DNA of 43,718 bases from Octopus bimaculoides (Eukaryota): positions 30,144,789-30,188,506 of the forward strand of contig NC_068994.1 in NCBI RefSeq assembly GCF_001194135.2, written 5' to 3'. Shown in pieces: positions 1 through 43,718 of this stretch. Position 1 is the stretch's first letter. The number at the start of each line of letters is the position of its first letter. Below the pieces are notes generated by a model. The model was given only the letters and a program-made list of their open reading frames with translations, was not told where the DNA came from and ran no database searches. Position numbers and translations under genes: made by a program.

Positions 1-15
1 GAAAGCGGCCCGTTG

Positions 16-53
<38 letters not shown>

Positions 54-330
54 TATATGTATAATATATGTATAATATATTGTATATTTATATGTATATA
101 TATATATACATATATACATATATATATGTATGTATTTGTGTGTCGGTGTTTGTCCCCCCTCCGTCACTTGACAGCTAAAGTTGGTGTGTTTACGTTTGTG
201 TAACTCAGCACTTCAGGAAAAAATATCAATAGAATAAGTATTAGGCTTATAAAGAATAAGTCCTGTGGTTGATTTGTTTGACTAAAGGCAGTGCTCCAGC
301 ATGGCAGCAGTCAAATGACTGAAACATACA
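1..330 (+). mobile_element. tRNA-derived SINE (family A here), middle and 3' part, with (TA)n expansion
   Basis: Starts with GAAAG..GCCCGTTGTATATA and contains TTTGTCCCCC..CTTGACA and the 3' end AAGGCAGTGCTCCAGCATGGC.GCAGTCAAATGACTGAAACA; the same blocks occur in the more complete copy at 40231-40604. Confidence 0.8.
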
Positions 331-414
331 CACACACAAGTATATATACAAACGCACAGACCCAATGTGTACATATATATATACACATACACACATATAC
401 ATATATATATTTTT

Positions 415-630
415 TTACTTGTTTCAGTCATTTCAGTGTGGCCATGCTGGAGCACTGCCTTAAAGGGTCTTTTAGTCAAATAAATTGACCCCAGGACTTT
501 TTCCTTTTAAGCCTAGTACTTATCTTATTGGTCACTTTTGCTGAACCACTAAGTTGTGGGACATAAACACACCAGCATCAGTTGTCAAGCAATGGTGGCT
601 GGACAAACACAGATACAAAGACACACACAC
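415..630 (-). mobile_element. SINE family A, 3' half
   Basis: TGTTTCAGTCATTTC..GGCCATGCTGGAGCACTGCCTT is the reverse complement of the family A 3' end at 285-330. Confidence 0.8.
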
Positions 631-645
631 ATCTATATAAATATA

Positions 646-2596
646 TCTATTATATAAAAGTCATTGTCTGTGTGTTCGTGTGTTATTTATAGACTCGAAA
701 ACTACTGGACCAATCCTAATGAAATTTTAAACACAGATCCAAGCCTAGCGGGAAGGGTAATGCCGTATGTTTCATACAATTTTGAAGGGGCATAAAGTGG
801 GGTAGAACTCACCATGAAAATTTATATGCTTTGGATTTTGATGACATTTGAACCATAGGTATTAAAAATATATTTATAAATATATGCAAAATTTCCATTT
901 CTTTGTATGATTCTAAGACCCCCTAATTTTAGTCATTTTTCATGGATCAAAATTACTGAATGGATCCTTATGATATTTGGAACCTTAGATTCGATCCAAA
1001 ATGGCAGGTGTAATGCAGTATGTTGGGTTTGAATTTGAGGAGGCTTAAAGGAGGAAGACCCCCACCTCCCCATGAAAATTCATAAATTTCCAATGTTGAA
1101 ATTTCAGCCATAGGTAACTGACACAAATCAAGAAGTATTCCCAAAGTTTTTGCTTCTCATGAGGATTCTAAGACCCCCCTAATGGGGGCCTTAATTCCCA
1201 AATTTTAGTCATTTTTTATGATCCAAAACTATGTCAAAAGTACTGAATGGATCTTCATGAAATTTAGAAATTATATTCTATGCATAAGGACAGATGTAAT
1301 GCAGTGTATGTTTGAAAGTGAGGGGGCAGTGTATGTTTGAAAGTTAGGGGGCAGTGTATGTTTGAAAGTGAGGGGGCAGTGTATGTTTGAAAGTTAGGGG
1401 GCATAATTGAGGCCATAAGCCCCATGAAAATTCATATATTTTTGCTGTTGATGAAATTTTAACCATAGATATTAGACACAAATGAAGCAATATTCTTAAA
1501 ATTTAAACTTCATTGGAGGTTAGTAAGACACCTTAATGGGGGCTTAACCCCAACAGTTTAGTCGTTTTTCCTAAGCCAAAACAAATACAATTGTAGTCTT
1601 GGAAGCTGTAGAGTCACCCGAGCATAAAAGATGAGCGTTATTTGTAATTCAATGGTACAACAGTGTAAGCGTTTGCTTTGAGATATACTTAGATTGTGAT
1701 TTCTGCAAGGTGCTGCATAAATTGTGAAGTAAAGGAGGGGAATCGTTATCTCCACTGATTCAGCTGTAAAGTGTTGAGTAAAATTATTTGGTTGTAGACC
1801 TCCTTTGAGCCTTTTTATTATCACTGGGTTAGAGATAGTCCCCAGATGGTACCACTGATTTCAAGGCCTTTCCAGATAAGTGATTGATCATTCAAAGAGA
1901 TTTATGGGTTGCAAATTTATTCTGTTCAGTTACCTATTGGCATAGTGATCATTGGCAAACTCAAGAGGTGACACTTTCATTTCCCCTTAGCCCTCGCGTC
2001 ACACAGTTATTAATGTTTATTTCAGTTGGGTCATGCCCTTCCAATTTCATTAAATCCAGTTACCTGTATGGTGAGGAATCCAACATTGAGGAGTGGCAAC
2101 AAGGGTAGGGTAGCTGACTGCTTATTGTGATCCTTCATATTTTGGTTTCCTCTGGCTTTGCTCTCTTTTACAAACCCAATGAACATTCATATATTTCTGA
2201 TTTCAAATAAATTTGAACAATAGATATGAGACACAATTTAAAAAAGATTCTCAAAAATTCAACTTCTCTAGTTGACTTTAAGACCCCCTAATAAGGGCCT
2301 TAATTCCTACATTTTAGTGCCTCAAGTGCTCCATTTTTAAGGAGCAAAATTCTTTAGATTTTATAAGATTTGGATTTTGAAATCTGGGCATAAAGATAAG
2401 AAGTGGGATAAATATGTCGTGATTAGAATTTTTGGTAGGGTGTGTAAAGAGGGAAAGAACACCCATTAAAATTCTTAATCTCCAATTTTGATGAAATTCA
2501 AATCATAGGTATCCCAGTTCATTACATTAAACTATAAAAGAAAAGTCTAATTCTTCAAATCCATGTGACAGGGGCAACGCCAGGTATCTCTGCTAC
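646..2596 (+). mobile_element. Non-autonomous Helitron (family H1) with internal tandem modules
   Basis: 5' A|TCTATTATATAAAAG followed by GTCTGTGTG; 3' GGGGCAACGCCAGG hairpin-like motif then CTAC|T (degenerate CTRR); GATTCTAAGACCCCCTAAT / ACTGAATGGATC modules recur internally. Confidence 0.7.
1301..1400 (+). repeat. Four exact 25-bp tandem units (2 x 50-bp higher-order)
   Basis: GCAGTGTATGTTTGAAAGT(G/T)AGGGG starts at 1301, 1326, 1351 and 1376; position 20 alternates G,T,G,T. Confidence 0.95.
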
Positions 2597-2608
2597 TATA
2601 TGTATATG

Positions 2609-2644
<36 letters not shown>

Positions 2645-2731
2645 TTCTTTATTTTACCTTTCTTATGACTAGAGTTACCACATGGAAAGCTTATCCATTT
2701 CACATGTCTAGATAATTTACTTTATATATTA

Positions 2732-3865
2732 CTAGCAGAAATACCCGGCTTTGCCCTGGTTAAAGAGAATAATGAAATCTAAAAACGCCGTCTAGACTAC
2801 ACAACCCTCAACTGTTAGTAGCTACGATACCGTATTTCTACATTAATAACTCTCCAATCCATGCCAGCATGGAACATAGACATTAAGTGGAATGCCAGTC
2901 TCTCATCTAGGAGGGCCTTGAAATCAATGTTACCAACTGAGGACTATGTGTGTCGCAGTGATAATAAAAAGACCCAAAGGAGGTCTGCAATGAAATAATT
3001 TTACTCAACACTTTGCAAGTGAATCAGTGGAGGCAAAGATGCGTCTCATTTACTTGACAATTTATGCGCCACATTGCAGAAATCCCAATGTAAGTATATC
3101 TGAAAGGGAAGTCTTACACCGTTNNNNNNNNNNNNNNNNNNNNNNNNNNNNNNNNNNNNNNNNNNNNNNNNNNNNNNNNNNNNNNNNNNNNNNNNNNNNN
3201 NNNNNNNNNNNNNNNNNNNNNNNNNNNNNNNNNNNNNNNNNNNNNNNNNNNNNNNNNNNNNNNNNNNNNNNNNNNNNNNNNNNNNNNNNNNNNNNNNNNN
3301 NNNNNNNNNNNNNNNNNNNNNNNNNNNNNNNNNNNNNNNNNNNNNNNNNNNNNNNNNNNNNNNNNNNNNNNNNNNNNNNNNNNNNNNNNNNNNNNNNNNN
3401 NNNNNNNNNNNNNNNNNNNNNNNNNNNNNNNNNNNNNNNNNNNNNNNNNNNNNNNNNNNNNNNNNNNNNNNNNNNNNNNNNNNNNNNNNNNNNNNNNNNN
3501 NNNNNNNNNNNNNNNNNNNNNNNNNNCTTTCTCTCTCTCTCTGAAAGTATCTGTCATTACAGTATCAAAATGTGATTGTTTCAGTTAGTAGAATAGTTTC
3601 ATTTTTAAAGTGAAAGTATTTGACATGAGTGTTTTTGTTTCACTTTTGACACGTAATACTTAAATAGTGGAGGAGATATTATGTTGCCGTGGGCTCGAAC
3701 TCTGCAAGAAGTTAAAATGTTTTTTGACTAAAACACAACTGGAACCCTAAGTAAGGCATGTGTAAAATTTGAATGAAATTGGTTGCGTAGTTCTCGAGTT
3801 TTAGGGATTCACACAGACAGACAGACAGACAGACAGACACACATTCTCATTTTTATATATATAGA
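2732..3865 (-). mobile_element. Non-autonomous Helitron (family H2), spans a gap
   Basis: Minus strand begins A|TCTATATATATAAAA (3865) followed by (GTCT)n, and ends CCAGGGCAAAGCCGGG..TTCTGCTAG|T (2732). This matches the Helitron TC...hairpin-CTRR ends and A|T target. Confidence 0.8.
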
Positions 3866-4734
3866 TTATTTATGGTACATACATGTCTCTCTATTTGTCT
3901 GTCTGTCTGTCTATCTATACATACATGTGAGTGTGTGTGTATATATAGATATATATATATGCGTGTGTGTGTGTAAGTGTGTATATATGTGTATATATTT
4001 ATGTATATATACATATATTTATAGATATAAATATATGTATATGTACATATATATGTATGTATATATACATATATAATATATGTATACAAAGGTAAGACAC
4101 ATTCTTGTCTGTCACTTGTCAAAGGTTGCTCCTCCAGCGTTCACCACCTCACCTCGTTATGGCTTAGCAGTGCTTACTTTTTGTTTTCACTGTCCCGTTT
4201 TTGTTACTAACTTTGACCCTCATCAAATCCCAAATTTTATTCAATTTGCTTTGCGAGAGCAACTGTCTTGGCGAAGGTGCATCTTGTCGTAATGGCTTGA
4301 AATGCAGAGTAGATAAAACAGCTGAGAGCTGATGAAGGGTCATTCTTTATGTTACTCGTCTTCTATTTGTTTCTTTTGTATTTATTAGTATTTAAATATT
4401 TTTAGTGATTTTTATTAATTAATATTTTAATGACACTATGATTTTTATAAAATTAATAATATAAATATTTTACTTAATTAATTTAATTATAGTATTTTAG
4501 CTTATTTGATATATATTATATAATTTATGTATCTTAGTCTTATTCTTTAGACTCTATAATTACTTAGATTTTAAATTTCCATAAAATGTTTACGATATAG
4601 TTCATTGTTTTATTATGATTTAAGTTATATACATTTTAATTTTCATTCATGATTTTATGAATAAAACTTTCATTCATGTTTATATATCTCTTTATTCTAT
4701 TCTTTTTCTTTATGCCATATCTTCACACAACTTC

Positions 4735-5530
4735 TTTCTAATAAATGTTTAGTTAATAGTATAATGTTTTAAATTTTAGTTTAAACTATAGCTTCATTGA
4801 GATAAGCATTGCTTTTATTTTCAATAATATTGTTAAATGATTTTCTCTTATTTATTGGTAAAATAAGTATTTTTATATAAATTCACTTGATATTTAATGT
4901 TAGTTGATATCCTATTTAACACTAAGTTAATATTATAAATACTTTAACATTTTAGTTTAAACCAAGACTTCAATTAGATTAGTGTTGCATTTATTTTCAA
5001 TAATATTGTTTAATGTTTCTTTTTGATTTATTGGTAAAATAAGTGTTTTTATATAATTTCATTTATTATTAGTTAATATTCTAATTAAGGTTAAGTTAAT
5101 AGTATAACATTTAAAATTTTATTTAAACTAAAGATTCAATTAGATAAGTTTTACATTTCTTTTCAATAATTTTGTTAAATGTTTTTCTTTTATTTATTGG
5201 AGATATAATTATTTTTATGTAAATTAATTTATATAAATTAATTTTTGTTAGTTTATATTATAATAAATGTAAAGTTAATAATATAACGTTTATAATATTA
5301 GTTTAACCTAAAACTTTGTTTAAATTGTATTTTAAACGAAAGATTCATTAAGATAAGCTTTGCATTTAATATTTCTATTAGTTTATATTCTAATAAACGT
5401 AAAGTTAATAATGTCATGTTTATAATTTTCGATGAGATAAGTACTACATTTATTTTTAATAATATTGTTTAACTTTTTTTTATCTTGATATAATAAGTAT
5501 TTTTATATAAATTCATTTGTTATTTATTGT
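4735..5530. repeat. Very AT-rich degenerate tandem array, period about 170-180 bp, about 4-5 units
   Basis: TTTTAGTTTAAAC..TTCA..AGATAAG..TTTTCAATAAT..TTTATTGG..ATAAGT.TTTTTATATAA recurs near 4775, 4950, 5117 and 5297. Confidence 0.75.
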
Positions 5531-5574
5531 TGGTTGATATATATACATTCATTTTATTATTACTATTGCTGTAT

Positions 5575-5815
5575 TTTGACCTGTAGATTAGCTATATTTT
5601 TGAATAGAATTGATTTTCGATCGATTTAATCGATTTCATTATATTTTATTTTCTATTTGAAAATTTGGTTATGAAACACGTGTAGTCGTTTTATTATTTT
5701 ATGATAATTACTTTGTAATTTATTATAGTCCTTTTTAGTGTATTTACTTGTTGAATTTTTCTATATGTGACTGTGGATTTTCATGGATGAGTTCATGAAC
5801 TTTGGTTCTTTTCTC
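5575..5815 (-). repeat. Dispersed AT-rich repeat, homologous to 43456-43700
   Basis: Reverse complement AACCAAAGTTCATGAACTCATCCATGAAAATCCACAGTCACATATAGAAAAA matches AACCAAGTTTCAAGAACTCATCGATGAAAATCCACTATCACATATAGAAAAA near 43470; ACACGTGT and AAAAATATAGCTAATC blocks are also shared. Confidence 0.8.
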
Positions 5816-6816
5816 TGAATTATATATTTATATGTGAAAGTTAATTTAATTTTAATTTTTGATAAATTGAATTTAATTGAGTTTTTACCTGTAAATTTGG
5901 ATTTTTATCCCTAATATTATTATTAAATGTATGTANNNNNNNNNNNNNNNNNNNNNNNNNNNNNNNNNNNNNNNNNNNNNNNNNNNNNNNNNNNNNNNNN
6001 NNNNNNNNNNNNNNNNNNNNNNNNNNNNNNNNNNNNNNNNNNNNNNNNNNNNNNNNNNNNNNNNNNNNNNNNNNNNNNNNNNNNNNNNNNNNNNNNNNNN
6101 NNNNNNNNNNNNNNNNNNNNNNNNNNNNNNNNNNNNNNNNNNNNNNNNNNNNNNNNNNNNNNNNNNNNNNNNNNNNNNNNNNNNNNNNNNNNNNNNNNNN
6201 NNNNNNNNNNNNNNNNNNNNNNNNNNNNNNNNNNNNNNNNNNNNNNNNNNNNNNNNNNNNNNNNNNNNNNNNNNNNNNNNNNNNNNNNNNNNNNNNNNNN
6301 NNNNNNNNNNNNNNNNNNNNNNNNNNNNNNNNNNNNNNNNNNNNNNNNNNNNNNNNNNNNNNNNNNNNNNNNNNNNNNNNNNNNNNNNNNNNNNNNNNNN
6401 NNNNNNNNNNNNNNNNNNNNNNNNNNNNNNNNNNNNNNNNNNNNNNNNNNNNNNNNNNNNNNNNNNNNNNNNNNNNNNNNNNNNNNNNNNNNNNNNNNNN
6501 NNNNNNNNNNNNNNNNNNNNNNNNNNNNNNNNNNNNNNNNNNNNNNNNNNNNNNNNNNNNNNNNNNNNNNNNNNNNNNNNNNNNNNNNNNNNNNNNNNNN
6601 NNNNNNNNNNNNNNNNNNNNNNNNNNNNNNNNNNNNNNNNNNNNNNNNNNNNNNNNNNNNNNNNNNNNNNNNNNNNNNNNNNNNNNNNNNNNNNNNNNNN
6701 NNNNNNNNNNNNNNNNNNNNNNNNNNNNNNNNNNNNNNNNNNNNNNNNNNNNNNNNNNNNNNNNNNNNNNNNNNNNNNNNNNNNNNNNNNNNNNNNNNNN
6801 NNNNNNNNNNNNNNNN

Positions 6817-6849
<33 letters not shown>

Positions 6850-6931
6850 GTATATATATATGTATATAAAGTTTTCAGAATGAGATAAAAATCCAAGGCT
6901 GTGAAAGATTTTAGAACATTTATAAATAGAA

Positions 6932-6984
6932 GTTCTTACAGCTGTTTCCGAGATGTTGTAAATATCCCTTCATTGGAGACGGTG
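6932..6984 (-). ncRNA. Degenerate minimal type I hammerhead-ribozyme-like motif (Penelope-type)
   Basis: Minus strand reads GTCT-CCAATGAA-GGGAT(loop)ATCTC-G-GAAAC-AGCT-GTA-AGAAC. Stem II, GAAAC, palindromic stem III and a GUA triplet are present; the core CUGAUGA is mutated to CCAAUGA. Confidence 0.5.
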
Positions 6985-7224
6985 TGAGAAAATGGTTAAG
7001 CAATAGTTATTTTAGGTATTTTAGATATGAAATAGAGAGTCAAGTAGAGGAGTGAAAATAGACGTGAGATATGCAGGGATATTGCATCTGTAGATCCATT
7101 ATTTAAGCAGAATTGTATACATATAAGATTCCAATACCTTGTGAATAAGTTCTAATTGTATTTAAAATTGGTCATTCCATGTATAGAGTTTGTATATAGT
7201 GTTATTGAATCGAGGGTTTTATTT

Positions 7225-7570
7225 AAAGTGACCCAACTCAAACATTAACAACTGTGTGATGTGAGGGGTAAGGGGAAATGAAAGTGTCACCTCTGGAGTT
7301 TGCAAATGACTACTATACTGATAGGTAACTGGACAGAATAAATTTACAATCTATGTCTTTCAATAACCAGTCACTCATCTGGGAAGGCCTTGTAATCAAT
7401 GTAACCATCTGTGGTTAAAATGTCATCAACAGCAAAAATATATGAATTTTCATGGAGGTTATGGCCCTTATGCATAGAATATAATTTCAAAATTTCATGA
7501 AGATCCATTCAGTACTTTTGACCTAGTTTTGGATCATAAAAAATGACTAAAATTTGGGAGCTAAGGCCCC
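7225..7570 (-). mobile_element. Helitron H1 internal fragment
   Basis: Reverse complement of 1845-2040 joined to 1400-1467 and 1190-1290. Confidence 0.8.
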
Positions 7571-7649
7571 CAAGAAGAGGACAAATATCCATCAAATGTA
7601 ATTAATGTACATAATTCTTCATCTCTTAAATATAGAACTTTAAAGCCTT

Positions 7650-7712
7650 AGTTTTAACTGAAACGCAGTTAAGAAGATTGACTGAGTTGCGCTATTAGAG
7701 TGTCTGGTGAGA
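7650..7712 (+). promoter_or_regulatory. Candidate non-coding first exon and splice donor for the 8920 ZNF gene
   Basis: CTG|GTGAGA donor-like site at 7706/7707 in unique, CpG-containing sequence upstream of the acceptor at 8788; inferred only. Confidence 0.3.
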
Positions 7713-7797
7713 AGAATCTAACAGGGCATGTCCCTGGGCATTTGTCTACTTTTATGATATATATATCTTATTTGTTTCAGTCATTAAACTGCCACCA

Positions 7798-7835
<38 letters not shown>

Positions 7836-7922
7836 NNNNNNNNNNNNNNNNNNNNNNNNNNNNNNNNNNNNNNNNNNNNNNNNNNNNNNNNNNNNNNNNN
7901 NNNNNNNNNNNNNNNNNNNNNA

Positions 7923-7966
<44 letters not shown>

Positions 7967-8084
7967 CGCGTGCACTCGTGTGTGTGTGTATCTTGTGACT
8001 TCATATGATATTTTTAAATTGGTGTTACTGTAGTACAAATGGTGTCATTTATTTCTAATCCTGCATGAAAATATGTTCAACCAT

Positions 8085-8255
8085 GTATGGGAAAATTATT
8101 ATGATGAGGGTTTGTTGCCGGAAATTGGTGAGGGTTTTTGACAGGAAGAGCATCTGGCCATAGAAAATCTGTCTCAGTGAATTCTGTCCGATTGACTTAT
8201 GCAAGCAACGAAAAAAGGGTGTTGAAATTTTGATGGTAATGACAATGATGAGGAT
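8085..8255 (+). mobile_element. Short repeat (SINE-like, family D) with RTE-type 3' tail
   Basis: GGAAGAGCATCTGGCCATAGAAAATCTG..ATGCAAGCA and a GAT-rich tail; homologues at 10622-10790 (-) and 16760-16890 (+). Confidence 0.55.
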
Positions 8256-8764
8256 CATCATGATAATGAGATGCATACATACATAAACAAACAAAAAAAA
8301 ACAAGTTGTAAATACATAATTGTGTTAGACAAGTCATATCTAGCACCATATATTTACCATTTGAATAGTTTTCCCATTTTTCCAAGAATGGTTATGGTAT
8401 TAGATGATATCCATCATCGTATATATTCTTGTGGAACTATTTTCCTTTGGGTCACCTGAGAAAATTCTTTTATGAGTGAGACTCTACAACCTCTCAATCT
8501 GCTATAAATAGCAGCAAAATGTCCTTCAAATTCTATGTTGGAAAAGTACATAATTACTGTTGTTGGGGTTAAAAAAAAAACACCAAAAAACCTATGTTAT
8601 TTATGGTGGGAATACTTTTGATTACAGGTTTGCTAACTCAGAACTGATTTGGTAATTTTAGTATCAAGTCAATTCAAGAATAAATTATATTGTTTTAAAA
8701 ACAAATTGTTTTGTGAACTACCTGCAAAAATGTTTTAATCGGTCAAGTTTTAATGTCTAATGAA

Positions 8765-8788
8765 CTGTTTTCTTTTGCTATTTTGCAG
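8765..8788 (+). promoter_or_regulatory. 3' splice acceptor in the 5' UTR of the ZNF gene
   Basis: Polypyrimidine tract TTTTCTTTTGCTATTTTGCAG|G ending at 8788, 131 nt upstream of the ATG; an in-frame TAA at 8911 shows the CDS starts within this exon. Confidence 0.65.
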
Positions 8789-8919
8789 GATTGGTCATTA
8801 TCATTAACATTTGAAAATGCTAGTATGAACTGAAAATTAAGGACGTTCAGAGCCATTTAACATTTGTACCTGGAAATAAGGAAAAGAAAGTATTTTCTGG
8901 CTTACATCCATAAGAAGAC

Positions 8920-9462
8920 ATGTATTCAACACAATCTAACATGTATCCTGTTGGGCAGCAGTTTATGTGTGATATCTGCGGTCGTGCTTTTTCACTCTAT
9001 GACCAGCTGAAGTTGCACAAACGTTCCCATACCACTGATAACAAGATGTACAACTGTGAGGTGTGCAAAAAATCATTCACACAGAAAATCAACTTGAAGA
9101 ACCATGCCCGAACTCACACAGGAGAAAAACCATTTTCATGCCCAACATGTTCAAAATCCTTCAGTCAACGAGGCAACCTGAAAATACACCAACGTTCTCA
9201 CACAGGTGAAAGGCCTTTCCATTGTCACCTTTGTCCCAAAGCCTTTAGTCAGAAGGGAAACCTAAAAACACATGTTCGAACTCATGTCAACAAGCGTGTT
9301 TTCACCTGTGAAACATGTGGTAAAGTCTTTACCCATAAGTCATTGCTTCAGTGTCATGAAAAGGCTCACATGTTTGAAAGAATGTCAAATATCTCTGATG
9401 TCTACACACCAAACAACAGTGCTGTTTTTGACTTGAACAATCCAGCTAGACCCATGCACTAA
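8920..9462 (+). CDS. C2H2 zinc-finger protein, 180 aa, 5 tandem fingers, single coding exon
   Basis: Five CxxC-x12-HxxxH fingers (CDIC..HKRSH, CEVC..HARTH, CPTC..HQRSH, CHLC..HVRTH, CETC..HEKAH) with TGEKPF and TGERPF linkers; intact ORF. Confidence 0.93.
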   Translation: MYSTQSNMYPVGQQFMCDICGRAFSLYDQLKLHKRSHTTDNKMYNCEVCKKSFTQKINLKNHARTHTGEKPFSCPTCSKSFSQRGNLKIHQRSHTGERPFHCHLCPKAFSQKGNLKTHVRTHVNKRVFTCETCGKVFTHKSLLQCHEKAHMFERMSNISDVYTPNNSAVFDLNNPARPMH

Positions 9463-9871
9463 GGTGTTGCTATTGCAATGTTTCTAATGTGGATTCTTCA
9501 TAGCAACCATTTCTACATGATTCTGCACACAGCTTGATGTAGATATCAGTTTAATTCAAAATTGGTTTTATCCCTTTTTTCCCATGTTGCTCAATGTAAC
9601 CACTTAGGTTCATTCTAATAACTTCCTTTATTTCATGCATGATAGATTTCAAAGAACTCCAAATGTGTTTGTGACAAAACAACTCATGTGCCAAAGTTTC
9701 TGTATTTTATTTACTGTGAATTCTTGTTGGTTAAATTTAATTCATCAAAGAAATTTTCTGTTGTGAATTTTTAAAATATTTTTTACCCTTCTTTTAACAA
9801 TATAGATCTGTGTTTCTACATGTATTGAAACAAAATACATGTATTGAAAATTGATGACTAAACAAAAATGA

Positions 9872-10069
9872 TTTCAAATTTTGGTACAAGACCAACAATT
9901 TCAGGGGAAGTTGATTACATCGTCCCCAGTACTCAACTGGTACTTATTTTATTGACCCTGAAAGGATAAGTCAACCTCAGTGGAATTTTGAACCAAGAAC
10001 GTAAAGATGGATGAAATGCTACAAAGCATTTTGCCCAGCATGCTAACAATTCTACCAGTTCACCGCCTT
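9872..10069 (-). mobile_element. tRNA-derived SINE family B
   Basis: ACTGGTACTTATTTTATTGACCC.GAAAGGAT..GTCAACCTC..GGAATTT..GAACGTAAAGA..GCATTTTGCCC..CACCGCC; CpG-decayed version of 39338-39538. Confidence 0.85.
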
Positions 10070-10194
10070 ACTGGACAAAATCCTAGGAAGATGAACTATT
10101 ATCATAAAGTAGGGAATGTGCCCTAGTCCACCTAGGTGTACTGAAATATGTTGAGTGTTACATTTTACTCCTATAAACATTTTTTTTTCTTTGC

Positions 10195-10404
10195 ACTATT
10201 GGCACAAGGCCGGAAATGTTTTTGGTGGTAAGGAGCTAGTCGAATATATCACCCCCAGTACTCAACTGGTACTTATATCATCAACCCTAAAAAGATGAAT
10301 GGCAAAGTTTATGCCATTAGTATTTGGACTCAGAACATAATATTGGAAGAAATTCTGCTAAGTATATCATCCAGCATGCTAAAGATTCTGCCAACTCACC
10401 GCCT
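10195..10404 (-). mobile_element. SINE family B
   Basis: CCCCAGTACTCAACTGGTACTTAT..TTTGGACTCAGAACAT..GATTCTGCCAACTCACCGCC. Confidence 0.85.
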
Positions 10405-10621
10405 ATAAACATTGAGAACACTATAACAATATTAAGTGCTGGTCATGTTGTAAAGCTAATTTTAATAATATTTATGGGTATATCTTGGATATTTTGAGAA
10501 GGTGACATGTATCATGAAGACAGTGTCAAGGCATCTTTAGAAGACATTGTCTTTGTTAGATGTTCAAACATTGTTGAAACAGGACATGAGATTCGATATG
10601 TTGTGTCATCATTGTCCTCCT

Positions 10622-10790
10622 CCTCATCATCATCATTGTTTAACATCTTTTCTATGCATGCATGGATCAAACAAAATTTTATAAAGGCAGATTTTCAACA
10701 ACTGGATGCTCTTCTAGTTACCAACCCTTACTTGTTTCCAGTCAAAGTAATATTTCCACATGACCAGACATATTTTTCATAGAAGAACAG
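10622..10790 (-). mobile_element. Family D repeat with (CAT)n RTE-type tail
   Basis: CATCATCATCATTGTTTAACATC..GCAGATTTTC..CTGGATGCTCTTC is the reverse complement of the 8085 and 16760 copies. Confidence 0.55.
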
Positions 10791-10857
10791 AAATAAACAA
10801 CGTTGCATGTATGATGGTGATGCCCATTTGCAAGCATTGTGTAATATCAAGACATGG

Positions 10858-10890
<33 letters not shown>

Positions 10891-11132
10891 GAGTTTAAGT
10901 TTCTGTCTGCTGATCCACTCACAAAGCCTTTGTTAGCTTGGTACTGTAGTAGAAAACACATGTCCAAGGTGACACAGTGGAATTGAAACTGAAGCCACAT
11001 GGTTGGGAAACAAGTTTCAAAACGACACAGTTATTCCTACACCTGTAGTAAGGCTTCAAAAATTCTTAAAGGTGTGTGTGTGTGTGTGCATCCAAGTGTC
11101 AATATGAGTATTTTATAATAGTATGTATAGAG

Positions 11133-11164
<32 letters not shown>

Positions 11165-11639
11165 TCTCAAAATATCCGAGACATACCTATAAATGATATT
11201 AAAATCAGCTTTGCAGTGTGACCAACACTTATTATTAATGTTGTAAGTGTATTATATGTCAGTAGTTCATCTTTCTGCTCTTAATCTTTGTTTATCTCTA
11301 TCACTCTGTGTGTGTGCATGCGTGTGTGTGTGAAGGCAGGTATTTGATTCCTGAACTAGACGTTTTGCTGTGTCTTTGAGCAAGGTATTCCATTTAATAG
11401 TGCTTCAGTCTTTTCAACCGTAAATGAGTACCAGTGGAATGCTGATGCAGACCTCTCTCTTCCTCCAGCTGGTACAACCTTCATATTCTATAGGGTAAAA
11501 GCATGGCAGGGTTGAAAGGGTGCTTATGTCTTCTTGTAACTACAAAGGTACTTCAGACAGTTACTGAAAGTATGGCGCATGATGCCAAGTCATACTTCGA
11601 TGTGAGTGACAGCTATATATATTTATAGATAAATATATG

Positions 11640-11745
11640 AATTGATCAGATAGTAGAAGTAGTGAAGTGAGATAATAGATGTTTATTCCATTACTTGGCA
11701 GCTATTTTATAATCTGTGTTAGTTACTTAAGTGATGCTACATCAT
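11640..11745 (-). repeat. Dispersed repeat next to (TA)n, homologous to 15846-15950
   Basis: Minus strand TGATGTAG..ACTTAAGTAAC..ATTATAAAATAGCTGCCAAGTAATGGAATAAAC..CTTCAC..TATCTGATC aligns to 15851-15947. Confidence 0.7.
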
Positions 11746-11860
11746 TATATATATATATATNNNNNNNNNNNNNNNNNNNNNNNNNNNNNNNNNNNNNNNN
11801 NNNNNNNNNNNNNNNNNNNNNNNNNNNNNNNNNNNNNNNNNNNNNNNNNNNNNNNNNNNN

Positions 11861-12550
11861 ACCACAGTCTCCAGATGACTTCAGAATCTCCTGCAACTCT
11901 TCTGGATGGTTTCCTTGCTTAAGTTGATGAATGTTGCCATAATCCTTGCCTTCAATTCAAGGAGTTTTGTTGGTCTCTTGCTCAGCTGCACCCCACACAA
12001 TAACCAGGGTGGTTGCAGTCTGGGGAGTTAGATGGCCAGATATTAGGGGTGATGTGGTTGCAGAAATTGTCTGACAGCCATGACTGGATTCTCCTGCTTG
12101 TGTGGCATAGTGCAGAGTCCTGTTGCCAGACATAGTCTTTCAGCAGCCACCCTCTTGACCCAGAGCAGCACTATCTCCTCTAGGATGCTGTGTGGGAAAA
12201 TGAATGGAGGCATACCGTTGCCATCACTATTTATTACTCCAAACACCATGATGTTGATTGGATGTTTGATTGTTATTACTCTTGGTACATGTCCTCAGAT
12301 TGCACTGTCCTCAGATTGACACCCAAATACTCTGAAATGTTTATATAAGACCTTCTTGCGTGAATGCTAACCAATACTGCATGTCGTTTCCAAATTTCTG
12401 GCAGAGTGAATTGCATCATGGTGCTGTTTTTCTCACAGATGGTGCCCAACTAACCCTACTATAATGCATAGTCAACAAAATCAAAAACAAACAATGTGCA
12501 TATGTGAAATTAAAAATATAAAATGGCGACAATTTACCCATCGCACTCTG
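11861..12550 (-). mobile_element. Tc1/mariner-superfamily (maT/DD37D-like) transposase remnant with one terminus
   Basis: Minus-strand translation MVFGVINSDG..MPPFIFPH, then YVWQQDSALCHTSRRIQSWLSDNF..WPSNSPDCN..VWG; terminus TA|CAGAGTGCGATGGGTAAATTGTCGCC at 12550. Confidence 0.75.
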
Positions 12551-12564
12551 TATATACACACATG

Positions 12565-12598
<34 letters not shown>

Positions 12599-12919
12599 TA
12601 AGTATAATTTTGTGGTAACATAATGAATAGACTACACTTCCAAATATTTCATGGCAAGTTAAAACAACAGACTGCCCTAAATAGAGAATAATTTTATTAT
12701 GTAATCACAGACAATTGATGTATTTGCCTGATTTCAATCTTTACAAACACTAGAATTATCATATATGGAGTGCACTAATGAAGTGAGAACAGTAGATTAG
12801 AATGAATTAAAAAAAGAATTCTATAAGATAAATACAATTAAATAAAAAAAATAATGATAAAATAAGAAAAAAGTTATCATAAAGAAAAAAGTTATCATAA
12901 AGGTGCTTTGTGATAAGAT

Positions 12920-13045
12920 AACTGTGTGATAAGAAGCTTACTTCTCAGCCACAATAGTTCTGGGTTCAGTCCCGTCACATGGCACCTTGGCTATGTGTCT
13001 TCTATGTCTTTGGTCAACCAAAGCCTTGTGAATAGATCTGGTAAT
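12920..13045 (+). mobile_element. SINE family A, 5' part
   Basis: CTGTGTGATAAGAAGCTT..GTTCTGGGTTCAGTCCC..GGCACCTTGG..CAACCAAAGCCTTGTGA. Confidence 0.8.
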
Positions 13046-13131
13046 ATATATGAATACAAATATAAATACATGAAAGTCAATGAAGTTTGGTAAAAAAAGG
13101 TGATCATGTACATACTTTCTTGCTGTTGCGA

Positions 13132-13548
13132 TTAGAACACCTCTTTGTAAACAATATTCCTTGTTTTTCCTTGTGGAGCATATGCAAATAGGTTTGTTTT
13201 GCTTCCCACTCTTGAGCAGCCAACATACAGTTGTCCATGTGAGAAGCAGTGCTCTTCCAAGAGAAGACCAGCCACAGAGAGGGTTTGACCCTGAGATTTG
13301 TTAATGGACATGGCAAAAGTGACACGAAGGGGGAATTGCAGTCTTCTGAATGTAAAATGAATGTCTGCTCCTGATGGAGTAAGAGGAATTCTTGGAATAA
13401 AGACGTCATCACTTTCTCCACATCCAGAAAGAATGGTAGCCTCAGTAATGTGTGACATCATCTTCTTTATCCCTATGATTCGAATTTCATCCAAATTGCA
13501 TATGAGGGTTCTTTCCTTCTTTACACACCCTAAAAAAATTCTAATCAT
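13132..13548 (-). pseudogene. Helitron Pif1-like helicase, C-terminal fragment
   Basis: IPRIPL..FTFRRLQFPLRVTFAMSINKSQGQTL..CFSHGQLYVGCSRV correspond to Pif1/Helitron helicase motifs V-VI; the N-terminal part is missing. Confidence 0.9.
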
Positions 13549-14272
13549 GACACATGTATCCCATGCTACTGATATTTATGCGCACATTCCAAAATTCCAG
13601 TGTTATGGACCCTGTAAAAAGGATTTTGCTCCTGANNNNNNNNNNNNNNNNNNNNNNNNNNNNNNNNNNNNNNNNNNNNNNNNNNNNNNNNNNNNNNNNN
13701 NNNNNNNNNNNNNNNNNNNNNNNNNNNNNNNNNNNNNNNNNNNNNNNNNNNNNNNNNNNNNNNNNNNNNNNNNNNNNNNNNNNNNNNNNNNNNNNNNNNN
13801 NNNNNNNNNNNNNNNNNNNNNNNNNNNNNNNNNNNNNNNNNNNNNNNNNNNNNNNNNNNNNNNNNNNNNNNNNNNNNNNNNNNNNNNNNNNNNNNNNNNN
13901 NNNNNNNNNNNNNNNNNNNNNNNNNNNNNNNNNNNNNNNNNNNNNNNNNNNNNNNNNNNNNNNNNNNNNNNNNNNNNNNNNNNNNNNNNNNNNNNNNNNN
14001 NNNNNNNNNNNNNNNNNNNNNNNNNNNNNNNNNNNNNNNNNNNNNNNNNNNNNNNNNNNNNNNNNNNNNNNNNNNNNNNNNNNNNNNNNNNNNNNNNNNN
14101 NNNNNNNNNNNNNNNNNNNNNNNNNNNNNNNNNNNNNNNNNNNNNNNNNNNNNNNNNNNNNNNNNNNNNNNNNNNNNNNNNNNNNNNNNNNNNNNNNNNN
14201 NNNNNNNNNNNNNNNNNNNNNNNNNNNNNNNNNNNNNNNNNNNNNNNNNNNNNNNNNNNNNNNNNNNNNNNN

Positions 14273-14655
14273 ACCACATTGCAGAAATCACAATGTAAAT
14301 ATATCTGAAAGGATAGTCTTACACTGTTGTACCGTTGAATTACAAATAATGCTCATCTGTTATGTTCGGGTGACCCTATAGCTTCCAATAGTACAACTGT
14401 ATTCATCTTTGCTTAGGAAAAATGACTAAATTGTGGGTGTGAAGTGTCCATGATGGGGTCTTTGTAACTTCTAAGAAGAAATTTTAGAAATATTACTTTA
14501 TTTGTGTGTAATATGTATGGTTAAAATTTCATCAGCATCAAAAATATATGAATTTTCATGGGGGTTATGGTCGTTATGCATAGAATATAATTTCCAAATT
14601 TCATAAAGATCCATTCAGTACTTTTGACGTAGTTTTGGATCATAAAAAATTACTA
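14273..14655 (-). mobile_element. Helitron H1 internal fragment, co-oriented with the helicase fragment across the gap
   Basis: Reverse complement of about 1215-1715 (e.g. GCAGAAATCACAAT, GATCCATTCAGTACTTTTGAC). Confidence 0.8.
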
Positions 14656-14865
14656 GTGTGTGTGTTTGTGTGCATGTGTATGTGTGTATATATGTATAGA
14701 TACCTGTATGCATGTATATATGTGTACATATCACATGTACATCTATATATATACATCTACACATATGTATACATATACATGTATGCATATAGATCTAGAT
14801 CTATATATATATCTATACATATACGTGTACATATACATCTATATGTATACATGTATACATATACA

Positions 14866-14909
<44 letters not shown>

Positions 14910-14922
14910 CATCTATATATAT

Positions 14923-14953
<31 letters not shown>

Positions 14954-15693
14954 CATCTATATATATATACATGTATATGGATACATTTGTGCAGATATAT
15001 ATATGCATGTATGTATATATGTATGTATGCCTGTATATATGTGAGAGTATAGTTTCCCTGTAGTAGTCTCAGTATGAAAATAAAACCATTAAAGTGAAAG
15101 TCTCTGTCATTACGGTATCGAAATGTGATTGTTTCAGTTTTGGTACTGAAACAGTGGAATAGTTTCATTTTTGAAGTGATTGAATGAAATGTTTGACTGT
15201 CAATGTGAAAGTGACTTACACAGAGAAATTGTGTTGGAAAGTATGCATGTGTATGTATATGTGTGTATTTACGTAGGATTGGTATTGTGTCTGTTTCTTT
15301 TACTGTCAGTGTTTCTCCTTCCTTTCTTTTGTATTTGTTGTTGGATCGTTCGTAAAGGTTCATAAGAGAAAGTAGGAGCTGAAAGGATTTGTAAAGGTAG
15401 TAGAAAGAGGAAATTAGATTTTATTAGAGGGGAAAATGTTAATTTGCATAGTTTTATGGATTTTATTCGTAATTGGGAGTGATTTTGATGGAAAAAAATG
15501 ATGCTGTGACCTAAGTTATGGTATTTAGAATATTAAGTTATGGTATTTAGAATATTTATCCAAGAAATTTGGAATTGTGTAAATGTATGAATTTTAAACA
15601 TATACACACACACACAGAGAAAATCTGCTTTTTATAGATAAGATAAATAAATGGAGTTATACAAGAATTTGAATAACACCTGCATTTAACTCC

Positions 15694-15734
<41 letters not shown>

Positions 15735-15793
15735 TATATATATGTGTGTGTGTATGTATATACATGTATGTATATATATATATATATATGTAT

Positions 15794-15834
<41 letters not shown>

Positions 15835-15845
15835 TGTATACATGT

Positions 15846-15950
15846 AACAGTTGATGTAGTGTTACTTATGTAACCAACAAAATTATGAAACAGCTGTCAA
15901 CTAATGGAATAAACACTTATTTTCTGACTTCACTTCTCTTATCTGATCGA
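15846..15950 (+). repeat. Dispersed repeat with hammerhead-like 3' half, next to (TA)n
   Basis: AGTT..GTTAC-TTAT-GTAAC hairpin..GAAAC-AGCT-GTC-AACT then AATAAA at 15908; homologue at 11640-11745. Confidence 0.55.
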
Positions 15951-16119
15951 TTTTTATACATACTCTCCATTATGATTCCTGGATTTTCAGAATGATAGTG
16001 AGGTTACATCCTAGTGTTGACCATGATTTTTCTCAATAACCATGCACCAGGCAGGGAGTTTATTCAGAGCTCTTTTTGATTCTTTGAATCCTTCTCTCTC
16101 TCTCTCTCTCTGTACATAC

Positions 16120-16154
<35 letters not shown>

Positions 16155-16759
16155 CAATCATTTAATTATTCACTCTGTTGCTACTCAAAATTTCATGGAA
16201 TGTGTGCTTGTTGAATCACACAAATGGGGAAAGGGCCACAATGAGGTATTCTGAAAGAAAAATGGTGGATAAATAAAAAATAATTCACGGTATGTAGAAC
16301 ATCTTGAGGTAACAGTAAAAATAAAAGGTGAGTAAATAATTAAAAATATGGTAATGGTTGAAGTTTCAAGGCAATTAAGGTCTTAAGAAAGAACACAGTT
16401 ACATTTTAAGATGGTTTGGGTCAGTAACAAGTAAATAACAGGGACACTTCTTGATACTTAAACACACACACATTCACAAATACTCACACATCCCTTCTAA
16501 GAATCTTTGCCAAGTGAAAACAATGTATTCTTAGACATAGACACATGATACTGAATCTTGTAACCTGTTTCAATGTTTGATCAGTTAAAACATTTCTCAT
16601 AGAAACTGTACAAACTGAGTGAAAAATTAGTGGACAAAGTTCTTTTTATCTTCAGTATAAAGGTCTGAATTTGTAGTAGACTTAGAATTTAAGGGATCTG
16701 CATGATTATTGTAAATGAATATCATTAATTCACAATGTTCTGCAAAAACATGTCTTGTT

Positions 16760-16890
16760 ATAGAGATATATTACCTTGCTTGGAAACAGGTAAAGGTTGA
16801 CAAAAGAAATGGCATCTGGCTGTTGAAAATCTTCCTCAATCTTCTAAGCAATGCAACAGGCGAAAGTAGACGTTAAAACAACAACAACAA
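16760..16890 (+). mobile_element. Family D repeat
   Basis: TTACCTTGCTTGGAAACAGG..GGCATCTGGCTGTTGAAAATCT..AAAGTAGACGTTAAAACAACAAC. Confidence 0.6.
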
Positions 16891-16899
16891 TAATAACTA

Positions 16900-17296
<397 letters not shown>

Positions 17297-17619
17297 TTCA
17301 TAATAATAAAATTCAGTATCTGTAAGGAAATAGAATGGTTAAACTTTCCCTTGAGCATAAATTGCAAGGTTTCTTACTAACGGTGTAGTACTTAACCCAA
17401 GAAATTATTTTTCATTTAAGTGTATCATGAGTATTTTTCTCTTTCAACTTCCAAATGAATTTAGAGAGTAGCATTTCCTTTTTGCTCATTTATGTTCTAA
17501 AATATGTGAGTGTGGTTGTTGTATCGGCATATAAATGTGTTGATTTATTAGTGTAACATTACAGTGGAACCTGTACAACTGCTGCAGACACCCACTTTTG
17601 TCAGAGTTCTTATAAATTT

Positions 17620-18510
17620 AAGTACTCTCAATACAGCAAGAAAAAGTTTCATTTAAGTTGATGTTAGTGACATGATTGAGAGAGCATTGAGGTCTAATAT
17701 GAGGAGTTATGTTGATGAGGGTAACTCCTCATATTTGACCAGATCTATTATAGATAACAAAATTTCCAAAGATGAGATAGACCTGCTAAATTGGTGGACA
17801 GAGAAGATCAATTTGTATTAACTAAGCATAGAGGAGCACTCTACAAAGACTGTCCATGTCAACTGATATAGATGTACAAGGAATGAAATGTAAACTGATA
17901 AGGAAGATGCAATTAGAACCTGGAATGTGTAGAAGATACAGTTGTAGTGAATGAAGAATATAGAGATCTCTCTCATGAGAGCAATGAAATCCTAGATCAG
18001 GAAGATGTTAAAGAAAATGAAATACACAATAGAGATGTCAACACTGTTGCTTTAAAAGACAGGTAAGAATAAAATGGTGGCATATAAAATGAATGGATGT
18101 GTGGGATACAAAAGAAGGACAAACTTTCAGCATACAGTGAAAATCTTAAAGAAAAATGCTGTCATTTGTTGGATATATCTGAAAGAAAAAAAGAGAATGA
18201 AGATTCTGTCTAATGTTAACTGGAAGCATGTGGATCAATGGAGAGAAAGAAAACTCAAGAAAGTGTTGAAGTAGATGAATGGGAAATTGCAATTTTACTC
18301 ACTGTTGAGTAGTAAGAACAAGTAAAAGTAGTTGATACTAAATAAAAAAGATACAAACTATGAACAATCATAATGTAACCAGATCTGTGTCCTAACAAGA
18401 TGGGTGACAACTGAAAAATACAAATACTATAAGATAATGAAAGCCTGTCTTGTTATACATGGTTATAAGGAAGAGTCAAAATGATTTAAAAACAGATTCT
18501 CCAATATGCA
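17620..18510 (+). mobile_element. Highly decayed CR1/L2-like LINE reverse transcriptase remnant
   Basis: Ghost motifs appear in the expected order (YVDE resembling FADD, D.DLLNW, a DLG-like segment, a terminal F.NR-like segment); many stops and shifts. Confidence 0.35.
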
Positions 18511-19062
18511 ACTATAAAGATGTGTTGTTAGTTATGTTAACTACACCAATTATGAACTGGTGAGTGAAGGCTTTTAATTTTACATCAGCATATTTTTGTA
18601 GGATGATATACAAAAGAGAGAGGTGTTCCTTAAGCTCCCTTCTGACAGAACAGATTTTTTTTGTTATGAGAGAAGGGGTGGAAGAATAACTGTGAATAAC
18701 AGAGGGAAGAGTGTTGGGTGGAGGGAGAAAAGGAGAAATCAAGGGAGAGGAAAAGGGCAAAGAAAAATAACTAATGCAGACTGAACCACTGACCCATTGA
18801 TTAAGCATCTTTGACCAGGCCATATTAGAGCATGTTGTGATGAAATACAAATGTTTTTACACTTTAGATGATATGATGATGATGATGATGATGATCTTAA
18901 GAGACCTGAAATCCTCTTCCCTTAGACATGACAATAACCCCACCCACACCCTTATCATAAAATCTCAGTTGTACAGTGGGGTCTCTAAATACAAGCATAA
19001 TCTGTTCCGGACCATGTTTGCTAACCAAATTGTTTATTACATGAGTAATTGAAATGCATATA

Positions 19063-19986
19063 TGAAGGTTGGCTGAAAAGTTCATAGGCTGACCAAGATA
19101 CTCTCAAGAAGCTTTCATCCTGTTGGTCAAAAATGTTATCAACAGCGACTCTGAGTTCATCATCACTGTACTACTGGTTCCCAGCTAAGTGTCTTTTCAC
19201 GTTGGGGGAAGAGATGATAGCCAGATGGGGCCAAATCAGAAGAATAGGGAGGATGATCAACCAGTTCAAAGGCATAGTCCTGTATAGCAGCCATTGAAAC
19301 TAAGGACTTGTGTGCTGGAGCCTTGCCCTGGTGAAAAAGACCCTTTTCATCAGTTTTCCTGGGTGTTTGGTGATGATAGCCTGTTGTAATTGCTTCAACA
19401 AGTTAACATAGTACTCTCCATTGATGGCAGGGTCCTTTTGAAGATAGTCAGTAAACACAATACCTTTTGCATCCCAAAAAACAGGTCATCACCTTCCCTG
19501 TAGATGAAACAACCATGACTTTCTATGGACTAGTTGAAGAGGAGTGTTTCCACTTCATGAATTGTCTCTTTGTCTCTGGTTCAAAGTAATGAACGCAACA
19601 CTCATCTTGGGTCAGGAAATGGTCAAGGAAACCAGCTGGATATGCCTCAAACAATATCAGATTTTCCTATGGTATGATCAGCTTGGTGTGCTTTTGATCA
19701 GGTGTCAGAAGACATAGCACCTACTGAGCAGAAACCTTCAATCATGCCAAGTATCCTCAGCTCCCTCATGGTATATGCTAATAGTATTGGCTATTTGATT
19801 TATAGTCAATTGTCTGTCCTTCATCACTATGTGATGAACATGATTAATGTTTTCCTTGGCAGTTGCAGAACGTCCATACCTTGGGTCATCTTCAAGATTC
19901 TCCTTTCCCTTCCTAAATTCAGCTGCCCACTTTTGCATTGTTGATAAAAGCTGGAGCATCATCCCCTAATGTAGCAACCATGTCAG
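19063..19986 (-). mobile_element. Mariner (DD34D-type) transposon remnant
   Basis: TA|TGAAGGTTGGCTGAAAAGTTC terminus; minus-strand DMVATLGDDAP, WAAEFRKGKENLEDDPRYGR..DRQLT (HTH region) and DLAPSGYHLFPNVKRHLAG (YSPDLAPSD-like motif). Confidence 0.85.
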
Positions 19987-19998
19987 CTGATCTCTTAC

Positions 19999-20346
19999 TG
20001 TGGAGGGAACCTGGGCAAGAGATATACCCAGGAAGACATGGGAGGAGGTGGTGAAGTATGATCTTTTGGATGTTGGGTCACAGAGGCGATGACAAGTGAC
20101 TGTAGCCTTTGAGGATTTGCTGTGCTTGAGAAGACATGTCAAGCCAAGTGAGATCGTAGCTGTGGCCAGTGCTGGAGACATGTAAATAGCATCAACTACA
20201 CTCTATGAAGTGGTTGGTGGAGCATCTAGCCATCAAAATCAAGCCAAAACAGACTGGAACCTGGGGCAGCTCTCTGGCTTGCCAGCTCCAGTCAAACCAT
20301 CTAACCCATGCCAGCATGAAAAATAGATGCTAAATGGTGATGATGA
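19999..20346 (+). mobile_element. RTE LINE 3' end that truncates the mariner
   Basis: GTGGAGGGAACC..CCCAGGAAGACATGG..GCTGTGCTTGAGAAGAC..AACCCATGCCAGCATG..TGATGATGA tail. Confidence 0.8.
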
Positions 20347-21042
20347 ATACACTATAACATATACATGCAGTCAATATATCTGGTACACTATAATGACGGA
20401 TGTAAACTACATCAAGTGGGAGAATCTGTAGTATGCCATTACATAGTCTGCTAATGAAAGAGATAATTTGGAATGGATATTAAATCAACAGTTCCACCTG
20501 GCAATGTTGGGGGATGGTTTGTCCAGACTTTTCTTCTCTATATTATTCTACTTATGAATTGTATAAAAAAAAATAGACACAGTTACTGGAGCATTGGATA
20601 GATTACTTCATGGTATTTTCTTCAGCTCTCTGCGTTCAGAGTTCAAATCCTGCTGAGGACAGATTTGCCTTTTATCTTTTCAGGATCCAATCCTGAAAAG
20701 AGTACCAATCCTGAAAGAGTACCAATCCAACATGAATTGGCCAAACTGTAAGAACATCAAACTGGGTACCTTGTGATATTTGTTCCAACTTCTTGCATTC
20801 TGAGTTGAAATCCCACCAACGTCTACTTGGGTGATACACTTAACACATCACCCAGTTTAACACCACCACCTGACACCTGGGGTACCTTTTGTGGAGTTCA
20901 CTCTGTGGAAGTCCAGGTCTTTCTCCTTTCCACCAGTCTCAGAAACCTTCTAAAGGGTCATGGGTACTGCCTTCCCAACTGAAACACAAGTTACTCCACA
21001 ATTTTACTGACACAGACCGTCACTAGTTTCCTCAGATCCTTT

Positions 21043-21376
21043 TTTCTTTTTACTTGTTTCAGTCATTAGACTGCAGCTATGCTGGGGCACCACCTAGAAG
21101 AATTCCAGTTGAATGAATTGACTCCAGTACTTATTCCTTTTTGCTAAGTTACAGAGAGGTAAACACATCAACACTGGCCATCAAGTGATGGTGAAGGACT
21201 AACATATACTCATACACACATATGTATGAGTTTCTTTCAGTTTCTGTCTACTGAATCCACTCACAAGGCTTTGGTTGACTTGAGGCTATAGTAGAGGAAA
21301 GTGCCATGCAATGGGACTGAGCCCAGAACTATGTGGTTGATAAGCAAACTTCTTACCACACAGCCACACCTGTGCC
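21043..21376 (-). mobile_element. SINE family A, near full length
   Basis: Head GGCACAGGTGTGGCTGTGTGGTAAG (A-box like) and GGGCTCAGTCCC (B-box like) through to the GACTGAAACAAGTAAAAAG tail. Confidence 0.9.
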
Positions 21377-21397
21377 TATTGTTTACTTTATGAAATA

Positions 21398-22459
21398 CTA
21401 GCCGAATAGCCTGTCGTTGCCAGGCAATTTTTACAATAGAATGTCTTATATAAATTATCTATTCCATGTCAGAGCAAGTCTTCCCCAACAGATAGGCCTC
21501 TTGATCAGGACAGATTTGAGCAATTTTTCACCAAGAAACATTGTTGAGAATTTTTTTCCATTTTGAATTATTTACATGTCTGTTTAACTGTTTCACATGA
21601 CTTTACTCATTAAAACTTCAGAAGTTCTTATAACTTTGGTTGTCATAATGCTTTGCTTTCGTTTGTTTAAAAATTCCTCCTCTTAATGATTTTGCTTTCA
21701 TTTCATGATAGACAGCTATCATGCAGAAAATACCAGCTTCCAAATCCTGTTTTTTGGTTAGGTAAAATTGATTAAACTTTAAACCTCAGTAACATTTATC
21801 TGCAATTTTTCTGGAACAAATAACAAAATCGGATTTAACATGGAAAATTATTTCAATATACTAAATTTGAAAATTTTGATGCAGTTTTAGAATTTCACAA
21901 TGTGACAGCAACAGGGAAGATTCTACAAAACTAGGGAGAGAGACAGTTATATGATGCGACACACACACACACACATTTACAAACATACACACAGGTAATC
22001 ACAAAATGGTGTACAAAAGATGTATGTGTGTTTTTCTTTGCGATGGACAGCAGAAAAGCCACCTATCCACTCTCCTTAAAGTGACATATTCCTCACACCA
22101 ACCCTTCTGTGTGTTGTATCTATATATTTATGAAAGTGTGTATGCAGCGTTGTATATGACAGCTGTATTAATGTTACCAACCCATTGCCGCTGTTGTTCT
22201 TGCCTTCACTGATATAAGTCACCCTCTCTCTGCAACTACCTTTCCCTTAGACCAATACTTTTTGCAACCTTCTCATTTTATCATATAATTTTCCCAACAC
22301 CCCTGGTGGGCACATTATAGACTTTTATTGAAATCCAATTGGGTTATTATTGAACTGGATGTTAGTGTAACATATATGCAAAGTTTTGTGAATATTGGTT
22401 TGCTGGTTTAGGTACTAAGATGGTAACAGACAGACAGAAATTGCCATTTGAATATTAAA
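21398..22459 (-). mobile_element. Non-autonomous Helitron (family H3) with boundaries fixed by the paralogous empty site
   Basis: 3' GCCTG-GCAACGA-CAGGC hairpin then GGCTAG|T; 5' A|TTTAATATTC (TC decayed) followed by CTGTCTGTCTGT; the flanks rejoin to CAGCAAAATAA|TATTTCAT, as seen at 22619-22637; no TSD. Confidence 0.85.
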
Positions 22460-22649
22460 TTATTTTGCTGTTTTACTAGGATAGAATGAATTATGCCTAA
22501 AAAATCAGATCACTCTCATTCATCATCATCAACATTTAACAGGGACAAGACATTAAATGATGATGATGAAAGTGATCTGTGTTTTTTTTTGGTATAATTC
22601 ATTCTATCCTTGTAAAACAGCAAAATAATATTTCATAAAATAAACAATA

Positions 22650-22794
22650 GGCACAGGTGTGGCTGTGTGGTAAGAAGTTTTCTTATCAACCACATAGTTC
22701 TGTGCTCAGTCTCACTGCATGGCACTTTCCTCTACTATAGCCTCGGGCCAACCAGAGCCTTGTAAGTAGATTCGGTAGACAGAAACTGAAAGAA
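22650..22794 (+). mobile_element. SINE family A 5' part (duplicate of the 21043-21376 copy)
   Basis: Carries the same GGCACTTTCCTCTACTATAG deletion variant as the 21.3 kb copy. Confidence 0.9.
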
Positions 22795-23324
22795 GCATGA
22801 TAGTAAAAGAAGGTAGAGCACAGTTGAGAAAAACATTTAACCCCATTTCATTTAATGGTGGTAACCTCATGGATGGAAGGGTAATGAAGAGTTAGTGGGT
22901 TAGGATGAGAGCATCTTGTTCTGTTGTGGCTCGAAATACAGAGACCTTCATAAACAGCATCAATACTGGTGGGTATCAGTGTTACAAGCTAAGAGTGATA
23001 CAGTTAGGAAATACTATTACTACTGGGTTCTCCATTCAACAACTGATGAAAAGAGGTCCCACACCATAAGAGAGAATGTATGAAAATCTGTGGCAAAGTA
23101 GAAGGGATTCTTCCGTCTTGTTGAAGACCTTTTAGTACAACACAGATGAGTGTTTTTCTTTCTAGCAGTGTTTACTATATGATAAACTGCAATGAATGAA
23201 GAATAGTTGTGAAACCCATCAATGAAAAACAGATATAAAATTATGTTGATATAAACTGATCATCATAATAATTTCAATTATGGGTTGGACAATTTGGTAG
23301 GAACCAATTGGCTGAAGGACCATA

Positions 23325-23430
23325 TCTTGCTCCAGTGTCTCAGTTTTGGCATGGTTTGTATGGTTAGATGCCCTTCCTAAAACCAAAAGCTTTATTGAGT
23401 GTACAGAGTACTTTTTGCATGGCACCAGTA
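23325..23430 (-). mobile_element. RTE 3' UTR fragment
   Basis: TTTTGGCATGGTTT..GATGCCCTTCCTAA..CTTTTTGCATGGCACCAG. Confidence 0.65.
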
Positions 23431-24136
23431 CTAAATGAGGAGTAGAGATGAGTAAAGGGTTAGAACAGAACAGGTTTGTTGTAGAAGAGGAGCTGCAAGA
23501 CAACTCACATTTGAGGAGAGAGAGTGAGAGTGATTGAGTGGAGCTGGAAAGTGATAAAAAACATAGTGGTGATAAGACATCAAGATAGACCTTCAAGGTA
23601 CAAGGTGGGTAGGAATGAGTGGGGCAAAGGGACAGGGAGTGAATGGGGAGTAGGAGATGCAGAGCAGATCAGTAGAAAAGAAATGATGATACTGTAAAAT
23701 AGGACAAATGATGATACTGAAATAGGACAAAATGAAGATACCGTAAATAGGACAAAAGAGAGATGACATGCTGTTGGGTAGGTTGTAAGAATGAATGGGG
23801 AGGAGAGGGGCAGGTGTAGAGTATGAAGAGGGGGAGATGTATGGTGGTGGAGGATAAATTTGGTGGACCAGTGTGTGATGGGATGGGGTGATCAATGAAA
23901 GTATGGGCGGAGAGAACAGTATTAATGGATAAAGGATGGATAACAAGTGCAGTGGTTCTGGATACTAAGAAATCTGGCATAAAAAATGTAGATACAGGGA
24001 GGTGATTGGTGTTTTGAGAAAGGAAAATAAGTGAAGGGCCCAGTTGTATTTATATATACATACACATACAGCTCCACCTGAATTCAGATTCACTGAGGTA
24101 AGCAGATATTCTCGAGAGCTGTACACATATACACAT

Positions 24137-24257
24137 GCTTCCCAACCCCAACCATGTGGCCTTGAGTTTAGCCCCACTGCAAAGTGCCTTGAGGAGTGTT
24201 TTCTACTATAGTCTTGAGCTGACAAAAGCCTTTGTCAGTGAATTTGGTAGGCAGAAA
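24137..24257 (+). mobile_element. SINE family A fragment
   Basis: GCTTCCCAACC..CCCACTGC..TTCTACTATAG..AAAGCC..TTTGGTAGGCAGAAA. Confidence 0.7.
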
Positions 24258-24419
24258 ATAAGTCTGTTTTCTGTATCCATGTGTGTGTGAAAGTGCTTGC
24301 GCCTCCTAGACACTCACACATATTTGACAGTGGAAAGGAGAAGATATGAACAAGCAGGTATACAAGATATAACAAAGAAACAAATATACAAACTAAATAT
24401 GAATTGTAATTTTTAAAAT

Positions 24420-24425
24420 TTTATT
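24420..24425 (-). terminator. Candidate polyadenylation signal of the 705-aa ZNF gene
   Basis: AATAAA on the minus strand about 45 nt after the stop codon; the hexamer is common in AT-rich DNA. Confidence 0.3.
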
Positions 24426-24468
24426 TTCATTGTAATTTTTGAAATGATAAAGGAAAAATGAAGTTATG

Positions 24469-26586
24469 TCAAAGGTCATGTGCTGAATTTGAAGTAATTA
24501 CTGGAGTTGTAGTGAAAATCTGTGCTGCTGCACTAGGGTGCATTTGTATGGTTGGAATCACTTGTGCATTTGTTGGGTACATCTGAATTGTGGGAAAAAC
24601 CTGAGTTGATGGAAAGATCTGGGCTGCCATTGTATAGAGATCAGAATCAGGTAACGTCATATGTTGAGCAAGTTGTGCATGTGGAAGTGTTGCTTGTGTA
24701 TCCAGATTGAGATTTATCTGCTGTGGTTGAGCTGAGGTTGACTGGTTCAGGGGGACACCTGTTGCTATGGTGACAGTCTGAGGATGTTGTATTTGTTGTT
24801 GGGCAGCTTGGATGTTAAATAAGTGAAGATTTTCTGCTTTCACAATATTAATAGTTTGTAGTGGAGCTGCACTCTCTTGAGTAGATGGTTGTGAAGCTGC
24901 ACTCTCTAGAGTAGTTGGTTGTGAAGCTGCACTCTCTTGAGCAGTTGGTTGTGAAGCTGCACTTTCTTGAATCTGTTGTGCAGCTGAGTCTATTTCTACT
25001 TCTTGTTTTAGCTGCACTTGGAGAAGATTTTCAGTGTTTTCTTGCTGTTGTTGTTGTTGTTGTAATGGAACACAGCTTAATTTGCGTTCTCCTTTGTTTG
25101 CTTTTTTATGCCTTTCCAAGTGATCGTTGCGGGCAAATGCATAACCACACCTTTCACATTTGTAAGGTCGCTCACCAGAATGGATTTTACTGTGTACTTT
25201 CAAATGTGACCTCTGAGAAAAAGACTTTTGGCAAAGGTCACACTGAAATAACTTTTCCCCAAGATGTGTTCGTTTGTGTCGTTTTAATTTACTATTAGCT
25301 GAAAATGCCTTGCTGCATGTACTGCAGACAAATGGAAGCACTGCATTGTGAATTTGCTTGTGTAAATTGGTGTGTGAACGCTGAGAGAAAGCTTTCCAGC
25401 AGACATCACAATCAAGAGGATTCATTTCACTCATCAGTTCCTTCATTTTATCATTCTGAAAAATATTGTCCCTGTCAAGTATGCTTGAAGATGATGATGA
25501 TGATGATGCACTCTCAGTCAAATGCTTCTCACTAGTGTGTATGCGTTGGTTGTGCACTTTTAAATGTGAGCGTTGGCTGAAAGACTTACCACACGTTTTG
25601 CAATCAAATGGCTTTAGAGCCTTGTGTATCCGCTCATGCACACTTGCATCTTTATGCAGAGTGAAAGCTTTCCAGCAGTCTTTACAATCAAATGGATTTG
25701 ATCCATTGAGCTCGTATGCTGCCATCCAGTGGTTAGTACTGGCATCAGAGCAGCTGCTGTTCTTTCTGTCTGTTAAGGAAACAGTTCTGGAGCTGTCTTC
25801 TCGGTTGGGAGTCTTTAATGTGTTATGGATTTTTAAGTGTCGGGCAAGATTACTACTTCTAGAGAATGTGTGTCCACATATGTTGCACCTATAAGGTTGT
25901 CCACCTGTATGAATTGTTTCATGTTCCTTCAGGTGGAACTTCTGTGAAAACTCCTTTCCACAGACTTTACACGTAAACTTTGTAGAACTGCTATCAGGGA
26001 TCTTATTATCCTCATCTCTTGTCATAACAACAGATGCTGGAGAATCACTGGAAGTTACACTCTGAGATTGCTGCAGTACTGTTGTCAGAAGTACTTGTTG
26101 ATGTTGTCGTTGTTGCTGTAGTTGTAATTGGTGTTGTTGTTGTTGTTTTTGTTGTAGTAGCTCCTCCTCCTCTTCTTCGGATTGCTTTTGTTGTTGAAGT
26201 TGAATTTGAAGCTCTTGTTGTTGTTGTTGTTCCAACAACTGCTGCTGCTGTTGCTGTTCCAACAACTGCTGCTGCTGCTGCTGTTGCAGTTGCTGCTGTT
26301 GTTGCTGTTGCAGTTGCTGTTCTTCTTGGGTTGGTTGGTGCTGCAGCAATAGAATATGTTGTGGTTGTTGCTCTTGTTGTTGTTGTTGTTGCTGCTGCTG
26401 CTGCTGTTGCAGCAGAAACGTTGGCTGCACAGGGTGGTGGGTGCTGCTGTGTTTCTCCAATAGCTCATACTGGCTGAATGTCTGTGCACACAAACTGCAA
26501 CAGTATGCTGCCCCCAGCTTTGTCAGTGCATCGGCAACCAACACAATGGGAAGACCCTCATTCGATACTTGGATAACTTGATTCAT
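24469..26586 (-). CDS. C2H2 zinc-finger protein, 705 aa, 10 fingers (last degenerate), with polyQ and polyS tracts
   Basis: One N-terminal finger (CSLC..HSSTH), a polyQ region, then fingers arranged 2+2+4 plus a terminal CERC..HKKAN finger lacking the second His; TGGQPY, LGEKLF and SGERPY linkers; uninterrupted ORF with an in-frame stop upstream at 26656-26658. Confidence 0.93.
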   Translation of the reverse strand: MNQVIQVSNEGLPIVLVADALTKLGAAYCCSLCAQTFSQYELLEKHSSTHHPVQPTFLLQQQQQQQQQQQQEQQPQHILLLQHQPTQEEQQLQQQQQQQLQQQQQQQLLEQQQQQQLLEQQQQQELQIQLQQQKQSEEEEEELLQQKQQQQHQLQLQQQRQHQQVLLTTVLQQSQSVTSSDSPASVVMTRDEDNKIPDSSSTKFTCKVCGKEFSQKFHLKEHETIHTGGQPYRCNICGHTFSRSSNLARHLKIHNTLKTPNREDSSRTVSLTDRKNSSCSDASTNHWMAAYELNGSNPFDCKDCWKAFTLHKDASVHERIHKALKPFDCKTCGKSFSQRSHLKVHNQRIHTSEKHLTESASSSSSSSSILDRDNIFQNDKMKELMSEMNPLDCDVCWKAFSQRSHTNLHKQIHNAVLPFVCSTCSKAFSANSKLKRHKRTHLGEKLFQCDLCQKSFSQRSHLKVHSKIHSGERPYKCERCGYAFARNDHLERHKKANKGERKLSCVPLQQQQQQQENTENLLQVQLKQEVEIDSAAQQIQESAASQPTAQESAASQPTTLESAASQPSTQESAAPLQTINIVKAENLHLFNIQAAQQQIQHPQTVTIATGVPLNQSTSAQPQQINLNLDTQATLPHAQLAQHMTLPDSDLYTMAAQIFPSTQVFPTIQMYPTNAQVIPTIQMHPSAAAQIFTTTPVITSNSAHDL
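24864..24969 (-). repeat. Coding 30-bp minisatellite (QESAASQPT-type, about 3.5 units)
   Basis: AAGCTGCACTCTCT.GAG.AG.TGGTTGTG with period 30 on the + strand. Confidence 0.9.
26090..26410 (-). repeat. CAA/CAG-rich coding microsatellite (polyQ)
   Basis: (TGT)n/(TGC)n runs on + encode the multiple Q runs of the 705-aa protein. Confidence 0.9.
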
Positions 26587-26804
26587 CCTTGATGCTGTTG
26601 ATGATAATGATGATGATGTTGTTACTAATGAAGATGATATAGTTATTGATGTTATTTATGATGCGGCTGTATTAATTGTTAAGATTTGTTGTTGCTATAA
26701 ATGCTTTCTTGATGGGGTTTTTGTTGCTGTTGAGTCACCAGAGAGTTGTCATAATTGAAGTTGTTTCTGTTGCTGCTGTTACTAGAGTTGGAAAATCAAG
26801 CCAA

Positions 26805-27023
26805 TGAAGAATCCTCTATGAGGTCACTCAACCTGCTTGAAATAGCAGCCAGATCTCTCACAAATCACACTCTGTCTTAGAAAAAGACACTTTGGATAAT
26901 GGAATCTTGGTTTCCTTATACATAACAAAAAAAAAGAAAGAGAGATGGTTACAGTTGGAATATTTTTGATTGAAGGTAATTATAGGTTTCTCAGATCAGG
27001 ACTGCCCTGGGGTTAAACAATAA
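26805..27023 (+). mobile_element. Short interspersed repeat, family C (AAC-rich tail)
   Basis: GAAATAGCAGCC..CTCACAAATCAC..GGATAATG..GAGATGG..CCCTGGGGTTAAACAA; homologues at 32135-32303 and 31090-31145. Confidence 0.65.
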
Positions 27024-27579
27024 TTGTTTAGATATAGCTTGTATTTGTTCATGTTAATGATGTTCAATATTGTTAACATTATGTACTGGTTATAGTGGGA
27101 ATGGTTATTGTCGGTATTGCTTATGTGGTAGTTGCATCACATTTACTGTTATGTATTCTCTCTGTTGTTGTTGTTGCTCTTCAAGTTTCATGTTACTAAT
27201 GGCAACTATTGTTGTTGTTGTTGGTGTATTGGATGAAGCTTCAGATAGACAAGGCAGTTTGGACCATTATTTATTGATTGTTTAAAAGACAGAGAAATAA
27301 AGACGGTGGGGGTGGCGATGATTGAAACACTGTCATAGGTGACCAGATGGATCCATAGACTTGTTCTTCCTTTCATTTCAGACCTGAAAACCATAAAAAA
27401 AGACAACTGAAATATTACAACATTACCATTACATATTTCCATTAGACATTTTGACAACAAGAACATAGATAAAACATGTTGGTGTGTGTGTGTGTGTGTG
27501 TGTACAGGCATGCATATGTGTGTGTCCTACATATGCCAGTATAGAAAATGAAGATTAAATGACGATGATGATGATGATG

Positions 27580-27612
<33 letters not shown>

Positions 27613-27670
27613 AACACGTATATATACATACACATATACACACATATAAAAACATATATGTAAGCATATA

Positions 27671-27817
27671 TCATCATCATCGTTTAACGTCCGCTTTCCA
27701 TGCTAGCATGGGTTGGACGATTTGACTGAGGACTGGTGAAACCGAATGGCAACACCAGGCTCCAATCTAAATTTGGCAGAGTTTCTACAGCTGGATGCCC
27801 TTCCTAACGCCAACCAC
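27671..27817 (-). mobile_element. Young RTE 3' end with (CAT)n tail
   Basis: CATCATCATCGTTTAACGTCCGCTTTCCATGCTAGCATGGGTTGGACG..CTGGATGCCCTTCCTAACGCCAACCAC; CpGs are retained. Confidence 0.85.
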
Positions 27818-27819
27818 TA

Positions 27820-27892
27820 GGCACAGGAGTGGATGTGTGGTAAGTACCTTCCTTACCAACAACATGGTTCCAGGTTCAGTCCCACTGCTTGG
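27820..27892 (+). mobile_element. SINE family A head (3'-truncated)
   Basis: GGCACAGGAGTGGATGTGTGGTAAG..GGTTCAGTCCCACTGC. Confidence 0.8.
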
Positions 27893-28263
27893 AGCCATCC
27901 TTTGATGTAAACTGTTTTTCGTTTGGCCTATGTATTACTCTTGACACTCAGAGCAGGTTAGAGCATATATCAGGTTCTCCGAAGCACATGTCAAGCTGCT
28001 TTTCACTGTGAAACGTTCTTGTTTGAAGGAGAACTTTAATCCCTCAATTAAATTGATACATATCCCACAGTTGGGTCATTTGCATTTTTTACATTAGAAA
28101 CTATAGTACATATCTTTTTTGCAAGGTTGAAGGAGACATTCATTCTGGTGTGTCTGGGGTGGCATGAGTTGAATGGTAGATATTGCTGGAGTCCGTGGGC
28201 TTATAGTATATATCTGTTTCTATTATGTTGTTAGATTTCTTAATGAGGATGTCGAGGAAGGGG
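27891..28263 (-). pseudogene. Penelope-like element fragment: RT C-terminus/thumb plus GIY-YIG endonuclease
   Basis: Minus-strand PFLDILIKKSNNIIETDIYYKPTD, (frameshift) QYLPFNSCHPRHT..NLAKKICTIVS, then CGIC..TCASENLIYALTCSECQE*YIGQTKNSLHQR. Confidence 0.9.
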
Positions 28264-28490
28264 TTTGTGTTTTATCTACCTTCCTACTTATTAGGATTTT
28301 GGTTTTAGCTAGGTTGACTCTAAGGCCCTTCAATTCTAGACCTTGCTTCCACACCTGAAACTTCTCCTCTAGTTCTGATAGTGACTCCGCAATTAGGGCA
28401 AGGTCATCAGCATAGAGGAGCTCCCAGGGGCAACCTGTCTTGAACTCCTCTGTGATTGCCTGGAGGACTATGGTAAATAAGAGGGGGCTG
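28257..28490 (-). pseudogene. RTE LINE reverse transcriptase fragment
   Basis: SPLLFTIVLQAITEEFKTGCPWELLYADDLALIAES..GLRVNLAKTK; YADD at 28403-28414. Confidence 0.9.
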
Positions 28491-28967
28491 NNNNNNNNNN
28501 NNNNNNNNNNNNNNNNNNNNNNNNNNNNNNNNNNNNNNNNNNNNNNNNNNNNNNNNNNNNNNNNNNNNNNNNNNNNNNNNNNNNNNNNNNNNNNNNNNNN
28601 NNNNNNNNNNNNNNNNNNNNNNNNNNNNNNNNNNNNNNNNNNNNNNNNNNNNNNNNNNNNNNNNNNNNNNNNNNNNNNNNNNNNNNNNNNNNNNNNNNNN
28701 NNNNNNNNNNNNNNNNNNNNNNNNNNNNNNNNNNNNNNNNNNNNNNNNNNNNNNNNNNNNNNNNNNNNNNNNNNNNNNNNNNNNNNNNNNNNNNNNNNNN
28801 NNNNNNNNNNNNNNNNNNNNNNNNNNNNNNNNNNNNNNNNNNNNNNNNNNNNNNNNNNNNNNNNNNNNNNNNNNNNNNNNNNNNNNNNNNNNNNNNNNNN
28901 NNNNNNNNNNNNNNNNNNNNNNNNNNNNNNNNNNNNNNNNNNNNNNNNNNNNNNNNNNNNNNNNNTA

Positions 28968-29703
28968 TCGATCTTCTGGCCGCCTCTTTAATCTTCGCCG
29001 ATTTGCTGCCAATTCAAAGGTACTCCAGTCTATTATTCATGACCTCCTTTATGCAGATGACTGTGACTTAGTCACTCATACAGTGGATGACATGCAAATA
29101 CTCATGAATTGCATTTCTGCTTCTTGCAAGGCATTTGGACTCAGCATTAGTCTGGACAAGACTGTTGTAATGTTCCAGCCTGCACCAGGAAATCCATATA
29201 TGGTACCAGCCATCTTGGTTGAAGGAACAATTCTGAAGGTAGTAGACAAGTTTGTCTACCTGGGCAGCAAACTCAGCCGTTCTTGCTCCCTGGATGAGGA
29301 AATATCTTTCAGGTTGCAGAGAGCAACTAATTCCTTCCGGTCTCTTCAGTCTCGTGTCTGGTCCCAGCATGGCATAGCAAGGCAANNNNNNNNNNATCTT
29401 TCAGGTTGCAGAGAGCAACTAATTCCTTCCGGTCTCTTCAGTCTCGTGTCTGGTCCCAGCATGGCATAGCAAGGCAAACAAAAGTTGCTGTGTACTGACA
29501 TCGCTCCTCTACTCATGTGAGACATGGACTCTGTACAAACGTCAGGTAAGAGTCCTTGAACACTTTCATCAGAAATATCTCAGACACATTCTCAATGTTG
29601 GCTGGACCTCAAAAATTCCAGACACACAGGTCCTGAGCTCAGCTGATATCTTGAGTGTTGAGGCAATGGTGCACAAGCTCCGGTTACATTGGACTGGACA
29701 CCT
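28968..29703 (+). pseudogene. RTE (BovB-like) LINE reverse transcriptase fragment
   Basis: RLFNLRRF..DLLYADDCDLV (YADD 29050-29061), FGLSISLDKT, FVYLGS, SCETWTLY, LRLHWTGH; includes an 80-nt duplication around the 10-N gap. Confidence 0.9.
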
Positions 29704-29759
29704 TATTATAATATATACATATAGATACAGGTATATACATATATATATACATGTATGTA

Positions 29760-29828
<69 letters not shown>

Positions 29829-30760
29829 NNNNNNNNNNNNNNNNNNNNNNNNNNNNNNNNNNNNNNNNNNNNNNNNNNNNNNNNNNNNNNNNNNNNNNNN
29901 NNNNNNNNNNNNNNNNNNNNNNNNNNNNNNNNNNNNNNNNNNNNNNNNNNNNNNNNNNNNNNNNNNNNNNNNNNNNNNNNNNNNNNNNNNNNNNNNNNNN
30001 NNNNNNNNNNNNNNNNNNNNNNNNNNNNNNNNNNNNNNNNNNNNNNNNNNNNNNNNNNNNNNNNNNNNNNNNNNNNNNNNNNNNNNNNNNNNNNNNNNNN
30101 NNNNNNNNNNNNNNNNNNNNNNNNNNNNNNNNNNNNNNNNNNNNNNNNNNNNNNNNNNNNNNNNNNNNNNNNNNNNNNNNNNNNNNNNNNNNNNNNNNNN
30201 NNNNNNNNNNNNNNNNNNNNNNNNNNNNNNNNNNNNNNNNNNNNNNNNNNNNNNNNNNNNNNNNNNNNNNNNNNNNNNNNNNNNNNNNNNNNNNNNNNNN
30301 NNNNNNNNNNNNNNNNNNNNNNNNNNNNNNNNNNNNNNNNNNNNNNNNNNNNNNNNNNNNNNNNNNNNNNNNNNNNNNNNNNNNNNNNNNNNNNNNNNNN
30401 NNNNNNNNNNNNNNNNNNNNNNNNNNNNNNNNNNNNNNNNNNNNNNNNNNNNNNNNNNNNNNNNNNNNNNNNNNNNNNNNNNNNNNNNNNNNNNNNNNNN
30501 NNNNNNNNNNNNNNNNNNNNNNNNNNNNNNNNNNNNNNNNNNNNNNNNNNNNNNNNNNNNNNNNNNNNNNNNNNNNNNNNNNNNNNNNNNNNNNNNNNNN
30601 NNNNNNNNNNNNNNNNNNNNNNNNNNNNNNNNNNNNNNNNNNNNNNNNNNNNNNNNNNNNNNNNNNNNNNNNNNNNNNNNNNNNNNNNNNNNNNNNNNNN
30701 NNNNNNNNNNNNNNNNNNNNNNNNNNNNNNNNNNNNNNNNAGACACAGACTCAATAACTT

Positions 30761-30856
30761 TATTGACGTCCTCCTTAAACCTATTCTCCAGCATATACCA
30801 AGCTTTATACGGGATGATCTGAACTTTTTAAACCATCTCCCAAACAAAACCAGCAA
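30761..30856 (+). pseudogene. Penelope-like RT N-terminal fragment
   Basis: RLNNFIDVLLKPILQHIPSFIRDDLNFLNHLP resembles the PLE RT segment before the first catalytic Asp. Confidence 0.7.
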
Positions 30857-31195
30857 GGTTCAACTGCCCTTGAACTCGGAATGTTGTCTGAAATCCTTCC
30901 TTTGCTATTTGTTTAGTTGCACAAAAAGATGTCATCTGGAAAGCAGAATTGTAGTGTTGAATGTTGGGGAGGAAGTGCTTTGATTCTGCAGTACACCCAT
31001 TCTACTATTTAAAAAAAAAAAATGAAAGAACACATTTAATTCGATAATTTAGTTCTAAATACACTATACTTGTGAAAAAAAAAAGAAAGACTTTGGTCAT
31101 TGGTCTGCTGAAGCAAAGATGACCTGGGGTTAAACAACAATAACAGCAGACATAGAGAAGTAGATTGGAGAGTAGGGAGAATACAATAAGCCTAG

Positions 31196-31504
31196 CCTGT
31201 CACACTGCAGCCATATGATTTATTATTGCATGAGACAGTGCAGTATCTGTGGGACAATGAAGAAACAGACCAGACAGCGGACAGAGTGCAACATATCCAG
31301 ACTGTCACACTGCATGACATACAACTCATCACTGACTGTCAGAGTATGCAGTATGGTCTTCAGTTCAGTGAAGACATGATATAATTAGGACAACAGCCAA
31401 TGCCAAAAGGATTGGCAGCAATACTGCTGGCATTTATTTGTGACATGTATTATCAACAGTTAGGTAGGTATAAAAGCTGCCAATACACTGACAGTGGTGA
31501 CAGG
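31196..31504. mobile_element. Candidate MITE (PIF/Harbinger-like terminal inverted repeats)
   Basis: CCTGTCACACTG (31196) and CAGTGGTGACAGG (31492-31504) are inverted; CTGTCACACTGCA repeats internally near 31302; the TSD is unclear. Confidence 0.4.
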
Positions 31505-31789
31505 TATTCATAGCAGAGGATGTAAGAAACTGGGAAGACCCGGGGGGGGAAAAGATGTTGAGGTCAACAGATTATTTGACTGCATTAGAATGAAAGAGGT
31601 TAGGAAAAAGTAGAACAATGGTTCACCATTCAGCAGACCCATGACAACAGAGAAAAAGAAATGATATGATGATGATGATGATGATGATGATAACTGTATT
31701 ATACAGATATTAGTCACAAGAAGACCTGCTCACCACAACAAAAGTTTGATCCTAAAACTATATTACCACATAAAAACCATTGGTGTGGG

Positions 31790-31995
31790 CACTAGTGCCA
31801 CATAAAAAGCACCCAGTACACCCTGTAAAGTGGTTAGCATTAGGAAGGGCATCCAGCTGTAGAAACCAAGCCAAAATAAACTATGAAACCTGGTGTGGCC
31901 CCTGACCTTGCCAGTTCTTGTCAAGTCATTCAATCCATGCCAGTATGGAAAACAGACCTTAACTGTTGATGATGATGATGATGATGACGACGACG
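31790..31995 (+). mobile_element. RTE 3' end with (GAT)n tail
   Basis: AAAAAGCACCC..AGGAAGGGCATCCAGCTGTAGAAACC..ATCCATGCCAGTATGGAAAAC..(GAT)n. Confidence 0.85.
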
Positions 31996-32134
31996 ACAAA
32001 CGGATTTCTACAATCACAGTACCTGTTGATGTCAAGAAGAGTATTCAGTTATGAAAGTCCTGATTACAACCAAATGAAATAGAGAGGATATTCTCTTAGA
32101 ACAAACAAGGCACCTTCTAAATATCAACTAAAAT

Positions 32135-32303
32135 TGCAAGAAATAGCAGCCTAATATTTCTCAAATACCACCCTATTGTCTTTAACACATTGTATAATGT
32201 AGTCCAAGATAGATAAAAGGTGAGATGGCTATAGCTAGAATGCCTGTGACCAAGGATCTGTTTGATATGAGGCTGATCTAGGACTAAACAGTAACAACAA
32301 CAA
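32135..32303 (+). mobile_element. Family C repeat
   Basis: GCAAGAAATAGCAGCC..TAATGTAGTCC..GAATGCC..CTAAACAGTAACAACAAC. Confidence 0.65.
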
Positions 32304-32699
32304 TTAAACTTAAATTGAAGCCCAACAAGCCTCATAGAGATAAACACTGAGGTAGAGCAGGAAAGATAGAGATTGGTTTGATGTGAGTTTACTGAGACTT
32401 CACAGCTGAGATGACACAGCATTGTTTGTCACATATGGAGAAATGAGGTATCAAAAACTTGTGAATGAGACTCAAATGAACACAGACAAATAGGTGGTAA
32501 TGATAATGATTATGACAATGATGGTGATAGGGGGAAGATAAGTAATGAGAAATGGAAAGTAAATAAGCTTTGGACTTTTCTCATAGAAAGAGTAAGACAG
32601 CTTCAGAAGCAGGCATTGAAACTGTTACCATGAACTTGTCTTTTACTCCATGATGCTTGGCACAATGTCACCATAATTGAGACCCCAACAACATAAGGT

Positions 32700-33722
32700 A
32701 AAATCTAAGTATTTATACAGATCTGATTGTGATGAATAGGTACAGAACAAGTTGGCTAACACCATGATGACTATTCAAATGTAAGTAGAAGTTATGGATA
32801 TAATACAAAGAATGCAAAAAGATCAAGGCTCTTGGAGTTCTGCACTGCAAATGGCCTAGCCATTTGCAACATTAACTTTTGAAAATCAGTCATGCAATCC
32901 ATCAGAGTGCTGACCAGATGTTATATGCAGGTGTCCTTGTCCTTTAAGTGGAATCTGTAGTAGAATAAAAACAGAAATTCTAAGAGTGGAAGCAATACCT
33001 GAAATCAAAGGGGTTAACTTAGCAAAAACAAAAATTTCAGTAAGCAGGAAAACAGACAGGACTCTACCTCCGTCAGGGAAATAGCTTTGCTTGATAATTA
33101 GAAAAGGAGCAGTAGAAGTTCCATATGATGTACACATTGCAAACAAGAGGTGCAATGGTAACACAGCTGGTTAACAGAGAGAAAAGACTTTGTTATGTGG
33201 AAGATGCTTAAGAGCAATAAAACAGTATGAGAGCACAGGAAAAAGATTTTCTTAAATACCCAGGAGGATACCTAGATATAACAGATGGCTTCTGTTACTT
33301 AGGTGACCTAATTAACAATAGAGGAGGATGTTCTGAAAGTAGAGAAGCCTAAAAGAAGTTCCTTTCTGAGAGTAAAAGGCAGATTGTATGATACTTGTGT
33401 ACCAATAGCACTGCTACATAGTAATGAGACAGAGGTACTAAATGCAGAAGACTTGCAAAAACTAGAAAAAAGCAAAGCTAGCTTGCTCTGCTGGTTGTAC
33501 ATCAGTATGCATCAATAATGAAATACAAACATGTTGAGAGAAAAATTGGGAATAAAAAGAATCAAATGTGCAGAAGAGATGAATATGTGATGCATATCAA
33601 TGAGGACAACTACATAAAGAAGTGCCAATCACTTTATGTGGATGGAAAAGTAAAGATTGATCTCTAGGTTTTGAGCTTCACAGAAATGATTGATAACATG
33701 AGATGCTTGAGAAGATCCACCC
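32700..33722 (+). pseudogene. Decayed, internally deleted RTE LINE (endonuclease and RT C-terminal remnants)
   Basis: RLLEFCTANGLAICN (APE region); FCYLGD, LRVKGRLYDTCV, LREKLG (RT C-terminal region). Confidence 0.75.
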
Positions 33723-34177
33723 ATCAAGGCAAAACTGAAACTATGGAAGCATAATGTATAAACAGTATGGGTGTGTGTGTGCATAGGTGGGGGGAAACTT
33801 ACCCAATTTATACCTGTCAAACCTTTCCAACAATCCTTCTACCCATCTCCTAATTACAGTAATTAAATGAGAACACAACTACATATTTTATCATCCTTTT
33901 CTCTGCTACTGGTTATCTCTCCCAATACCCAGAACCACTTCTTTTGATATCCATCCCTCATTCTTAACATCATCCCCTTTCCATTCACATTTTCCATCAA
34001 TCAAGCTTTCTATTCGCAGTTATCTCCCTCTTCCCTCAACCACTTCCTGTTGACTCATCTCTATGTATCTGACCACCTTTACTCCTATCAGTCTTTCACT
34101 CCCTTCCCAAACATACTCCTGCAACTTACCCACCCACCTCACATCCTATCTACTGTATTATCATTATTATTATTATT

Positions 34178-34290
34178 ATGGCAGAATCGCTAGCATGCTG
34201 GGCAAAATGCTCAGTGGCATTTCGTCCATTTTTATGTTGAGTTCAAATACTTGTTGAGATGGACCTGACCTTTCATTCTTTTTCATGACG
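34178..34290 (+). mobile_element. SINE family B head
   Basis: GGCAGAATCGCTAGCATGCTGGGCAAAATGCT..GAGTTCAAAT..CCTTTCAT. Confidence 0.75.
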
Positions 34291-34479
34291 GCAGCTCAGC
34301 ATAGTTGCAGTCTAATGACTCAAACAAGTGAAAAAGAATATATATATATATGACATTTCTGTCTATAAAAATCACACAGTGATTTTACTGTGTCTGGAGC
34401 TTTAATAAGAGTGGGTCTGACCCTGAAACCAACTGGTTGGGATGCAAACTTCTCAAACACCCAACTATGCCTTTACCTA

Positions 34480-35430
34480 CCATGTATACCTTTCATTTGA
34501 ATCTAACACAGATGATGAAAAAGCATCATGTTCTGATTGCCAACAACAGTGATTCTAAGATTGCAGCCTTCTTAAATGTTGTCGGGTCCTTCACATTTAA
34601 GATCAGCAAAGAACTCTTGGTCCCTGGTGGGAATGTGTCTTCTTTGGCCAAAAGAAAAAGACATTCTTAATAGTCAGACATTTTCAGAAAAGTGGAGTTT
34701 ATCCAACAAGACCAGGGCATCATCAAGAATCCTGGCATGTCAATGAGGGTCATTGCCAATGATCTTCATGTGTCAGAGTCAATGTTTAGATGTGTGGTGC
34801 ATGAAGACATCAAGTACCAATCCTATGATATGAGAATAGGGCAGTTCATGTCCAATAAGGCCTGGGATAACCGTGTGATATAATCAAAGCACTTGCTGAA
34901 CTAACTCAAGCACCCTGAGGAGCCTGGAGCCTAATATGGTCTAGTTCTTCTCAAATGAGAAGAATTTGTCCAAGATCAAAAAGGGAACAGAAAAAATAAC
35001 AGATGGCTCTGCACCATTCTCAATGAAGTCCCCATTGCTATGCACACTAAGTTTACATTGTCTGCAATATCTTTGGGATCGTGAGCAATGAGGGCCACGT
35101 AATGTTCACTCACTTTTCCCCACAAGTCTTAGGGTCAAAGTGGCAACCTACATTGAGACAATTGCTAAGCCCTGAATGGAGAGAGTTACTCAGGCGAATC
35201 CGTGTATGTTCTAACATGATTCTGCTCTCTCTCCTTCTCACACTACCTTGCATGGGCCTCAAAGCTATCACGATTTAAGCCTCCGCTTGATTACTACGTC
35301 AGGGATGTTGTTGAGAGGGAGACCAACAAGCATGCCCACAAGACTCGTTTATGTCTGCTATTGGGAACATTACGGCCAACATGAATAAAGATCACCTGAC
35401 CAATGCATTTAGCCATTTTTCAGAAGCTGT
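34480..35430 (+). pseudogene. maT/DD37D-like transposase pseudogene
   Basis: MSMRVIANDLHVSE..VVHEDIKY.SY, an SNEKNF-like motif then QDQK.NRKNNRW, VSNEGHVM, and a DYYV..VVERETNKH segment; multiple stops and frameshifts; same class as 11861-12550. Confidence 0.75.
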
Positions 35431-35889
35431 ATCGAGTAATCCTTCAGTTTAATATAAAATTAATTTTATAGGTACTTTCACATACACACACACACGCATG
35501 CTTGCATCCTAGTTCATCGCAGCACAAACAATTATAAAAGTAGTAATAGTTGATAATCATTATTATTTAAAACATATGCGTATGAATACACGTATGTGTA
35601 TATGTGTACAGTTGAAAATATGTGTGCACGCATATCTTACATATGTATTTTTGTACATGATAGGTATACAGTATATATTATGTAGGAAGATTGTACGTAT
35701 CAGACAGTTTACATGCAAGAATGTGTGGTATATTGGTATGTATTAAGTATGTGAAAACATGAAATCCTCTGTGTATACCTATAGTTTTTCATATATACAT
35801 GTACGTGCATAAGATATGTGCACGCATATAGCATTTTATGCATATATTTCTAAAGCTATATGTATATGATTAAAAATGCTTGTAGGTAT

Positions 35890-36850
35890 ATGTGCGCTTA
35901 TGAACTCGCGTTCGTTGTGAGCGCGCGTACATGCATGCGCACACGTTCGCGCACGCGAATCTACATAGAAAAGTACTGACTGAGACAAATTCTGCTCCTT
36001 GCTATAAGTTAGCATTCTAGTGAAACCTGCTGAAAGAGAATTGTAGTAAAAGTCACCTACTGATCCTATAGTATAGTTGGAAGAGCCCGACATTATGAAT
36101 GCAGTCAACATGAAGAAATCTTGACGAATTCGCAAATCCAGTAACAACATGAGATTTTCTTAACAACAAAGAAGCGGTGTAGCCGGTTTTTATGTTCCTT
36201 TGCAATAAATATCCTGTTTTCTATTTTTTTCTGTATCGGCTAATGTTAATTCAGTACAAGAGATATAAAATAAATTGATTATAATGATACTCTGCTGTTA
36301 TTTCACGGCTGAATCTTTCTAAAACCATAGAAACATTTCTGCAAAAACTTGTCCTCGCAACCTACTGATAGCTGCTTCTTTTGGCAACTGCATCTTTACT
36401 GCATAACTAAAATGGCATCTCAAAGACTAGCTTTCCGGAGCCGGGAAATATATCAGTTTTGATAGAGATGCTGAACTAATTCAAGTCACAGACTTGGCCC
36501 TGACTGTATTTGTGTTTCCACTCCTGAGAGTGTACTCATTTCAACATCGGGAATTTTCGGTAAATAAGTTGTCGGGGTGGGGGCGGGGGGTACGACAGCA
36601 AGAACTAAATAAAGAAAACACGAGGGAAATAAGGGAATTTACTTTATTTTCCGGCAAACAGGTCGAATTTTTCAGATCAAGTTTACAGCCAAAAGTAGTA
36701 GGTCGATTTATACACCAAAATGACTTTGGAGGACCAAACCATGCAAAATGCAACAGGATTTGGAAAAATAGCGACGCTGTTTGAATGTTTACATTTCATA
36801 TTTACACTATATACTATTTCGACTAGTATGCCGGAAAATACGGGATATGG
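35890..36850. promoter_or_regulatory. CpG-rich unique segment, candidate promoter/first exon (possibly of the minus-strand ZNF gene)
   Basis: CpG cluster at 35905-35957 (GCGCGCGTACATGCATGCGCAC), GC box GGGGCGGGG near 36580, CCGGAA ETS-like sites, AAAATGGC YY1-like site; lies at the CpG transition. Confidence 0.4.
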
Positions 36851-37679
36851 AAGAGTCAGTATCATAAAGTTCTGAGATAGATGTTAACGATGGATAGATG
36901 TTAACGGTTGAAATTCTAGAGATAGTAAGAGACATTTAGCTGGACATGGTAGAATTTTAATGAGCAAAAATTTGGCTATCACAGTTGAAGCATCATAGGT
37001 AGAGAGAGCACTATAGTCAGTAGGACAATGAGAGCCAGGATGTTCGGGGTGGGGGGGGGCATTGTGGTAATGGGAGAAGTGACAGGAAAGAGGCCTGGCC
37101 TTGTGATTTTAGTCTTGATAAGGGAAGGAAAGCNNNNNNNNNNAGTGACAGGAAAGAGGCCTGGCCTTGTGATTTTAGTCTTGATAAGGGAAGGAAAGCA
37201 TTGTAAAGCTGACTGCAGTTTTCTTTCTTTCTTTCTTTCAGCCGAAAGAATCTGTTTCTCTACATGAATTCTGTAACTGAGTCAACAACCTCCGCTTGTA
37301 TTTCGTGTCCGAACTAAAATTTTCTACAGTTTTGCCTCTGTTGCCCGTATTCAATCATCACAAGACTTAAGAGTCGATTCTCACAACTCCATCGATTTTG
37401 TGACAGTCAGTTTAGTGTGTTAATGGTGAAGCATGCCTTCAGACATTCAGTTGTCTCTAATGACTAGATATTTCAATACGACTGGAACTTCGAAGATCTA
37501 CTGCAGCTTTCTACCTTCTTATTCATTAATTTCACATTTTCCATTTTATCCACTGTTGAGAACTTGGTATATAAGGCCACATTTAATCCGGTTGTCTGAG
37601 CTCCTTGCTGTTGTTATTGTATGATTAATGACCGTACCCTTTCATCTTGTCAAAATTCAGCACATAACAGTCATCAGCG

Positions 37680-38935
37680 AGTACATTCCATTCCTTGATG
37701 CTGATTACAAAGTGAAAGAAACGTTCTATGCACAGCTGCACTTTATCTTTTCCAACATTTGAAAAGAAGACTAGGTCATCGTTCTGGGAATTTTAACACT
37801 AGGGTATGGAGAGATGAAAAGTTTTGGAAGGGTCCAGTTGCGAAAATGATACTGGAAATGTGAACTCTAACGGAGCTCTTCTAACGAAATGTGTTGAACA
37901 TGATCTTAAAATCACCAGGCGTGGCTGTGTGGTAAGCAGCTTGCTTACCAACCACATAGTTCCGGGTTCAGTCCCACTGCGTGGCACCTTGGGCAACTGT
38001 CTTCTACTATAGCTTCGGGCCGACCAAAGCCTTGTGAGTGGATTTGGTAGGCGGAAACTGAAAGAATCCCGTCGTACACACACACACACACACATATATG
38101 TATGTTTGTGTGTCTGTGTTTGTCCCCCAACATCGCTTGATAACCGATGCTGGTGCGTTCACGTCCCCGTAACTTTGCGGTTCTGATAACAGCGTAGAGT
38201 CTACTAGTATAGTGTCTGCTAGTGAAGGAAACTTTCAGAGCAATCCTTTGTGGCATTGATGTTACTTACAAGTTCAGGCTCTCCATCAACCTAAATATAA
38301 ATCAAATGCTGTTTTAACAAGTTGCAGGGACGATTAATTTCAAGTATCTTCATGAGAACATCAACAACTTTGGCTGCTTAAGGAGACATTTCTCGGTCAT
38401 TGCTAACATCAACGGCAAAATATTAATTTCATTTGAAATTTACTGGAACTGCCTTTGAGCACCTACGAACACTAGGTTTCCAGAACTAAGATATCCGGTC
38501 AGAAATTATTGTCTTATATATATATATAAATGTCATCGCTGCTCTTCTGTATGGACCAGTAACTGGAGTCAATTACTGTCGACTCTGATTCATTTATAGT
38601 GCTTCCAACAACATTGTCTTCGTAGCATTCTCAAGGCCAGCTGGAAGGACTACAGAACGAACTAACATCAGCCTTCTCAAAGAGTCAAAAGACCAATGGC
38701 ATCGAAGCAGCTATCACCAAGAATCGTGTTCGATATGTAGAACACGTGATTCAAATAGAGGACAATCGCTTCTCTAAGCATTTCCTCTACGGCCAACAGT
38801 GGTATGAGTAATGAACAAGAGCGGATGGTTGGAGTGTTTCAAGGAAGTCTTGCAAGAAACACTAAAAAGAAACTGTAACACTAACATCAACAACTTGAAA
38901 GATTTCGTTCATGCCAGGACAGCCAAGAATTTCCT
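37680..38935 (+). pseudogene. Decayed RTE (BovB-like) LINE interrupted by a SINE
   Basis: VKETFYAQL..GNVNSNG..TKCVEHDLKIT (APE); after the SINE, RT C-terminal remnants LLYG, QQHCLRSILK, GIEAAITKNRVR. Confidence 0.7.
37917..38182 (+). mobile_element. SINE family A, CpG-intact copy
   Basis: GGCGTGGCTGTGTGGTAAG..TTCCGGGTTCAGTCCCACTGCGTGGCACCTTGGGCAA..CGGGCCGACC..CCCGTCG. Confidence 0.92.
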
Positions 38936-39337
38936 CAATCAAGGACAATTTTGAAGGATCCCAACGAAAACAGTGAGGGGCTAGGGGCAGGGGAAAAAAA
39001 GCAATGAACCAGACTGTCAAAACCCTTTCTTTCTTTCAGATAATGATCAGCCATCACTGACAAAAGACCTATACCACTGGAAATGAACTTATTGAGTCAC
39101 CTGCGCACGCATGCCAATACCTCTTAATCTGGAAGACCATCGTCTTCGATTTCAAGGCACTACTACACGATTACTATCTCATAACATTCTCATAAAATAG
39201 TAAGTCTTAAAATTATCGCAGCCATTAAAGGCCAATACATACTATATAACACACATGTGCATAACCCTCATTCTGCAATGACTCTAAACGGAAGCAGTTT
39301 TTATTTTACTTCTATTGACACTATATTTCATGTATTA

Positions 39338-39538
39338 GTTTCAAATTTTGGCACAAAGCCAATAATTTCGGGAGAGGTGGGTAAGTCGATTATGTCAACC
39401 CCAGTGTTCAACTAGTACTTATTTTAAAGAAAGGAAAAGTTTACCTCGGCGGAATTTCAACTCAGAACGTAAAGACGGACGAAATGCCGTTAAGCATTTT
39501 GCCCGGCTTGCTAATGATTCTGCCAACTCGCCGCCTTA
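39338..39538 (-). mobile_element. SINE family B, CpG-intact copy
   Basis: CCTCGGCGGAATTTCAACTCAGAACGTAAAGACGGACGAAATGCCG..TGCCAACTCGCCGCC. Confidence 0.9.
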
Positions 39539-39879
39539 TCTATATTTTATCTATATTTTATGTATTACGAATCAGAACTCTTGGCATATTTATTTAATAA
39601 CTTTACGAGTAGTATAAACTTGAAAATTAGCAAAAATCGTATCTCTTTAACATCAAGAAAGTCACTACTGAATTAGATACTGTAGGACCTCTAAAAGTCA
39701 AAGCCGACCATCCATTTGCACACATATGTGAAGGACTAGGCAAGATTTTTTGAGAAAGGTTGGCCATTAGCCTTGTATGCAAGTCTCCTATATTTCCCCG
39801 ACACGGTTGTTTTGCCAAAGGAAAAGTCGCCGACTCGGTCCGATACAGCTTGGCGCCAGGACGTCACAGATATTGTTAT

Positions 39880-40050
39880 TAGAATGAAAAGAGTTCGAAC
39901 AAATACTGCAAGGCATCCTGCCCGACCCTCTTACAGGTCCATCATTCCACTGCCATGGCTGGTATCTTTTTTTATATCGACCCTGAAAAATGAAAGACAA
40001 AGTTGACCTCGGTGGAATTTGAACCCAGAGCGCAAGGAGTCAGAATACCG
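39880..40050 (-). mobile_element. SINE family B-related fragments
   Basis: TATCGACCCTGAAAAATGAAAGACAAAGTTGACCTCGGTGGAATTTGAACCCAGAGCG, preceded by a diverged head segment. Confidence 0.65.
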
Positions 40051-40230
40051 CGTCGCATCACATCTAACATTTTAACGACATTTTGTCGCTTTGTATACTG
40101 AATTCAATACATAAATTTGCATATATTTGCATTTTGATAATGAACAAGTGAAACCCGTAGAATTTTTGTTAGTTTGTTATAGTCTTAATCATACGTACTA
40201 ATTTTTTTTTATTAATAACTATCCTTCAAG

Positions 40231-40604
40231 AGAGTGGTGGTGCGGTTAAGAAGCTTGCTTTGCAACCACGTAGTATCGAATTCAGTCCCACTTCATAGAA
40301 CCATAGGTAAGTGTCTTCTACCATAGCACCGGGCCGACTGATGCCTTGTGAATGGATTCAGTAGACGGAAACTATTTGGAAGCCTGTTGTGTGTGCGTAT
40401 GAATGTGCGTGTATCTTTGTGTTTATCTCCCACCACCGCTTGACAACTGGTGTTGTTTTGATTTCGTCCCCTTAACTTAGCGGTTTGGCAGACTGACAGA
40501 ATAAATACCAGACTTAAAAATAAGTACTAGGGTCAATTTGTTTGACTAAACCTGTTAAGGCCACGCATGGCCGCAGTCCAATCACTGAAACAAATAAAAT
40601 AAAA
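40231..40604 (+). mobile_element. SINE family A, near full length
   Basis: A/B-box-like head through to CATGGCCGCAGTC..ACTGAAACAAATAAAATAAAAG. Confidence 0.9.
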
Positions 40605-40789
40605 GGCAGAAAGTTATATAACTAATAAAAGCAACATTTTACATTTTTCCTAGAAATAATTTCGAAATATTATTTACTCGATCTCTTTTCACCTATTATC
40701 GTATCTATGGTACTATATCGTATTTGTCTATGAGTAAAATGATGTTACATTATTGAAATATTATCCAATATTTTCGGGAAATTAGGAAT

Positions 40790-40962
40790 CTGGGCGAAAT
40801 GCTTAGCTGCATTTCGTCCGTCTTTACGTTCTGAGTTCAAATTCCGCTTTACCTTTCATCCTTTCGAGGTCGATAAAATAATACCAGTTGAATACTGGGG
40901 TCGATTTAATTGACTTAGCTCCTTTCCCAAATCTGCTGGCCTAATGCCAAAATTTGGAACCA
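40790..40962 (+). mobile_element. SINE family B at the truncated 3' end of the hAT transposase
   Basis: GGGCGAAATGCTTAGC..ACGTTCTGAGTTCAAATTCCGC..CCTTTCATCCTTTCGAGGTCGATAAAATAATACCAG. Confidence 0.9.
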
Positions 40963-40967
40963 ATATT

Positions 40968-42030
40968 TTCAGGAAATATTTCAGGTAAATGGAAGCCTCT
41001 GCACCTAGGAAGTAATCAAGCTGCGAATTTTTAACTTTCCTTATCCACAATTCTAATTTGTCGGTGAAAAACTTTAATTTGCCTGTAATTGTAATAATAT
41101 TTTCGTTCACTCCTTGCAGACTCAAAATTAAAACGTTTAACTTCTCAAAAAGATCGTTGAGAAATGCTACTTCCAGCCACCAATTATCATTGTTATGAAA
41201 TTCAAATCCAGAATTTTCACCATCGAAGAAACATATTTCATTTCGCAAAGAAATAAATCGAGAGAGCACTTTTCCTTTCGAAAGCCATTGCACTTCTTTA
41301 TGAAGCAGCAAACACTTAAAATCAGAATCCATAGTTTCACACAGCAAATCAAAATGTCTGCACCGTAGGGAATGCGATTTTATGTAATTCACCACTTTAA
41401 CAACGCTGTCCATCGTCTTCAGGAGACCATCAGGTAGAGATTTTGACACCAAAACTTCGCGGTGAACCATGCAATGTACAATTTTAACTTGTGAATTGTT
41501 TTGTAATACATGAGCGACGAAGCCTTTTTTTCGATCCTGCATGGAAGGAGCGCCATCAATGCAAACGCAAACAAATTTGCCACTGCATCCTTCTCAATAC
41601 GACATTTTGGTTTACAGGTTAAAGACATCTTCTGTCGTTCTTTCCTTCAATTCACAACAAAAGAAAAACTGACTTATGATTTTACCACCTCTGATGATTC
41701 GCAGAAATGACATTAGTTGAGCTTTGTTGCTGATGTCTGTACTTTCATCGATTTGTAAGGCCCACAAGTTTTCGAGTTCATTTTTTGCTTCAGTGAAATG
41801 TTCGCGGAGCTGATCATCAACGTCTTGTGAAATGTCTTGAATTTTACGAGAAATCGTGTGGGNNNNNNNNNNNNNNNNNNNNNNNNNNNNNNNNNNATCA
41901 TTGTGCTAACGGCGATCTCCAAGGCTGTAGAATAATGTTTTCAGCGTCAGAATGTGACTGTTTACTTCTTTGCCAAAAGCTGGGCAGTTTCGTAACTCGC
42001 GATTTGAGCTTTCTCGGGAATTGAGTGAAA
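40968..42030 (-). pseudogene. hAT (Buster/Charlie-type) transposase pseudogene
   Basis: LQIDESTDISNKAQL (catalytic D), CIDGAPSM, HCMVHREVL (CxxH motif), LLLHKEVQWLSKGKVLSRF, AFLNDLFEKLN; frameshifts and stops upstream of 41542; the C-terminus is lost. Confidence 0.92.
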
Positions 42031-42459
42031 TTTCTTCAGCCTTCTTGATTGAATCTTAAATTATTTCTTAACATCTGAAAGTATTTTCTGGTTTGTCCTT
42101 ATGTTACGGATGATTTGTTATTAAATGACGTTGAAGTTTACTGGGAACCATCACTTCATTTGAGAGTTAAACAAATCAAACAAAAAGAAACCGGATAATA
42201 TAAAGCCATATTGGATTTAATTTTCATTATATTTTCGTTTTGATGAGGTGGACTTTTTATTCTGGTATTCGTCTTGTTTGCTATGACTCTCTTTCTCATT
42301 TTTCTGAGGTCTCAATAAAAATTTGTCCATGTTTAAATCTAAAACTAAAAATCGATTAAAATTAACATAAAATGATTTATGTAGATTATAAATAAATCAA
42401 AAACTACTAAACAATTTACTTACAAACAATCCTCGGTTTAGATGCTGAAATATATATTC

Positions 42460-42669
42460 TGAAACATATAATTTTGGGGGATAGGGCCATTCGATTAGAT
42501 CGACTCCAGTAAACAACTGGTATTTAATTTATCGACCCGAAAGGATGAAAAGCAAAGTCGACCTCGGCGGAATTTGAACTCAGAACGTAGTGGCAGATGA
42601 AATACCGCTAAGCATTTCACCCGGCGTGCAAACAATTCTGCCAGCTCGCCACCTTGCCAGTTCGCCGCC
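42460..42669 (-). mobile_element. SINE family B inside the hAT 5' region
   Basis: TATCGACCCGAAAGGATGAAAAGCAAAGTCGACCTCGGCGGAATTTGAACTCAGAACG..CCAGCTCGCC. Confidence 0.92.
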
Positions 42670-42687
42670 TTAGAAATGTATTATATT

Positions 42688-42822
42688 CATTTCTTTATTG
42701 CCCAAAGTGGGGCTAAACATAGAAGGGACAAACAAGGACAGACAAAGGAATTAAGTCGACTACATCGAGCCCAGTGCGTAACATTTTGCCCGGCGTACTA
42801 ACGTTTCTGCCAGTTCGCTGCC
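42688..42822 (-). mobile_element. Internally deleted SINE B variant flanked by an 18-bp direct repeat
   Basis: TTAGAAATGTATTATATT (42670-42687) and TTAGAAATGTAATATATT (42823-42840) flank it with one mismatch. Confidence 0.8.
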
Positions 42823-43099
42823 TTAGAAATGTAATATATTGTAGCAAAACTGCTATTCGACGTGTAACGTAAATTAATTTATATTTAGCGTATTTTACTA
42901 TTTATGTAAGTAATTTATATTAATACTCGAGGAACTTCGCGAATGTTTTTGGATCATTGTTACCCGAAAATCCCGAAAATATTTTTCGCGGCACACAGTT
43001 TGGCAGACACTGCTCTTTGGGCAGTAATATATTTTTTTAGGAAGTCGCCTATACTGCTAAGCGCTTTATAGGTGCGAAACCAATGGCCACTCTATGACT

Positions 43100-43268
43100 G
43101 GCAATGGCGTAGCTGTGTGGCAAGCAGGTTACTTCCCAACCACATGGTCCCGGGTTCAGTCCCACTGTAGGATACCTTGAGCAAGTGTCTTCTACTATAA
43201 CCTCGAGCCAACCAAAACCTTGTGAGTGAATTTGGTAGTCGGAAACTGAAAGAAGCCCGTCGTATATA
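43100..43268 (+). mobile_element. SINE family A 5' half
   Basis: GCTGTGTGGCAAG..CCCGGGTTCAGTCCCACTG..GGAAACTGAAAGAAGCCCGTCGTATATA. Confidence 0.9.
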
Positions 43269-43270
43269 TA

Positions 43271-43424
43271 GTAGGCTTACAGTTGTATATTTTATTTTTT
43301 CATTTAAAAAACATTGTACAATTTTAGTCCCGTAAATGCTCATAATGTTTGCCCTGAACATTGACATGCTTGACTGTCCTGTAAAAATAAAAATACACAA
43401 CTGTTAGCCTACTTTTGCACCACC

Positions 43425-43427
<3 letters not shown>
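43271..43427. mobile_element. Tc1/mariner-type MITE, left end clipped
   Basis: GTAGGCTTACAGTTGTATATTTTATTTT is inverted to AAAAATAAAAATACACAACTGTTAGCCTAC; the right end is TTTTGCACCACCCTG|TA. Confidence 0.7.
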
Positions 43428-43455
<28 letters not shown>

Positions 43456-43458
<3 letters not shown>

Positions 43459-43700
43459 TTAGGGAAAATAACCAAGTTTCAAGAACTCATCGATGAAAAT
43501 CCACTATCACATATAGAAAAATTAACAATTAAAAGCACAATAAATGAGTATAATATAAAGCAAAGTAAATATCATAAGATAAAGATAATAAAATGATTAC
43601 ACGTGTTTCATAACTAATTTTCAAATAGAAAGGAAATTTAAATCGATTAAAATCAATTGAAATTATCGAAAATTAAATTCTATTCAAAAATATAGCTAAT
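43456..43700 (+). repeat. Dispersed AT-rich repeat, homologous to 5575-5815
   Basis: Begins right after a (TA)n tract; shares the blocks listed for 5575-5815. Confidence 0.8.
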
Positions 43701-43718
43701 CGTCAGATCGTAAGTAGA

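What the first reader, a model, noticed from the sequence alone, without database searches (positions are those of the whole stretch)
21232..22794. Fold-back palindrome whose two arms are the filled and empty alleles of one Helitron insertion
Seen in sequence: around a 13-nt spacer (22540-22552), 22460-22539 mirrors 22553-22629. Removing 21398-22459 extends the symmetry to 21232 and 22794 (about 12 mismatches in about 165 nt of the outer arm, counted by eye). The arms share unique flank (TATTTCATAAA.TAAACAATA) and a private SINE deletion, so these are not two independent SINE insertions. The right arm reads CAGCAAAATAA|TATTTCAT, and the left arm has a 1062-bp hairpin-CTAG element exactly at that A|T with no TSD. 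The apex lies in an RTE-type (CAT)n/(ATG)n tail. Established: Helitrons insert at A|T without a TSD, and fold-back synthesis at breaks creates inverted duplications. Inference: the order was SINE insertion, fold-back duplication, then a Helitron insertion that broke and possibly stabilised the palindrome. It lies about 1.7 kb downstream of the 705-aa ZNF stop, so read-through RNA could form a long duplex for ADAR or small-RNA processing.
Basis: partly seen in the sequence, partly recalled or inferred. Interest (0 to 1): 0.75.

Follow-up and report, generated by a model that had tools for sequence, protein, structure and literature searches.

The report
Old inverted duplication with nested transposon
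About 245 bp of octopus DNA downstream of a zinc-finger gene was copied back-to-front roughly ten million years ago, and one copy later received a 1-kb mobile-element insertion; it is a tidy genomic fossil, not a new kind of system.

Summary
In Octopus bimaculoides chromosome CM046614.1, removing 21398-22459 leaves two arms of about 245 nt that mirror each other around a 13-nt loop (223 matches, 16 mismatches, 10 gap columns).

The arms come from a single ancestral sequence. They share about 100 nt of non-SINE flank, a 10-nt SINE deletion and 12 derived substitutions, against 6 private changes in each arm. Rough dates are about 36 My for the SINE and about 10-12 My for the duplication.

The 1062-bp insert sits exactly at an A|T with no target-site duplication. 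On the minus strand it ends in a hairpin, 7 nt, then CTAG. Such an end is expected at about 5e-4 of positions by chance. However, its 5' end is TT rather than TC, and no second copy could be found, so I call it Helitron-like, not proven.

One new finding: the loop plus the first 18 nt of the right arm form a roughly 31-nt 5'-truncated copy of an (ATG)n-tailed retroelement family. The mirror axis therefore sits at that copy's truncation point, which suggests reverse-transcriptase snap-back as the cause of the fold-back. The direction of copying is unresolved.

This is an ordinary kind of event, in an unusually legible example.

The parts
21039..21377 (-). Full-length octopus SINE. Its head (GGCACAGG...) is at 21377 and its tail (...CAAGTAAAAAGAAAAAAG) is near 21039. 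Only its 5' domain, 21232-21377, lies inside the left arm.
   Evidence: Alignment with 10 other SINE copies from the window and L002. The 3' domain matches other copies. ARAGORN finds no tRNA.
21232..21397 (.). Left outer arm: the SINE 5' domain plus 20 nt of flank (21378-21397). It ends at the A of the A|T insertion site.
21398..22459 (-). 1062-bp insertion with no target-site duplication, Helitron-like. On the minus strand it reads 5'-TTTAATATTC... ...GCCTG-GCAACGA-CAGGC-TATTCGG-CTAG-3'. CTAG is at 21398-21401 and the hairpin at 21409-21425. It is non-coding (GC 34%, longest open frame 85 aa) and contains a (CA)8 run at 21960-21975.
   Evidence: Exact filled/empty comparison with the right arm. 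Hairpin -6 kcal/mol, with 9 of 200 shuffles as good. The combination of hairpin, CTRR and a following T occurs at 43 of 79,456 strand-positions. No terminal inverted repeats and no target-site duplication. No other copy found.
22460..22539 (.). Left inner arm. It is unique flank up to about 22515, followed by the mirrored copy of the retroelement end (TCATTCATCATCATCAACATTTAA, about 22516-22539).
22540..22552 (+). 13-nt loop, CAGGGACAAGACA. Read on the + strand it continues the retroelement 3' fragment of the right arm.
   Evidence: The nhmmer match runs 5 nt into the loop. The BLAST match 22545-22569 is 96% identical over 25 nt. In an anchored alignment to family copies, P=0.001-0.01 on the + strand and 0.9 on the - strand.
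22540..22570 (+). About 31 nt, 5'-truncated 3' end of an (ATG)n-tailed non-LTR retroelement family. The family consensus ends ...CATGGAAAACAGACATTAAATGATGATGATGA.
   Evidence: 13 other copies in the window and L002 were aligned. Profile hit of 15.9 bits.
22553..22628 (.). Right inner arm. It ends at the A of the empty A|T site (22628|22629).
22629..22794 (+). Right outer arm: 21 nt of flank (22629-22649) plus the SINE 5' domain (22650-22794). The SINE lacks its central and 3' domains, and homology to the left arm stops at about 22794.
   Evidence: The flanks outside the arms are not homologous (score 31 against a null of 28.3 +/- 3.8). The missing SINE part is not found anywhere in 22795-24470.
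24469..26586 (-). Context: a 705-aa polyQ-rich C2H2 zinc-finger ORF. Its stop lies 1675 nt from the right end of the palindrome.

Best explanation
This is a real, old inverted duplication in non-coding DNA of Octopus bimaculoides, with a later transposon insertion in one arm.

Proposed sequence of events:
1. A SINE inserted roughly 36 My ago. This is shown by its divergence from the family consensus.
2. Next to it, a non-LTR retroelement with an (ATG)n tail began target-primed reverse transcription but stopped after about 31 nt. The fragment itself is shown; that it results from an abortive event is inferred.
3. The 3' end of that short cDNA folded back on itself, leaving a 13-nt loop. A polymerase then copied the cDNA and at least 215 nt of adjoining host DNA, including the SINE head, to give two mirror arms of about 245 nt roughly 10-12 My ago. 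That a fold-back duplication happened is strongly supported. That it was a reverse-transcriptase snap-back is inferred from the position of the mirror axis.
4. Later, a 1062-bp non-coding element inserted into the left arm exactly between an A and a T, with no target-site duplication. It most likely moved by a rolling-circle (Helitron-like) mechanism. The insertion is shown; the mechanism is inferred from its 3' end only.

The locus is most likely a neutral fossil. It would form about 225 bp of double-stranded RNA only if transcription reads through from the ZNF gene or arises locally.

Sub-confidences:
- Duplication of one ancestral sequence: 0.9.
- Insertion came after the duplication: 0.8.
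- The insert is a Helitron: 0.55.
- Snap-back during retrotransposition was the trigger: 0.4.
For: Symmetry and duplication:
- A single origin is supported because about 100 nt of non-SINE flank is shared only by the arms. The 10-nt deletion is absent from 10 other copies.
- There are 12 shared derived substitutions, 4 of them unique among the 12 copies, against 6 private to the left arm and 6 to the right.
- An assembly artefact is unlikely. The arms differ by 7% and by a 1-kb indel, and the stretch lies in gap-free sequence.

Dates: JC 0.087 before the duplication and about 0.04 per arm after it, using JC 0.09 = 25 My from PMC13282606.

Insertion:
- Both flanks match the empty site exactly, at A|T, with no target-site duplication and no terminal inverted repeats.
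- The 3' end is CTAG preceded by a hairpin, a configuration found at 5.4e-4 of strand-positions.
- Helitrons are present in Octopus, and some are recently active. The defining features of canonical Helitrons are taken from PMC11417382.

Retroelement at the apex:
- A family of 13 copies shares the same 3' end, and many are truncated to 30-45 nt.
- A perfect 21-nt profile match at 22548-22568 reaches into the loop. The loop's homology to the family is significant only on the + strand.
- With about 13 such ends in 65 kb, an arbitrary apex would fall within 5 nt of a truncation point about 0.2% of the time (my arithmetic).
- Snap-back synthesis from the cDNA 3' end, copying the cDNA and sometimes nearby target DNA, is a documented class of 5' junction in R2-mediated insertions (PMC11371274).
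Against: Helitron identity:
- The 5' end is TT, not the defining TC.
- The hairpin has only a 5-bp perfect stem.
- No second copy of the element or its termini was found in the window, the O. sinensis locus or the metagenome scan. This is a very small sample of a 2.7-Gb genome.

Snap-back origin:
- The loop is continuous with the right arm, which makes the left arm the copy. Yet the left SINE is full-length and the right one is truncated at 22794. So either a later deletion removed the rest of the right SINE and any further mirrored DNA (no trace remains), or the loop has been inverted since.
- The loop homology rests on 13 nt (P about 0.001-0.01).
- The one other head-to-head pair of this family that I found (L002 13607/13841) has no mirrored flanks.

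No reads could be examined, so the assembly, transcription and editing are all unverified.
Confidence: 0.55

Rival explanations
1. A generic fold-back at a double-strand break or stalled fork, unrelated to retrotransposition. The left arm, with its full SINE, is the original. A resected 3' end folded back at a short inverted microhomology (TTAA ... 13 nt ... TTAA) and was extended by a host polymerase. The new strand then joined the downstream DNA at 22794|22795.
For: The left SINE is complete and the right one stops at the outer junction, so no extra event is needed. The palindromic TTAA sits on both sides of the loop. Fold-back inverted duplications at breaks are established (my own knowledge).
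Against: This model leaves two things to coincidence. First, the mirror axis lies at the 5' truncation point of a retroelement fragment. Second, the loop matches that family's sequence only when read continuously with the right arm (P about 0.001-0.01).
Confidence: 0.35
2. The 1062 bp is not a Helitron. It could be another kind of insertion without a target-site duplication, such as DNA captured at a repaired break or an endonuclease-independent retroelement insertion. Or it could be ancestral sequence that was deleted from, or skipped in, the right arm.
For: The 5' end lacks TC. No other family copies were found. PMC11417382 warns that Helitron terminal signals are widespread and give many false positives. 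A deletion would need only 1 nt of microhomology.
Against: A 3' end with a hairpin, CTAG, a following T and a preceding A is expected at about 1e-3 or less of arbitrary indel boundaries. There is no poly(A) or microsatellite tail at either end and no coding remnant.
Confidence: 0.35
3. Two independent insertions of a common composite repeat (SINE plus flank) that happen to face each other, or a mobile foldback or MITE-type element.
For: SINEs are very dense here, with at least 8 in the window. Inverted SINE pairs are common in metazoan genomes.
Against: None of the 10 other SINE copies carries the flank, the deletion or 4 of the shared substitutions. The flank has no other copy in the window or L002. 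The left SINE runs on past the arm boundary to its natural 3' end, so the arms are not the termini of a mobile unit.
Confidence: 0.03
4. An assembly artefact: a mis-join or a chimeric fold-back read at about 22546.
For: The assembly is a draft with several runs of N in the window. No reads could be laid on it.
Against: An artefactual palindrome would have near-identical arms. These differ at 16 sites, 10 gap columns and a 1062-bp insertion, and the private changes are symmetric at 6 and 6. The nearest gaps are at about 14.3 kb and 28.4 kb.
Confidence: 0.04
5. The hairpin is a functional RNA locus, either an ADAR substrate in the ZNF 3' UTR or a hairpin-RNA or miRNA precursor.
For: The predicted RNA fold pairs 158 bp of outer arms and about 70 bp of inner arms on either strand. 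The inner hairpin folds at -84 kcal/mol. Nearby inverted repeats are the main ADAR substrates in metazoans, including octopus (PMC9989829).
Against: There is no evidence of transcription. Three AATAAA/ATTAAA signals lie between the stop codon and the palindrome. The Rfam hits are far below threshold (34 bits against a cut-off of 80). The arms have drifted at roughly the repeat clock rate used here, with no sign of compensatory change.
Confidence: 0.1

Closest known systems
Snap-back 5' junctions of target-primed reverse transcription (R2 protein / PRINT insertions, PMC11371274)
   Same: A retroelement 3' end with its tail is joined to the target. At the cDNA's 3' end the sequence turns back and continues as the complement of the cDNA and then of the adjoining target DNA. 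The retroelement copy is 5'-truncated at the turn.
   Different: Here the copied host flank is long (at least 215 nt, probably more than 450). The element is an uncharacterised (ATG)n-tailed octopus family, not R2. The event is a fossil about 10 My old. The inferred direction of copying conflicts with which SINE is complete.
Fold-back (hairpin-primed) inverted duplications and palindromes formed at double-strand breaks (own knowledge)
   Same: There are two arms derived from one sequence, a short unique loop, and short palindromic microhomology (TTAA) at the base of the loop.
   Different: It is small (245-nt arms), interstitial and not associated with amplification. The apex coincides with the end of a retroelement.
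Canonical Helitron (HLE1) non-autonomous insertion (features as listed in PMC11417382)
   Same: It inserted between A and T, has no target-site duplication and no terminal inverted repeats, ends 3' in CTAG with a hairpin 7 nt upstream, and is non-coding. Its boundaries are validated by a paralogous empty site.
   Different: The 5' end is TT, not TC. The hairpin is short. Family membership, meaning other copies that share the termini, was not demonstrated.
L1 twin-priming inversions (own knowledge)
   Same: Inverted retroelement sequence arises at the 5' side of a truncated non-LTR insertion.
   Different: Twin priming inverts a different, upstream part of the same RNA and does not duplicate host flank. 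Here the same 18 nt plus the host flank are present in both orientations.
Inverted SINE or Alu pairs as ADAR substrates (PMC9989829)
   Same: Two SINE segments lie in opposite orientation within 1.6 kb downstream of a gene, with strong predicted double-stranded RNA.
   Different: The pair arose by duplication rather than by two insertions. Transcription and editing are untested.

Membership tests
Canonical Helitron (HLE1) | Inserts between host A and T without a target-site duplication | tested here: met
   The filled site is CAGCAAAATAA[1062 bp]TATTTCAT and the empty site is CAGCAAAATAA|TATTTCAT. Both flanks match exactly, with a 1-nt boundary ambiguity.
Canonical Helitron (HLE1) | 3' end is CTRR | tested here: met
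   The minus strand ends ...TATTCGGCTAG.
Canonical Helitron (HLE1) | Short hairpin just upstream of CTRR | tested here: met
   GCCTG-GCAACGA-CAGGC lies 7 nt from CTAG. It is weak: -6 kcal/mol, z=-1.9, with 9 of 200 shuffles as good. The joint signal of hairpin, CTRR and T occurs at 5.4e-4 of positions.
Canonical Helitron (HLE1) | 5' end begins with TC | tested here: not met
   The 5' end is TTTAATATTCAAATGG. The first TC is at bases 9-10 and is preceded by T, not A. This could be a 5'-truncated or non-canonical copy.
Canonical Helitron (HLE1) | Other genomic copies share both termini, or an autonomous RepHel partner exists | tested here: inconclusive
   No other copy was found in the window, in L002 or in the metagenome scan. 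Only about 65 kb of octopus DNA was reachable.
Helitron-like element 2 (Helentron) | Short terminal inverted repeats and insertion between T and T | tested here: not met
   There are no terminal inverted repeats (best score 8 over 13 nt, and that match is internal). The flanking bases are A and T.
Fold-back inverted duplication | Both arms descend from one sequence (shared non-repeat flank and shared derived changes) | tested here: met
Fold-back inverted duplication | Short unique loop at the axis | tested here: met
   The 13-nt loop is at 22540-22552.
Fold-back inverted duplication | The structure exists in the organism's DNA (reads span the apex) | not testable with these tools
Support is indirect, from the divergence between the arms.
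TPRT snap-back junction | Retroelement 3' end with its tail abuts the target flank | tested here: met
   22548-22570 matches the family's 3' end perfectly, and the tail is followed by unique flank.
TPRT snap-back junction | The turn-back point is the 3' end of the cDNA, i.e. the 5' truncation point of the element | tested here: met
   Family homology starts at about 22540, the first base of the loop. It is significant on the + strand only (P=0.001-0.01).
TPRT snap-back junction | The arm on the far side of the loop is the newly made copy | tested here: inconclusive
   The model predicts that the left arm is the copy. But the left SINE is complete and the right one is truncated, with no displaced remainder. 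An extra deletion or an inversion of the loop would be needed.
   Only the shared 3' module of about 130 nt and the (ATG)n tail were seen. No coding part was available.
ADAR or small-RNA hairpin substrate | Long, near-perfect intramolecular duplex | tested here: met
   (in silico only).
ADAR or small-RNA hairpin substrate | Transcribed, with A-to-G clusters or small RNAs | not testable with these tools
Three poly(A) signals lie upstream of the palindrome.

The most novel reading that the evidence does not exclude
The palindrome is a natural fossil of reverse-transcriptase snap-back. An abortive 31-nt insertion of an (ATG)n-tailed non-LTR element turned back on its own cDNA and copied several hundred nucleotides of host flank. 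That turned a failed retrotransposition into a long hairpin-forming locus next to a gene. If this is common, it would be a retroelement-driven source of inverted duplications, and so of double-stranded RNA or hairpin-RNA precursors, in repeat-rich cephalopod genomes.
Probability: 0.35. Interest if true: 0.55.

Novelty: new member of a known kind. Interest (0 to 1): 0.3.

Why it matters
The locus carries its own control. One arm preserves the empty site of the insertion in the other arm, so the insertion boundaries are known to the base without needing a second genome. That makes it a clean test case for annotating Helitron-like elements in Octopus, where curated libraries are recent.

The position of the mirror axis, at the truncation point of a tiny retroelement copy, connects two things. 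One is a junction class seen so far mainly in engineered R2 insertions. The other is a natural inverted duplication of host DNA. If that connection holds genome-wide, it would name a concrete source for some of the inverted repeats that feed ADAR editing.

Taken alone, the locus is a neutral fossil, and nothing suggests a function.

Tried and rejected
There was therefore no test of the assembly, of transcription or of editing.

Orthologous locus.
- The full ZNF query returned Argonauta as the best hit, at 62% identity. The finger-free C-terminal tail found nothing.
- The O. sinensis locus L002 matches the coding sequence at only 66-76% nucleotide identity, so it is a paralogue or fast-evolving. 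It has no match to the inner flank or the insert.
- The Argonauta locus L003 retains nothing of the inner flank.
- O. vulgaris protein P0008 and the window's 228-aa ORF are not on record.

More octopus DNA. Two metagenome scans, one for the Helitron 3' end and one for a SINE pattern bracketing the deletion, returned nothing. The third homologue search was not spent, because an ortholog would already have topped the first search.

Readings I rejected.
- A target-site duplication: TAATATT / TAGTATT would need a substitution plus a 5-nt indel.
- Terminal inverted repeats for the insert.
- Coding remnants in the insert.
- A tRNA or Rfam identity for the arms or the hairpin.
- Continuation of the symmetry beyond 21232 / 22794.
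- A displaced remainder of the right SINE.
- A second snap-back example at L002 13607/13841, which proved to be two independent short copies in a (TA)n tract.
Full report
**Where the window comes from.** The 705-aa zinc-finger ORF at 24469-26586 (minus strand) is on record in exactly one place. That place is Octopus bimaculoides assembly GCA_001194135.2, chromosome CM046614.1, at about 30.16 Mb. The right end of the palindrome lies 1675 nt beyond the stop of this gene.

**The observation.**
- The repeat finder reports arms 21232-21400 / 22626-22794 (169 nt, 92%) and 22459-22504 / 22584-22629 (46 nt, 93%).
- With 21398-22459 removed, the left arm aligns to the reverse complement of the right arm with 218 matches, 17 mismatches and 4 gap columns.
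- A global alignment gives 223 / 16 / 10 and a JC distance of 0.070.
- The loop is 22540-22552.
- The inner, uninterrupted hairpin folds at -84.3 kcal/mol, against -28.1 +/- 3.6 for shuffles.

**One sequence or two insertions?** I aligned the 5' domains of 12 SINE copies, 7 from the window and 5 from an O. sinensis locus, together with their upstream flanks.
- The SINE starts at GGCGCAGGAGTGG. This places the head at 21377 (minus strand) in the left arm and at 22650 (plus strand) in the right arm.
- The roughly 100 nt between each head and the loop is therefore upstream flank, not SINE.
- That flank is shared only by the two arms. It has no other copy in the window or in the O. sinensis locus, apart from its last 20 nt or so.
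- Both arms lack the same 10 nt (GGGCAAGTGT), which all ten other copies have.
- Over 146 SINE columns, the arms share 12 differences from the consensus. Four of those are seen in no other copy. Each arm has 6 private differences.

This is what one SINE insertion, later duplicated, would leave.

**Rough dates.** I used the calibration quoted in PMC13282606, where JC 0.09 is about 25 My and JC 0.2 is about 56 My. On that scale the SINE is about 36 My old and the duplication about 10-12 My old. The same paper puts the O. bimaculoides / O. vulgaris split at 13-33 My. The palindrome is therefore probably specific to the O. bimaculoides lineage.

**Where the symmetry ends.** The left SINE runs on to its natural 3' end near 21039. 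The right SINE stops at about 22794. The flanks outside the arms are not homologous (score 31 against 28.3 +/- 3.8 for shuffles). The missing part of the right SINE is nowhere between 22795 and the ZNF gene. Since the left SINE continues past the arm boundary, the arms are not the ends of a mobile foldback element.

A chimeric fold-back would give near-identical arms. These differ at 16 sites, 10 gap columns and a 1-kb insertion, with symmetric private changes. The stretch is also several kb from the nearest run of N. I put the artefact reading at about 4%.

**The 1062-bp insert.**
- The right arm reads CAGCAAAATAA|TATTTCAT. The left arm has exactly that sequence, interrupted by 21398-22459.
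- There is no target-site duplication and there are no terminal inverted repeats.
- On the minus strand the insert ends GCCTG-GCAACGA-CAGGC-TATTCGG-CTAG and is followed by T.
- The hairpin is weak: -6 kcal/mol, and 9 of 200 shuffles fold as well.
- A hairpin of at least 5 bp within 12 nt of a CTRR that is followed by T occurs at only 43 of 79,456 strand-positions in this window. An arbitrary indel boundary would look like this about once in a thousand.
- These are the features of a canonical Helitron (HLE1) 3' end and target, as listed in PMC11417382. That paper also warns that such signals alone give many false positives.
- The defining 5' TC is absent: the element starts TTTAATATTC.
- The insert is non-coding.
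- I found no second copy of it, or of either terminus, in the window, the O. sinensis locus or a metagenome scan.
- Helitrons do exist in Octopus and some are recently active.

I therefore call it Helitron-like, possibly 5'-truncated, at about 0.55. I do not file it as a member of the family.

**What the apex is made of.** Relaxed searches showed that the apex-proximal 20 nt or so of both arms match the ends of a repeat family. That family has 6 other copies in the window and 7 in the O. sinensis locus.
- The family ends ...CCATGCCAGCATGGAAAACAGACATTAAATGATGATGATGA, with a variable (ATG)n tail.
- Many of its copies are truncated to 30-45 nt.
- BLAST matches 22545-22569 at 96%.
- A profile of the family's last 45 nt matches 22548-22568 perfectly on the plus strand, reaching 5 nt into the loop. 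The minus-strand match stops at the edge of the mirror.
- Anchored at the junction, the whole 13-nt loop resembles the family sequence on the plus strand (P = 0.001-0.01 against random 13-mers from the window). Its reverse complement does not (P = 0.9).

So the loop plus the first 18 nt of the right arm form one copy of about 31 nt, 5'-truncated. Its tail points away from the apex. The mirror axis sits at its truncation point. But the apex is at the element's head rather than in its tail, and the rest of the inner arms is ordinary flank. The RTE label was not tested.

**How the duplication probably happened.** The position of the axis is hard to ascribe to chance. By my arithmetic, there are about 13 such ends in 65 kb, which gives about 0.2% for a hit within 5 nt.

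It is what snap-back synthesis would leave. A nick on the minus strand, right of the tail, primes a short cDNA. The cDNA's 3' end folds back with a 13-nt loop. A polymerase then copies the cDNA and runs on into the adjoining host strand. [quoted passage not shown]

The difficulty is direction. This model makes the left arm the copy, yet the left SINE is the complete one. One further event is needed: either a deletion that removed the rest of the right SINE, or an inversion of the loop in a mirror-image version of the model.

The generic alternative is a host-polymerase fold-back at a break, using the TTAA ... TTAA microhomology, with the left arm as the original. It needs no extra event, but it leaves the retroelement coincidences unexplained.

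I rate snap-back at about 0.4 and the generic fold-back at about 0.35. An orthologous pre-duplication allele would decide between them. One other head-to-head pair of this family (L002 13607/13841) turned out to be two independent copies without mirrored flanks. I therefore have no second example.

**RNA potential.** Folded as RNA on either strand, 21215-22810 pairs 158 bp of outer arms across the insert and 67-71 bp of inner arms. Nearby inverted repeats are the main ADAR substrates across metazoans, including octopus (PMC9989829). By the same token, a configuration like this is ordinary.
- Three canonical poly(A) signals on the minus strand (at 24425, 23396 and 22856) lie between the ZNF stop and the palindrome.
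- The Rfam matches are generic long-hairpin hits far below threshold.
- The arms have drifted at roughly the repeat clock rate used here.

No function is indicated, and none could be tested.

**Verdict.** 'Helitron' is plausible but fails one defining feature and lacks family evidence. The description of the apex needed correcting, and the correction points to a retrotransposition-linked origin. The locus is a well-preserved instance of known kinds of events, so I score its interest at 0.3.

Noticed in passing
window 3064-3520, 5936-6868, about 13640-14270, about 28450-28960, 29776-30712: There are runs of N (assembly gaps). The '933-nt 100% inverted repeats' and the 8-nt-period 'direct repeat' family reported are artefacts of these runs, not real repeats.
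   Followed up: partly
window 29304-29385 and 29396-29477: An 82-nt direct repeat, 100% identical and 92 nt apart, sits between two gaps. It may be a gap-edge assembly duplication.
   Followed up: no
window 27523-27574(+), 27670-27817(-); L002 13607(-), 13841(+), 18614(+): Copies of the (ATG)n-tailed retroelement family often abut (TA)n or (TG)n tracts, including the central microsatellite of the octopus SINE. This suggests a microsatellite target preference.
   Followed up: partly
window 24469-26586 (-): The 705-aa polyQ-rich C2H2 ZNF has its best homologue in Argonauta hians (62% identity over 77% of the query). No O. sinensis or O. vulgaris ortholog appeared in the protein collection. The nearest O. 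sinensis locus is only 66-76% identical in coding DNA.
   Followed up: partly
window 24147-24289 (+): A SINE fragment lies about 180 nt downstream of the ZNF stop, in the presumptive 3' UTR.
   Followed up: no
window 8920-9462 (+): A second, 180-aa C2H2 zinc-finger ORF has four or five fingers (Pfam zf-C2H2 2.7e-29). The window appears to lie in a ZNF cluster.
   Followed up: partly
window 40856-41542 (-): A 228-aa ORF has no Pfam match and no record in the gene-position index. Its nature is unknown.
   Followed up: partly
window 1659-1886 and 2896-3123: This is another inverted pair (228 nt, 82% complementary, 1009 nt apart). It is probably two copies of a repeat rather than a duplication.
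   Followed up: no
window 7407-7549 and 14513-14655: A 143-nt direct repeat is 92% identical and 7.1 kb apart.
   Followed up: no
window 22795-22808: Just past the right arm, GCATGATAGTAAAAGAAGG resembles the SINE's own 3' terminus (ACTGAAACAAGTAAAAGA). This could hint at an internal SINE deletion between two ACTGAAA(G/C)AAG motifs, but the match is too short to be significant.
   Followed up: partly
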